From the NCBI GenBank assembly GCA_025594325.1, contig JANHCV010000004.1, positions 682,001 to 746,000 on the forward strand: a stretch of 64,000 bases of DNA. The letters run 5' to 3'. The position numbers and the translations under genes are program-made. Below are positions 1-64,000 of this stretch, piece after piece. Every line of letters begins with the position of its first letter. Positions within the stretch are counted from its first letter, which is position 1. The stretch is from Blastocladiella emersonii ATCC 22665 (lineage: Eukaryota; Fungi; Blastocladiomycota). The notes under the pieces were generated by a model. The model did not search any database. It was not told where the DNA came from and saw only the letters and a program-made list of their open reading frames with translations.

Positions 1-628
1 CCCGGCCGCGTTCATGGCGCGGTCCGCGATGCGCCAGCAGCAGCAGCAGCACGTCGCGGCAACCCCCTCGGGCCCATCGGCCGCCGCCACGCCCAGCGCG
101 GCGCGCACGGTCAAGATCTCGCCGCAGTCGGTCGCGTACACGGCGGGCGGCGGCAACCTGGCCGTGTCGACGGCGCTCGGGTCGTCGTTTTCGTCGTCGG
201 CGACTGCGTCCCGGCCGGGCAGCGCGCTCGCCGCTGCGTCCCGGTTCGGCGCGCATCTCGCGAATGGTGGACTTGTCCGGTCACACAGCGACGGGCACCT
301 CGGGCTTCACCACACGTCGCCGCAATCGACGCACTCGCCGGGGCACCCGGGCGGCGACTCGACGACGGCGTCGGGCGACCTGCGCGACGACGAGCTCGAC
401 GCGATCGAGCTCGTGGCGGCCAACGCGTCGGCGGCGCGGCACCACGACCAGCAGCAGCAGCGCGCGCGGGGCCAGTTCGCTTTCAACCCGGCGGGGATGC
501 AGCAGTCAACATCGGGGTCGCGGCCGGGGTCCCGGCTCGCCGGCGCGTCCAGCATGCGGAGCAGCAGCGCGGCGGGGAACAACGGTGCGGGCGCGGGTGC
601 AGAGCAGTGGGCGGTGCGCCGCGGCTGA
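1..628 (+). CDS. 3' end of a low-complexity Ser/Ala/Gln-rich protein; 5' part probably outside the window
   Basis: Frame is open from the window edge (ccg gcc gcg ttc atg...) to TGA at 626-628, with typical GC3 codon usage. No recognisable domain. Confidence 0.6.
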   Translation, partial: PAAFMARSAMRQQQQQHVAATPSGPSAAATPSAARTVKISPQSVAYTAGGGNLAVSTALGSSFSSSATASRPGSALAAASRFGAHLANGGLVRSHSDGHLGLHHTSPQSTHSPGHPGGDSTTASGDLRDDELDAIELVAANASAARHHDQQQQRARGQFAFNPAGMQQSTSGSRPGSRLAGASSMRSSSAAGNNGAGAGAEQWAVRRG

Positions 629-1468
629 AACGGGGCGCGCCCTCGTTGTCGTGATGGCGGACGTGATGGGCTGATGATATATATTGCGCGCGTGACTGAC
701 TCGTTGCATTCGATTCGATCTCAGGCTTCGTGAGGGTAGGGTATGAGGGCTATCAGCTTCCATCAGGTGCGGCGACGAGCAGCAGCCACGGATAGCATCG
801 CGGGCGACGACGGCCGTGGCCAGGGAGCTGCGTGTGAGGTTGCACATCACGGGCGGTTCAACGGCTCGCCGTCATCGACGGTGGCGCAGTCGCTGGCGCT
901 GGCCCCCAGCCGCGTAGCCGAGATCCCTTCCAGTACATCCCCCGGGCGTGAAACTGGTGCCGCGGCAAGCCCTTGCGATGGGGCGCCGCAGCGCGCCACG
1001 GCGTGGGTAGACTCGAGCAGTAGTCAGCCACGGGTCATCGGGGCGTCGCAGGTGGCGGTCCCTGGCCACAGCGCAATAGCACGGTGGCGAGGGCGAGGGG
1101 CCGGGTAGCGCGGCCGTGGTCGGGCACCGTTCCGTGTTGCCGTCACACACGCACGCCATCGCACAGGATGCGGCGACGGGGCCGAGGTCGTTATCCGGGC
1201 GCGCCTGGGCGGACCGACTACAAGTGCCCCGCGCTCCCCCGCCCCGCTCTCCCGACTCCCGTCTCCCAACCATCGTCGACAACCCGTCTCCCGTCTTGCG
1301 GCCGCAGACTTTGCACTTCTCGTCGTCGGCTCGACCGATCACCTCGTTCGCTCGGACCGCGCGCCGATCAAGCAAGCAAGCGCCCCGCTCCATTTCTCCG
1401 CGATCGCGACGGACGCTTCGCCGCTCTTCACCCGAGTTCCCGCCCCGCTCCGTCGCCTCGGCCCGGCC

Positions 1469-4400
1469 ATGTCCTTCCCATCTCCCCACCACGCCGCCGG
1501 CACGGCTCAGCCGCAGTCGCCGCCCGACTGGGCCCAGCTCCTGTCGCCGACCGCCGGCCACCCGATCCTGTCGTACGGCGCCGCCTCGATGCCGGCCGTG
1601 GCGTCCACGCTCTCGGCGTCGCCACCGGTCGCGGGGGCAGGGCGCCAGGTCTCGGCGCCCGCCAGCGACACCGAGTCGGCCACGTCGGCCACCACGCCGT
1701 CGACGTCGACGGGGAAGCCGGCCAAGCGCGCGCGCGTGTCTCATGTACGTTGCGCAACAGAACTCGGGTCGGGCGCGTCGCTGACACACTTCGACCGCGA
1801 ATCTAGGCGTGTGAAGGGTGTAAACGGCGCAAGGTCAAGTGCAGCGGCGACGTACGTTCACTTCCCTCTCGCCCTCACACAGACCGATTTCTAACCACCC
1901 TCCCCGCCCTCCAGCTCCCATGCACCCACTGCGCGGCCTTTGCGCTGCAGTGCGAGTACAAGACGCAGGGCAAGCGCGGCGCGAGCGCGCTGCTCGACGG
2001 CGCGTCCCTCCCCGACTGCGCCGACGCGGGCACCGGCGGCGCCGCCGAGTCGCTGACCGAGGCGCTCCTGCTCAAGGTGCACATCGACGCGACCAAGTCG
2101 ACGGGCGACGACGACCCCGCCGCCGCCGCCACCGCGTGGCTCTCGGGCAACAAGGCCGGCGTCGACAAGACGGGCGCGGGCACCGTGCGCCGCCGCAGCC
2201 GCCGGATCCAGCCGCCGCTCCCGCTCGCGCCCGCGTCCGCTGCGGCGCCGACGGTCGTTTCCGAGACCACCTTCGACGGCGGGTTCACGGCGGAACCGCT
2301 CCTCCCGCCGTTCCCGCCGAGCGCGACGCCGGCGCCGCGGACCGCGCCGCCCGCGACGCAGCGCGACATTGACGAGATCGCGGACTCGATGGTGCTGGTC
2401 GTGCAGCTCGACGACTCGGGCGCGGCGACGTCGTGCATGTCGCTCGGTCCGAGCAACGGCCTGCACACGTTGACGCGGTGGACGCGGAGCCTGAGCCACG
2501 GCGTGATGCAGCGGCGCGCGGTGCGGCACCGTCGGCGGATCCCCGAGCGCGCGGCCGCGCGCGAGGCCAAGCTGTTCCCGCCGCGCGCGTTCGCCGGCGC
2601 CATGCTCGACGTGTACTGGCGCATGCTGCACCAGTGGCAGCCGATCGTCGACCGCGCGGGCGTCTTGCTCGAGCTCGAGTACGCGCTCGATGGTGCCGCG
2701 ACGCCCGACTACCTCCTCGTCTACGCGGTGCTCGCGTGCGGGACCGCCGCGTACGAGCGGCAGAACGGGATCGACGTGTTCGGCCCGTCGCCCGTGCTCC
2801 TGTCGCGCGTCTTTGCTGAGCGCGCGAAGGGGCACATGCAGCGGATGGGCGCGCTGCACCTGCAGAGCATCGAGGGCGTCCAGGCCACGCTGCTGCTCGC
2901 GTACCTCGCCGTCGAGTACGGCGGGAACGCCGCCTGGGTGCTCTCGGGTACCGCGTCCCGGCTCGCCATCGATATGGGCCTGTCGCTCGACCTGCGCGCG
3001 ACGCCGTTCCACCGCATGCGGCCGAACCTGCCGCTGTGGGGCAAGACGTGGGCCGCGGTCTACGCCATGGACCGGTACACGGCCATGTTCAACGGGCGCC
3101 CGCCGCTGATCCAGGACGCCGACTGCCTGCTGCAGTTCGAGCCGTTCCTCGCGACCCCCGAGAACCTCGCGGTGCACCCGGCCGACGTGCTCGTCGCCGC
3201 CGACTCGTACTTTGTGTGGTCCGTCAAGCTGCAGGAGGTCGCCGGCAAGGTGCTCCAGACGCTCAACTCGATCACGTCGCGCCGGGGCAACCAGCTCTCG
3301 TACAGCCTGCCCGAGCTGCACGCGCTGCTGTCGCGGTACCGCCGCGACCTGCCCGCGCGGCTCCAGTTCGTGCCGACCGAGCCCGACGCGACGCTGCGCC
3401 TCCAGGCCGCGCAGCTCAACCTCCGGTACTACGCCCTCGTCGCCACCCTGTACCGCACCGTGATCGCCGTACGCTCGCCCTCCACCAACCCCGCCTCAGC
3501 GTCCGCCTCGGCGTCCGCGCTCCCGCCGCAGCTCAAGCAGCAGTACCTGGCCCTCCTCGAAGACTCGCTCGCCGCGATGCTCGCCATCGCCGAGCACATC
3601 CGCCCCGACCTGCGCGCGATGCCGGACATGGCGTTCCACGAGCTGCAGACCATGCTGACCATCTGCGTCACGGTCGTCACCCACGACCACAGCGAGGGCC
3701 GCCGGAGTACCGCCAATGTCCTCGCGCACCTCGACCGCATCCACGCCCTCGTCGAGGCCGCCGCCGAGGTCTGGCCGTTCGCCGCCCGCATCATGCACCT
3801 CCCGCGCGAGATCTCGGCGACGATCCGCCGCGTCCAGGCGGATTTGAGCGAGGTCGACGCCAACGCGCTGCGGCTCGTCACGGGGCAGGACGAGGCGTGC
3901 GAGGACGTACTTGACTTGCTCGACGGCGACGTTGACGAGCAGATCGCGGTCATGGCGACCGCCATGGCGCAGTACATGCCGCTCGCGGACTCGGGCGAGA
4001 CGACGGCGGCCGCCGCGGAGGTCCCGCCGCTGCCCATGGCGCAGCCACACTACGCGAGCCTCCCGACCACGACCACGTCTTCAGCTCCTGCGGCCGCCAC
4101 GACGGTCGTCCCGGGCGCGATCGAGGGCAACAGCGGCGGCATCTACCAGTACCACGCAGGCCCGCCGACGGGGTTCGTCGGCATGATGGCCAACGCGGCG
4201 GCCGCCGCCGCTGCAGCCGCGAGTGTGGCGTCGTACTCGTCCAGCCCGCCGCAGTGCCACCAGCATCAGCAACTTCCGCCGATGCAGCACACGCAGCACC
4301 AGCAGCAGCACTCGCCGCCGCAGCAGTTCGCGCCGCATCACGGGATCCTGGGCGCCGCGAGCGGGCTGTACTCGACCACGGCGACGACGTCCGCGAGCTC

Positions 4401-4788
4401 GGCACCTGCGCCCGCGTACGTGGCCTCAGCGGCGGCGGCGGCGCAGCACCTTCGACACCCGGTCCAGACCCAGCACCCGCAGCCCTCGTTCATCCCGCGC
4501 GTCTCGACCGCATCCCCGCCCGGCGCGGCGCACGCGTGGCCGGTGCACGTCGCGCTGCCGTCGTTCCCGCGGCACGATGCGGGGCAGTGGGGCCAGCACC
4601 CGCAGCAGCACCCGCAGCAGCACGCGCCGCATCACCAGGTCGGGTTCCATCCCGTCGTCCCGTCACAGCATCACCAGCAGGGAGGCGGGGATGGGACGGC
4701 GGTGCTGGGGATCATGGACCTCGAGCGGTTCCTCGCGTCCGCGTCGTCGTCAAGCAGTAGCAATCATCATAGCCATAGTCGATTCTAA
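1469..4788 (+). CDS. Zn(II)2Cys6 fungal transcription factor with a Fungal_trans middle homology region and a Q/H-rich tail
   Basis: Splicing introns 1745-1806 and 1852-1914 (GTACGT...YAG, branch CTGAC/CTAAC) gives RVSHACEGCKRRKVKCSGDLPCTHCAAFALQCEY. This joins ORF 2077-4788 (AWVLSGTASRLAIDMGL, WAAVYAMDRYTAMFNGRPPLI). Confidence 0.93.
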
Positions 4789-4810
4789 ATACACACACAA
4801 TCTACTCTTC

Positions 4811-4870
4811 TCCACTCGAATCAAACATCACGCGCGCATCTCCACTCGAATCAAACATCACGCGCGCATC
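4811..4870 (+). repeat. Perfect 30-bp tandem duplication (2x TCCACTCGAATCAAACATCACGCGCGCATC)
   Basis: Directly visible. It includes the stop codon of the minus-strand gene ending at 4858. Confidence 0.95.
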
Positions 4871-6726
4871 CGCGCCGGCGGACCGTGCACGCGGTGCGTC
4901 GTCGACACCCACTCCCCGCCGCTTCCCTCCTCCGCAACCGCGATCCCCGCCGCGCGCTCGACCGCGCCATTGCCCAGATGATCCGCGTTCCCGACGACCG
5001 CCGGGATCGGCTCGCGCCGCGTAAACCCGTCAGGCGGGCCCTTAAACGTCGTCCGCGTCGTCGACACACCGCCAAACTCGCGCGCGTCCTGCCACTGCAC
5101 CGTGTTGTGCAGCGACGTCGCGAACGTGCGGTCGGGCAGGATCGGGGCGCGGCGGAACGCGCCCGCGGGGTACCCCGCCGCCGCCCGCGCGGTCGCCCCG
5201 TGGTGGTCGCGCGCGGTGGTGGCCGCGGCGAGCGGCGCCGTCGCGGAGTCGGGCGCCAGGTCGAAGTGCGACTCGTTCACCGCGGCGACCAGCGCGCGCG
5301 TCGTGCGCCGCATCAAGCGGAACCCCTTGGCGTCGGCGGGCGGGGCGCCGCGGCCGAACGCGTCCCGCGACTCGCTCGCGGAAACGGAGAGGGAAGCGGG
5401 GCTCCCGTCCTCGGGCACCAGCACGTGCTGGCCGCGGTCGCGGCACGACGCGCGGCGCCAGTCGCCGCCGGCGTTGGCCAGGTGGAAGTCGGCGCGCGTC
5501 ACCGAGACCATGGGCGCGGCGGGGTCCGTCGCGGGCGGCTGGCCGTCGGCCGAGGCGGATGCCGAGACTGCGGTCGCCGCGGCCAGGACCACGGCGTCGT
5601 CGTCGGGGCGGCCCTGGAACACGTGCGACTCGAACACGCGGTGCACGGGTACGTGGCGCGGGACGGGGTGGCGCGGGTAGCTCGCGTGGGTCGTGCTGCG
5701 CGTCGGCGAGGAGGTCAGGTGCGCGGATGTCGCGTCCGGCTCCTCGCGTAGCAGGACCGTCGCTGGGAAGGTGGCCCGCGGGACGCGCTGCGTGGAAGCG
5801 CCTAGGAAGTTGGACCGGTACTGCGACGTGAAGGACGACGCTTCGGGGGTGTCTTGAGTCGCCAGCTAGTTTCTGGGAGTGTGAGCGCGGGTCGCGGGTT
5901 GACGAAGAGAAAAGCGTACCGAGATGTGCGTCCCCTCGAGCTCCTCCTTGAACTTGAGATCGACCTGCTCGGCGTCCCTGTGCGTCGTGAAATCGGTCTG
6001 GAACGTGGAGCGACAGTCGGACGCCTCGCCGTCGGGTCGGTCGAGGACGGTGCTCGGCAGCTTGTCACGGCTCCGCACCGCGTTCGCCAGCGCGCGCTGC
6101 TCCGCCCCGGCCGCCGAGGCCACGGCGTCGACGGGCCCGTACTCGCTCTGCGTGACGCTCTGCCACCCTTTCCGGGCCGCTTCGGCCGTCATCTCCTCCT
6201 CTTCGCTGCCCAGCACAATGTTATCCCCACGCAGCCGCTGCCGGCGCGCGCGCGCGCTCGAGGCCAGGGCGGCGCGGTTGGCGAGCGGGTCGCCGCGGAA
6301 CGACTCGCCGTACAGGGACCGGGCGGGCGTGACGAGCGCCGACTCGTCGTGGAAGACCGGCGGGTACATGTTCTCGTGGTTCACCGTGTCGGTCGTGTCC
6401 GGCAGCTCGTGCGGCGTGTAGTCGCGGTTCGCGACCGTCAGGTACCGCAGCGCGTCGCCGCCCGGCAGGGATTCGGCGGAACGGCCCAGAGTGAAGTGGG
6501 GCGTGTCGTTGAATGAGGCGGCTATGAGGGACGGGGGTGAGTTCTGCGCGGCCAAGTCAGAGCCAGTGAAAGTACCCTCGGCGTTCTTGGCATTCCCCTC
6601 GCGCGCATCGGCGCCGCGGCGGTGCGTGTGCGGGACGTACTTTTCGCGCGTCGTCGTGTTCCACTCGGGCACCGCCGGCGCGCGCGGGTCGCGGAAGCTG
6701 CAGTAGAAGTCGGGCTGGATCGCCAT
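4858..6726 (-). CDS. TEX45/SAXO5-like axonemal microtubule inner protein with repeated (S/T)-T-x-x-x-x-(Y/F) and HF-x-LG motifs
   Basis: Intron 5866-5919 joins ORFs 5866-6726 and 4858-5646 in frame (GTHIS|LATQD). Repeats include TTTREKY, TPHFTLG, DNIVLG, SVTQSEY, STFQTDF, STTHASY, ESHFDLA and STTRTTF. Confidence 0.65.
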
Positions 6727-7207
6727 GGGCGGGAACCGGAAGCCTACGGCGGGAGGGTGTCAGGCTGGGGAGAGCGAGCTGGAGAGTTTGGGGGAGTGTA
6801 CGGTGCGGCGCATTGTCGCGGTTGGGCCCGTAGAGGTGCGCGAGCTCGGGCGGGACCGCGAGCTTGGGGGTCCCGGGTGACCGCGGGGCCGGGGGCGGCG
6901 ATGCAGAGGGTGCCATGGTCTAGTATTCCATTCGTACACGTCTAACGAGGGAGCGAGAGGGAGCGACGTCAACGATCCGACGAAAACGCGAGACAGCGGG
7001 TGCGAGACGCGCCCCGCCACCCACGTGGGGGCCACCGCTCGCTTCTGGAAGCCGAGACGGCGCCAAGCCGAGCGGGAGGGGGGGGGAGTCCACCGCCCTG
7101 CCTCAGGCCCTGCCTCGTTCTCGCCGTCGCTCTCTCGCTCTCCGCTCTCCCTTCCTGCACGCACCGTATCTGCAACGCATCACTACGCATTCAACGCATC
7201 GACACCA

Positions 7208-7673
7208 TGGGCTTCCAGGCAAAGGATCTCTACAAGTGGGTCAACACGGACTCGCACAAGCTCGCGACCGTCGTGCTCGCCGTCGTTGGCACGCTCAACG
7301 TCGCGCTCTACGTCGGCGTGCTGGCGGGCGCCACCTGGACCGGCGGTACGTCATGCGCGGTTCTCATCGCGGCCGTCGCACTCACTCTCGCCCACCTACA
7401 GCGCTCCTGGGCGGCATCATCTTCCTGGCGCTCACCGTGTTCAAGATGCTCAGCGTCATGTCGCTGGTCGCGAGCTTCTACAAGCGCGCGTGGAACATGA
7501 TGAAGTCGATCCTGCTCGCCTTCACCACCACCATCGTCGTCGTCATCGTGCTGTCGGCCGTGACCGCGGGCCTCGTGCGCCTCTACGACCTGCTGCCGCT
7601 CATTGTCGAAATCGTCTTCCTGCTCCTCAGCGCCAACTTTTACCGCGTCCACAGCGCCAAGATTCTGCCTTGA
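7208..7673 (+). CDS. Small (~136 aa) multi-pass membrane protein of unknown family
   Basis: ATG at 7208 and intron 7346-7401 give MGFQAKDLYKW...ATWTG|ALLGGIIFLALTVF...SAKILP*, with about 4 hydrophobic segments. Confidence 0.8.
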
Positions 7674-7715
7674 ATGCATTGCATTGTGTCACATACAGTT
7701 TTGCTCATCTCATCC

Positions 7716-9669
7716 TTACCCCACAACCTCGACGCGGTCAAACCACCCGCCCTCTTCTGCGGAGGACGCGGTCCGGTGGCTCACGGCAACGACCGCGACG
7801 CGCGCCGCCCTTAGCGCGCGCCACACGCGCTCGCGCCCGGCCTGGTCGATGGCCCCATCCGCCTCGTCGAGCACGACCCACGCGGTCGGCAGCCCGACGA
7901 GCTTCGGCGGCACCTCGCCTGGCGCCGGCAGCGCGAACCCGGGCAGCTGCACCAGCACGCGCGCAATCGCGAGCCGCTGCTGCTCGCCGGGCGACAGTGT
8001 GCCCGTGTAATACGCAAGCGGCCGTTGGTCAGATTCCGACCCGGGCTTGATGAGGTGCGCGAGCCCGAGGTACCCGAGCACCTGCGCGGCGAACACCGGG
8101 TCGACGGGCGCGGTGTCGGCGCCCACGCGCAGCTGGTCGTGCAGCGTGCCGGGGACAAAGTACGGGTGCTGCGGGAGGTAGAAGACGCGCAGGGTGCCGG
8201 GCAGCCGCACCGTGCCCCGCGCGACCGACCAGAGCCCGGCCAGGCAGCGCAGGATCCCGGTCTTGCCCGTGCCCGAGGGCCCGCGGACCAGCGTCCACGC
8301 GGTCGCCGGGAAGCGCAGGGACAGGTCCGAGAAGAGCACGGTGCCGTCGGGCGTCGTGACGGTGGCGCGGTCGACGGCGAGGTCGGGCGAGTCGGCGCTC
8401 ACCACGGTCGCGCGGGTATCGGCCACGGGCACGTCCCCCAAATCGAGCACCGCGGCAACGCGCGCCGCGTGGCCCGCCATGTCCGAGACCGTGTTGAGCA
8501 GCGAGATCACGGACGTGAGCTTGAACACCAGGTAGATGGCGACGAACGCGTTCTGCGAGATGACCGCGCCGAGCTCGGCCTGCGACAGCCCGTCGTACCG
8601 CCCGCTGAACAGCGCGATGGCCACCACAAGGTAGTTGAGAATCGCGCCCAGGTACGAGAAGAACTCGGTCACGCTCGACATGACCCAGTGCCGCCGCATC
8701 ACCCCGCGCACCTGCCGCGCGAGCGCCGTCCAGATCGCCGTAGCGCGCCGCTGCTCGCCCCGGTGCGCTGCCGGACCCAGGAACGCCAGCGACTCGCGGC
8801 GCGCGGCGACGTGCGCGTGGTACCCGCGGAACTCGGCCTCGGCGCGGTCCGCTGCCGCGACCGCCCCCGCGACGTAGTGCACGAGCCGCGACGAGACGCC
8901 CGCGCCGACGACAAAGTACGCGTAGATGATGGCGGGCGACGTCCACCCGCTCAGCGACGCCAGCGACCACGTGTACGAGGCGACGAGGAAGGGCGCGAGC
9001 AGAAGGTTCTCGACCACGTCGGCTAGCTTGCTCGCGAGCCGGTCCGTGTCCTGCGCGATTCGCTGGTCCAGGTTGTCGTCGCGCGCGGCGGACGGCGGGC
9101 GCGCGACCAAAGCGGGCAGGTGCGAGAAGTAGACGCCGTGCAGGTGACGCACCAGCGTGTCGCGCACCTGCAGCGCCAGCAGGTCGTGCAGCCACGTCAC
9201 GGACGTCTTGGCCTATTTGTACAATTGGTGAGTGTTTGTCACGAGGCCGAAGGGCAGCGCACGCTCGCGTACCGTCGCCGACGCAGCCGTGATCCCGACC
9301 GCCCACGCCATGAGGTTCCAGAACCCGGCCTGGTCCTTGTTGAGCAGGATCTGGTAGAACTGCGACGACAGCGACCCGGACTGGTACACGATCAGCTCGC
9401 GCACGAGCGACCCGCAGAACAGCCACGCCAGCGCGCGCGTCGCCGTCGACTGCCGCGTGAACACGACCCGCAGCACGCGCTTCATCGTGGGCCACGTCGC
9501 GGGGACGGGTGCGGGGGTGTCAACCTGGCCGCTACTGTGGGGCGAAGCCGTCAGCGAGGGGTTCCGCTTGGTGGGCGAGCGGGAGTGCGGACCGGAGCAG
9601 CGGTTGCGCTTCAGTGTCAGAGTCGCCCGGCGCGCGCGGCGAGCGCGGGAACAGGCAGTCGGTGAGCAT
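7716..9669 (-). CDS. ABCD4: ABC transporter subfamily D, ABCD4-like (lysosomal/vacuolar cobalamin exporter family)
   Basis: ELIVYQSGSLSSQFYQILLNKDQAGF matches the ABCD4 N-terminal segment as recalled. Also NLDQRIAQD, the EAEFR EAA-like motif, Walker A GPSGTGKT, signature LSPGEQQRLAIAR, Walker B VVLDEA and H-loop VSHR. Introns 9535-9592 and 9213-9272. Confidence 0.85.
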
Positions 9670-9922
9670 GGTCTTGGGTCTAGTCTAGTTGCATGGGTAT
9701 CCGTGTTGCATTACACTCGGGGAGAGCGAGGGCAGGAGGCCCTCGTCGTGAGGGACTTCGCGGAAAATCCGGCCCGCCTCGCCACACGTGGGCGACGCGT
9801 GCACCCGTGTCCCGCGGAGATCGACGCGACGCGACGCGCCGTGGCCGCCGTGTTCGCACGTCCGCCCTTCTCTTCTCCCCACCCAACCCGGCCGCTGCAC
9901 CCATCTATGGATCGCTCTTAAC

Positions 9923-12900
9923 AATGTCGTGCTACACGTGGTACTTTATCACGGCCGGCGCCACCGACCTGGCGACGCTCAAGGCATCGACCGCCGTCAC
10001 GAGCACCACGCCGCGCCTCAACGTGTTCCCCGTGAGCGCGCCGACCGTCCTCGGCAAGCTGTGGATCCGGTCGCGGTCCACGACCACCAGTGACGACAAT
10101 GAGCGCGCAGGGACCGCGCTGGTCCCGTCCTCGGTACGCGCGCGCGTGCGAACGCTCGTCAGGAGAGAACCTGACCCCCCCCCCCTCGCACCCGCAGCCG
10201 TCCAAGCAGATCACCAACCTGTTCCACCAGCTCGGCGAGGAGCCCACGCTGTCGCTCGCGTCGACGGGCGCGACCACCACCATCAACAGCATGACGTACA
10301 GCAAGGACGGCAGCTACTGGATCGTCAACATGACGTCGACGCGCAGCGCCAGCGTCGTGCTGCAGGTCGAGAGCTCGCAGGTCGCCGTCATGGGGTGCGC
10401 CGTCGCACAGACCATCTTCCCGCTCTCGGTCAGCACCAGCGAGGGCGTCAAGTCCGCGAGCCCATCCCCCTCACTCCTCCTGACCGCGCTCGCCCAGTCC
10501 TCGCTGTCCGGCCTCGGCGACGTGACCCGCATCGTGCAGGACTCGTGCGCGCTCAACGAGGTCTTTCTCCGGTTTGGCACGGGCACCGCCGCCTCGGCCA
10601 TCCTGTACTCGGACACGACCCTGACCACCACCCCGACCCTCATCACGCCGACCGCGTCGAGCGTCGGGGCCATGGGCACCATGGTCTCGGTCCCCGTCGG
10701 CGCCTTTGCCCTGACCACGTCCGGCAGCCTGCTGCTGCCCAACGGCACGCTGTGGTCACCCCTAACGTCGCGGCTGCCGCCGTCGGTCACGCTCGACCGC
10801 GCCGTGGCCGCGAGCTCGTGCGACGTGATTGGCGGGCACGGCATCTCGCGCCTGAGCAACCTCGTCGCGCTGTGGTCGTCGGCGACCGCCAACGCGGGTT
10901 ACCTCGTCACGGTCGCGCCCAGCGTCACGTCGCTCACGCCGCAATTCACGTCGTCCTCGAAATACCTCGCCGAGCCCCTGTACGTGCCCGTCAAGCCCAA
11001 CCACGCGCAGTGGGACTGGGGGTACAACACGGTGCTCGACGCGGCCGTCGTCAAGCTCGACGGGATCGCCCGCGTCCACGACGTCGAGATCGACCACGGC
11101 ACCCAGCAGGTCCTCGCGCTCGTCCGCACCACGGCCGGCGTCGACCAGCTCATCGCGATCCCGGACCCGCAGTCGCTCTCGCCCGGGGCGACTGTGTCGC
11201 CAACGGTCCTCGGCGCGTTCCCCGTCTCGGGCGGCCTCGTCACGCCCCTCGACAGCCGCACCAAGTCGCCCGCGCTGCAGCTCATCTTCGGCCGCGCCAT
11301 GGCCCGCGACCTGTTCATGTTCGGCGACACGCTGCTGTACTCGGGCGACGGCGGCGCGACCCAGTTCGAGGTCTCGCTCGTCACGCGCAACCCGACCCTG
11401 ACGAGCGCCGGCCGGTCGCGGTTGGGGGCCAGCGAGACGGTCGTCCAGGTCGTCACGGTCCCGATCCCTGTTGGGGTGAGCAGTCCGCCGGGCACGGGCG
11501 CGCTCGACTTCCCGTCGCCCGCGGTGCCCGCGTCGATGCTGCCCGGCCGGTTCGCGGTGCTGACGTCCGAGAACCGCGTGTTCGTCGGGCTCGCGGGGCA
11601 GCAGGAGGCGCTCGAGATCTACAACGGCGCGCTGATCTCGTCGGGCGCGTACAAGCTCATGTTCCGGATCGACGGGTCGCTCGTCGCGGTGCAGGCGACG
11701 AGCGCGGCGCCCTTTTTCCAGCAGATCAACCTCCCCGTGCCCGACGACTTCAGCGTGGCGCAGTGGAACGTCGCGGGCCTGACGTGCCCGTACCTCGCCA
11801 TGAGCACGACGCTGCTCGACGAGTACTACGTGGACATCGGCACCGCGGCCAGCTTCCAGTCCAAGCTCGTCGTTGACAGCTCGCAGCAGGCGGTCCCGCC
11901 CGTCGTCACGTCCGGCAACGCCTCGATTGTCGGGATCGCCGTCACGGCGCGCGCCGAGGCCTACTCGCTCGACACCCGCGTCATCACCACCAACACCACG
12001 CTCGCCCCGGCCTCCGCCACGCTCCCCGGCGCCGCCGCCGCACTCGCCTACCCGCAGGTCGTCAACCTCGCGTGCCCGCCTACCCTCGCCCCGCGGTCCT
12101 CGGCCATGGTCCGCGCCATGTGCCCACCGTCCCGCCGCATCGTCGCACGGTACGCGACGCCCAGCGTCGCGGCGCCCGTCGTCGTCAACTGTACCGCCGG
12201 CGCGACGACGGGACAGGCCGCGTACACGGTGACCGTCGGCGCGGGCAAGTGGACCGACTGGGACTCGGGGAATGCGGGCGCCGCGGCGCGGTCCATGGCG
12301 TACAACTGCACGCGGTTCGGCAACCCGCTCTCGGCGTACTACGGGCAGACGTGGCAGCCCGTGCTCGACTTGTACGACGGCCCCAATTTCGTGCGCCAGG
12401 TCCAGGGCGACTTTGCGCTCATCGAGATCCTCGGCCGGAACACCTTCTCGTACAACACCACGGCCGACGACGTGCTGTGCACCAGCCCGCCGCAGTCGGC
12501 GGCCTCGATGCTCAGGAACGGCGGGACGTGGAACAAGGATGTACGTCTCCTCTCGTCTCGACTCGTCGCGGTCGCACGATGGCCGCCGCGCTCGCTCACC
12601 GCCGTGACCCGCTCGTATCTGTAGAACTACATCTCCTGCACGGACATCGACCTCGGCATGTCCAAGGCAGACGGCTCGCACTTTCCGTACGAGATCTTCA
12701 ACGCGACCAACGGCAACCGGATCCAGTGGGGCAGCAACGAGGACGCCGTGTACCTGTTCCGGGCCGTGGTCCTGGACGCGAGCGAGAGCTACTGCTACCT
12801 GACGACCGACTTCGCCGTGGCCGTGTACGGCGCCCCGCTCACGGCGGGCACCCAGGTCGGGATCGTGCTCGGGTTCATCTTTGCGGTGCTCGCCGCGCTC

Positions 12901-12954
12901 GGCGCGAGCTACTGGTGGTATCGCCAGTCCAAGGCCAAGGAGAAGACGGACTGA
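9923..12954 (+). CDS. CATSPERE: CatSper channel auxiliary subunit epsilon-like single-pass membrane protein
   Basis: Introns 10134-10197 and 12541-12624. C-terminus VLDLYDGPNFVRQVQGDFALIEILGR...WNKDNYISC...PYEIFNATNGNRIQW...VYLFRAVVLD..SYCYLTTDFAVAVYG plus a TM helix matches the CATSPERE/D C-terminal region. N-terminal CYTWYF...VPSSPSKQITNLFHQLGEEP also matches. Confidence 0.8.
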
Positions 12955-13042
12955 AGCTTTGGGATTGGAGGAGTCAATTACACTATATATATGTTTGGAA
13001 CACGCAAAAGGGGGTACAGAAACGACGAGAGAGAGAGCGCAG

Positions 13043-14608
13043 TTACACGTCCACCATCTCGACGTCCATGTTGGCGAGCCCCGCGAGCCCGCCCGCGGCG
13101 GAGTACCCGCCGATGCCGAGCATGGCGGCGGCGGCGGGGTCGATGGGCCGGGACTCGGAGTTGACGAGTTCGCGGCGGATCTCGGGCGTGATGGCGTAGT
13201 GGGTCTGGTGCTTGAGGAGCTCGAGCAGCGCGTCCTTCTGGTCAGGCGTGATGTCCTGCTTGTACCGCTGGGCGAAGACGAGCAGCGCCTGGTGCCAGAG
13301 CACGGGGAGCTGCAGGTTCGGGTCCTCGGGCTTGCGGAACCGCAGGAAGTGGAAGACGACCGCGTCCACCACCTTGTAGGGGAGCGCGTACTTCTTGTCG
13401 AGCAGGATGCGCAGGAACAGCGACGCCGACCCCGAGTACTCCATGTCGGCGAGCTTCATGAGGCACGCGGCCGAGTGCAGCACGGGGATCGACACCTTGG
13501 ACACGACGGACCCGACGATCGCCGCCTCGCGCAGCGAGCACCCGCCATCGACGAGCGGCAGCAGCACGCCCTTGAAGAAGGCGGCGGGCTTGTACAGCGA
13601 CTTCTTGAGGGCCAGGTACAGGTGGTAGTTGAGCTTGCGCGAGTTCTGGATGTCGTCGCGCACGCGCTCGAGCAGGAACAGGTTGAGGAACCGCTGCGCC
13701 ATCTTGGGGTTGAAGTTGGACACGAAGATCTTGGTCGCCTCGTACATGGCGTGCGGCGTCCACGTGTCGGGCCGCGTGATGTACAGCACCTCCTCCCAGT
13801 GCGTCAGCGTAGGGATCAGCTTGAACGCCTTGGGCAGCTTGCCCGACTTGTACCGCGACAGCAGCTTGCCCACCTTGCTGTACACCTGCACCACCTTCGG
13901 GTTCAGGAAATCGGCCAGGTCGTTGCCGCCCTCCTCGCCCGCCTCGGCCGCGCGCGCCGCACGCGCAGCGGCATCGGCCTCGTACTCGGCAATCTTCTCC
14001 GAGATGATGTCCGCCAGCGTCTGCCGCGTCGCCGGCTGCTGCGGGAAGAACTGCTCGAGCACCTGCATCTCGTTGGCGTCCACGTCCTAAACACACGCGG
14101 TTGGCGGAGGGGTCAGCTGGGCGTCGTCGGGGGTACAATGGAGACGCGCAGCCGTACGAGAATATCGTCGTTACCGCCATCCCACTCCTCCTCGTTGTCG
14201 GCGACGCCGGGAGCCGCAGACTCGTCCTCGGAATCGGACTCGAAGGCAGCGGTACCGAACACGGACGCCTTGGCGGGGCGGGCAGCCGCGGCAGAGCTAC
14301 GCGGCGCATCAGCAGCGTGAGCAAGTTTGACCTCGTGGGACAATCTACCCAATGGACGCGTACGCGGCAGCCGAAGGCGACTCGGCCTCAATCTCGCGCT
14401 GCTGCTCCTGGGCAATGTCGAGAATCTTCTTGGACATCTTCGAGTCGAGGAACTCGACCGTCTCGAACTCGTCGCCGCCGCTGCCCTGGCGCTTCTTGGA
14501 CGCGCGCTTCTTGCCGTCAACGACGCGGTCGCCCATGATCTGCTTGGCCAGCGGATCGTGCCGCTGCTTCTTGGCAGCGAACTTTGGCATCGACTTATCC
14601 TTTCCCAT
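13043..14608 (-). CDS. ENP1: Bystin / Enp1, 40S ribosome biogenesis factor
   Basis: RHDPL N-terminal motif, YKSGKLPKAFKLIP, WTPHAMYEATKIFVSN, LPVLWHQALLVFAQRYK. Two introns (14087-14157 and about 14300-14362). Confidence 0.97.
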
Positions 14609-14737
14609 GGTGTTTGCGTGTTACGTTGCAGGGTCTGGTCCGAAATCGCCACGTTCGCGACGTCGTCGTCATCGTCAGCGAGTGGCGCCCGCGGGGCACG
14701 GTGGCGGCGAGCGGGACGCGGGGGCGAGGTGGAGTTG

Positions 14738-14751
14738 ATCGCGTCACCTGA
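14738..14751. promoter_or_regulatory. Candidate E-box-like motif ATCGCGTCACCTGA in the ENP1 / F-box-like divergent promoter
   Basis: Identical 14-mer at 54495-54508 and an 11-mer core at 26104-26114; all three are intergenic, about 120-140 bp from a start codon. Confidence 0.5.
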
Positions 14752-14872
14752 TGCCACGCCATCCGTTGCGGTGGAGTTTTCTTACGCCACTTTGGCCACT
14801 TTGACGCGTCTACGGCCAGGTTGACGGCTCCTGCTGTGACGACGCAAAACCATGCAACGCGTGACATGAACC

Positions 14873-17245
14873 ATGACAAACTCGATGCATTGCGCAGAAC
14901 CACGGCTGCTCGCGCTGAGCAGCGTGCCGCCGGAACTCTTGACCTTTATGTGCCAGCTTGCGCAGCCGCGCTCCTTAGTTCCGACCGCTTCGAAGATGCT
15001 GTCGAGCACTGTCAACGATCGACCCGTCCTCGCTGCTTGGTCGCTCCATGAGATGGTGTGGCTCGTGGCGAACCGCCCGAAACGCCGTTATGGCAATCGC
15101 AATCTTATGTGGTCCTTTTCAGTTTTCGAAGTTGCAGTTGAAGTGGAGAGAGAGTGGATTAAAACGGGTGTGCCATGACACGGGTTTTATGCTTCCAACT
15201 GTTGCGAAATCCATGATGACCAAACTGGAGGAATCCGAGTCCAGAGATCCCTATTTCCGCGACGAAAAGCGGATACGCTCTCGAGCCGTGAACGACGCAC
15301 TCCTCGCCTGCTTCGTGTCGTCGATTTATGGCCCGCGACTGGTGAATCTTACTTGTGGTCAGGACGTCGAACAGCTTGCCGCGCAACTTCGCGGCGAAAT
15401 CGCCACATTCGCGAAGTCCCGACTCACTCAGCCTTTGCTCGCTGATTTCCTCGTGCTCTTATTTGCATCCGTCGCGAATCGCTACAATTCGAGCTACAAC
15501 CAGCTGCTCGCGGACATTCTCAAACACTGCCCGTCACTGCTTCAAGTATCCCGACGTGGTCGGAGTGGACGGCGAGGACCCTGCACGCACACTGGTGTTG
15601 GACTCCACCGTTGACCGAGAGCCAAGAGGCCGACGATTTGGTGATGCGTCCGCTGCGCCTGGTCGACTTTCTCGGTATTACAGCTGTTTCACGCTGGTGT
15701 TTCGCCTCGCTCGCGCCCTTGCTCGAGCTCGATGGGAGACTTGACACGGCCTCGCTCATTTCTCTTTTGCGACTTGAATCTGTTACAATTGTGCTCGTTG
15801 ATGCATTCTATTCTGATACAGCGGTCGCAGCAACCGCGATGCCGATGCTCGACTGGCTTGTCAAGAACGGCTGGACCAACACGGCGCCCGCAGAAGCGAC
15901 GGCGCTTGTGGCGCCGATTTCTGCGCTTGGACCTGCCGCGCTTTTGCACGCTCTCACGCACCACACACAACTCGTCCTTGTTGGATTTACGGCGGAAGAC
16001 TCGACTTACATCACCGAAAAGGTGGAGAAGTGGTTCTGGAAGGAACCGTTTGTTACCTCCGCCGAATTCGCCGTCGTCCTTCAACACAACTTGCTTAACA
16101 AGGATTCCTTCGATTGGCGCTACGCAGTCGCGAGGGCTTTCCAGACTTGCCCGGAAATCGTTGAACAGATCCGCGGGTTTCTCGGCAAGGCGGCCTGGCC
16201 AGACGTGGTTTGTAACGGTACATGCTATCGTGTGCATCCTGATCTCCACCTCGCCATGCTCACAATATCGGATGTAGCGCTGATCGTTTTGATTCGGGAC
16301 CAGCCCCGCGCTGAAAAAGGCAAGGAACCGCCTGAGGCACCATTCGCGTCAACCGTTCCACAGACCATCATCCGCTACGCATGCGAATCGGGTCTTCGCG
16401 ACCCCTCTAGTGTGTTTGGCCCTCATATCGGCTTGATATTCGGCTGCTGGTTTGACCGCTTGCTCAAATGCGAGCCGATCGCGGATCCCATGGACCTAGT
16501 TCAGCTTGCTTGCGACGGAATGAACAAACTCAAGTGCGAGAGCGCACCGTCGCTCAAGATCACCAGAGCCCTAGCGCAGCTTGTCGCAATCGTCCTCGCT
16601 TCTCCCGACACGCGTCCTCGCGCGCTCCGCCTGATGGCTGAATCGGGCACCTCGCTGCTCTGGGTCGAAGCCATGCTCTGGAATGCCTACGGAGTTTCGA
16701 GGTCTGCGTTTAATGGCACAGGCCTCGCCGTCTGCCCACACTGTCCGATCGGCGACCAGCCCCTGTGGCGCGACGTGTTTCATCTGATGCTGGACACGTT
16801 TCCAAACGCTCTCAACGAGGTCGGTGTAGCGTATGACCGCGTTCGCCCAGACAACAAGTTTGGCCGGAAAGGCCTTGTCATTCACTTGGCCACATTTATG
16901 GGCATGTCGGGGTCTCGCAACGCATGTTGCGCACCCGAGTCGACCAGCGACGAACCAATTCAGCGCTTGTTCGAGTCGTTTGCCCGCACGGACGCGCGCA
17001 ACGTCTACGAGTTTTTTGAGAGCGCGGCCCTGTCGAGTCCAAGATATGCTTCGCGATGGCTCAAGGGATCCTCGACCCAGTGTGTGGCCCTCACGAGCTC
17101 GTCCGCCTTGCGCGCAAGGCAATTGAAGGCCAGTGGCGCGATGATTACATGGCTGGGCTCCGGTGGGTTGCGCCGAAAACGTATGCCGATCCCGAGTTCG
17201 CTCGCCGCCTCAACCGGTATTTCTATTTTACGGGCTCATAAATAG
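14873..17245 (+). pseudogene. Lineage-specific helical protein with an F-box-like N-terminus, interrupted by two apparent frameshifts (or an unresolved gene model)
   Basis: LSSVPPELLTFMCQLAQPRSL F-box-like start. The coding-like frame switches near 15160-15165 (A run) and near 15540, then runs open for 544 aa to 17245. Codon usage is less GC-biased than the neighbouring genes. Confidence 0.55.
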
Positions 17246-17304
17246 TTGGGATTGATTGAATGAACGATGTCGTGTGAGTGTCTCTCTCTGCCTTGGTGGC
17301 CGCT

Positions 17305-17915
17305 GCGCCGCGTTTTCATGGCCGCGGCCGCGGCCGTGGCCAGGGCCAAGGTCAAGATCTTCCCAGCGTACCGATCAAACTACAAAGCATACTGCCGCTT
17401 CGCGACATTCCCGCGGACCGCTCGACTAGGTTCAGCGCAACGGTAGTTTTAACTGAGTTGCTGTCGCGTCAAGCTCCCTGCGTTGGTGGCCATCATCGCG
17501 CTGCAGCTCGATGGTGATGGCCATGGCCGCAGCCAGGGTTCTAGGCTTCGCGATGTGCTGTCTACACGACGAACTTCAAACTCGACGCGGCCCGCTCGAA
17601 TGACTTCCACGCAACGGTAGGATTGAGTGATTTGCTGATGTGTTGGTGTCTCCGCGTTGATGGCCATCGCACCGCGCTTTGAAGGCCGCTTCGCAACATT
17701 GACGCGAACTGCTCGAATGGCTTCCAAACAAAGGCATGACTGAGTGAGCTACAGTCGCGTTGGAGCCGTTGGGATGATGGGTATTGCGTCGCGCTTCAAT
17801 GGCCGCGGCCATGGCCATCGTCACCTCACGTTCCCCCGTATCGGATGAGATCCTCACCGTTTATGACATTCGCGTCCGGTTTTTCCACGACCGAGGTCAT
17901 GGCCATAGCCTTAAT
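17305..17915 (+). repeat. Degenerate array of about 5 dispersed units encoding an (A/P)RF-x-GRGHG(H/R)-like motif
   Basis: GCGCCGCGTTTTCATGGCCGCGGCC (~17305), CAGCTCGATGGTGATGGCCATGGCC (~17505), GCACCGCGCTTTGAAGGCCGC (~17668), GCGTCGCGCTTCAATGGCCGCGGCCATGGCC (~17786), CGGTTTTTCCACGACCGAGGTCATGGCC (~17877). There is no continuous ORF. Confidence 0.5.
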
Positions 17916-18163
17916 CCCGTCACACGACCAGTTCTGGCCCTGAATGCGCGATCTTCATGCCCGACCAGCGCAAATCAAGGCCGTTTCGCATCCGAGACAT
18001 GGACCACACTACAGGCTTTCACCCTCAACATCGTCGCGTTTCGTGCGCTGCCATTTTTTTAAGTAGTTGCTAGGTCAGGTCAAAACTGTATCAAAACACG
18101 ACAATCCTCGACAAAAAAAGGGGAGCTCACATCACGAGCATCCCGCGACCGCTGCCCGCCCAC

Positions 18164-19879
18164 TTAGTGCTGGGGCGGGAGCGGCGGCAGGTCCTTCTTG
18201 CCGATGGACGAGGAGCGGGGCGGGAACTGGCGCGCGTTGGCCGCGTCGAACGACGCCTTACGGGGCGGGGGTGGCGGGAGCGCGAGCGGGTCGAGCTGCG
18301 GGAGCTCGGGCGGCGCTACCGTGGCGGGAACCGTCGTCGTGGTGATGGTCGGGAGCGCGGGTGCGGCAGGCGCTGGCGCGGGTGCGGACGCGCCGAGGGA
18401 CAGGACCGACGGGTACGCGACGTCGGCGGCGCCCATGGCCGCGAGGTGGTCCGCGTACGAGCCGGACGACTCGACGGCCGCGGGCTCGTCGTCCTCGTCG
18501 TGCTCGTTCTCGTCGACGTACTCGTGCGCGTACTGCTCGAGCGCGTCGACGACGTCGGTCAGCCGGTCGATCCGGGCGGGCGCGGCGGGGTCGAGGTCGG
18601 CGGCCGAGTCGGTCGCGGGCTCCTCGCCGCCGTCGTCGTACACCTCAGGCTCGTGCGCCGCCACCTCCTGCACCACCTCCGCGACAGCGGGTGTCGCCTC
18701 GACCGCGACCGCCGCACTGACCGCATCCGCGATCCCGCCGTTCGGGCCGACACACACGGGCTCCCCATCGATCCCGTCGGCGGGGTACGTGACGACGACG
18801 GCGCGGAACGGGCAGTCGTCGGGGTTCTCCGTCTTACTCCCATCCACCCGCGGGAGAACGACGCACGCGATACGCGCGGTCTCGATCTTCTTGGGCTGGC
18901 GGCGGGAGCTGAGCCAGCGGACGGGCGGCTGCGCGGTGTGCTCGTCGAACCGCGTGTTGGGCGCGAGCCAGTCGAGGCGGTACAGCGGGTGGACGATGAA
19001 GACGCACGCAAAGGCCATGACGAGCCCGGAGACCGCGGCGCGCAGGCGGTTGATGTCGGACGGCGACATGTCCGCGTCGTTGTTCCCCGCGAGCCCGCGC
19101 GCGCCGAGCACGTCCTGGACCGCGACGGCGAGCTCGTCGCGCAGCAGACCGCGTTCGGCGGGTAGGTCCCGGTGCCCGATCCCGCGCTGCTCGCTGTACA
19201 TGAAGTCGCGGTACAGCGCCGTGGCCGCGTCGCGCGTGAGCGGCCGGCCGTCGTCGCCGCGGTGGAAGGTGTCGGCGAGCACATCGAACACGGCGCGGTG
19301 GATCTCCGCGACGACCGTCGTCCGCGCGTCGCCCGTCGACACGTCGACGGCGGGCGGCTCGGGCTGGCCGGGGAACGCGCGGACAAAGTTGGACCGGAAA
19401 TCGTCGGCGATCATGTCGGCGACACTCTGGATCCCGATCGGGTCGCGGTCCGCCAGCGGCGCGACCAGCGCCTCGGTCCGCGCCAGCGCGCTCGTCATGG
19501 CCTCGTGCACGGTGCCGCGGTTGAAGTCGATCGAGTTGAGCACGTGCGGCGGGGACTCGACGGCTGCGGCCGCGTGGTTGCCAGAGGAGGAGGGGGAAGC
19601 GGCGACCAGGGCGCCGTCATCGGCGCCGAACCCGTCGAGCGGCGGCAGACTCGCGACCTGCGCGGCCGACGGCACGCCCTTGAGCGAGTCGTCGAATTCG
19701 CCCCAGTTGGACAGCGACGGGAGCGCGCCGACGGTCGCGAGCTGCGCGCCCGCGGGTGCGGCAGCGGCGGGCGACGACGGCGCAGGGTCCACGGCGGCAA
19801 GGGGGTCAACCGCCGCCGCGGCGGCAGGAGCCTCGGTCGCCGTCGGCTTGGCCTTGAACCGGCCCAGGAACCCCTTCAT
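18164..19879 (-). CDS. Protein with a helical core and a Mieap/GIL1-IRKI/GrpE-head-like beta domain (paralogue A)
   Basis: Single-exon ORF from MKGFLGRFKAK. Motif LVMAFACVFIVHPLYRLDW...RFDEH...RIACVVLPRV...FRAVVVT. Clear paralogue at 27419-29129. Confidence 0.8.
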   Translation of the reverse strand: MKGFLGRFKAKPTATEAPAAAAAVDPLAAVDPAPSSPAAAAPAGAQLATVGALPSLSNWGEFDDSLKGVPSAAQVASLPPLDGFGADDGALVAASPSSSGNHAAAAVESPPHVLNSIDFNRGTVHEAMTSALARTEALVAPLADRDPIGIQSVADMIADDFRSNFVRAFPGQPEPPAVDVSTGDARTTVVAEIHRAVFDVLADTFHRGDDGRPLTRDAATALYRDFMYSEQRGIGHRDLPAERGLLRDELAVAVQDVLGARGLAGNNDADMSPSDINRLRAAVSGLVMAFACVFIVHPLYRLDWLAPNTRFDEHTAQPPVRWLSSRRQPKKIETARIACVVLPRVDGSKTENPDDCPFRAVVVTYPADGIDGEPVCVGPNGGIADAVSAAVAVEATPAVAEVVQEVAAHEPEVYDDGGEEPATDSAADLDPAAPARIDRLTDVVDALEQYAHEYVDENEHDEDDEPAAVESSGSYADHLAAMGAADVAYPSVLSLGASAPAPAPAAPALPTITTTTVPATVAPPELPQLDPLALPPPPPRKASFDAANARQFPPRSSSIGKKDLPPLPPQH

Positions 19880-20312
19880 GGCTGGTGCAGGATGGCGATG
19901 GTGGCGGGGCGACGGACGGGTTGCTGCAAGTGTGCGAGGCGTGCGCCGTGAGCGCGATGCATGGAGAGCGAGCGAGGGAGAGCGAGATGATGGCGGCGAG
20001 CGAACGAGACCCGCTTCAGCTTCGGCTTCTGGTGACTGCCCAGCGTTGCGGTGCCGGCGAGCGCCCCCGGCTTGGTGTTTCCGCTCGGTGGCAGCGCCAG
20101 GGACTCGGCCACGTTCTCGCGAGCGAGAGGGTTGCGGTGGTCGCTCGCGATGGTGATGGAGGAGATGATGCCGACGCGTTCGCGGCGTCGCTCGGCCTTG
20201 GCGCTGAGGGGATATAGAACACGACGATGGTGGGCTCCCAAAAATAATAATATATACTCGCGCGTCGCGCGTCGCGCCCGCGCGCACCGCACCGCAGCAG
20301 CGCGGAACACGT

Positions 20313-22178
20313 CTAGAACTCGTCGGTGCCCGGCCGGGCAAACGGGTTGAACCCGGTGCTTGCGAGGTACTGGAGCAGCTCGCCGCCGGGCCCGCGGTTG
20401 GTCGGGTCGAAGGCGCGCATGCGGATCGCCGAGTCGGAGAAGAGGAGGTCGAGCGGGAACCGCGTCTCGGCGCGGTACAGCTCGGGCGTCATGTTGCAGG
20501 GGAACCGGACCGTCATGACCACCTTGCACGTCTCGTCGACAAACTGCGGGACGCCCGGCGCGCGGCTCGCATAGAGCGTGAACTCGACCTCGGTCTGGTG
20601 CGGGCCCGACGGGTGCAGGAACTTGCGGAGCGGCGCGTTGAGGGGCAGCTCCTCGCCGATCTTGATGATCGGGTGGAACACCTTGATGCGCGCCGCGGAG
20701 CCCGTCCCCGTCACGTACTTTTCGTGGCCGGGGATCCGCCCGTAGACGGACCGCCGGTACACGGTGGCGACCTCGAGCCCGTACGAGTGGCGCGCGCGGC
20801 GGCTCGACATGATCTCCGGGTTGAGCCCGTACAGGAGGGCGCCGCGAACCACGGCGCCGGCGCCGAACGGGTCAAAGTAGATGACGAACCCGCGGGCGCG
20901 GAACTCGGCCTCGATGCGCCGCTGCATGTACGTCATCTGCGCGAACCCGCCCACGCACACCAGGTGCGTGATGGGCCGGCCGGCCTGCCGGCACTTGGCC
21001 AGCATCTCCTCGGTGACGGCCACGATGGTCGGGAACACGGTGTTGAAGCAGTCGATGATGTCTTGCCCCGTGAACCGCAGCTCCTTGGCCTTGAGGTCCA
21101 GCACATTCCCCTTGACCAGCTGCATCAGCGTCGGCTTGGCGAGCGCCGTCATGAGCCGCGGGTCGATCGGGATGCGGTACGGCACGTCCGCGTCGCCCTG
21201 GAACCCGTGCTTGATGGTCATCCACTCCTGGTGCAGGTGGTCGGCCACGACCGGGTACCGCTGCACCGTCGTGTCGAACGCGTCCTCGCCGACGAGCTTG
21301 CGGATGAACTGCACGAACGCGTCGTCAAAGTGCGTGGACCCGGCGGTGCGGCCCGCGCCGAGCGTGATCTCGGTCAGGTTGAGCCCGTGCCACGTGTTGC
21401 CCGTGTTGAGCTCGAATGCCGCCAGGTCGACGGTGCCGCCGCCCATGTCGAGGACCAGCACGCGCGCGCCGGGCTGCAGGTAGTTGCTGGTGATGGCGAC
21501 GTTGAGCAGGGCGGCCTCGGGCTCGAGGCAGAACTTGAGCTGCGGCGAGTGCTTGTCCGGGATCATGTCGGCCATGACGGCGGCCATGCGCATCGTGTCC
21601 TTGGCGCGCTCCGACCACATGGCGGGGATTGTCATGCACCAGGTGATCTTGGACCGGTCGACGCGGCTGCCCCACCCGGCCTGCGCGAGGTGCTCCTCGA
21701 TGTCGGCGAGCAGGTAGTGCAGAAAGTCGGAGATGACGTTGACGGGCAGCAGGCCGAGCCGCTGCATGTTCGGGTCGTGGTACGAGCGGTCCTCGGCGAG
21801 CAGCAGCTTGACGCGGCGGATCAGCGTGTGCGCGGACGCGTCGGCGCCCGGCGCCGCCAGCATGGCCTTGAGCGCCTCGTTGCCGCGCGCCACGGGCGAC
21901 TTGTCCGAGTCGTACAGCACCGCCGACAGCGTCTTCGGGTACGGGAAGTCGGCCGCCGGCCACGCCGTCTTGACGAGCATGTTGCTCCCAATCTCGACCA
22001 CCTGCTTGCGCTTGATGGTCTCCTCGAGGTGCACCGTCGGCAGCGCCCACCCGGAGTGCGACGTGCCAAAGTCTGTTCATTGTTGTTGACGGTGAGAAGC
22101 GGCGGTCGGTCGGCAGCAGTGCGCGCGCGCCGTACCGATGGCGACGGTGATGAGGCTCTCCACGTCCGTGGACATCAT
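20313..22178 (-). CDS. Atypical Hsp70 (HSPA12-like actin-fold ATPase) with short substrate-binding region and no lid
   Basis: Intron 22073-22135 restores VAIDFGTSHSG. Also WCMTIPAMWSERAKDTMRMAA, LEPEAA, VLDMGGGTVD, GSTHFDDAF, VGGFAQ and AVVRGALLYG. Confidence 0.92.
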
Positions 22179-22406
22179 GGTGTGTCGATGCGTTGCAGTG
22201 TGCTAAGAGTATGAGGAGTCCCTTCAGTCGGGGAGTGTCCCTTTGAGAGGAGAGAGAAGAGAGCGGCGCACTCGCGCGACCTTTGCGGCGAACACCCGCG
22301 TGGGCCTTCTCCCCCACCGCCACCAAGTCCTCAGATCCACCCGATAGTTCATCACACTCCTCATCAACCATCACATTCCACCTCACTCTTCACACACAGC
22401 CATCAC

Positions 22407-25400
22407 CTAGTCGTCAGCGTCGCGCTTGGCGCGCTTGCGGGGCCGCCCGCTCGACGCGCCGTCGGCGGCGCGCTTCTCGGCCTTGCCGGCGGTGCGGTAG
22501 TACTCCTTGGCCTTCTCCTTGCGCACGGCCTCGTCCTTCTTGGCCTCGCGGGCGGCGACCTTGTCGCGCTCGGCGCGCTTGGCCGCGTCCTTTTTCTGCT
22601 TGCGGTCCTCGCGGTCATACTTGAGCGTGCGGATCTGGGCCAGGAGCTGCGTGACCTTGCGCTCCTCGGGCTCGGCGACGACGGCGCGCCGCTGCAGGAG
22701 GCCGGGCCGCTTGCGCGCGGACTCGGTCTTGGGCTTGGACTTGAAGGGCAGGTCCTTCTGCAGGGTCTTGGGCACCTTGAGCGGCGCAAAGACGCGGGTC
22801 TCGGGCCGCTCCTTGATGTCGCGGTACACCGAGTCCGACTTGGACGGGATCGCGACGCCGAGCTCGTGGCGGACCGTGTTGGCGAGGCGCATGCCGCGCC
22901 ACGCCGTCTTGTCCTGCAGGAGCAGCGAGGTCACCGGGTTGCAGAACTTCTTGGGCTTGACCGGGTACCACGCCTTGAGGAACACGATATCGCTCGGCAG
23001 CACCTTGTCCTCGAAGGTGGCGCGGAACGTGCCCTCGGGCTGCGCCGCCTTCTTGACCTGCCCGCGGATCCCCGACACGGTCTTGATGGCCGCGCCCTCG
23101 AACTTGGCCACCTCGAGCGACGACGTGAACATGTCGCGCACGAACGCCGTGTTCTTGAAGATCTTGAACGGCGAGCCCGTCAGCTTGAGCTTCTTGACGA
23201 TGGCCGTCGACTTGTTGATGTCGAGCACGGTCCCCGTCGCGGCCACGCGGAAGTCGGGCGTCCCACCCTCGACCGACTGGAACGCGCAGAACCCCGTGTT
23301 GGGCGCGGCCGTGGGCCCGTAGAAGGTGGCGAGGCAGTGCATGTGCAGCGGCGTGTACTTGAGCATGCGGTTGCGGATGCGGTCGTCGAGCGAGTACAGC
23401 GGCGTGGTCTGGAACCGGCGCCACCCGAGCGACACGATGAGCGGGTCGTTGGTCTTGAGGATCTTCTTGTACCACCGGTGCTTCTTGATGCGCACCTGCA
23501 TGAACGCGTACTGGTCCTCGCCCTGCCCGACGCCGCCGACAACGACGGGGTACCGCGGGTCAAAGTGCTCGATGAACTCGCACGGCATGCGCTCGAGGAT
23601 CACGCGGACGTAGCTGCCGGGCGCGTGCCCGAGGACACGCACGCGCGACGCCTCGTCGTCGGCGCCAAACTCGTCGCGCGTCAGCTCCACCTGCTTCTGC
23701 AGCTGCTCCTTCATCACGTCAAAGTACGTCTTCTCCTTGTCGGCCTCGTCGTCCGACATGCCGTCGTACTCGGCGTCGAACTTGCGCTTGAGGTCCTCGC
23801 GCTTCTTGGCCAGCTCCTCCTCCTCGGTCGCTTCTCGCGGTACCCCGTCGCCGTCGCCGTCCTCGTCGTCGCTGAGCGACGGGCCCTTGGACTCGGCACC
23901 GGCGTCGTCGGCGCCCTCCAGGTCCTCGAAATCGCCGTCCATGTCCTCGTACTCGGGGTCCACGTCGGCGCCGGCACCCTCGGCACCCTCCTCGCCGTCC
24001 GCGGGCAGCTCGCCCGTGATGAACCGGTCGCGGATCGAGTCGAGCGTGGCCTCGTCGTCCCAGTGCGCGAGGTCCATGTCGAGGGGCGACTTGCGGACCG
24101 CGTCCTCGAGCGACCCGAGCTCGTCCGTGGCCTTCTTGGCGACGAACAGGAGGTCCTCGGCGTCCTCGACCGCGCGCAGCACCGCCTTGGCCTTGGCCTT
24201 GCCGGCCGCGTCCGCGTCCGAGGCGGCGGCAGCGGCACCGTACACGAGGTCCATGAGGTTCAGGCGCTTGCGCGCGGCCGCCTTGAAGTTGGCCACGGCG
24301 CGCTCGGCCATGCCGCGCTTCCACTGCTGGCCCGTCGCCGCGAGCTCGTCGTCCGACTCGGGGGCGTCGGCCTCGGCCTCGTCGTCGGTCATGTCGATGA
24401 CGTTGTCCTCGACGTACGCGAGCTCCTGGTCCTGCTCCTCGGCGGGCATGCCCTCGAGCGCGGCCATGGCGCGGCGCCGGCCCTCGCGCCGCGGGTACGA
24501 CGCGCCCATGTCGATGTCGGCGTCGTCGTCGTCCGAGTCCTCGTCCTCCTCGTCGTCCGAGTCCTCGTTCTCCTCGTCGTCCATGTCCGACCCGGCATCG
24601 CTGCCGAAATCGTCCTCGTCGTCGACGTCCATGTCGTCGTCGTCCGAGTCGTCCTCGCCGTCGACAGCCGCGGCAGCAGCGCCGCCGTCCTTGCGCAGGG
24701 CGTCGCCCGTGAGGGCCTTGCCCGAGTCGAAGAGGCGGATGGTCGAGGCCTCGAGCTGGCGGTCGAGGGTGCCCTGGAACTTCTGGAGGTTGACGACCAT
24801 CTTCTCGCCCTCGCCGAGCGCATTCGGGTCGTCGGCGTCGCGGCCCGTGAAGTTGCCGGGGACGTGGATGTAGATGGCGTCCTTGTCGTACATGACGCCG
24901 CCGACGTCGGACATGGGCGCGTAGATGAGCTTGTGCTTGTCCGAGAGGGACTTCTTCTGTGCGTCGGGGAGCGGGCACGGGTCGGGGATGGCCGAGACCT
25001 CGGCGACGACGTGGTCGCCGACGCCCGGGATGTGGACCTTGGCGTTGGCCTTGAGGTAGGTGCCGCGCAGGTAGCCCATGAGGGCGACGCGGCGGTCGGC
25101 CTTGGGGTTAGCCTCGAAGGTCTGGGGCGGGGTCAGGTCCTCGACGCGGTCGGCGAGCAGGTACGGGTGGGCGTTGCGCCAGATGAGCGGGCGGAACTTC
25201 ATGACCGAGATGAACCGCGACAGGTTCAGGATCTCGCTCTTCGGGTAGCTGCCGTTGATGACGCCCGACAGGTAGAAGAGCTTGGCGCCCGGGTAGATCT
25301 CGGTCCAGAACCGCTGCTTGAGCGCCTTCTTGCGGGTGCGCAGCCGCTTGTTGTTCTTGAACTTGTCGAGGTGCGTCAGCACCCCCATGATCTTGGGGAA

Positions 25401-25968
25401 CCCGTGCGTCTGCAGCACGTTGAGGAACTCGAACGTCTCCATCTCGAACCCGAACGCCGCGTCGATGGCGAGCAGCACCAGGTCCGCCGTCTTGGCCACG
25501 TCGATCATCGAGTTGAGGTCGTTGGTGCACTCGACAAACGTCACGCGCTTCTTGCGCCCGACCACCACCGTCACCGGCCCGTTGATCTCGTGGATGTTCT
25601 GCCGCGTGTACCGCTTGACCAGCGACTTGATCAGGGTCGATTTCCCGACGCCCGGCGGGCCCGCGACCGCGATCACGACGGGCGGCGGCTCCGTCGGCGT
25701 GCGGTCGACGAGCGGAACGTGCAGCTTCTTCTGCTGCAGCTCCTCCTTGCGCCGCGCCATCTTCTCGAGGCGCCGGCCGCTCTGCACGGCGAACGCCTAC
25801 GAATGGGAGATCGAGAGAAGAGGGGGTTAGTCGTTCATCGAGGTGCGTCGCGTGAGGGGGGAGCGAACTAACCTTGGGGTTGTTCTTCTCGGCATTCTTG
25901 GGCTTCTTCTTCTCGGCCTTGCGGCCCGAGTGGGCCTTGCGATGCGGCTTCTGCGGTTTGTCTTCCAT
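22407..25968 (-). CDS. BMS1: Ribosome biogenesis GTPase Bms1
   Basis: NNPK|AFA across intron 25797-25872. P-loop [43 protein letters not shown], acidic middle region. Confidence 0.98.
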
Positions 25969-26103
25969 GGCAGTAGTGAGCCGGCGGCGAGTGGAATCGC
26001 GCGCGCGTACGTCAAGGGATCAGGGAAGGAGGGCGACGCGACGCGCGACTCGAGCGAGCGGTCGCGGCGGGTGGTGGCGCGGCAGTGCGTCGCGACCCTG
26101 CAG

Positions 26104-26114
26104 GCGTCACCTGA
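26104..26114. promoter_or_regulatory. GCGTCACCTGA motif upstream of BMS1, followed by an RRPE-like AAGAAAAAATTC at about 26146-26158
   Basis: Same core as 14741 and 54498; lies 136 bp upstream of the BMS1 ATG. Confidence 0.45.
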
Positions 26115-26222
26115 TCGGTTGCTAGGCCCGACGACGCGTCGCGTCAAGAAAAAATTCAGGGTATGGGCGGTTTGTATTTACATTCAACGCTCTGGCTCCG
26201 TGGGCACGACACGACGCGCACC

Positions 26223-26797
26223 TCAGTGGTCCGTGATGAGCGACGTGACGAGCGGGAGCCGCGCGAACACGGTGCCGCGGGCCTCGTTGGGCGCGCTTGT
26301 GGGCGGCGACGGCGGCGAGCTCGCGCGCGCGCGGCAGATCTTGGACTTTTCAACAATGTACTTGTTCTCCTTGTACCGCTGCGCGAGCTCGGCGGCCTCG
26401 AGCTGGTCGGGGTTGGGGGTCAGTGATGGAACGCGTGATTCGAGGGTCGCGAGGGGGAGAGGAGAGCGTACGTATTTCCAGCCGAGCACCTCGCCGCACA
26501 CGACGCAGCTCACGTCCGCGACGACGTGGTGGCCCGTCATGAGCAGGCGCGACTCGGCGGTGCCGAGGACCACGTTCGAGCTACGCAGCGGCGAGGGGAC
26601 GGCGTCAGCGAGGTCGATGGGTGAGGCGAAGCAGCGTACAGCTTGGTGACGAGAAACGCGGGCCCGGTGCGGCCCTGGAACGACTTGGACACGACAAAGT
26701 TGCGCAGCGTGAGGTGCGTGTGGCACCGCGAGCACGTGTAGTACTTTTGGTCGAAGCCGTCGTCCTCGTCGAGGAAGGTGGTGAAGACGCGGCCCAT
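26223..26797 (-). CDS. Yippee/Mis18-family zinc-binding protein
   Basis: [10 protein letters not shown]...[13 protein letters not shown]...[24 protein letters not shown]...YKENKYIVE. Introns 26581-26639 and 26403-26471. Confidence 0.95.
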
Positions 26798-27418
26798 GGC
26801 GAGAGTTGGAAGGGGGTCGGTGATGGCGCGCGTGATGGACTGCGCGCGGTCGTGGGGCGGTTGAGGTGCACCAGAGCGTCGAGGGGTCGAGGAGCAGCAG
26901 GTTACATGCAGCGCGGGTGCACTGGATCCAGGGTCAAGCTGGAGAGGGGAGAGAGGGCGAGGGCCGAGCGGGCGGCAGCCATGGGAAGGGGGCGAACGGC
27001 GAACGGCGACCAGGGGCGCCCGCCTGAACAAGCTCTCTCGAAAACGCGTCGCCGGCGCGCGTGCGCGCATGACCGCGGCGGCGTCACGCGAGCCGCCACC
27101 AACGCGTCGCGGCTTCTTTCTTCCTTCTCCTCGCCCAAGCCTTCCGTGCCCCCTCCACCGCAACGCCTCTCGTGGGAACCCAGCGATCTGGCCAGCCAAC
27201 TCGATGCAACCGCGGCTGACCGATCCGCGGCGGCCGTCGGGACCCGCGGATCTTGGCGACGGCGATGTTCTTGGCGCCCGATTACTCGTCGTGTGGAACG
27301 CTGGGGCTTCGATGCGTGTGTGCCAGGTGGTGTCCGTTTCTCTTGGCACGGCACGCGGTGTAAAAGAGCACCGCGTCCCCCGCGCACCGTTCCCTTTCTC
27401 GCAACCACACTCATAACC

Positions 27419-29129
27419 ATGGCATCGCAGCCCACAACATCGTCCGACTACACCGCGCACGCGCACGCGCCCGCACCTGCTGCCGATGAAGGGCACGGGT
27501 CGAAACGGAGTACGCGAGCTGCTGCCGGACCTCGGTACGACCGCGGTCCTGACTCTCCGCGCGTGCGACTTCGTAGAAGCGCTCCTCGGCCTGGTCAAGC
27601 CGCTGCTCAACCACGCCATGGGCCGCCCGCACGCTCACTCGGCGGGAACGACGACGCCGCCGCCGCCCAACGGCGCCCACCATCATGGCGGCATGGCGAC
27701 GGCCGCGCCCTCCTCGCACATGCAACGCCCGCCGCCGCCGCTCCCGCCCGTCGAGTCGCTGCTGCTCGAGTCGCCGCTGTCGAGCTCCCGCCCCGACCAG
27801 CAGTCGCAGCAGAATGGGCCCATCACGGCGCTCTCGTCCATCGAGTTCAACCCGTCGACGGTGCACGAGGCCATGGACAGCGCGCTGATCCACACGCAGA
27901 CGCTGGCCACGTCGATCCTGGTCCGCGTCGCCGACGCGCACGAGGCCAACGGCACCGCTGACCCGCTCACGCAGCGCCAGCTTGACGCGCTCCGCCACGA
28001 CCTCCTCGGCGCCTCGCCCCAACCGCACCTCGCCCACCTCTCCTTCACCGCGACCGACGCGCGCGCGTACCTGACGTCCGTCCTCGGCCGCGCGATCCTG
28101 CCGCACGTCGCCGCGTGGCTCCCGCGCACCGCGTCCGCGCACGCCGACCGCGCCGCCGCGCGCGACCTGTGGGACGCGATCAAGCGCGCGCAGGCCGCCG
28201 GCCGGCTCGCCGGCGACCCCGTGTCCGAGCTGCCCGAGCACCTGCGCGAGAAGGTGGTCCGCGCCATCGTCGACGCGGTCCTCCCGCACTTTGTGGGAGT
28301 CGACGTGACCCCGGGCGACCTCCACCGCATCGCCAACACCGTCCTCGCCTGCGCGCTCGCGGTCGCGGCGATGCGTGTCGTGCACCCGCGGTTCGAGCTC
28401 GCGTGGCCTGACCGGCACGAGGTGGTGGAGCCGGCGAGCGTCAAGGTGCCGCCGATGCGCACCATCAACGTCGCGGGCGGCGGTGGCGGCGGTGCGAGTG
28501 GCTCGGCAACTGCGCGGGTCGCGTTCACGGTCTGGCCGCGCGTCGCGACCGAGGCCACCGAGATCAAGCACTCGGCCGACGTGTACCGCGCCGTCGTCGT
28601 CGCGTATACCGGCTCGGACCTGGCGTCGCTGACCCCCGTCGCCGCGGTCGCGCCGGAGCGGCCGGTTAGGCTGAGCCCAGCGCTTCCCGTTCGTCCCAAA
28701 ATCACCACCCCGCAGCCCGACCTCACCGCCCGCCAGCCCGCGCTCCCGCCACGGCCCGCGACCGGCGACGGCCTGCGGCCGGAGCTTCCACCGCGCCCGC
28801 CGAGCGCACTCGCCCTGGCCCTGGCCCTGGCCCCGCTGCCGCACCCGTCAGCGGCGACGACGCGCGAGCCCGACTCGCCCCAAGTCTCCGAGTTTGACCG
28901 CAACGGCGGCGGCGAGGCGCCCGCGTGCGAGGCCGGCGTGTACCCCGAGGACACGTACGCCGCCGACGAGCCCGAGCCAGAACAACGCGAGCACGACGCG
29001 CTGGACCTGTCAGCGCACTTTGCCATCGACCTCGCGCGCGACGAGCGCGACAAGCGGGCGCAGGTCGACCACGATCTCGCGCTCGACGAGCTCGGGTTCA
29101 TGATGGGCACGGTGTCGACGTGGAAGTGA
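27419..29129 (+). CDS. Mieap/GIL1-IRKI/GrpE-head-like domain protein (paralogue B of 18164-19879)
   Basis: Intron 27510-27576. SSIEFNPSTVHEAMDSAL matches NSIDFNRGTVHEAMTSAL in A; VVHPRFELAW...TARVAFTVWPRV...YRAVVVAY matches IVHPLYRLDW...TARIACVVLPRV...FRAVVVTY. Confidence 0.85.
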
Positions 29130-29311
29130 GTCTAGATTTTTGAATGCAATGCACTTCTCCGTGCGCGTGTCTCGCGACGATCAGAGCGCGTCTCACGCTC
29201 GCCGCCTGTCCGCTCTTCTCTCCCCGCTCTCCACGGCGGCGTCGCGACCTTCCACCGCGCGCACGCCGAAACTCGATGCAACTTGTTGTTGTGGGCCCGC
29301 CAACTGCTGCT

Positions 29312-30278
29312 ATGATGACGGACGTCGCGCTGGTCTCGCGCGAGGAGGTTGAAGGTCCGCGCCGCGTGCCCGTGATGCATGCATGCACTCCCAACCCCAT
29401 GGATGGATTCTGATGAATGAACGGCGATCGCGCTCCTATAGCCTTCTGCAAGCTCAAGGAGGACGAGCGCAAGTGGGAGCCGCGTACGCTGCTTACTGCT
29501 CCCCGTGTCATCGCGGCCACGACGGTCCCTGACGCTCGCGCGGCGTGATGTACTGTAGATTTCGAGCCCGTGCTGATGCACACGGCGCAGTGTGCCGAGC
29601 TACTGTACGTCCGCGCTCCCCGCCGTCTCGGTCGACCGAGCGCTCACGGCTGACCGTCATCGCCCGCTGCACCAGGTTCCCATGGCAGCTGACGCGTGAG
29701 CTGATCAAGGCGCGGATCATCGAGGTATGCTCCTCGCCCTTCCCCTCACGCCACAATGCAACTCACCACAGACCCCGCCCGTCCCCTCGCACCGCAAGCA
29801 GGTCGTGACGCGGCTCAACACAGATGCCGAGTCGCGCGGCGCGGCGCCCGACAAGGCCGTGGTGAACGCGCAGCTGCGCGTCCTTGGCCGCCACTTTGAC
29901 GCGCTCACGTCGGCGCCGTTCACGACGCAGCGCCTGTGCGAGATCGCCATGGTCCCGCAGCAGGCCGACCTGCTCAAGTACCTGCGCGCCGTCGAGAAGG
30001 TCGTGTGCGTGTCGACCACGTCGCTGCCGCCCGCGCCCGTGGTTGGTGAGGCGGCAGCGCAGGCGGCCGAAGAGGACGAGCCCATGATGCTCGACTCGCA
30101 GACCCCGACGCCGACGCCGACGAGTGTCAATGCTGGGATCCCGCCGCCGCCCGTGCTCGTCATGCCAGTACCGGCCGCTGTCACGGCGGCGAGCGAGGCG
30201 GTGGCCGCGGGGATCGCGACATCGATGCCACCACGCTCGGCGACGCTCGAGGTCACGGACGCAACTGACGCGGTTTGA
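29312..30278 (+). CDS. PPP4R2: Protein phosphatase 4 regulatory subunit 2 (PPP4R2/Psy4)
   Basis: Introns 29355-29440, 29484-29558, 29605-29675 and 29725-29771 give LFPWQLTRELIK...APFTTQRLCEI...KYLRAVEKV. Confidence 0.85.
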
Positions 30279-30411
30279 GGAGAGAGGAGACCAGCAGAAT
30301 GAAAATAAATACAAGAGACATAACCTACATTTGAGAAAGATGGGCGACACGAAAACAATGCGCGAGGGGAGAGGGAGGGGGGCAATAGGGAACAACGACA
30401 CGAGGGAGACA

Positions 30412-31851
30412 TTACTCCTTCTTGGACTTCTTCGACTCCTTCTTGGCCTTCTTCTCGGCCTTGGCAGCCTTCTTGGCGGCCTTGTCAGCCTTGTCGGCCT
30501 TCTCGGTCTTCTTGGGCGACGCGGGGGCGGGGGCGGCGGCGGCGGCGGGAGCCTCGGTCGACTCGGCCTCCGAGTCCGACGACACGGCCTCGGCGGCCTT
30601 GCGCTTGGTGGCGGGGATGGTGGCGTCGGCAACGGGGGCGGCGGCGACCTCCTCGACGGGCTTGGCGGCGTTGGGCACGTCGGTGCGGTTGTAGTCGACG
30701 TACGACTCGGTCCACTGCTTGGGGGTGGTGTCGACGGGGCGGCCGAACTTGTCGAGCTTGCCGTCCTTGATCATCTTCTTCTTCTCCTGGGCCTTGGGGC
30801 CGAGACCCCAGCGGCGCGGGTACGTGTCGCGCTCCATGATGACGCGCTTGATCTTGGCAACGACGCCGTGGTCGACCGTGGCCATGACGGCGGTGGTCAT
30901 CTGGGCGATGGCGAGGGCAATGGCCTCACCCTTGGTCGTCATGAGGACGATCTCGTCGCCGACCTCGATGCCGGCCTCGAAGCGGAGCAGACCGGGCACC
31001 ATCATCTTGGCGCCGTAGCACACGGCGTTGACGGCCGAGTCCTTGACGACGACGCGCTTGTAGCCGACGAGCAGCTTCTCGAGCGGCATGATGACCGAGC
31101 GCAGGTACGACTCGTCCTTGGTGTTGTCGTAGGTCCACTGCGCGTCCATGACGTCGTGCATGGTCACGAGGTTGTCGTTCTCGGACAGGGCACCCGAGCG
31201 GACGCGGCGCAGCTCCTGCATGTGGCCGCCGGTGCCGAGGAGGAGGCCGAGGTGCACGCACAGGGTACGGATGTAGGTACCGGCCTCGCACGAGACCCAG
31301 AAGACGGCGAGGTTGCGGTCCTGGTCGAACTCGATGAGCTTCGAGTCGTAGATGGTGCGGATGCGCAGCTGGCGCTTGACGGCCGAGATGACGGGCGGGC
31401 GCTGGAACAGCGAGCCGGTCAGGGTCTCGATGGCGCCCGCGAGCTTGCGCTCCGAGTCGATGGCGTCGTGCAGGCGGAGCACCGACACGTACTCCTTACC
31501 GGCCGACTGCTGCGACTTGACCAGGCGCGTGGCGCGGTCAATGCAGACAATGAGGCAGCCCGTGACCTTGGGGTCGAGCGTGCCCGAGTGGCCGGTCTTG
31601 TCGCAGCGCAGGATGCGCTTGATCCAGGCGACCACCTCGTGCGACGACGGGTTGGCGGGCTTGTCGAGGTTGATGACACCGTAGCGGATGTACTCCTGCA
31701 GCGGGCGAGCCAGCGGCGACGAGCCCGACGGGATCGGCGTGTAGTGGGCCGAGCGCACGTGCAGCTTGTCGTAGTTGGCGAGCAGCAGGGGCCACTCGGA
31801 CGTGTCGAGGGCGGGCGTCTTGGACTCGGGCTTGATGACGAAGTCGGTCAT
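30412..31851 (-). CDS. CBF5: H/ACA snoRNP pseudouridine synthase Cbf5/dyskerin
   Basis: [32 protein letters not shown] domain, Lys-rich tail; single exon. Confidence 0.99.
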
Positions 31852-32250
31852 GGTGGTGATGCTGGTGGTGGTAGTGGTGGGGGGGAGGGAGGAGGAGCAA
31901 GTGCAGGACCAACGAATGCGGATTTGCGCGGGTTAGATTCTCTCGGTGCGTAGCGTCGCGGGTTAAGCTGACGGGTCTGACACCTGTGGGTTGTTGGTAA
32001 GGGAACAGGAGCGGGCTGCGGGATGGCGTCGCTGACGGCGGGCGGCCGGGGAGGGCGGGGCCACGGCCGCGGCGGCAGGGGGCGGCGCGGGCAGTGGCGG
32101 ACGAGCGAACGAGGTGTTGACTGAGGTCAGGTGGGCGGTCCCACTGGTCGCGTGACTCGGTTGCTGGGCGCCTTTTCACTTCGCGCCCTGCTCCGCGCCA
32201 CTCGGACGCGCGAACTCTCCTTTGCCACCCTCTCGCGCATCAAAGACTCA

Positions 32251-33952
32251 ATGGAGCTGATGAAACACGACCGGGGCCCGCCTATCGCGGGATCTTTCTT
32301 GCCGTTAGATGTATTCGAGCAGGTCGTCGCTTTGGCGACTGCGCGGGCAGCTGTCATCGCGGCGTCGAGTGTGCTTCGCGACGCTTTTACGACAACGCCT
32401 CATGCCGAAAGCGCCTGGGTCGCGCGCACAATCATGGGCACGACGCTCGAGGAATACGACGCAGCGGCGCGCACCAAGGATCCGGCGTTTTGGTGTGGCC
32501 GTGCCGATGACACCGATCTCGCCCCAAGCCGCCAGCTCCAGATGCCGCTCGTGTGGTATCTTAAGCTGTGCTTTCCCGGCGCTCTGCGCATGGTCGGCTT
32601 TGTCTCCTCGCCGAACAGCAACCAGGGCAACCGCTCTGCTGGCCTTTCGCACCCGTTTTCAACTTCAATGCTTGCGTTCATCTACCGCCGCAGCCAGCCG
32701 CTCACCACCTCAATCGTCGACGCTTTCGCCCCCTTCGCCGATGTCACGGCTTGGTCTAACGTGCTTCACCGCTCGTTTGGGTTTCGCGCCGTCCCCGAAG
32801 GCCTTTCGCTGCCGTACTTCTTTCTGCACGCGAGCGACCACGATGCCATGTTTGCGTGCTTGGACCGCCTCGTTGCCCTCTCGCCAAGCTTTCTTACCGA
32901 CCGCGCCGACCTCTCAACTTGGTTGCGCTTGTGGCTTATCGAGGACGAGGACGTGCGCGAAAACCTAGGCCCCCTCCTGTTCATTAGTGTTCCCGATTCA
33001 ACGCGATGTCGCGCGTCCGAATCGAGTCCAGCTTACCTTGTTATTCCAACTCTGCTCGCACGTCAACCACCTTGCTCCGCCCCATGTACTCTTTGACTCG
33101 CAGTTGGGCTACTTTGCCCTAAGTCTTGCTGCGAACCGATCCTCCCACAATTTTTTGCTCCTGCCGGTCAATTCGGGCATTGATTTTCGCCTTGCCATCC
33201 ACAGGGCCGTCGAGTATGCTGGCCTTAACATCGATCGCACGGGTTTCGAACGCAAGGAGGTATGCCGGCTATTGCTTGATCTTTTTGGCTCCGCCGTCCG
33301 CAACGGCACGCCCATGACCGTGGATGAACTGCTCGACCTACTTGACGGTTACGGCGAGGAAGGAAGCGAACTGCAGACCGTCCTGGCGTTCCGACTCGCC
33401 TCAGTCCTTGCTCAAACAATCCTTCGTGTCCGTAATGTTCCCGGCTTGGACGACGAGGCGGCTGTCAATGTCTATCTTGTGATTCTTGATGTCATTGCTC
33501 GACGCTATCCGGGGACCTTGTAGACCATGCTTGGCATCTTCAACCGTTTCTCTTTCTTTGAAGCGGCAGATCTTGCCTCAATCGATCCCAATGTCGCGTC
33601 TCATAACGTTCAGCACTTGAAGCTTCTACTGTTTCTCGTGCTGGCCGAGCTCGACGTGGTCTAGTTGCCCCGCGAGGTGTTTCCTGCTGCCTTCGCCGTC
33701 CCGTGGGTCGTGAAGACACTGCTAAAGGCCGCAGCCGATCCGACTCTGCTCAGTGCCGGTTTGACTCGAGCGACTAGCGACTCGCTAACGCTCAAGGCGC
33801 TTTCGGACGGCAAGTACGACCTCACGTGCGCGCTGCTCCGGATCTTCCCGCCGACGGACGCGCTCAAGGCGAACCTCGTGGCCGTGGTCAAGGACAAGGG
33901 GCTCGAAGAGGCCAAGCCGCGGGTGCTCGACGTGTTTGGGATCGAGTACTGA
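32251..33952 (+). pseudogene. Lineage-specific F-box-like gene with one frameshift and two in-frame TAG codons
   Basis: N-terminal LPLDVFEQVVALATAR. +1 shift near the C5 run at about 32969-32973. The same frame then continues through TAG 33521-33523 and TAG 33662-33664 to TGA 33950-33952. Confidence 0.65.
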
Positions 33953-34318
33953 CGGCACCGATCCGCGTTGAGCAAGAGCTGGCTGAATTGTATGTGGCGT
34001 TATACATATCGTGTTCAATTCTTTTGCCTTAACTTGGATGTTCCAAGCGACAGCGTTTCATTTCTTCAACATTGCGATGCTCAATGAGGAACACGACAAA
34101 GCAAGATCTTAACGGGACCGCTTGGCGCGAGACAGGCGCCAGAGCCAGCGTTGGCCGCGATGCGCCACAGCGTGATCTACGGCGTGATGCAGACTTGTCC
34201 TGTTTGGCAGCCGTAGCCAATGGCATTCCTATTTGTTTTCATACACGGTTCTGCCTGCTCCCGGCGTCCCAGTCGCTCACTGCCACGCTCACCCGCCTGC
34301 GCGACTTCGCCGTGGTCA

Positions 34319-35587
34319 TCAAAACATACGCATCGAGCTGGTACCGTGCATTGCGTCCGAGGGCGTCGATGTGCCGCTCGCCATCGTGCTCGCAAAGTCG
34401 ACCGCGCTCGTTGACGTGCTCGCGCTGGGCATGGCGGAGACCGCGCCCGTCAACGTGCTCGCGCTGGGCATGGCGGCGACCGCGGGCCATCGCCGCCCAC
34501 CGCGCTTGAGCCGCTCCAACTGCACCTCGTCTCCCTGCGCTGCGGCTTCAACGCGGTCGTCCTGCGCGCAATCCACCGTGACGTGTTCGCCAATGTCATG
34601 CCCGCAACTTGGACGTGACCCGTCGTGTTGGCCTCACCGGTCTCGGTGCGCGAATCTGGCGGCGGCGAGCAAGGCGAGTATGCCAACAACGACGACGTGT
34701 AGGCACAGCGCACGAATGCGGTTGCGACAACGTCGGTCCTCGTTACGCTCCTGCTTCACATCATGCGCGCGCCTAGCTGCACAACGTCGTCGGGAGGATC
34801 ATCGATGCAGCGTTGAGATACATCGCATCGTGCAGAATGTCGTGGCTCGCTGGTCGCGGGTGGAGTCCGAGATCCGTGCGGAGTGGCGCGATGCAGCGAC
34901 GGCCAGCATGGTGTAGACGCGCGGCGAGCCTTTGGTGGAGTGTGCGAAGACGACGACAACGAGTAGGATTGCAGAATGCGAGGTGTATTGGACGGGTTCT
35001 TCAAGGCTTAGCGCCAGGTTCGGGGTACCCCGAGAGCACAGGCGGGAGGTTGCCGAGGTTCGCGTGCAGCGTCTCGAGCTCGCGGACGAACGAGACGACA
35101 GCGCTACAGCGGGAGGTCAGTTCGGAGCTCCTGAATCCGCGTGACGAGCGTGCGTACCCTTGTTCGGCTCGCGGCACCTCGATGGTGTGCTTGCGAGCGT
35201 GGTGGGCCATGAGCACGCTGGCAATGTCATCGGTGCGTTCGGCCAGGTCCCTGACGTGCCCGTGTACCGCGCGGATGGTCTTTTCCCGCTCGTCTACGAC
35301 ACGGCCTCAGTATCGTCCTGGTCCTGTCGGCGTGGGAGCAGCAGCGTACCCGCGGACGGACCCTGCGCCTGGACAGCTCGGACCTCCTCGTCAATCGCTG
35401 ACCGGTGCGCAGCTACCTCAGCGTCCAGCTGCGTCTGGTGGGCGGCACTCTTCTCGCGGAGCTCCGTTATCCACGACGGCTCTGGAGGCGCGGGCCGGTC
35501 GGCTCGCGGGTCGGCGCCGAGGAGCCGCAGGACCTGGCGCGCGGACAGGCGGTCAGAAACAGCAACTTCACGGCCCGACAAGGACAC
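34319..35587 (-). pseudogene. Decayed coiled-coil-like ORF remnant
   Basis: Coding-like fragments (ELREKSAAHQTQLDAEVAAHRSAIDEEVRAV; KTIRAVHGHVRDLAERTDDIASVL) in shifting frames with stops. Confidence 0.35.
34401..34484 (+). repeat. 39-bp-period tandem duplication (ACGTGCTCGCGCTGGGCATGGCGG core)
   Basis: Core starts at 34414 and at 34453. Confidence 0.85.
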
Positions 35588-35814
35588 TCACGTCGATTCC
35601 AGGCAGTTTTTGCGATGCATGTTCATCGGAGTTCATTGCAGCGAGTCCAAGTGAGCGGCGGGCCAGTGTTCCGAACGCGCGCGCGCAAGGGGTCGTCAGA
35701 GCGACCGACCGCCGGCCGCGTGTGGCGGGGCTGAGCTCCGCGGCTCAAAAGGTGTGGCCGCCCCCCGCCTCCACCCGGCTCTCCCTCATCACCCTCATCA
35801 CACAACGTAAACCC

Positions 35815-36747
35815 ATGAACACTCCGACCGTGACCAAGACCAAGACCGCGGCTGCCCCGCGCAAGCGCGCGCGCACGACCAAGTCCAAGGCGCCGCCGAC
35901 GGGCCCCGCGCTGCCGACGCGCCCGCCGCCGGCGCTCCCGACCGCGGTGTGGCGGTGCGTGCTCGGGCACCTGGACCGCTCGTCGTACGGCGACCTGCTG
36001 CTGCTGCGCGGCGTGTCGCGCGGGTGGCGCGACGTGGTCGAGACGCAGCTCGACGGCGTGCACCGTCGGTTCCTCGCCCGCCTGGGCGTGACGGAGCTCG
36101 CCGAGGCCGGGTTCCGCACCAAGACGGGCAAGCCGAGCAAGCGCAAGCCCAAGGCGGGCGAGGGCGCGGTGCCGACTGCCGCCTTCAACACGGTGGTCGT
36201 GAACGCCAAGGCGCGGTGCTTCGAGTGCGGCGAGAAGCGGCCGGCGAACCTGCTCTTCTACCGCGTCACGCCGCCGACGGCGACCGAGGGCGGGAAACGC
36301 TGGCAGCAGTGCCTCGCGTGCCGCGTCCAGCGCGCGCTCGCCGACCCGTCCAAGGGCACGCCCATCTCCTTCTCCAAGACGTCCAAGGGGCCCAAGAACG
36401 CGTCCGCGACCGAGATCACCCGGTCCTCGGCCATGCAGGACCTCGGGATTCCCGGCCAGATCCTCGACTTCCTCCCCGAGCGCTCGGCCCGCAACAACCA
36501 CCCGGCCGCCCGCGGACCCATGAAGCTGTTCAAGCTCGGCCACATCCGCAAGGTCGTCTTTGAGCTCACGGGCGGCAGCATGGAGCCCGTCGTCATGGAG
36601 CGCATGCACGGCTACGTCTCGTTCATCCAGGGGTCCCGCTTCAACTTTGACTTTTCAAAGTCGACCCGCAAGTCCAAGTCGAGCGGCACCGCGGCCGCTG
36701 CCGCCGCTGGGGCTGCGGCTGGCGGTGAGGCGGCCGCCGAGGAGTGA
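35815..36747 (+). CDS. F-box protein with a CxxC...CxxC zinc finger and an XPA-C-like domain
   Basis: F-box ALPTAVWRCVLGHLD...LLLLRGVSRGWRDVV. Zinc finger CFECG...CLAC. ITRSSAMQDLGI...LP...NNHPAARGPMKLF resembles the XPA C-terminal motif. Intact, with high GC3. Confidence 0.75.
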   Translation: MNTPTVTKTKTAAAPRKRARTTKSKAPPTGPALPTRPPPALPTAVWRCVLGHLDRSSYGDLLLLRGVSRGWRDVVETQLDGVHRRFLARLGVTELAEAGFRTKTGKPSKRKPKAGEGAVPTAAFNTVVVNAKARCFECGEKRPANLLFYRVTPPTATEGGKRWQQCLACRVQRALADPSKGTPISFSKTSKGPKNASATEITRSSAMQDLGIPGQILDFLPERSARNNHPAARGPMKLFKLGHIRKVVFELTGGSMEPVVMERMHGYVSFIQGSRFNFDFSKSTRKSKSSGTAAAAAAGAAAGGEAAAEE

Positions 36748-37648
36748 TGTCGAGAGTGGTCGTTGTTGTGATTGCGTGCTCCTCGTGGTTGAGAAGAGAT
36801 TTCATGTATCAATACTCGTTTCCATCATCATCGTCACAACGCTTCTACTCTAGCCGATTGCCGATCGCGGTGCTGTTGACGGACGAGTCGATGCACGAAC
36901 TGACGCTCACCTCAACGAGCTGATCAACGCCATGAGCGTGATGAAGTAGCGGTCAAAGAGCGAGATCGTCGAGCTGAGTGAATACCCAGAGACCGAGCAG
37001 GACAATTCTAGTGAAGAAGAGCTTGATGTCTCCGGGCCGCCTCAAAAGCAGCGTCGATAGGCCAAAGCTGCGGCTGTTGCGATCCATAACCGCTCAGTGC
37101 ACACCTGCGCTGCTTCGCGTGACTCGTCATCGACCGTGGTCGCACGAGAGCCGATGTCCTAGCGTACCGAGACGGCGACGGCGGCGGCCGTGGCGCGGCT
37201 CCCTCACGATTGCGTGGCCAGCATTTCGGAGCGTACCTCGCCGCGGACCCGCTTCGATACACTCGACCAGCGGTTCCGCCGCGGGACCGAGATCTTGCGC
37301 ATTTTGATGCGGTTCACGTCGAAGCGGTGCTGCGGCAGCCAACCCGGCGAAGGGAACCTGCCCTGGCTGAAGCCAAGGTGTGGCGCAACGCGATCACGCG
37401 AGCCGAGGCACGCGGATCTGTTTGCTGTTGGGAAACCTGACTCACTCAGCCCTGTATTCCTGAACGAGAGCGGTCCTTGACCGCTTCGCGCATGGGTCGT
37501 ACTCAGCCACACGAAACGAAGTTCTTGATCGCCTTCGTAGTCATCATGTCCTAGCCAGCCACAGCTACCCGCTGAGAGAGCGATGGCGCACGATGATGAA
37601 CCAGCAAAGCAAATCTATGAGCAAACACGACCCAAATCTATCTCACCA

Positions 37649-39920
37649 TCACTTGTACGCCTTCTCGATCTCGGTCTTGTACTTTTCGAGGATGGTGCGG
37701 CGCTGGAGCTTCATGGCGGCCGTGAGGTACCCGCTGATCGGGGTCCACTCCTCGTCGGCGAGGACGATCGCCTGGACGATCTCGGCGGGGGCAAACTTGT
37801 TGCGCTTGGCGATCGTCTTGAGGTCAGAGAGGACCGCGTCGGCGATGAGCTTCTGGTGACACAGCTGCTCCCACGAGTCGAATGCGATCCCCGCGTCGCG
37901 GGCGACGGCCTCGATGGCGGCGGGAATCGGCTGGACGATAGCGATCGGGTAGGTGCGCAGCGAGTCAGCGTAGACGCAGATGCGGCCGACGAGCTTGGAG
38001 TCGCCGTAGACGGCCTCGAGCTTCTCGAGGGCAATATACTCGCCGTGGGCGAGCTTGACGAGGTTCTTCTTGCGGTCGATGATCTGCAGCGTGCCGTTCT
38101 CCGGGTGGAACTGCGCCACGTCGCCCGTCATGAGCCAGCCGTCGGCCGTCAGCGTCTCGTGGGTGAGCTCGGGCTGGTTGAAGTAGCCGCGCATGACGGC
38201 GGGCCCGCGGACCCACACCTCGCCGCGCGGCGGATCGGCGCGCGCGAGGTACCCGCCCTCGGGCACGTCGACGAGCATGAGCTCGCAGCACGGGACCGGC
38301 GGGCCGATCGACTTGGTGTGAAACGCGATCTCGGACGAGTACAGCGCGGCCATGCCGCACCCCTCGGTCCCGCCGTACCCCTGCTTCATGGGCGAGATGA
38401 CCGTTGACAGGAACACCTGCGTCTCCTCGGCGATGGGCGCCCCGCCCGACAGCGCGAACCGCACGCACCCGCCGACCTGCGCCTTGACCTTGTTGAGCAC
38501 GAGCGCGTCCGCGAGCGACCCGACCAGGGGCACGCCGGAGAAGACCGACAGCTTCTTGAGCGCGCAGGCGGCCCAGAACACGCGCTGCACGAGCGGCGGC
38601 ATCGCGGCGACCTTGCCGAGAATGCCCTTGGTAATGAGCCCGAACACGGACGGAACCCCGATGATGATGGTCGGCTTGAGCGTGACCAGGTCGCCCTCGC
38701 AGTTGCGCATCGACGCGCCCGTCAGCGTCTTGGGCGAGCTGTACCCGATGCGCGCGCCGATCCACGTGAGGTAGCTTTCGACGACAAAGGCGAGGATGTG
38801 AGCGAGAGGCAAAAAGGCAACGATGACATCGTCGCTCGTGAGCTCGCCGTTGAGCGACCCATGCACTCCCGCCACCGCCGCAACGACGTTGGCGTGGGTC
38901 AGGATCACGCCCTTGGGGTTGCCCGTCGACCCGCTCGTGTACATGATGCACGCGACGTCGTCGGCCTTGGGCGCGCGCACGGCGCACGGGTGCGCGACGC
39001 CGAGCGCCATGACCTCGTCGAGCGTGTACAGAGCGAGCTTGCGGCCGGCCTCGGCGGCGGTCGCGCGCAGCGCGTCGAGGTGCGCCGGCTTGGCGTCGCC
39101 AAAGTACACGACCGTGTGCAGGTGCGTGGTCTCGGCGAAGACGCACGTCAGCGTCGGCAGCAGCTGCGCGCCCATGCACACGACGGGGATCTGCGGCTCG
39201 TTGAGCGACCACAGCAGGCCGGACTCGCCGAGGGTCTACGAGACGAGTTCGTGTGAGCGCGACGCTCGGATGAGCGGGTGGAGGAGCGGAAAACGCACGT
39301 CATAGGCGGTGGCGATGGTCATGTTGACCGAGAAGCAACCGTGCGCGAACAGTCGCCACTCGGCACTAGAGATTCACGACAAGAGTCAGCCAACGCCACA
39401 CACCGTGACGATCCACGTCAACGTACGAGGTCTGGGCGTAGATACACGCCCTGTCGCCGACATTGAACCCGAGCTTGACGAGCCCGGCGCCGATCTCGAG
39501 CGAGCGGTCGAGGAACTCCTGGGTGGTGATCCACTGGTAGTCGCTCATCTCGTAGAACTGCCACGTCTTCATCTCCTTGACCTCGTTCCCGGCGACGACC
39601 TTGGTCACGAGCTTCTCCTCCTCGTGGACGCGCAGCAGCTTGCGCGACCCGAGCATGGGCCGGTCGCCCTTGGTGCGCGCGGCCGAGACGAGCAGCTCGT
39701 GGACCGTGGTGACGGCCGGGTCGGGCGTCGCGTACAGCGCGTCCTTGGCCCGGTAGTGCCGGTACCGCGGCGAGTGCGTCGGGTTGTCGGACGGCAGCGT
39801 CACCACGATCTTGCTGCCCTTGCCGCCGCGACGGAACAGCACGAGCGACACGACGGCGAGCGCCGCGAGGAGAGCGAGCGCAGGGGACTGGTACTGCTCC
39901 ACGCTCGAGGAGAGGGTCAT
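37649..39920 (-). CDS. Long-chain fatty acyl-CoA synthetase (Faa1/ACSL3-like)
   Basis: N-terminal TM anchor, IMYTSGSTGNPKGV, FLPLAHI, QGYGGTE, TGDVAQF, IIDRKKNLVKLAHGEYIALEKLE. Introns 39366-39426 and 39236-39298. Confidence 0.97.
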
Positions 39921-40885
39921 GGTGGTGGTGGCGGTGGTGTGGAAGCGCGGTGGAAGCCGTCGAGAAGGGAGGATGGAAGGAACAACGGGCTGCTGCTGAG
40001 ATTTGCGGGGGACGGGGCGGCGGGCCGCTGGGTTTTATGTGGGTGCGGTTCGGCGGAGGGCGTCGAGCAACGTGGGCGGCGACGACGAGTTGGGCGTCGA
40101 GCGTTGGGGCCTGATCTCGCAGCTGGGTCCTGCATCAAGGACCGGCTCCACAACGAGGCCCCAGGCGGCGGCGGAGCGCGATAAAACCATCGGCCGCATG
40201 ACAAGCGGAGCGGCGGAGCGCAAGCGATGATGGTGGACCCATGCTGTGGTTTCACGACGACGTGCGCGGTCCACACTGCGAGCAGGCAGAGTTGCGACGG
40301 CGCGAGTGGGGCGGGCGGCCATGCATTGCGGCGCGGCGGCGAAACATAATGCAGCAAGTCGCGCGGGTGCTCGATGTGAGATGCATAGGGTCGCTGGGCG
40401 GAGGGAGCGGAGCGGAGACGAGACGTGCGCTGCGTCGTGAGCGTCGAGCGCGTTGCGCGGGTCGGGTCGCGCGGCCCGGCTTGTTCGGAACAGCCGGGGG
40501 TTGGTCGCCCGCCGCGTGAGTGGCGCAACGCGTCCTCCTTCCGCCCCTCCTCGCGCTCCCGATGGTATGGGTTCAAATTTACTCCTAACGCTTACGGCAT
40601 CGTGACTACTGGCTAAGCGCCTTGTTTAGCGCGTACAGGGCGTACGAGAGGACGTCGAGCTTGTGCAGGGCGCGAACGTGTGATGCTCAACGAGACGGCG
40701 CTCGGTCATGGGAGTCATGGCCGAGGAGAACCTCGGCTCTTACTTTGCAATCTTGCGCGGCAGCTTGTGGGTGCGGACCGCGCGTGGGCTGCCGATGCGG
40801 CGGCCGTAGCGGAGCAGGTGCCCGATCAGGACGGGGGCGCCGTTGCTTACTGAACCGTTTCTGGCACTACCGCCGCGTGGATTAG

Positions 40886-41270
40886 TTCATATTGCCGAGG
40901 CCGGTGCGGTTAGACTCGAGCGCGGTCGCCACTTCGGCCGCGACGTTGGCCTGGATCTTGTCGGCGACCAGGCGCGAAGGATGCAGGGCCTGTGACCGTC
41001 GTCAGTCGTGTACGTCAAGACCGTACTGCGCACTCGACTTGCATGAGCGGCACGACCTGAGGCACGCGCAGACCTTGTGCTGGAAGGCGTGCAAGGAGAT
41101 GTCTTTGAAGCACTGCTTCAGTGCATCCTTGGCCCGCGCCACGTTGAGCGGGAGCTCGTACATTATGGCGAGGGCTTCGGCGAGCTCTCCGTCCGATGGT
41201 GACAACAAGCGGTCGCGGGTCGGGCATCGGCATGTAGCGTGGCGGTTGTTGACAAGCGGGATCGACTCGT
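40886..41270 (-). pseudogene. Short decayed Cys-containing ORF remnant
   Basis: LAEALAIMYELPLNVARAKDALKQCF...VCACLRSCRSC; the frame continues past an in-frame TGA (~41002) to TAA (~40886). Confidence 0.3.
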
Positions 41271-41408
41271 TAGAGGCTTAAACTGACGAATCTTACAACG
41301 ACGAAAGTCACTTACGTTTGGGGATCGAGATATATGAAGCAAACCACGAGTTCGCCGCGAAAAAATGGGATTGGTTTTGACGCGGAGCAGAAAAATGAAA
41401 GGGTCGCA

Positions 41409-41480
41409 GGGACTGTGGCCAAGTGGTAAGGTGTCCGCTTTGGGTGCGGAAGATCCCGGGTTCGATCCCCGGCTGTCCCC
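41409..41480 (+). tRNA. tRNA-Pro(UGG)
   Basis: Acceptor GGGACTG/CTGTCCC (one U-U mismatch), D arm TGGCCAAGTGGTAAGG, anticodon stem TCCGC-TT-TGG-GT-GCGGA, T loop GGTTCGATCC. Confidence 0.95.
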
Positions 41481-41484
41481 TTTT
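41481..41484 (+). terminator. Pol III T-run terminator after tRNA-Pro
   Basis: TTTT immediately after the discriminator base. Confidence 0.7.
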
Positions 41485-42002
41485 CGTGCCGTAGGCATCG
41501 CGTTTTGCCTTGATTTGTAGTCCTGAGAGCTACATGAGGATGGGAAGGATGATCTTTTGGTGCACGAACAACGAGAAGTCGTCCAAGCAACCGTGAAAAG
41601 ACTGCGCGGCCTGTGGTGCAAAGCGTTGATCTAACTGCAAGTGATCCTATCAATCATTCTAAACGTGAGAAAGAATCGCGCTGTGCGAGCTTGCGGGTCT
41701 TGCAGTGCAGGACCCGTCACGGTTCGTCGCATTGCGCGTCCCAGAAGTCCTCTCCATCGCTCAGGCGGACGATCTGAAACGCGCGCTGCGGCCCGCAGTT
41801 GACCGCAGCCGCCCATGAGTGAGCGCGTCGCGCCGCAACTTGTTCCAAGTACGGCACAGTCACGCTGACCGCACCCCGCAGCGATGCAAGCCGGCCCTAT
41901 TCTTGCCGCACGGACGTCGAGTGCCAGCGTCGTACAAGAGCGGCCGTGTCCCCGCCCTGTCCTTGCCCTCACCCTCACCACGAAACCCGCTACGCTATCT
42001 CC

Positions 42003-42506
42003 ATGGATCAGTGCACCCCGATCCACGTCCAAGACGTTCAGACCCAGCAGCAGTCCCAGGCACCGACGCAATGGAACGACGCGCTGGGCGCTCAGCAGCA
42101 GCAGCAGCAATCTCAGACCCAGTCCGAGTGGGGAACCGCAGTTGACGCGACCCAGATCCAGTCGCAGTGGCAAGGACAGCAGCAGCCGCAGGGCGGCGAC
42201 GTGTTCCAGTCTCAGGCTCAGTCCCAGTGGGGAGGCCAGTGGGGTAGCCATCACTCGTTTGACAGCCTCACGGGCGGGGACCACCACTCGTTCGGTGGTG
42301 GGCTTCAAGGGGGCAGCAGCGGGAGCCCGCTCGACGGCCTCCATGGCAGCAGCGGCCGCCCACTCGACAACCTCCACGGCAGCAGTGATCGCCCGCTCGA
42401 CAACCTCCACGCGTCGAGTGACAGCCCGCTTGACAATCTCCACGGAAGCAGCCTCGTCGCCGATGCGGGCGGCGCTTCAGGGATCGGCAGCAACAGCATC
42501 TACTGA
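42003..42506 (+). CDS. Small Gln/Gly/Ser-rich repeat protein (QxQW motifs plus 4x 11-aa repeat)
   Basis: CCATGG start, single exon, host-like codon usage. Motifs TQW/SEW/SQW and GSSG(S/R)PLD(G/N)LH. Confidence 0.7.
   Translation: MDQCTPIHVQDVQTQQQSQAPTQWNDALGAQQQQQQSQTQSEWGTAVDATQIQSQWQGQQQPQGGDVFQSQAQSQWGGQWGSHHSFDSLTGGDHHSFGGGLQGGSSGSPLDGLHGSSGRPLDNLHGSSDRPLDNLHASSDSPLDNLHGSSLVADAGGASGIGSNSIY
42312..42452 (+). repeat. 33-bp coding tandem repeat, 4.3 copies
   Basis: Units start at 42312, 42345, 42378 and 42411. Confidence 0.9.
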
Positions 42507-42739
42507 TGGACGCCTCCGTCGTCTTGCAGCGACTTGCGTGAATATACAATCTGTCTTTCATATGCACTGTTCCTGTGGTTGAGTCGGAAGGGAGAGGGTA
42601 CGAGACGCGCGAGAGCTCGAGCGAGCGCGTGCACCCATCGGAAGGCAGGCTCAGGAGCACTCGACCGGGCGTGCTCGTCTCGTTCGCCCTCGTCGTCCCC
42701 GCTCTTCGCCCTCCTCGTCAACCCATGTAACTAGCCATC

Positions 42740-44497
42740 ATGCTTGCAGGCGACTCTATGCAACACATGCACCAACCGGCCCTCGATGCCCTGCCCAAGC
42801 CTGCTCGCGCTTCGCTGCAGCAGTTCCTTGACGGCCGCTCGACCGCGCGCCTTCGCGCAACGTGCCGCAGTCTCTCCGTCCTCTCGCTTGATCGCTTCGC
42901 GGATGCGCGCTTCAACTGGTACCTTCGCAACGAGCGTCACCGCTGGGTGACGGATATCGCCACGAACGCCGTCCGCGTGGACGAGCGCGGCGAGCGCATC
43001 TCGGTCCTCAACCTGCTGCTCGACTCGGCGCGCATCAACCCGCTGGCTCACGGTGGCCAGGCTCTCAGCCTCGCTGCCCGCAACAGCGACTTGGCTGTCC
43101 TCCGCCGATTCCTCATCGACCCCCAGAACCGCTTCCTGGGCCGCTCCAAGACGGCCTCGGCCCACAAGCGAAACTTTGACGACCTGGCCCACCTCCACAA
43201 GCGCGCCCTCGCCGCCGCCGTCGATCACGCTAAGCAGATTGTCGCTCGCGACGGCCGTGCCGCGCTGCACGCGACCATCCGAATGTTTGTGGCACACTCG
43301 TTTGCGGCCTGGAGCTCGATTGCCCTCGAGCACTACGACCTCTTTGCCGCCGCGCTTACTGACCAGGACACTTCGCTCGAGCCGATCCCGCACTTTGACG
43401 TCACCCAGGCCAAGTTCCTCGGCCGCTCGACCGACGACATTTCCACTGCGGACTAGTGGGCTTCTCTGGTCGAGGTCTACAAGCTCTGCTCGGTCTTTTG
43501 CGCCGCCGCCCTTCTTGGCGACGTCGCCCAGGTCAAGCCGCTGATTGCTCACGTTCGTCGCGTCGGCAAGGCGACTTTCGGCGGTCGCTGGACTCAGCCG
43601 TGCGAGGACGCCGTCTTCCTGGCACTGCGCGGCGACAAGGACCAGCTGATTCGCGAGCTTGGCCGCGACGACGTTGGCGTCGTGATTTTCTCGGCCGGCA
43701 TGAACCTCCCGCCGCCCTTCACGCGCCACGACCGCGAGTACCACCTGCTTTCGCTCGCGATTCGCTACGGCGCAGTCAAGAGTCTCCGTTACCTCGACCC
43801 CGTCGTGAGTCCCGACATGGACCCCGCGATTCTCGTCGACGCCCTCAACGGAACCAACGTCGAGGTCGTGCGCAACCTGCTTCGCGCGATCCTCAGTCTT
43901 GACGACCAGAGCGGCCTCGATATCGACCCGGCCGTGTTCGCGTACGTTCCCTGCGCCGTCGCGCGGTACTTCACCGAGCTGAATGGGTATCTGAACCACG
44001 ACGCGATGCGCGTGGTCATCGAGCTGACCCCGAAGGACGTGCTGCTCGCGGCGAACTTGGCCTACGGCACCGATATCGTCTCCGTGCTCGCCGAGGCGAA
44101 GGCCGAGTCCCTGCTCCGCTTGCTTCGCGACTTTGACGGGTTCGAGGACCTTGTGCGGTCCAGCACCGAGGACGACAAGCTTCCCAAGGGCGACCTGGTC
44201 AAGTGGCTTCTCGACGCGACCCGCGCCAACGGCGGCATCTGCCCGATTGGCCTCGACGAGGGCGAGCTCCCCGGCGATTTCCGCGACGAGTACATCGAGA
44301 ACGACTTTGAGCGCATGTTCAGCATGATGTCGTCGGGCAGCGCCATGCAGCACGCCCAGTCCTTAGGCATGGGCGGCGTGGGCTCGTTCGGCATGGGCGG
44401 TGGCATGGGCGGTGCTCCTGGGCCCGGCATGATCTACGCGGGCCCCGGATTCGGCTGGGTCCCCGTCGACGACGAGGAGTACAGCGACTACGAGTAG
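42740..44497 (+). pseudogene. F-box-like + ankyrin-like protein, tandem copy 1; one in-frame TAG at 43454-43456
   Basis: LDALPKPARASLQQFLD..LRATCRSL and INPLAHGGQALSLAARNSDLAVLRRFL. The frame continues after TAG (WASLVEVYKLCSVFCAAALLGDVAQV) into ORF 43682-44497. Confidence 0.8.
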
Positions 44498-44805
44498 CGG
44501 ACGAGTGCGGCACCAGGCGTGCGTCGCTGGGCTCAACTCAAGGAGCCAGTTTTGCGAGTTTTGTAAAGTCTCTAATGAAGGGGCAAACAGTTTTGCTCTA
44601 TAAAAAGTTCATTAATACACCTATCCTATCCTATTATTTTTGCGAAGACTCAAGCAGAGTTGGGAGCAGGTCGACTGATGACGCGCCGCGCCACACTGCT
44701 GGCCCCACGCGACTCCGAGCGGGAAACGCTTTGCGCGTCGTTCACGACTCCTGGGGCCGACGCTTCGTCTCCACCCGCATCCTTCGTTCCACGAAACTAG
44801 CCAGA

Positions 44806-46318
44806 ATGCCGATTGGCGACTCCATGCAACGAATGCAACGACCAGCGCTCGATGCCCTGCCCGAACCCGTACTGGAGCTACTGCAGCAGTTCCTTGACGG
44901 GCGATCCGACGGACGTCTCCGCGCGACTTGCCGCAGTCTCTCCGTCCTCCCCATGGACCGCTTTGCCAACGCGCGATACTTGTGGTGTATCCGAAACGAG
45001 CGTCACCTGTGGCTGACCGACCCTGCTACCGGTGCCATCCTCCTGGACGAACGCGGCGAGCGAGTGTCAGTGCTCTCCCAGCTTCTTAACTCGGCGCGCG
45101 TGGACTCGTCTGCTGGACTATGCCTAGCTATTGTACTTGCGGCGCGTAAAGCCGACTTTGCCGCTCTGCGCCGATACCTTGTCAATGCTTTCGACCGGAT
45201 GACCTGTCATATTGCGCCTACCCTGACGCCCCTGCTCAAAGTCGTATTTGGCCAAGCCGAGCAGATTGCCGCTGCTCATGGCCGTGCTGCGCTGCATCAG
45301 GTTATCCGTATCGTTGTGGCTCACTCCGATGGTTCATGGGCCTTGATGGAACTCGAGTTTCACGACTTGTTTGCTGCAGCGCTTACCGACGAGGACCCCT
45401 CGCTCGAGCCGATTCCGTACTTGGATGTTGTCCAGGGCAAGTTTATCAATTGCTCCGTCGACGATCTTGCCAGCTCCGAACAATTTGCGTCGCTAGGGGA
45501 GTTGTGCAAGCTCGACACGGCTTTTTTTGGTGGCGGCCCTGCTAGGCGACGTTGCCCAAGTCGCGCCGATAGTTTCTTACATGGTTCGCAGTGGTGATGT
45601 CGCTGACGGCAGGCGTTGGGATGAACTTGGCGCGAGCGCCGTGCTCCTTGCCCTGCGCGGGGACCATGACCTGGTCATCCGGGAACTCAGCCGCTACAAT
45701 GCTGGCACTTTTATTCGCTTGGCCGGCAGGAAGTTCCCGCGCTCCGCTTTTGTTCAAAACCACAAGAGCCATTTGTTTGCTCATGCAATTCATCACCGTG
45801 CAGTCAAAAGTCTCCGATACCTTGGCCCCGCTATGACCCCCGACACGGACCCCAAAATCCTCGCTGCTGCGCTTGGAGGTTGGAACACAAGTGTTGTGCG
45901 TAACCTGCTTTGCGCCATCCTCGGTCTCGACGATCAGTGCAGCCCCGCAACGGAAACTGATCCGGCCGTGCACAGTTACGTGATGCACGCGGTCTGGCTG
46001 TACCTTGACACGACGGATTTGGTGCACCAAGCCATGCTGCGCGTTGTGATCGACCTGGTCCCTAAAAGTATCCTTCTCGCAGCGAATCTGAATTACGGCG
46101 CCGAGATCGTTAGCAAGCTTGCCGAGTCTTGGTGCGAGGGGACGCTCCGCTCCCTTTGCGATTTCGATGGGTTCGAGAAACTGGTCCGGTTGGCCACCGA
46201 AGACGGTGAGCTTCCGGAGGGCGACCTGGTTGAGCGGCTCCTTGACGTGAGCTTCCTTGACGCGGGCCTCCGCTACTGCCCAATTCGCGACGCGTTTGGC
46301 GTTTTCACGCCTTATTGA
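44806..46318 (+). pseudogene. F-box-like + ankyrin-like protein, tandem copy 2; +1 frameshift in the T7 run at 45522-45528
   Basis: Colinear with copy 1 throughout. Removing one T gives ELCKLDTAFLVAALLGDVAQV. Confidence 0.8.
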
Positions 46319-46562
46319 TCCGGGTTTAGTTAACAGCACCGCTAAAGCAATTAGTTATAAATATATTTTCAAGTTTTACTCAACATGAGACCCGATCGCT
46401 GCCTGCAAACTGTGAACCTGAGCGCAGGGACGCGCTGCGCCACTCACACGGTCACCACACGTCGCCACGCGATCGGTTGCCACTCGCCTTTCCAGGCGCC
46501 GCTGATCTCTCTCGACCACCACTTCCTCCCTCCATTCCCCATATCACGGAAACAACGCAACC

Positions 46563-47609
46563 ATGGATCATACTGCAACCGACTCGACGACCCCGCCGCT
46601 CGCGCTGTCGCCCGACGAGCTGCTCCTGTACGCGTGCGTCGAGGGCAACCTGGAAGCGGCGCGGCGGTTCCTGGTCGAGGACGGCGCGGACCCGACGGCG
46701 GCCGACGACGAGGACCGGTCGACGCTCTTCTTCGCTGCGTCGGGCGGCCACCTGGCGCTGTGCCAGCTGCTGGTCGAGCACGGGCACCCGTGGAACGCGC
46801 TGGACGCGCACGGCAAGACGGCGGCCGAGTACGCGCAGACGGCGGGCCACACGGACGTGTACGAGTGGCTGGTCAACGAGGGCGTGCGCGCCGAGCGCGT
46901 GTTCAAGGCGCTGCGCGCCATGGGCGCCGCGCCCGAGCAGCCCGACACCAACTCGGCGTACCTGCAGCAAAAGCTGGTCTACACGGCCGACGGCGACCGC
47001 CTGCTCGACGCCGAAAACAACGGCGTCATGATGGGCTGGGAGCGCCCGTTGATGCGCGCGTCCGTCGACGCCATCGTGCCGCGCGCGGGGCTCCGCGTCC
47101 TCAACGTCGGGTACGGGCTCGGTATCATCGACAAGATGATCGCCGACACCCAGCCCGCCGAGCACCACATCATCGAGGCGCACCCGGACGTGCTGGCGCG
47201 GATCCGCGAGACGCGCGACATGGACCACGCGGTCGTGCACGCGGGCACGTGGCGCGACGTGGTCCCGGACCTGCTCGCGGCGGGCACCCAGTTCGACGCC
47301 ATCTACTTTGACACGTACGCCGAGTACTTTGACGACCTCGCCGAGTTCACCGAGTCCGCGGTCGACCTGCTCGCGCCAGGCGGCATGTACTCGTGGTTCC
47401 ACGGCGGCGGCGCGTCCAACGCCGTGTTCAACGAGGTGTACCGGCGCATCGCGACCGACGACTGCCTGTCGCTCGGGTTCCTCATCGACTGGGAGCGCCT
47501 CGACATGGCGCCGCTTGGCGACGAGGTGTGGCAGGGGATCCGGCTCAATTACTTCAGTCTCGACCACTACTGGCTGCCGATCGCGACCAAGATCGACGAC
47601 GACGAGTAA
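46563..47609 (+). CDS. RMT2: Protein arginine N-methyltransferase 2 (ankyrin + GAMT-like methyltransferase)
   Basis: Ankyrin start followed by GHPWNALD, NNGVMMGWERPLM, VLNVGYGLGIID, HHIIEAHPDV, FDAIYFDTY. Confidence 0.95.
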   Translation: MDHTATDSTTPPLALSPDELLLYACVEGNLEAARRFLVEDGADPTAADDEDRSTLFFAASGGHLALCQLLVEHGHPWNALDAHGKTAAEYAQTAGHTDVYEWLVNEGVRAERVFKALRAMGAAPEQPDTNSAYLQQKLVYTADGDRLLDAENNGVMMGWERPLMRASVDAIVPRAGLRVLNVGYGLGIIDKMIADTQPAEHHIIEAHPDVLARIRETRDMDHAVVHAGTWRDVVPDLLAAGTQFDAIYFDTYAEYFDDLAEFTESAVDLLAPGGMYSWFHGGGASNAVFNEVYRRIATDDCLSLGFLIDWERLDMAPLGDEVWQGIRLNYFSLDHYWLPIATKIDDDE

Positions 47610-47805
47610 GTTTGGGTGTGTGCCCGTAGAATATGACTTGTATCGAAACGATTTGCGCACTGGTCTGATGAGATGAGACGCGCGAAGAGTCGAGCACTAT
47701 GACTTGAGCTTCTTGCCGCTCATCTTGAATCGCGATCGTCGTCCACGCGCAAAGCAAACGTATACTTGACCTTCACAGCAATAAAAACACTCCCAAACAG
47801 CACAA

Positions 47806-48920
47806 CTATGAATCACACGACCGCTTCAACCCAGCCCTCTCCTCATCGTCCCGCTCCAACGCCTTCGCCTCGTCCTCCTTGGTCTCGACAGGCGAGTGCG
47901 CGACCGTCGCCCTGCGCCGCCAGTTGAGGTACACGAAGCTAGGCACCGTGATCCCGGCCACGGACGCGATCCACGCGATCCCAACCGTCGCGCCGAGCCC
48001 GAGTTTCGCGCCGACCAGGACCGCCGCGACGATGGCGAACACGGACACGGACGCTGACCCGAGCATCAGCGGTCCGAGCGCGCCCGACGACACGGCCTCG
48101 CCCGACGACAGCCACACGGCGACGATGCTGGACGTGAAGATGGCGGGGAACACGGAGACGAGGCCGCCGGCCCACGGCGACGTGCGGCCGATCACGATCG
48201 ATGCGCTGACGGCGAGAGCAGCGGCGATGCCGCGCGGGATCAGCGCAGTCAGCGGCACGTGCGCGGTGCTCTTGGGCGCGGGAGGTGGCGTCCACCCGAC
48301 AATCGATCCGGCGACGAGCTGGAGCGCGAGGGTCGCAACGGCGATGACGAACGCGGTCGAGATGGCCGGGCTGATGGCCGTCGACACGGGCGCGCCGTCG
48401 ACGGGGACCGCGATGTTGGCGGCGACGGCACGGAGCGCGGCGACCATGGCGACGGCAAGCGCGAGCCAGATGAGGATCGCGGCGGCGAACACGACGGAGA
48501 GGAGCTTCAGGATCGAAATCCCTGGGAAGCGAGCACGGACGCGATCGGGAAAGTACTACGCGCGCACAAGGTGAGTCGGGCACACGAGCCTCGCAACAGC
48601 AAAGATGGTGAACGAACCTGCCACGCGAACAAGTACAGAACGTTGAGCAGCACGCCCGGGACAGACGCGAGCATGGACCGCTGAAACTCGACGACGCCAG
48701 CTTCCGTCGGCGCGCCGTCGGTGCTGCCCAGCGCAATAAACGTAAAGTAGAACCCGAGCGTCGACGGTACGATTGTTGTGGGAACGGTGCCCAGGATCCC
48801 GCCGACGATGCCGCCGAACTTTTCGATGATGACGGTGACGGCCGTGCACGCGATGCCAGCGAGGAGGCCCGACACGACGACGGACCACTCGAACGTGAGA
48901 CCCGGTATGCTTCCCGCCAT
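47806..48920 (-). CDS. Uncharacterised multi-pass membrane protein with an internal two-half duplication (DUF3147-like)
   Basis: Intron 48556-48617. Repeat halves IEKFGGIVGGILGTVPTTIV and GRTSPWAGGLVSVFPAIFTSS. Confidence 0.8.
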
Positions 48921-50984
48921 GTTTTTTTCGTTGCGTTTGTTGTGGTACGTGGGAGAGAGAGAGGGAACGTGAGCCCAGCGACCAGTTGCACTTGCCCCGC
49001 GCAACGGAAGAAACCTGCGACTGCGTTGCAAAACTTGTGTCAGCGTACCTCGGGCTTGCAAAACGCGTGTCCCTTCGCGTCGGATACGCGTTATATTTAT
49101 GCCACAGTTGCGCAGTTGTCCACGGTGAGTCGCGTCGCGACTGTTCAATCACGCGAGGGTGAGTTGGTGCTCGTTTACTCTTCGATCGCCTGCGACGGAG
49201 ATTGCGCAATGTCGTGTCGACCTGCGAATCAACTTTCGGTTCGTCATTCCGAGGAGTTTTGAGCCCCTCTACGCCCCCGGTAGGCTCATAGCAGGGTAGT
49301 TCGACATCAGCAAACCGCGTCGCGCCATGTTTCGCTGGGATTGCAAGGCCATCACATGTCGGATCAGATGATTTCGCGTCGCGTCCCCTCGTCGCAGGCA
49401 CGCGTCTGAGCGAGCTCTCAATGTCTGCTTCAGAAAACCCTCCATGACCAAACCATTATGATATATATTCTTCACAGCGACACCCTGCGTGCTGACGCGT
49501 AACGCCGCATCCTCCACCAACCACGTCCGCTGCGCGCTGCGACGCGAGTTCGAAGGGCACCGCCCGCACGCGAGCCGCGGACTTTTCACGGCACGCGTAC
49601 GAGCGGTGCCCACACAGCGCGCTGCAGAGCGGCGCGGGAAGGGGTCGACGCGACGGGCAGGCCGCGGACAAAGTTGCTTGAGTCGTTCGAGAAGTGGTGC
49701 GCGAGGCAGCGCAGGATAAAGACCAAACGGATCGATGTTGCAATGAACGGGTTGACTTGGGATGATGCGAGGTGCTGCGCGTGCAAAATGCTGGGAGACA
49801 GAGTGTAGCCGCCGTGGTGCGCGATACGGTACGGCTAAGTAGGGCAGCGACGCGTTAGACGATGTCCGATTTCTGCTGCGACAGCGGCGCGATCTTTTCA
49901 CGGCGCGTGCACGGGCGGCGCCCAGACAGTGCGCGTCACGGCGATCGGGGAGGACACGACCGCGAGCCGGTGGCGGTAAGTTGTACAGCGTCTCTGAAGA
50001 GGCACGCGAGTGCGTCAGTCGAGGGCGGGAACGGGTTTTGGTCCGAGTCACGTACTGGATAGTGAGGTTCGAGTGTTCAGATTCAGGCGGCAGCCGAAGG
50101 GGTACACGTCGATGTGCAGCACCGGTTGGCCCAAGAGCCGGAGAGCAACCACGACGATTGTGGATGGTAAGTCCTTGATCAGGGAATTGTCGAACTTGAC
50201 CGGTTGAGGTATGCGTGGTGAATATTTCGTCGTGATCCGACGCTAATTTGCTGCGCGTTGCACTGCTGAAAAAGTGACCGGAGCATCGCGCGAACAGTGC
50301 ATCGAGATCTGTCAGCCCCACAAGTCGAAGCTGGCGTCTGACATGCGAAAAGTGGGCCAAGGACCGCCCGTGAGTCGCCCACCTCGCTCGCGGGCCGGTG
50401 GGACTCAATCCGGCATGCTGGTGCAAGCCGCGCACTCGTCACCACCGCACCAGGCACTCTTGGTTGTTCCCGAGTACAAGGCAGCGTGACAAAACCGACC
50501 ACGGCGCTCTGGTCCCATCATACGGTTGCTCGACGGCACCATGCCCGACATCCCAAGATCAAGGCGCGGTCGCTGGCTCCAGCCGCGCGCGAGCGAGAAT
50601 CAACTGAGCCGCGACGCGGCCGAGCGAGAGCTTGAGCGGGGCGAGTGCGAGTAGTCTCGAGTGTCTATTTCATGTGCTGCATGGGTAAGGGTCACACCCA
50701 GGGAGAGCGCGCGGAGTCGAAAGCGCGCGAGCAGGGCGGCGCGGTCGGCTGACTCCTCCCGTGGCGCAACGCGTCCACCAGTCATCGCGTCGCTCAACCT
50801 CCACCTCTTCCCTCGCTCGAGCCGTCGCCTGTGGAAAATTTGATATGCATTGAACAGACAACAACAACGAGCGGAAAACAACAACACAAACGAGCCCACT
50901 CACCGCGTGGGCAGGGAGAAGAAAAGGGACACAAAACCGCGCGGCCGTTCCAGCAGCCGGAGCCAAAGCTCGCAAACCAGAAGC

Positions 50985-53368
50985 TCACATCCAGTACGCG
51001 TACTGCTGCTGGCCAGCGTCGCCCGCGGCGTCCGCGGGGTTCGCGCCCGCCTCGCCGCCGTCAGCGGGGCTCGCCGAGGCCGCCGCCGCGTTCCCCGTCC
51101 GGCTTGGGCTCGACGCGGGACTGCCCGCCGCGGCGGGTGCGCCAGCGGCGGTAATCGCGCCGGCGTTGGGCGACGTGGACCCGGGCTGTGCAGTGCCGGC
51201 GGCAGCGGTGGCGGGGACGGCGGCCTGCGCGGGCACCTGCTGCTGCGGGTACGGGTACGTGCCGTAGGCCGTGTACCCGGCGGCGGCAGCTGCAGCGGCC
51301 GCGGCGGCCGCCTGGTCGGGGTGCGCCGGGTACGGGTAGGCGCCGTACGCCGCGTACTGGTGGGCGCCGAGGTGGGCCTGGTGCGGTGCCGCCGCGGCGG
51401 CCGCGGCCGCTGCAGCGAGGTGGTGCGCGCCGCCGAGGTGCGCGGCGACGTGGCCCTGCTGCGCGTGCTGCGAGTGCTGCGAGTGCTGCTGCTGCTGGTA
51501 CGACGACTGCTGCGTGTGCTGCTGCTGCGCATGCTGCTGCTGCGCATGCTGCTGCTGCTGCTGGCCGTGGCCGTGGTGCTGGCCGTGGTGATGCCCACCG
51601 TGGTGGTGGTGCGCGTGGTGGGTGTTGGGGCGGCCCCACGAGAGCCGGACCTTGTTCCCGTTGATGACGAACCCGGCGAGCTCGGCGACGGCCTTCTCGG
51701 CCGACTCGCGGCGCACGTACGACACGAACGCGCAGTTCTTGCCCGGCGGGATCTTGACCAGCGTGATCTCGCCGAGCGACGCGAACACGGACCGCAGGTC
51801 GTCCTCGGACACGGGGTTGGCGAGCCCGCCGATGAACACGGTCGTGTTGTTCGGGTCGGCCGCGGCCGCGGCCGCCGCCGCCGCGTTGGCCGCCGCGTGC
51901 GCGCTGTTGCTGCCGTACCCCGACCCGTGACCGTGGTGGTGGTGGTTGTGCTGGCGGTGGTGGCGCGGCTCGTAGCCGTTGGCCGAGGGCGACCCGGCGG
52001 CCGACGACGCCGACGCGTTGGCGCCCGAGTACTGGCTGCCCTGGTCGCTGCCAGCCGCAGCAGCGGCACCGTCGTGGTTCTGGTCCTGGTGCTGGTGGTT
52101 GTGGTGATGGTGGCGGCGGTTGTTGTAGTGGCCCTGGCCACCGCTGCCGCCGTGGTGATGGTGGTTGTTGTGGTGGTGGTGGTGGCGCTGCTTCGGGGTC
52201 GCGGGCCCGACGCGGATGGCGCGGGTGCCGATGACGACGCCCGTCATCTCGTTGAGGGCGCGGGTCTGGTCGTCCTCGGCGTGGAAGCGGACGAAGCCGA
52301 ACCCGCGGGACTTGCCCGTGGTCGGGTCCATGACGACCTTGGCCGTCTTGCACGACGGGAACCGGGCCGTGAAGGCGGCGACGAGGGCGTCGTCCGACAC
52401 GTCCGGGGCGAGGTCGCCGACAAAGATCGAGTACTCGGGGGCCTTGGTGTCGTTGATGCCGCCGCCCGACGCCCAGTTGAGGCGGAAGTGCGAGTCGGGC
52501 AGGTTCGGGATGGCCGTGCCGTTGAGGAGGAGGCACTTGGCGGCCTGCTCGGTCGAGGCGAAGTCGACGAAGCAGTAGCCAGCCTGCGGGCGGCTACAGA
52601 CACGAAGCAGAGTGGGTCAGCCGACAATCGATGAGCGCGAGACACGTGGAGAGGGGGTACGGACTTGGAGTACCGGTCGCGGATCATCTTGACCGTGACC
52701 TCCTCGCCGCCGAGCAGGCCGCTCCACAGCGAGCGGACAAAGGCCTCGTCCATCCAGTTCTCGAGGCCCATCCACAGGGTGGTCTTGTTCGCGGCGCCGT
52801 CGCTCAGGTCGTCGGACGGCGCGCCGTTGGCGGGCGACCCCAAGCCCGAGCCCGACGGCGCGGGCATCTGGGCCGCGGGCACCGTCGAGTACATGTAGGC
52901 ACCGGGCGGGTAGTGGGCAGGCGCGGCGGCCATGTAGGCGCCCGAGGCGGCGGCGGCGCCGGCCGGGTAGCCCTGGTACATGTGGACCATGGGCTGGACC
53001 ATGTGCGGGTGGGCGGCGTAGGCCTGCTGCTGCTGCTGCTGCTGCTGCTGGGGCTGGAGCGACACGGCCTGGAGCTGGGTCGCGAGGGCGGCGGCGGCGG
53101 GGTCGACGGCAGCGGCGGCGGGGTCGACGGCAGCGGCGGCAGCGGACGTGTCGGTCGCGGTGCCGTCGGGTGTCGAGTCAGCGAGAGCAGCGGCGGCGGA
53201 CGCGTCGGTCGTCGCAGGGACGGCAGCGGGCTCGTCGGCAGCGGGCGCGGGGGTAGATGAGGCAGCCGCAGCGGCGGCGGCGGCGGGCTTCTTGCCGTTG
53301 TTGTTGTTGGCGCCCTTGGCGTTCTTGCCGGCGGCCTTTGGGGTCGGGCTACGCGCTTTGGCCGTCAT
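50985..53368 (-). CDS. Triple-RRM RNA-binding protein of the Nam8/Ngr1 (TRNAU1AP-related) family with Q/H-rich regions
   Basis: KTTLWMG, AGYCFVDF, FRLNWASGGG, EYSIFVGDLAPDV, SRGFGFVRF, DPNNTTVFIGGL, VRLSWGR. Intron 52594-52664. Confidence 0.93.
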
Positions 53369-53384
53369 TGCGGTGCGAGTAGAG

Positions 53385-53748
53385 GGTGGTGGTGGTGGTG
53401 GTGGTGCGAGTGCGGGGTGGCGATGGCGATGATGGGCTACGCGTACATGAGGGCGCGACAGGGTCGGTCGATGGTGAGGTTAGCCTCAGAGAGAGAGAGA
53501 GAGAGGGCGCGCGGAGCGGGCACGGCATCGATCGCCCGTCCGTGCAGGTGGCGGACGAGCAGGGCAAGGCCGGGTGCGCGTCGCGCGAGCGGTGCGGAGA
53601 GCGCGCGTCGCGTGATGGCGGCGGCGTGCGAGCGCGCGACCCTGCTCCGGCCCCCGTGCGACGCGTTTCGCGCAGAAGAGAGAAAACGCACCTGGACAGC
53701 GCGACGTCGTGGAGGTGCAGTGCCGGTTGCGGATGGATGGATGGATGG
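53385..53748. repeat. Microsatellites in the NAM8-like/GTR2 divergent intergenic region: (GGT)7 at 53385, (AG)9 at 53488, (GGAT)4 at 53731
   Basis: Directly visible. Confidence 0.85.
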
Positions 53749-54494
53749 GGGCAAAAATATGTGCGATGCGAGGGCGAAGGGAACGGACAGACGGGACGGC
53801 AAAATCGGGGCTTTCGAACGAGGAAAAATCAACCACACAACGAGAGGAGGGCGGAAATCAAACTGGAGGGCGAGCGAGCGGGAGCGGCGGTTAGTCTGCG
53901 TCGTCGTGGTCGTGCGAGGGAGGACAAGGGGGAAGGGCGCGGAGGGAAAGGGCCACGTCACTCGCGTCGCGCACACGCCGCGTCCGCGTTGCTGACTGGC
54001 GGTGGAGGATTCCGTCTGCTCCCACGCCCCGTTGAGCACACACGGAGGGTGGACCGCAGCCGTGCGTGACGTGCGGCGAGACATGGGCCGAGACATGGGC
54101 GAGAAGATGCATGCATGGTGGGTGGGCGCGCGGTTGCCGCGAGTCTGGGTGGGTGGTACTGACCGGCAGGCGGGCGGGTGCAGCGAGGAGGCAGAGCGAC
54201 GGGGGCGAGAGGACGAGCGCGCGACGCGTCGGGGTCAAGTCGAACGGGGCGCGCGTGCGCGTGCAGCGAAAGGGTGGGCGGACGCGTGCGATTCGACGTC
54301 GACGGGGCAGCGGCAGCGCAATGCGCACAGTGACGATACGGACGGGCAGCGATTCGGAGCAACGCGGGGGGTCGTTGGGAGTGAGCTTTGGGTGTGGGCG
54401 AGCGGTCGCATCTGAGGGTGCGTGCGGCGGGCGCTCGGCTGGGGGCGGCGAACACGCGCTCGCCGGCCGGAAAACGCGCCGTGCCGCCACGCCC

Positions 54495-54508
54495 ATCGCG
54501 TCACCTGA
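54495..54508. promoter_or_regulatory. ATCGCGTCACCTGA motif upstream of GTR2
   Basis: Identical to 14738-14751; 129 bp before the ATG at 54637. Confidence 0.5.
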
Positions 54509-54636
54509 CGCGCTCTCAGCCACTCGCCGACGCGTGCTCCTCGTCGATGCTCGCTTGCAACTCTCCCTCTCCCCCACCACAACGAACGGCACACGTAAAC
54601 GCCACCCAAGCACCCACTCCCCGCAACGCATCGACC

Positions 54637-55752
54637 ATGGAAATCCGCCTGCAGCTGCCGCGCGTGCTGCTCATGGGCCTGCGCCGGTCGGGCAAGACGT
54701 CGATCCAGAAGGTCGTGTTCCACAAGATGGCGCCCAACGAGACCATCTTCCTCGAGTCGACCACCAAGATGGGCGTCGAGCGCGTCCACTCGTTCATCCA
54801 GTTCTCGATTGCCGACTTTCCCGGCCAGATCGAGTTCACGGACCCGTCGACGTTTGACCTCGAGGCCATCTTCGGCGAGGGCGCCGCCGATGTCACCTCG
54901 GCGTCGGGCGCCATCATCTTCGTCATCGACGCGCAGGACGACTACTACGACGCGCTGCAGCGGCTGTACGTGACGATCGCCACGGCGCACCGGTACAACC
55001 CGAACCTGTACTACGAGGTGTTCATCCACAAGGTGGACGGGCTCAACGACGAGACCAAGATCGAGACCCAGCGCGACATCCACCAGCGCGTCACGGACGA
55101 GCTGCTGGACCTCGACCTGCTCGAGAAGATCCAGCTGTCGTTTTACCTGACGTCTATCTACGACCACTCCATCTACGAGGCCTTCTCCAAGGTCGTCCAG
55201 AAGCTGATCCCGCAGCTGCCCACCCTTGAGAACCTGCTCAACACCCTGTGCTCGAGCTCCAACATCGAAAAGGCCTTCCTGTTCGACTCGTTCACCAAAA
55301 TCTACCTCGCCACCGACTCGAGCCCCGTCGACGTGCAGAGCTACGAGCTGTGCAGCGACATGATCGACGTCATGATGGACCTCGAGAATATCTACAACCA
55401 GCCGCTCGTCACCTCGGGTACCGCTTCCTCGCCCACCGCCAACGGCACCGCCACCGCGAGCCCGCTCGTCCCAGCATCAGCATCCGCCTCGGACCGCAAG
55501 CAGGGCAGCATGATCCGGCTGTCGACGGGCATCGTGCTGTCGCTGGTGCAAATGGACAAGCTGTCGCTCGTGTGCCTGCTGCGCGCCGAAAACTACGAGG
55601 GCAAGGCGGGGCTGCTCGACTTCAACTTTGACAAGTTCCGCGAGGCCATCTGGGGCGTCTTCTCGCTCGAGCGCGCCGGCCCGCCGCCACCCGCTGCGGG
55701 CAGCGCGGCCAGCGCGGGGGCGATTGCGCCCGCGCCACCGGGCGGGCTCTAG
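54637..55752 (+). CDS. GTR2: Rag GTPase RagC/D (Gtr2)
   Basis: [75 protein letters not shown]. Confidence 0.97.
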
Positions 55753-55822
55753 TTTTACGGGAGAAATACACACAGTTTTGGTGATCGCAATAATCCATAG
55801 TCTTTATAGTCAATCAACGACG

Positions 55823-56519
55823 TCAGAGCACGCGGCGGTACTCGGACCGGCCGTAGTACGCAAACACGCCGAGACTCGCGACCGCGAGCACCAGACCGAG
55901 CCCGTTGGGCACCACGATGTTGGAGTCGCCCACGAGCGCGCCGTACCACGTCCACAGGAACGACGTGACCAGCGACATGACCATGCTCGTCAGCGACATG
56001 CTCGACGCGTTCTTGGCCGCAATCACGCGGCCCAGCGACGCAAGCGGCGAACCGAACATGACGACCGTGCCCAGGCACGCCAGCAGGCCGACGTGCCGCG
56101 TCGCCGCATCCAGCGTCGCGAACTGCGAGTAGATCAGGATCGGGTACACGATCAGCGCCGTCGCAAGCAGCTTGTTCTCCATGGCGTCCTGAACGCGTGC
56201 ACACGCGGGTTAGCCACCGTTACCCGTCAGCGTCCCACACAAGCCGTACCCGCTCCTGCGTGTGCACGTAGTAGACGGCGAGGTAGACGACCGACAGCGC
56301 GAGCCCCGTGGCGTTGACCGTGACAATGACCGAGTCGGGCAGCAGCACGCCGTACTTGGTCCACAGCGTGCAGTTGATGAACATGGACAGGAACGGGAAG
56401 ACGTCCGCCTGCCCGACCGAGTTGGCCTTGTGCATGCCGCGCACCGCCGCCGCCGGTGTCAGGAAGTACGCGATGGTGATGATGGTCGCGAACGCCGACA
56501 GCGCTGCCACGTCGACCAT
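55823..56519 (-). CDS. SWEET (MtN3/saliva) sugar transporter
   Basis: Two MtN3 repeats (PFLSMFINCTLWTKYG...VNATG; MFGSPL...LWTWYG...VVPNGLG). Intron 56189-56249. Confidence 0.93.
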
Positions 56520-56760
56520 GGTTGCTCGAAATCAGGTTGCTTCTTGTGTGCGAGAGTTACATGCAGCGCCGCAGCGGCTTTTCGTTGAAGAGAGGGGAGA
56601 GAGCGCGCGTGGCGCGTCGCCCTCGTCTTCTTTTCCTCGGTCGCCGCCGACGTCGCGCCCCGCCGCACGCGCGACCGTCACGCGACCCGTTTCGTCTCAT
56701 CCTCTTCCCCCCTCTCCCTCTCCCTCTCCCTCTCCCCTCACATCACCAACCAACACAACC

Positions 56761-57777
56761 ATGTCATCCGATGCACGCGCCCTCTTCCGGCAATCCAAAC
56801 TCGCCGCCGCTGCCTCCTCCTCGTCCGCCGCGCGCGTGACGCACCCGCACGCCGCCTACGACTCGGCAACGGGGACCAAGCTCCGGTGCACCGTGTGCGC
56901 CCTGCAGATCAAGTCGCCCGCCGCCTGGACCGTCCACGTCGCCTCGCGCGCGCACAAGCTCGCTGTCGAGGCCGAGCGGAAACGCGCTGCCGGCGCGGGT
57001 GGGGGTGGGGCGGTCAAGCGGAAACGGAGCGAGGTTGACGAAGAGGAGGGGACGGCGAAGCCGGTGGTGGTAGCGGCGAAGAAGAAGACGCTCGTCGCGT
57101 ACGCGGAGAGTAGTTCGGATGAAGAGGAGGAGGCGGCGGCTGCGCCCGCACCACCGGCGCAGCCCGCACCTGCCGCACCCGTTCCAGACGCTGCCGACGA
57201 GGACGAGGACGACGCGCAAGACCTCCCGTCTGGCTTCTTCGACACCTCGGCCGCCACCGCGGGCGTCCCTGCGCTCGACGACCTGCTTCTCGACGACGAC
57301 ACCAACGACGAGGAACCCGAACCCGCCGCCGCCGCTCCCGCCCTCGCATCCCCGAACCACGCCGCCGCCGCATCCCCCAAACCCGCCTCGTCCGCCCTGC
57401 CGACCGGCTTCTTCCAAGCCGACGCCGACGCCGTCGTGGCTGCACAGCTGTCCGAGTTCGAGGCGGCCATCGCCGACGATCTCGACGACGCCGACACGGC
57501 GGAGCCCGACGCGCTGTTCCGGTCGATCCAGATGGAGCGCGACGCCGAGGAGCAGGCCGCGCAGGCCGCGCTCGCGGACCGGATCAAGCGGATCAAGGCA
57601 GGGGTGGGGGAGCCGATGGACGAGGATAGCAGCGACGACGAGGAGGACGAGGACGCCGTGGTGAAGCCAACGTCCGTCGCGGTCGCGGTGCCCAAGCTGG
57701 TCGTGGAAGGAAGCGACGGTGACGAGTCGGTCGACGAAGACGAGCTGTACGGCTGGCGCGCGCGGCGAATCGCCTAG
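56761..57777 (+). CDS. ZNF830/CCDC16-like splicing-associated zinc-finger protein
   Basis: RVTHPHAAY...LRCTVCALQIKSPAAWTVHVASRAHK, LPSGFFD and LPTGFF motifs, C-terminal GWRAR. Confidence 0.8.
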   Translation: MSSDARALFRQSKLAAAASSSSAARVTHPHAAYDSATGTKLRCTVCALQIKSPAAWTVHVASRAHKLAVEAERKRAAGAGGGGAVKRKRSEVDEEEGTAKPVVVAAKKKTLVAYAESSSDEEEEAAAAPAPPAQPAPAAPVPDAADEDEDDAQDLPSGFFDTSAATAGVPALDDLLLDDDTNDEEPEPAAAAPALASPNHAAAASPKPASSALPTGFFQADADAVVAAQLSEFEAAIADDLDDADTAEPDALFRSIQMERDAEEQAAQAALADRIKRIKAGVGEPMDEDSSDDEEDEDAVVKPTSVAVAVPKLVVEGSDGDESVDEDELYGWRARRIA

Positions 57778-57822
57778 TCGTCGTCGTTGATACAATATAT
57801 ATACAATGCACACCCACCCACA

Positions 57823-60110
57823 TCACTCGGACACAATCGCCTGCCCCCTAACCAACGACCAGAGCGGCACCCGCACCGGCCCGCCGCCCTTCCCTCCAAA
57901 CCCACCGTCCACGCGCTCAGCCGCGACCACATCCCCGTCCGCCAACACGAGCGCGAGCGGGAGCCCCTCGGGCGTGACGAACCGCCCAATCTCGCGCCGC
58001 GCGCTGCTGACCTGCGGCACGGGCTGCACACGCCGCGGCGCGAACACCATTTCGACGGCGAGCGCCGGCTCGCGCACGTCCGACGGCTTGCACACGAACC
58101 GCGGGGGTGTCGGGATCCCCGATGCCGAGCCGGCGATCGCCGTCGACGACGCGCCGCCCGTCGACTTGCGCGACGACAGGAACGCCGCGAGCGTCGGCTG
58201 CCGCGCGTCCGGCGTCACACGTTGCGGTTGCTGTATCGGCGGGGTGTAGTTGACCGCGGCGGGCGTGCGCGGCGTCGACGCGGCTGAAGAGGACTGCGAC
58301 GACGATACTGGGAGACCGACTTGCCGCGGCTGCCGCGTGATGCGGTGCGGGGGCGCTGTTGGTGTGGTATCGCTGCCGGTGCTCTCGACGCGGCGCCGTT
58401 TCGGCGGGCGCGCGGGCTGCGACGCGCTGAACATCTCGACAATGGTGCGGGTTCCCGATGGCGGAGGTGGCGGGCGGTGGTGCGGCGAAAGAGGTGGGGG
58501 TGGGTCTTGCCGTGGAGATGGTCGCGGTTGGCGGGGCGAGGGCGGTGGCACTTGCCGCAGCGATGGGCGGGGTGGCGGCTCGTCCTCGTCGTCGCTGCCG
58601 AGACCGGCGGCGTGGACGACGGCGGGGCCGGACGCGTCGGGCGAGGTGAGGTTGGGGACGAGCGCGGTGGGCCGTGGAATCGGGGCGGGTCGTGAAACAA
58701 GTGCTGGCTGCGTCGCTGGAGCTGACCGCGCCTGTTGTTGCGGTGGCGCCTGTGGCTGAGGCGGCGGCGGTCCGAGCCGACGAGGCGCGGGGACGCTGGT
58801 GGGAATATCGGGCCCGTCAAAGTCGCTGTCGTACGAGGACAGCGAGAGCGACGGCTGCGGCCGCTGCTGCGCGGGCTCGGGCTCGGGCACCGTGTCCTGC
58901 AGGCGGTACAGCTTGCCGAGAATGTTGGCGATGGTGGCGGCGAGCGCGTCGAGACACTCGGACAGCAGGACCGACTTGTTGGGCTCGACGTTCACGTCGT
59001 ACAGCGACGGGTCGAGGGTGACGAGAATGGCGTAAAACGAGGCGCGCGAGTTGGGTTTCGCCTTGTCGAAGGCGGCCTTGATGGCTTGAGAGACGGGCTT
59101 CGGGCACTTGACGGGCCGCTGGTTCACGAGGAAGAGCGGGGGCGCCTTGGTCGCGGCGCTGCCAACTGTCGCGGGCGCGGTGGTGTGTCAGTGGAGGGCT
59201 CAGGCGAGCGATCGAGCCGAGCAACATACGGTGCGTGTCGGCGGGCACGGCGAGCTCAATAACCGCGTCCTCGAGCGTGGTCGCGTCGGGCGGGCTGTGC
59301 TCGGCGGCGCGGCACCGCAGGTACTGGCACTGGTCCGTCAGAGCGCGGCCGTGCAGGGCGCCAAGCGTCTCGCGCAGGGTCGCGGTGCGCGGCTTGACCC
59401 ACCGCTCCTTGTCCAGGAGGGTCCAGTGGATCTCAGGATGCGCGACGGCGTACTGCACGAGCAGCGGGCGCAGCGACTCTTTCTTGCGCAGCATGGTCTA
59501 CGCGCGGAGAGGTGAGACACATGAGAAGGTCGGAGGATAGCGATGGGACGTACCGCGCGGCGAACCGGGAGCGAGTGGAACAGCTTGGTCACGACGACGG
59601 TGGTCCCGACACCCGCGCTCGTGACGCGCGTCGCGGCGATCTCGCCCTTACCGTCGAGCGTGTACTCGATGGCGACGGGGTCCTCGGCGGTGCGCGTCGT
59701 GATCTTGACGGTCTGCGACACCGTGGCGAGCGAGTTGAGGGCCTCGCCGCGGAACCCGAGCGACGTCACCGTCTCGAGGTCCGAAAAGCCCGTGATCTTG
59801 GACGTGCAGTACCGGCGGCCCATGGCGGCGCGGTCAACCTCGGGTATCCCGGCCCCGTTGTCGGTCACGGTGATGCCGTCGTGCCCGTGCGACTCGAGGT
59901 GCACGATGATGCTGGTGGCGCCCGCGTCGATCGAGTTTCTGTGCGTGTGGGGACGCGGTCAGGGACGCGTGAGTGGCGGTCTCAGCGCGATGACGGCAGC
60001 GAGACAGACACGGACTCGATGAGCTCCTTGACGGCCGAGGCAACGTCGACGATGACCTGGCCCGCGCAGATGCGGCGGACCGAGTCGGACGGCAGCGCGT
60101 GGATCGGCAT
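57823..60110 (-). CDS. MutL-family protein (animal PMS1 / yeast Mlh2-like) with the C-terminal domain largely absent
   Basis: AVKELIENSIDAGAT, DNGAGI, TSKI, SLGFRGEALNSL, GTTV GHKL motifs; transducer LFLVNQRPV. Introns 59939-60015, 59498-59553 and 59166-59229. No DQHA motif before the stop. Confidence 0.88.
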
Positions 60111-60683
60111 GGCGGTGCGGGCCGGTTGCGGCGTGTTACAGTCGTTTTCACTGGGAACTGAACACGAGGTCGTTTGCGAGCTCTGAAACACACTCTTTCG
60201 CGGCTTCTTTTCGCGTTCCATTCCACGTTCTCGCTGCGCCAGCTTGCCGCCGCAGGCGTCCCGCCAGCGTCTCGTGCACCCCGCTCGCCCCGCAACGCAT
60301 CAAGTGAGGTCACGCGATGTACATGGGTTGCGTGGGTTCGTCTCGGGCGTCGGTTGCGGGGGGGAGAGAGAGGAAGCCGTGGCTCAGCCGCAGCCGAGCA
60401 GGCAGGGACGCACCGAGTCAGAAAACGCGGTCATGTGATGCGACCCGCGATATTTTTGGCAGCGAACCTTGCTGCTCCCGTCGCGCGACTCGCTCGCAAG
60501 GGTGGCGGTCGGCCGCTCCTCCTCTCTCCCCGTTTCCCTCGTAGACGGCTTCCATGTATCCATAACAACAGCAGCAGCAGACACAGTGCTAGACCAACCT
60601 CTGCTACCCATCCCACCGACCGAGCACATCCCCGCAACGGCAGACGCGCGCAAATCACCAACCTCATCAGCACGACCACGACC

Positions 60684-63600
60684 ATGCGCTTCAACGAGGT
60701 CGACGTGGCCTACTTTGGCGCGTCGCCAACCGCCATCATCCACCGCGGCTGGATGTGGAAGAAGGGCGACATTGCCATCTCGTCGGTCCCGACCTTTGCC
60801 ATGCCCCCGCTCGCGACGCTCTACAAGAAGCGCTGGTTTGTCCTCAAGGGCAACATGCTCTTCTACTTTCGCAACCCCGACGTATGTGCGCGACCGTCAT
60901 TCACCTCTCGCGAGCACCCCCGCTAACCCACCCATTACACGAACTTCCAGGACACGGCGCCGCTCGGGTTCATCCTGCTCGAGCACTGCCAGGTCAGCAC
61001 CGCGCCGATCCCCGCGGGGCTCGAGAACAACCAGGGCGAGATCCCGCCCTTCCACCTCAAGATCAGCTTCCTGTCCGAGTCGTCGCACCGCACCTACGAG
61101 CTGGTCGCCCCGACCGCCAACGACCGCGTGCAGTGGATCCAGCGCCTCGCCTCGGCCAGCGTCGACTACCTGCTCAACGAGATCAAATACCTGCGCTCCA
61201 AGGTGCGCCAGCTCGAGTCCGACGCCGGCATCACCGAGTCGTCGCTCGCCGAGTCGGCCGGCGCTCTGACGCTCGGCGAGAGCTCCGAGGATCTCGCGAG
61301 CGACGCCGCCGACGAATCCACGGCGGCCGCCGCGCGTGACGTCGTCGCCGAACTCAATGGCAACACCTCGCTCATGTACACGCCGAGCCAGGGGTTCGAC
61401 CACGCGCTCGCCTTCTCGATGCGCCTGACTGCGAGCCTCCCGCTCGCGCTGCCCAACCTCGGCGTCACCGTGACCAAGGACTGCTTCGTGTACCTCGCCC
61501 TGCACCAGGCGCGCGGCTCGTCGTACACCGAGTGGGTCCCCATCAAGCCGTTCGCCGCCATGACCTTCTTCACCTGCATGCCCGTCAACCTCAAGCACGA
61601 GACGCTCGTCAGCGTGTACCTCGTCACCCCCGACTTCGCCGAGCACAAGCTGACCGAGGCCGGGATCCCGCTGCGCGGCGGGCCCAACCAGCTCCGCGTC
61701 ACGCTGCCGTTCGACGCCGTCTCGCTCACCATCGGCACGCTGCTGTGGACGCCCATGCCAATCCGCGACGCCGCCGCCAACGTGGCCGCCGTCGGCCCCG
61801 CTGCCGCGTCCGCGACCACGTACCAGTTCTACCAGCTCAACGAGTCGGCGCTCATCAGCGAGGAGACCGAGGAGTCGCCGTGGGCCATGCAGGTGCCGCG
61901 CCTGCTGCTGCAGTGCTGGATCGCCGAGGAGGAGCGCATCATCAAGCGGTTCATGGACCTGACCCCGCACGCCCCCGACATCCACGTCATCCGCCTGCGC
62001 CAGCTCGACATCCACAAGCAGCTCCTGTGCTACTACCGCGACGAGCTCGTCGCCCTCAACGACCTGCGCCGCTCCGGCACCGTCGCGCCGCCGTTCCTCC
62101 GCAAATCGGTCGAGAAGACTACGGCGCACTGGCAGATGTGCGCCCTCAACTGCGTCGTCCAGCGCATGCGCGTCGGGCCCACCATGCCCGTCGCGTCCGG
62201 GTTCGGCCCGCTCGGGTCCTCGTCGGGGACTTCCTCGACGCCCTCGTCGCGCCGCAGCAGCATGATCCTGTCCGCGAGCCCCGCCCCCGTCCAGGACGAG
62301 GCCGCGTACAACTACTCGGTCATCACGTTCGGCGCGCCCACCGCGCACGCGCTCGGGTACTCGTCGTCGTCGACGTCGGGCAGCGGCGCCGGCGTCAACC
62401 CCGTCGGGAACAGCGTCAACGCGACGTCGCCCGGAACCGGGTTCGGCCCGAGCACCGCGGCGCCGACCATCGTCAACGGCGCCAAGGTCGTGGCGACGCG
62501 CGACGCCGACACGCTGATGGCGTACCACGCGACGACGGCTGCCGCAGGCCGCCGCCGCGAGCTCGAGGACCGCCACGCCGCCTTCACCGCGGCGGCGCGC
62601 GAGCTGCAGGCGACCACGCTCGACACGTTCAAGGACCCGACGACCGCGCAGGTGTCCGGGCTGATCACGGCCGTGGGCGGCGCCGCCAAGGAAGTCGCCA
62701 CGCTCGTGATCGCGGTCGCGCAGGCGCTCAAGGACATGGACGAGGACTCGCTCGGCGGGTACCAGGCGCACGTCACCGAGGTCGGGTTTCAGCTCATGGA
62801 GGAGTGGATCCCGCTGCTCATGGTGCGCGGCCAGCAGCTCGCACTGCTGCTCGACGCGGCCTCGTTCGAGGCCTTTGCCGAGACTCTCGCCACGGTCGCC
62901 GACCACGTTACCCTGGGTATCGACGGCGCCACTGCCCTGCTCGACCACCACATGCTCCTCCTCGACGCCCAGTACGCGTCGCCGACCACCTGGCAGCTCT
63001 CGCGCCGCCGCGCCGACTGGATCTTCTCCCAGTGCCTCGGCGCCGTCGTCACGGGGCTCGAGGAGACGGTCCGCGGGTGGACCCGCGCGGCTGACGCCAA
63101 GTCGGCGTTGATGGCGTCGCCGGACGCGGTGCTCGCCGCCAAGGTCGCGACCGTCACGGCCGCGTGGGGCGTCTGGACCCAGGTCGGCTGGCTCACCCAG
63201 TTCGAGTCGCTGCTGTCGTCGCAGGGCGAGGAGCTCGGCATGCTCACCGACATGAAGGCCGCGCTGTTTGACGTCGAAAAGTCGGTCTCGATTGCCCTGC
63301 ACGCGCTTGACGACGACGGCGAGGAGGCGGCCGGCGACGCCGAGTCCGTCAACAACGTCGTGCCCGACTCGGCCAGCACCAGCAGCAAGAAGACGGCCAA
63401 GGCCGCGGCAGCCGCGCGCCGGCTCAAGTTGGTCCGCATCGACGGCGAACGCGGCGACCTCGTGGTCTCGATCGGGATCGAGCGCGCCGTGTACGACCGC
63501 CTGCCGCGGCGCGACGCCAAGGCCAAGGTAGTCCCGCTGCTCTTCACCCAGGGCATCAACGAGCAGCAGTCGCTGTCCAACGTGTTCGGCGGCAGCAAGG

Positions 63601-64000
63601 CGCAGGACGCCATCAACCGCCAGAGCTACGACAAGCTGCAGCGGTTCGTGGGCGCGTACCGCGACCACGTCGGGTCGCTCAGCGCCGACGCCGTCTCGGC
63701 GCCCGCGGCGCGGTCGTATTTCGAGTACGTCAAGATGCTCGTGCACCACTTTGAGCAGATCCTGGGCGGGTCCGAGATCAAGCTCGCCGGCGTCATGTCC
63801 ACGGTCGTCGACGAGGCCTCGCTCAGCGGCGGCAGCGCGCTGAGCGTCGGGACCAACGTCGCGGTCTCAGGCCTGCGCCGCGTGCTCGGCGCCGTCAGCG
63901 GCGGCGCGCGCGCCAAGAACACGGACATTCTCGTCATGGCCGCGCACATCACGCGCGTGCTCGGGTCGCTGCACCTGCTCATGGCCGGCAACGTCGAGGT
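60684..64000 (+). CDS. PH-domain + INPP4-like (inositol polyphosphate 4-phosphatase family) protein, 3'-truncated by the window
   Basis: PH domain KKRWFVLKGNMLFYF; intron 60882-60950. INPP4 motifs VQRMRV, ITFGAPTAHALG, PLLFTQGINEQQSL and KNTDIL. Confidence 0.85.

Follow-up and report, generated by a model that had tools for sequence, protein, structure and literature searches.

Do the products of an HSPA12-type ATPase gene and of the gene that lies next to it work together? This question is raised by a locus of the water mould Blastocladiella emersonii ATCC 22665, found in a 64,000-nucleotide stretch of its genome (contig JANHCV010000004.1, positions 682,001 to 746,000, hereafter the window). 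There, a spacer of 433 bp separates the ATPase gene from gene A, which follows it downstream in the same orientation, and gene B lies about 5 kb away, an arrangement described in the initial annotation and exact in all its coordinates. Repetition of this two-gene unit in the genome suggests that the ATPase and the A-type protein may work together. The function of HSPA12 proteins is called "presently unknown" in a 2026 review (PMC13580251).

The ATPase gene, its neighbours and their family

The features of the locus are the following, with coordinates given within the window.

18164–19879, minus strand: gene A (P0001), 571 aa
18764–19552, minus strand: conserved domain of A, residues 110–372, modelled as six helices and, after them, a small beta sheet
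19880–20312, minus strand: spacer of 433 bp between the co-oriented HSPA12-like gene and gene A, A being downstream of the HSPA12 stop
20313–22072, minus strand: exon 2 of the HSPA12-like ATPase gene, encoding the actin-fold nucleotide-binding domain and an atypical C-terminal region
22073–22135, minus strand: intron of the HSPA12-like gene, 63 nt, GT..AG
22136–22178, minus strand: exon 1 of the HSPA12-like ATPase gene, ATG at 22178, read from the sequence
27486–29129, plus strand: gene B (P0003), 547 aa, diverged from its paralogue A
27819–28628, plus strand: conserved domain of B, residues 112–381, AlphaFold2 model

The ATPase gene (22178–20313, minus strand) carries a single 63-nt intron, predicted from the sequence, as splicing at gtacgg...aacag restores both the reading frame and the motif VAIDFGTSHSG. 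The spliced product is stop-free, comprises 600 aa and starts MMSTDVESLITVAIDFGTSHSG. Exon 1 codes for MMSTDVESLITVAI and supplies the first base of the DFGTS Asp codon (phosphate-1 motif), and exon 2 carries DMGGGTVD and VCVGGFAQ; the translation displays the Hsp70 phosphate-1, phosphate-2 and adenosine motifs as AIDFGTSHSG, LDMGGGTVDL and VCVGGFAQ. A paralogue located elsewhere in the genome (locus L001) has its intron at the identical place.

The product had been recognized from the start as an atypical HSPA12-type Hsp70 (20313–22178), and this assignment is borne out by its feature scores of 0.97–0.98 with Atlas clusters of HSPA12, DUF8340 or actin-like ATPases and by matches (E 1e-15 to 1e-25) that include HSPA12A/B-like proteins from fish and from bivalves. 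It scores 16.8 bits with Pfam HSP70, under the gathering score of 20.6; such sub-threshold scores are common in the HSPA12 family, and many of the relatives matched are likewise devoid of any precomputed Pfam domain. The HscA and DnaK models match residues 96–276 (E 4e-6 to 1e-4). In the tree, the ATPase and three other genes form a tight subclade that is specific to Blastocladiella. To our knowledge, there is no established co-chaperone for HSPA12 proteins.

Protein A displays an Ala/Pro-rich disordered N-terminus, the conserved domain and an acidic and proline-rich C-terminal tail. The proposal that A and B are paralogues is supported by BLASTP (28% identity over 267 residues, E 5e-12), the shared domain spanning about 260 residues. 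P0002, encoded by the same genome, shares 54% identity with A over the whole protein and 71% over the domain, and B forms with P0006 and P0007 a B-type branch of the tree. The common C-terminal motif already noticed in A and B is kept in all eight family representatives as the signature VHP.Y.L.W ... ARVAF.V.PRV ... YRAVVV.Y, and a loose regular expression for this signature retrieves only family members from a six-frame translation of about 300 kb. The sub-domains initially delimited at 18800–19050 and 28330–28610 match the beta-strand part of the models.

An exhaustive HMMER search of 1.84 billion proteins found eight representatives of the A/B family, only in Blastocladiales (seven from B. 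emersonii and one from Catenaria); the family is small, fast-evolving and limited to this order. Word-index protein searches with A, either whole or as the domain, gave among the matches listed only the B. emersonii paralogue P0002, and ESM Atlas feature searches with A (whole, or domain alone) gave no usable match. A 301-aa gene beside an Allomyces HSPA12 gene (E 0.2–0.6 to the family HMM) was rejected as a member, being devoid of the family signature.

Repeated adjacency in one genome

All members of the window HSPA12 subclade (4/4) adjoin an A-type member of the family, and two relative orientations occur. Indeed, these ATPase paralogues, which are 70–75% identical, adjoin A in the window, P0002 at L001 and both copies of P0005 at L004 and L005. 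The L001 pair displays the same tandem order as the window pair and is spaced by about 400 bp; at L004 and L005, the two genes are convergent and 2.4 kb apart. The flanking genes differ from locus to locus. The family members that adjoin an ATPase gene belong to two deep branches, the distance from A to P0005 being 1.85 substitutions per site, and the terminal branches are longer for the L001 pair than for the window pair (0.32 vs 0.078 for the ATPase, 0.27 vs 0.12 for the partner).

The linkage put forward in the initial annotation therefore recurs at four paralogous loci of B. emersonii and not in the other genomes tested, since the HSPA12-like genes at five loci of Allomyces, Borealophlyctis, Ambispora, Suillus and Saccostrea have no family member, MIEAP gene or GIL1 gene as a neighbour. 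Likewise, no ATPase gene lies beside P0004, P0006, P0007, B or the Catenaria family member, i.e. at 5 of the 9 family loci. B is located 5.3 kb from the HSPA12-like gene, past BMS1 and a Yippee-type gene, and is not specially linked to the ATPase because these housekeeping genes lie between them. No GAAnnTTC heat-shock element was found upstream of the ATPase gene, A or B or in the 433-bp spacer, and this spacer does not significantly resemble its L001 counterpart. Except for one 15-nt match, no regulatory motif is common to the spacers and the upstream regions.

The fold class (see below), the paralogy and the repeated adjacency are the observed basis of a proposed functional pairing between the HSPA12-like ATPase and the A-type protein, to which we assign a probability of about 0.4. 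The A-type branch accompanies the ATPase as a two-gene unit found at four places in the B. emersonii genome, and B would be a family member without any special tie to the ATPase.

It is also quite conceivable, if somewhat short of even odds, that the adjacency is a historical accident. The A/B family would then be made up of scaffolds or regulators of the Mieap/DUF641 fold, equipped with disordered tails and active on partners other than the ATPase (for instance a GTPase, membranes or condensates), and a small two-gene block, including the HSPA12-like gene by chance, would have been copied two or three times. All the linked loci belong to one genome, which counts against the pairing, and they could all stem from one fortuitous juxtaposition, duplicated as a short block. 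Spacers of 0.4–2.4 kb, unlikely to be broken by rearrangement, count against it too: as small spacers rarely break, retained adjacency needs no selection. The loci without linkage, both outside B. emersonii and within the family, the near absence of common motifs in the upstream and spacer regions, and the nature of the known DUF641 partner, which is a GTPase and not an Hsp70 (PMC13189119), all agree with an accident. However, the ATPase and partner trees are not proportional, with ATPase distances of 0.38–0.62 against partner distances of 0.39 in one case and 1.85–2.0 in the others, and the orientation differs at L004 and L005. Therefore, plain block copying needs an extra assumption, either a burst of change in one partner lineage, gene conversion among the ATPase genes or an independent second juxtaposition. 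Furthermore, an accident would make a coincidence of GrpE being the top solved fold.

The loci might instead be parts of lineage-specific accessory islands, possibly devoted to stress or cell death, where HSPA12-like, family and metacaspase genes pile up without physical partnership, an improbable explanation: bivalves have a strongly expanded set of HSPA12 genes (PMC13580251), Mollusca are the commonest source of the MIEAP clusters matched below, and Peptidase_C14 (metacaspase) genes do lie less than 10 kb from family genes at L001, L005, L006, L007 and L008, several of the metacaspase-bearing loci being recent inverted duplications, but the window pair lies amid the housekeeping genes BMS1, Yippee, Cbf5 and PPP4R2 and not in an island, the part of the window examined carries no metacaspase gene, and the recurrence may be due to chance.

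Predicted fold and possible resemblance to GrpE

According to their models, A and B share the Mieap / DUF641-GIL1_IRKI_C fold throughout the core. This fold is a helical bundle with a small beta domain as its cap, which appears to resemble GrpE in its C-terminal half, and long disordered tails flank the core. The AlphaFold models of A and B, predicted separately but from one eight-sequence alignment, match DUF641/GIL1_IRKI_C clusters of the ESM Atlas at TM 0.61–0.67 by query, over 214–234 aligned residues, and MIEAP clusters at TM 0.53 over 182 residues, predicted structures being compared with predicted structures throughout. In the AlphaFold2 model of domain B (pLDDT 66, pTM 0.70), helices and strands follow each other as in A. 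The matched MIEAP clusters have 851 and 119 members, with Mollusca commonest, and a single Basidiomycota cluster joins the A/B-type fold with an MMR_HSR1 GTPase domain. The likeness to Mieap and GIL1 proposed in the initial annotation thus stands at the fold level and does not reach any Pfam threshold: PF16026, PF04859 and PF24994 give nothing above the gathering score in A, B or the other family members. Pfam GIL1_IRKI_C matches B at E 0.058–0.39 (about 11 bits, the cut-off being 27) and gives nothing with the seven other members. In the literature searched, no relevant connection of Mieap to GrpE, HSPA12 or Hsp70 came to light.

When model A, a compact six-helix bundle, was compared with 48,161 solved chains, GrpE chains took ranks 1, 4 and 5, and a second look gave four further GrpE rows (three new entries). 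Five GrpE proteins (from Geobacillus, E. coli and Thermus, human GrpEL1 and entry 9a81) are its best or near-best matches, with 94–117 residues aligned, the beta domain of GrpE included. A GrpE cluster is also among the Atlas models nearest to B (TM 0.52 by target), and a forced alignment puts the conserved strands of the A/B family in the same order as those of GrpE. GrpE had been named in the initial annotation before this fold ranking. A Foldseek search of the PDB returned globins and cytokines only, none of them below E 0.2.

The GrpE matches would favour A and B being relatives of GrpE and acting as nucleotide-exchange factors, whose beta head would open the cleft that binds the nucleotide in the HSPA12-type ATPase; we consider such an identity rather improbable. 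The GrpE likeness proposed earlier did not extend to sequences or profiles: Pfam GrpE (PF01025) has no match in A, B or the family, the family profile found only chance matches and no GrpE among PDB sequences, and hhalign of this profile with E. coli GrpE and with an 81-sequence GrpE alignment of low diversity (Enterobacteriaceae only, 86–99% identity) gave probabilities of 0.1–0.2%. This lack of any sequence-level link to GrpE also counts against the pairing.

In the functional pairing proposed here, the A-type protein would be the dedicated partner of the adjoining ATPase. Its C-terminal alpha/beta domain would dock on the nucleotide-binding domain of the ATPase, and the docked protein would tune the ATPase cycle or recruit the ATPase. 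Possible parallels are the action of the DUF641 protein COST1 on the GTPase RHD3 and that of GrpE on DnaK. COST1 binds RHD3 and stimulates its GTPase activity, the C-terminal domain of COST1 contributing to the contacts, and an AlphaFold3 model of the complex places this domain beside the GTPase domain (PMC13189119).

Relation to known systems

The first biochemical role of Mieap/DUF641 proteins, the stimulation of RHD3 by COST1, is only recent. DUF641 has been termed plant-specific, and the authors of the COST1 study raise the question of non-plant counterparts (PMC13189119); by its predicted fold, the A/B family would be a fungal structural counterpart of Mieap/DUF641 proteins. The locus yields a cheaply testable hypothesis, namely that this fold class regulates HSPA12-type ATPases via a GrpE-like head. 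Even if this is wrong, an orphan family of Blastocladiales is placed in a known fold class. It is unlikely, if a little less so than the identity with GrpE, that proteins of the Mieap/DUF641 fold are GrpE-like dedicated co-factors (exchange factors or cycle regulators) of HSPA12-type Hsp70s across eukaryotes; if they were, a first genomic sign of this co-factor class would lie in the Blastocladiella pairs and a second one in the parallel expansions of both families in molluscs.

Among known systems, the window ATPase is akin to the HSPA12A/B-type atypical Hsp70s (PF00012 with PF27033, DUF8340) in features, in sequence and in its phosphate-1, phosphate-2 and adenosine motifs, although it is only 22–31% identical to members from outside Blastocladiella. 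The A/B proteins are like Mieap/SPATA18 (PF16026) in predicted fold, at a TM below that found for the plant family and with no sequence match. Their models are closest over nearly the whole 260-residue core to the plant DUF641 / GIL1-IRKI proteins (COST1, GIL1 and IRKI; PF04859 with PF24994), GIL1_IRKI_C having a weak sequence echo in B. Unlike these plant proteins, the A/B family is restricted to Blastocladiales, displays long disordered tails and has no Pfam domain above threshold, and its candidate partner is an Hsp70-type ATPase, whereas the partner of COST1 is a dynamin-like GTPase.

The ATPase and its surroundings in the window

Gene A lies on one side of the HSPA12-like ATPase gene and its paralogue B on the other, and the layout described in the initial annotation (A 433 bp on from the ATPase, B about 5 kb away) was confirmed.

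Genes around the ATPase (window positions; domain names from Pfam)
ATG at 22178, minus strand: ATPase exon 1, 43 nt coding (read from the sequence)
22135-22073, minus strand: ATPase intron, GT..AG
ending at 20313, minus strand: ATPase exon 2, open frame
19879-18164, minus strand: gene A, 571-aa product, starting 433 bp past the ATPase stop
22407-25787: BMS1 (RIBIOP_C, AARP2CN), between the ATPase and B
26223-26735: Yippee/Mis18-type protein, between the ATPase and B
27486-29129, plus strand: gene B, 5.3 kb from the ATPase, on the side opposite A
29727-30278: PPP4R2, beyond B
30412-31851: dyskerin/Cbf5 (DKCLD, TruB, PUA), beyond B

The spliced ATPase product has 600 aa and the N-terminus MMSTDVESLITVAIDFGTSHSG. 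Housekeeping genes part B from the ATPase, and G+C content ranges over 58-72% in the window. A heat-shock element was sought upstream of the ATPase, A and B, and none was found. The sole conserved non-coding piece found among the paralogous loci is a 15-nt exact match (22191-22205, minus strand) just 5' of the ATPase ATG, common to the window and to L001, the locus bearing the family gene P0002 (E 4e-4 between the two), and possibly representing an initiator element or a 5' UTR.

The proposal that the ATPase is of HSPA12 type is borne out by its ESM Atlas features, which score 0.97-0.98 with HSPA12, DUF8340 and 'actin-like ATPase' clusters, and by the relatives retrieved by word search at 22-31% identity, among them fish and bivalve HSPA12A/B-like proteins along with fungal actin-like ATPases and actinobacterial 'Hsp70 family' proteins. 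Its nucleotide-binding motifs are complete. Canonical Hsp70 models fit it weakly: Pfam HSP70 gives 16.8 bits, under the cut-off, the HscA model an E of 4e-6, and the solved DnaK and Ssb1 chains an E of about 0.01. The function of HSPA12 is 'presently unknown' according to a 2026 review, and the family is expanded in bivalves (PMC13580251).

The A/B family and its predicted fold

The paralogy of A and B, first claimed from the sequence, holds at 28% identity over 267 residues (E 5e-12). A profile built from A, B and P0002 and scored against 1.84 billion representative proteins (E < 0.001) yielded 8 proteins, seven from B. emersonii and one from Catenaria anguillulae. For two of them, P0005 and P0007, there are two loci each, with copies identical to each other, which brings the B. 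emersonii genome to nine family loci. The C-terminal signature originally noticed in A and B is indeed kept throughout the family and is specific to it. None of the Pfam and NCBIfam models scored above threshold on any member; a faint GIL1_IRKI_C echo appears in B alone (Pfam, E 0.058-0.39). In the family tree, A, P0002, P0004 and P0005 form a supported clade, the A-type branch. B, P0006, P0007 and the Catenaria protein were not recovered as a clade (stem 0.004), and 'B-type' is a working name for the first three. These have another short conserved region in common at their very C-terminal end (window 28980-29126 in B), in which an acidic, helix-prone DL...ER(D/E)... stretch precedes a hydrophobic segment; A-type members lack it.

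AlphaFold2 models, resting on the eight-sequence family alignment, are confident for the core of A (pLDDT 86.3, pTM 0.88), with six helices followed by a small beta sheet, and weaker for B (pLDDT 66, pTM 0.70), with the same order of elements. In the ESM Atlas, both models match plant DUF641 and GIL1_IRKI_C clusters (TM 0.61-0.67 by query, 214-234 residues), mollusc-rich MIEAP clusters (TM 0.53 to both) and unnamed clusters from Ascomycota, Mucoromycota and Basidiomycota. The models thus support the suggested link to Mieap and GIL1/IRKI as regards fold, whereas no sequence model does; the A/B family is new and highly diverged, and its fold class is already known. One Basidiomycota cluster (100 proteins, 628 aa) carries an MMR_HSR1 GTPase domain together with a region at TM 0.63 to the A model, and may be a natural fusion of a Mieap/DUF641-like fold with a nucleotide hydrolase.

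ATPase and A-type genes side by side

Three further copies of the ATPase were found by tblastn over the fetched loci. The L001 copy (73% identity) lies directly upstream of P0002, co-oriented and separated from it by about 400 bp, an arrangement like that in the window. The other two, at L004 and L005, are 99.8% identical to each other, and each converges with a P0005 copy 2.4 kb away. Because a word search gave no further B. emersonii ATPase of the window subclade, four out of four adjoin an A-type gene, a count covering this subclade alone, in one genome. Flanking genes differ among the four loci. The proposed linkage thus recurs within B. emersonii, but it was not found at the loci sampled in other species: at five HSPA12-like loci (Allomyces, Borealophlyctis, Ambispora, Suillus, Saccostrea) no neighbour has the family profile or signature, or Pfam MIEAP or GIL1, and the 10 kb around the Catenaria gene hold no ATPase. 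The same is true of the 10 kb around P0004, P0006 and either P0007 copy. The literature searched yielded no report of such genes being repeatedly paired with an HSPA12-type ATPase.

At L001:8304-8306, an in-frame TGA stands where the window ATPase has a conserved Trp (PTM*SDRAKD versus PAMWSERAKD). The gene is otherwise intact, its 73% identity extending across 580 residues, and in the public annotation it appears as two genes, of 165 and 420 aa. L004 and L005, which face opposite ways at a distance of about 136 kb on JANHCV010000013.1, form a near-identical inverted duplication several genes long, as do L007 and L008, likewise in opposite orientation, some 104 kb from each other on JANHCV010000002.1. 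Either large segments have recently been duplicated in inverted form, or the assembly has produced an artefact. Five loci have a metacaspase gene no more than 10 kb from a family gene; the genome-wide number of metacaspases decides whether this exceeds chance.

Metacaspase genes (Peptidase_C14) near family genes
L001:12198-13514
L005:17641-18359
L006:20714-21771
L007:18265-19581
L008:16286-17602

Functional pairing, its rivals and known systems

ATPase and A-type genes are repeatedly adjacent, A and B are paralogues, and their fold class is known. A functional pairing of the A-type protein with the neighbouring ATPase is given a probability of about 0.4. A-type proteins would then be partners of the adjoining ATPase, and their C-terminal alpha/beta domain would act on its nucleotide cycle.

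Chance adjacency spread by block duplication is a competing explanation that is just as probable. If a two-gene block had simply been copied, distances among the ATPases would be proportional to those among the partners. However, the three ATPase lineages form a trichotomy with pairwise distances of 0.38-0.62, whereas A and P0002 are 0.39 apart and either is 1.85-2.0 from P0005. An extra event is therefore needed: a burst of change in the stem lineage of A and P0002, homogenisation among the ATPases, or a second independent juxtaposition, which the differing orientation at L004/L005 would fit. Terminal branches of both genes are longer in the L001 pair than in the window pair.

That A and B are true GrpE-like exchange factors seems improbable. 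A Foldseek search of solved structures gave no match below E 0.2. In a separate ranking of solved chains, GrpE is the best fold for the A model, which is not trivial because the initial annotation had named a GrpE-head resemblance before any structure was computed; the GrpE ranges aligned are the C-terminal halves, with bundle helices and beta domain. At the sequence level the resemblance fails, however: the family profile matches E. coli and enterobacterial GrpE profiles with a probability of 0.1-0.2%, and a PDB sequence search with it returned no GrpE. For the B model, whose beta part is of low confidence, no GrpE is among the top 50 in the PDB, and the 30 closest Atlas models include one GrpE cluster (TM 0.52 by target, 92 residues). 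The likeness appears to be a real but weak architectural resemblance, and not evidence of homology. An accessory-island reading of the loci is equally doubtful.

For an action of A-type proteins on the ATPase, limited outside support may be drawn by analogy from the GrpE likeness, from the fungal cluster joining this fold to a GTPase domain, and from COST1, a DUF641 protein that binds the GTPase RHD3 and stimulates its GTPase activity (PMC13189119).
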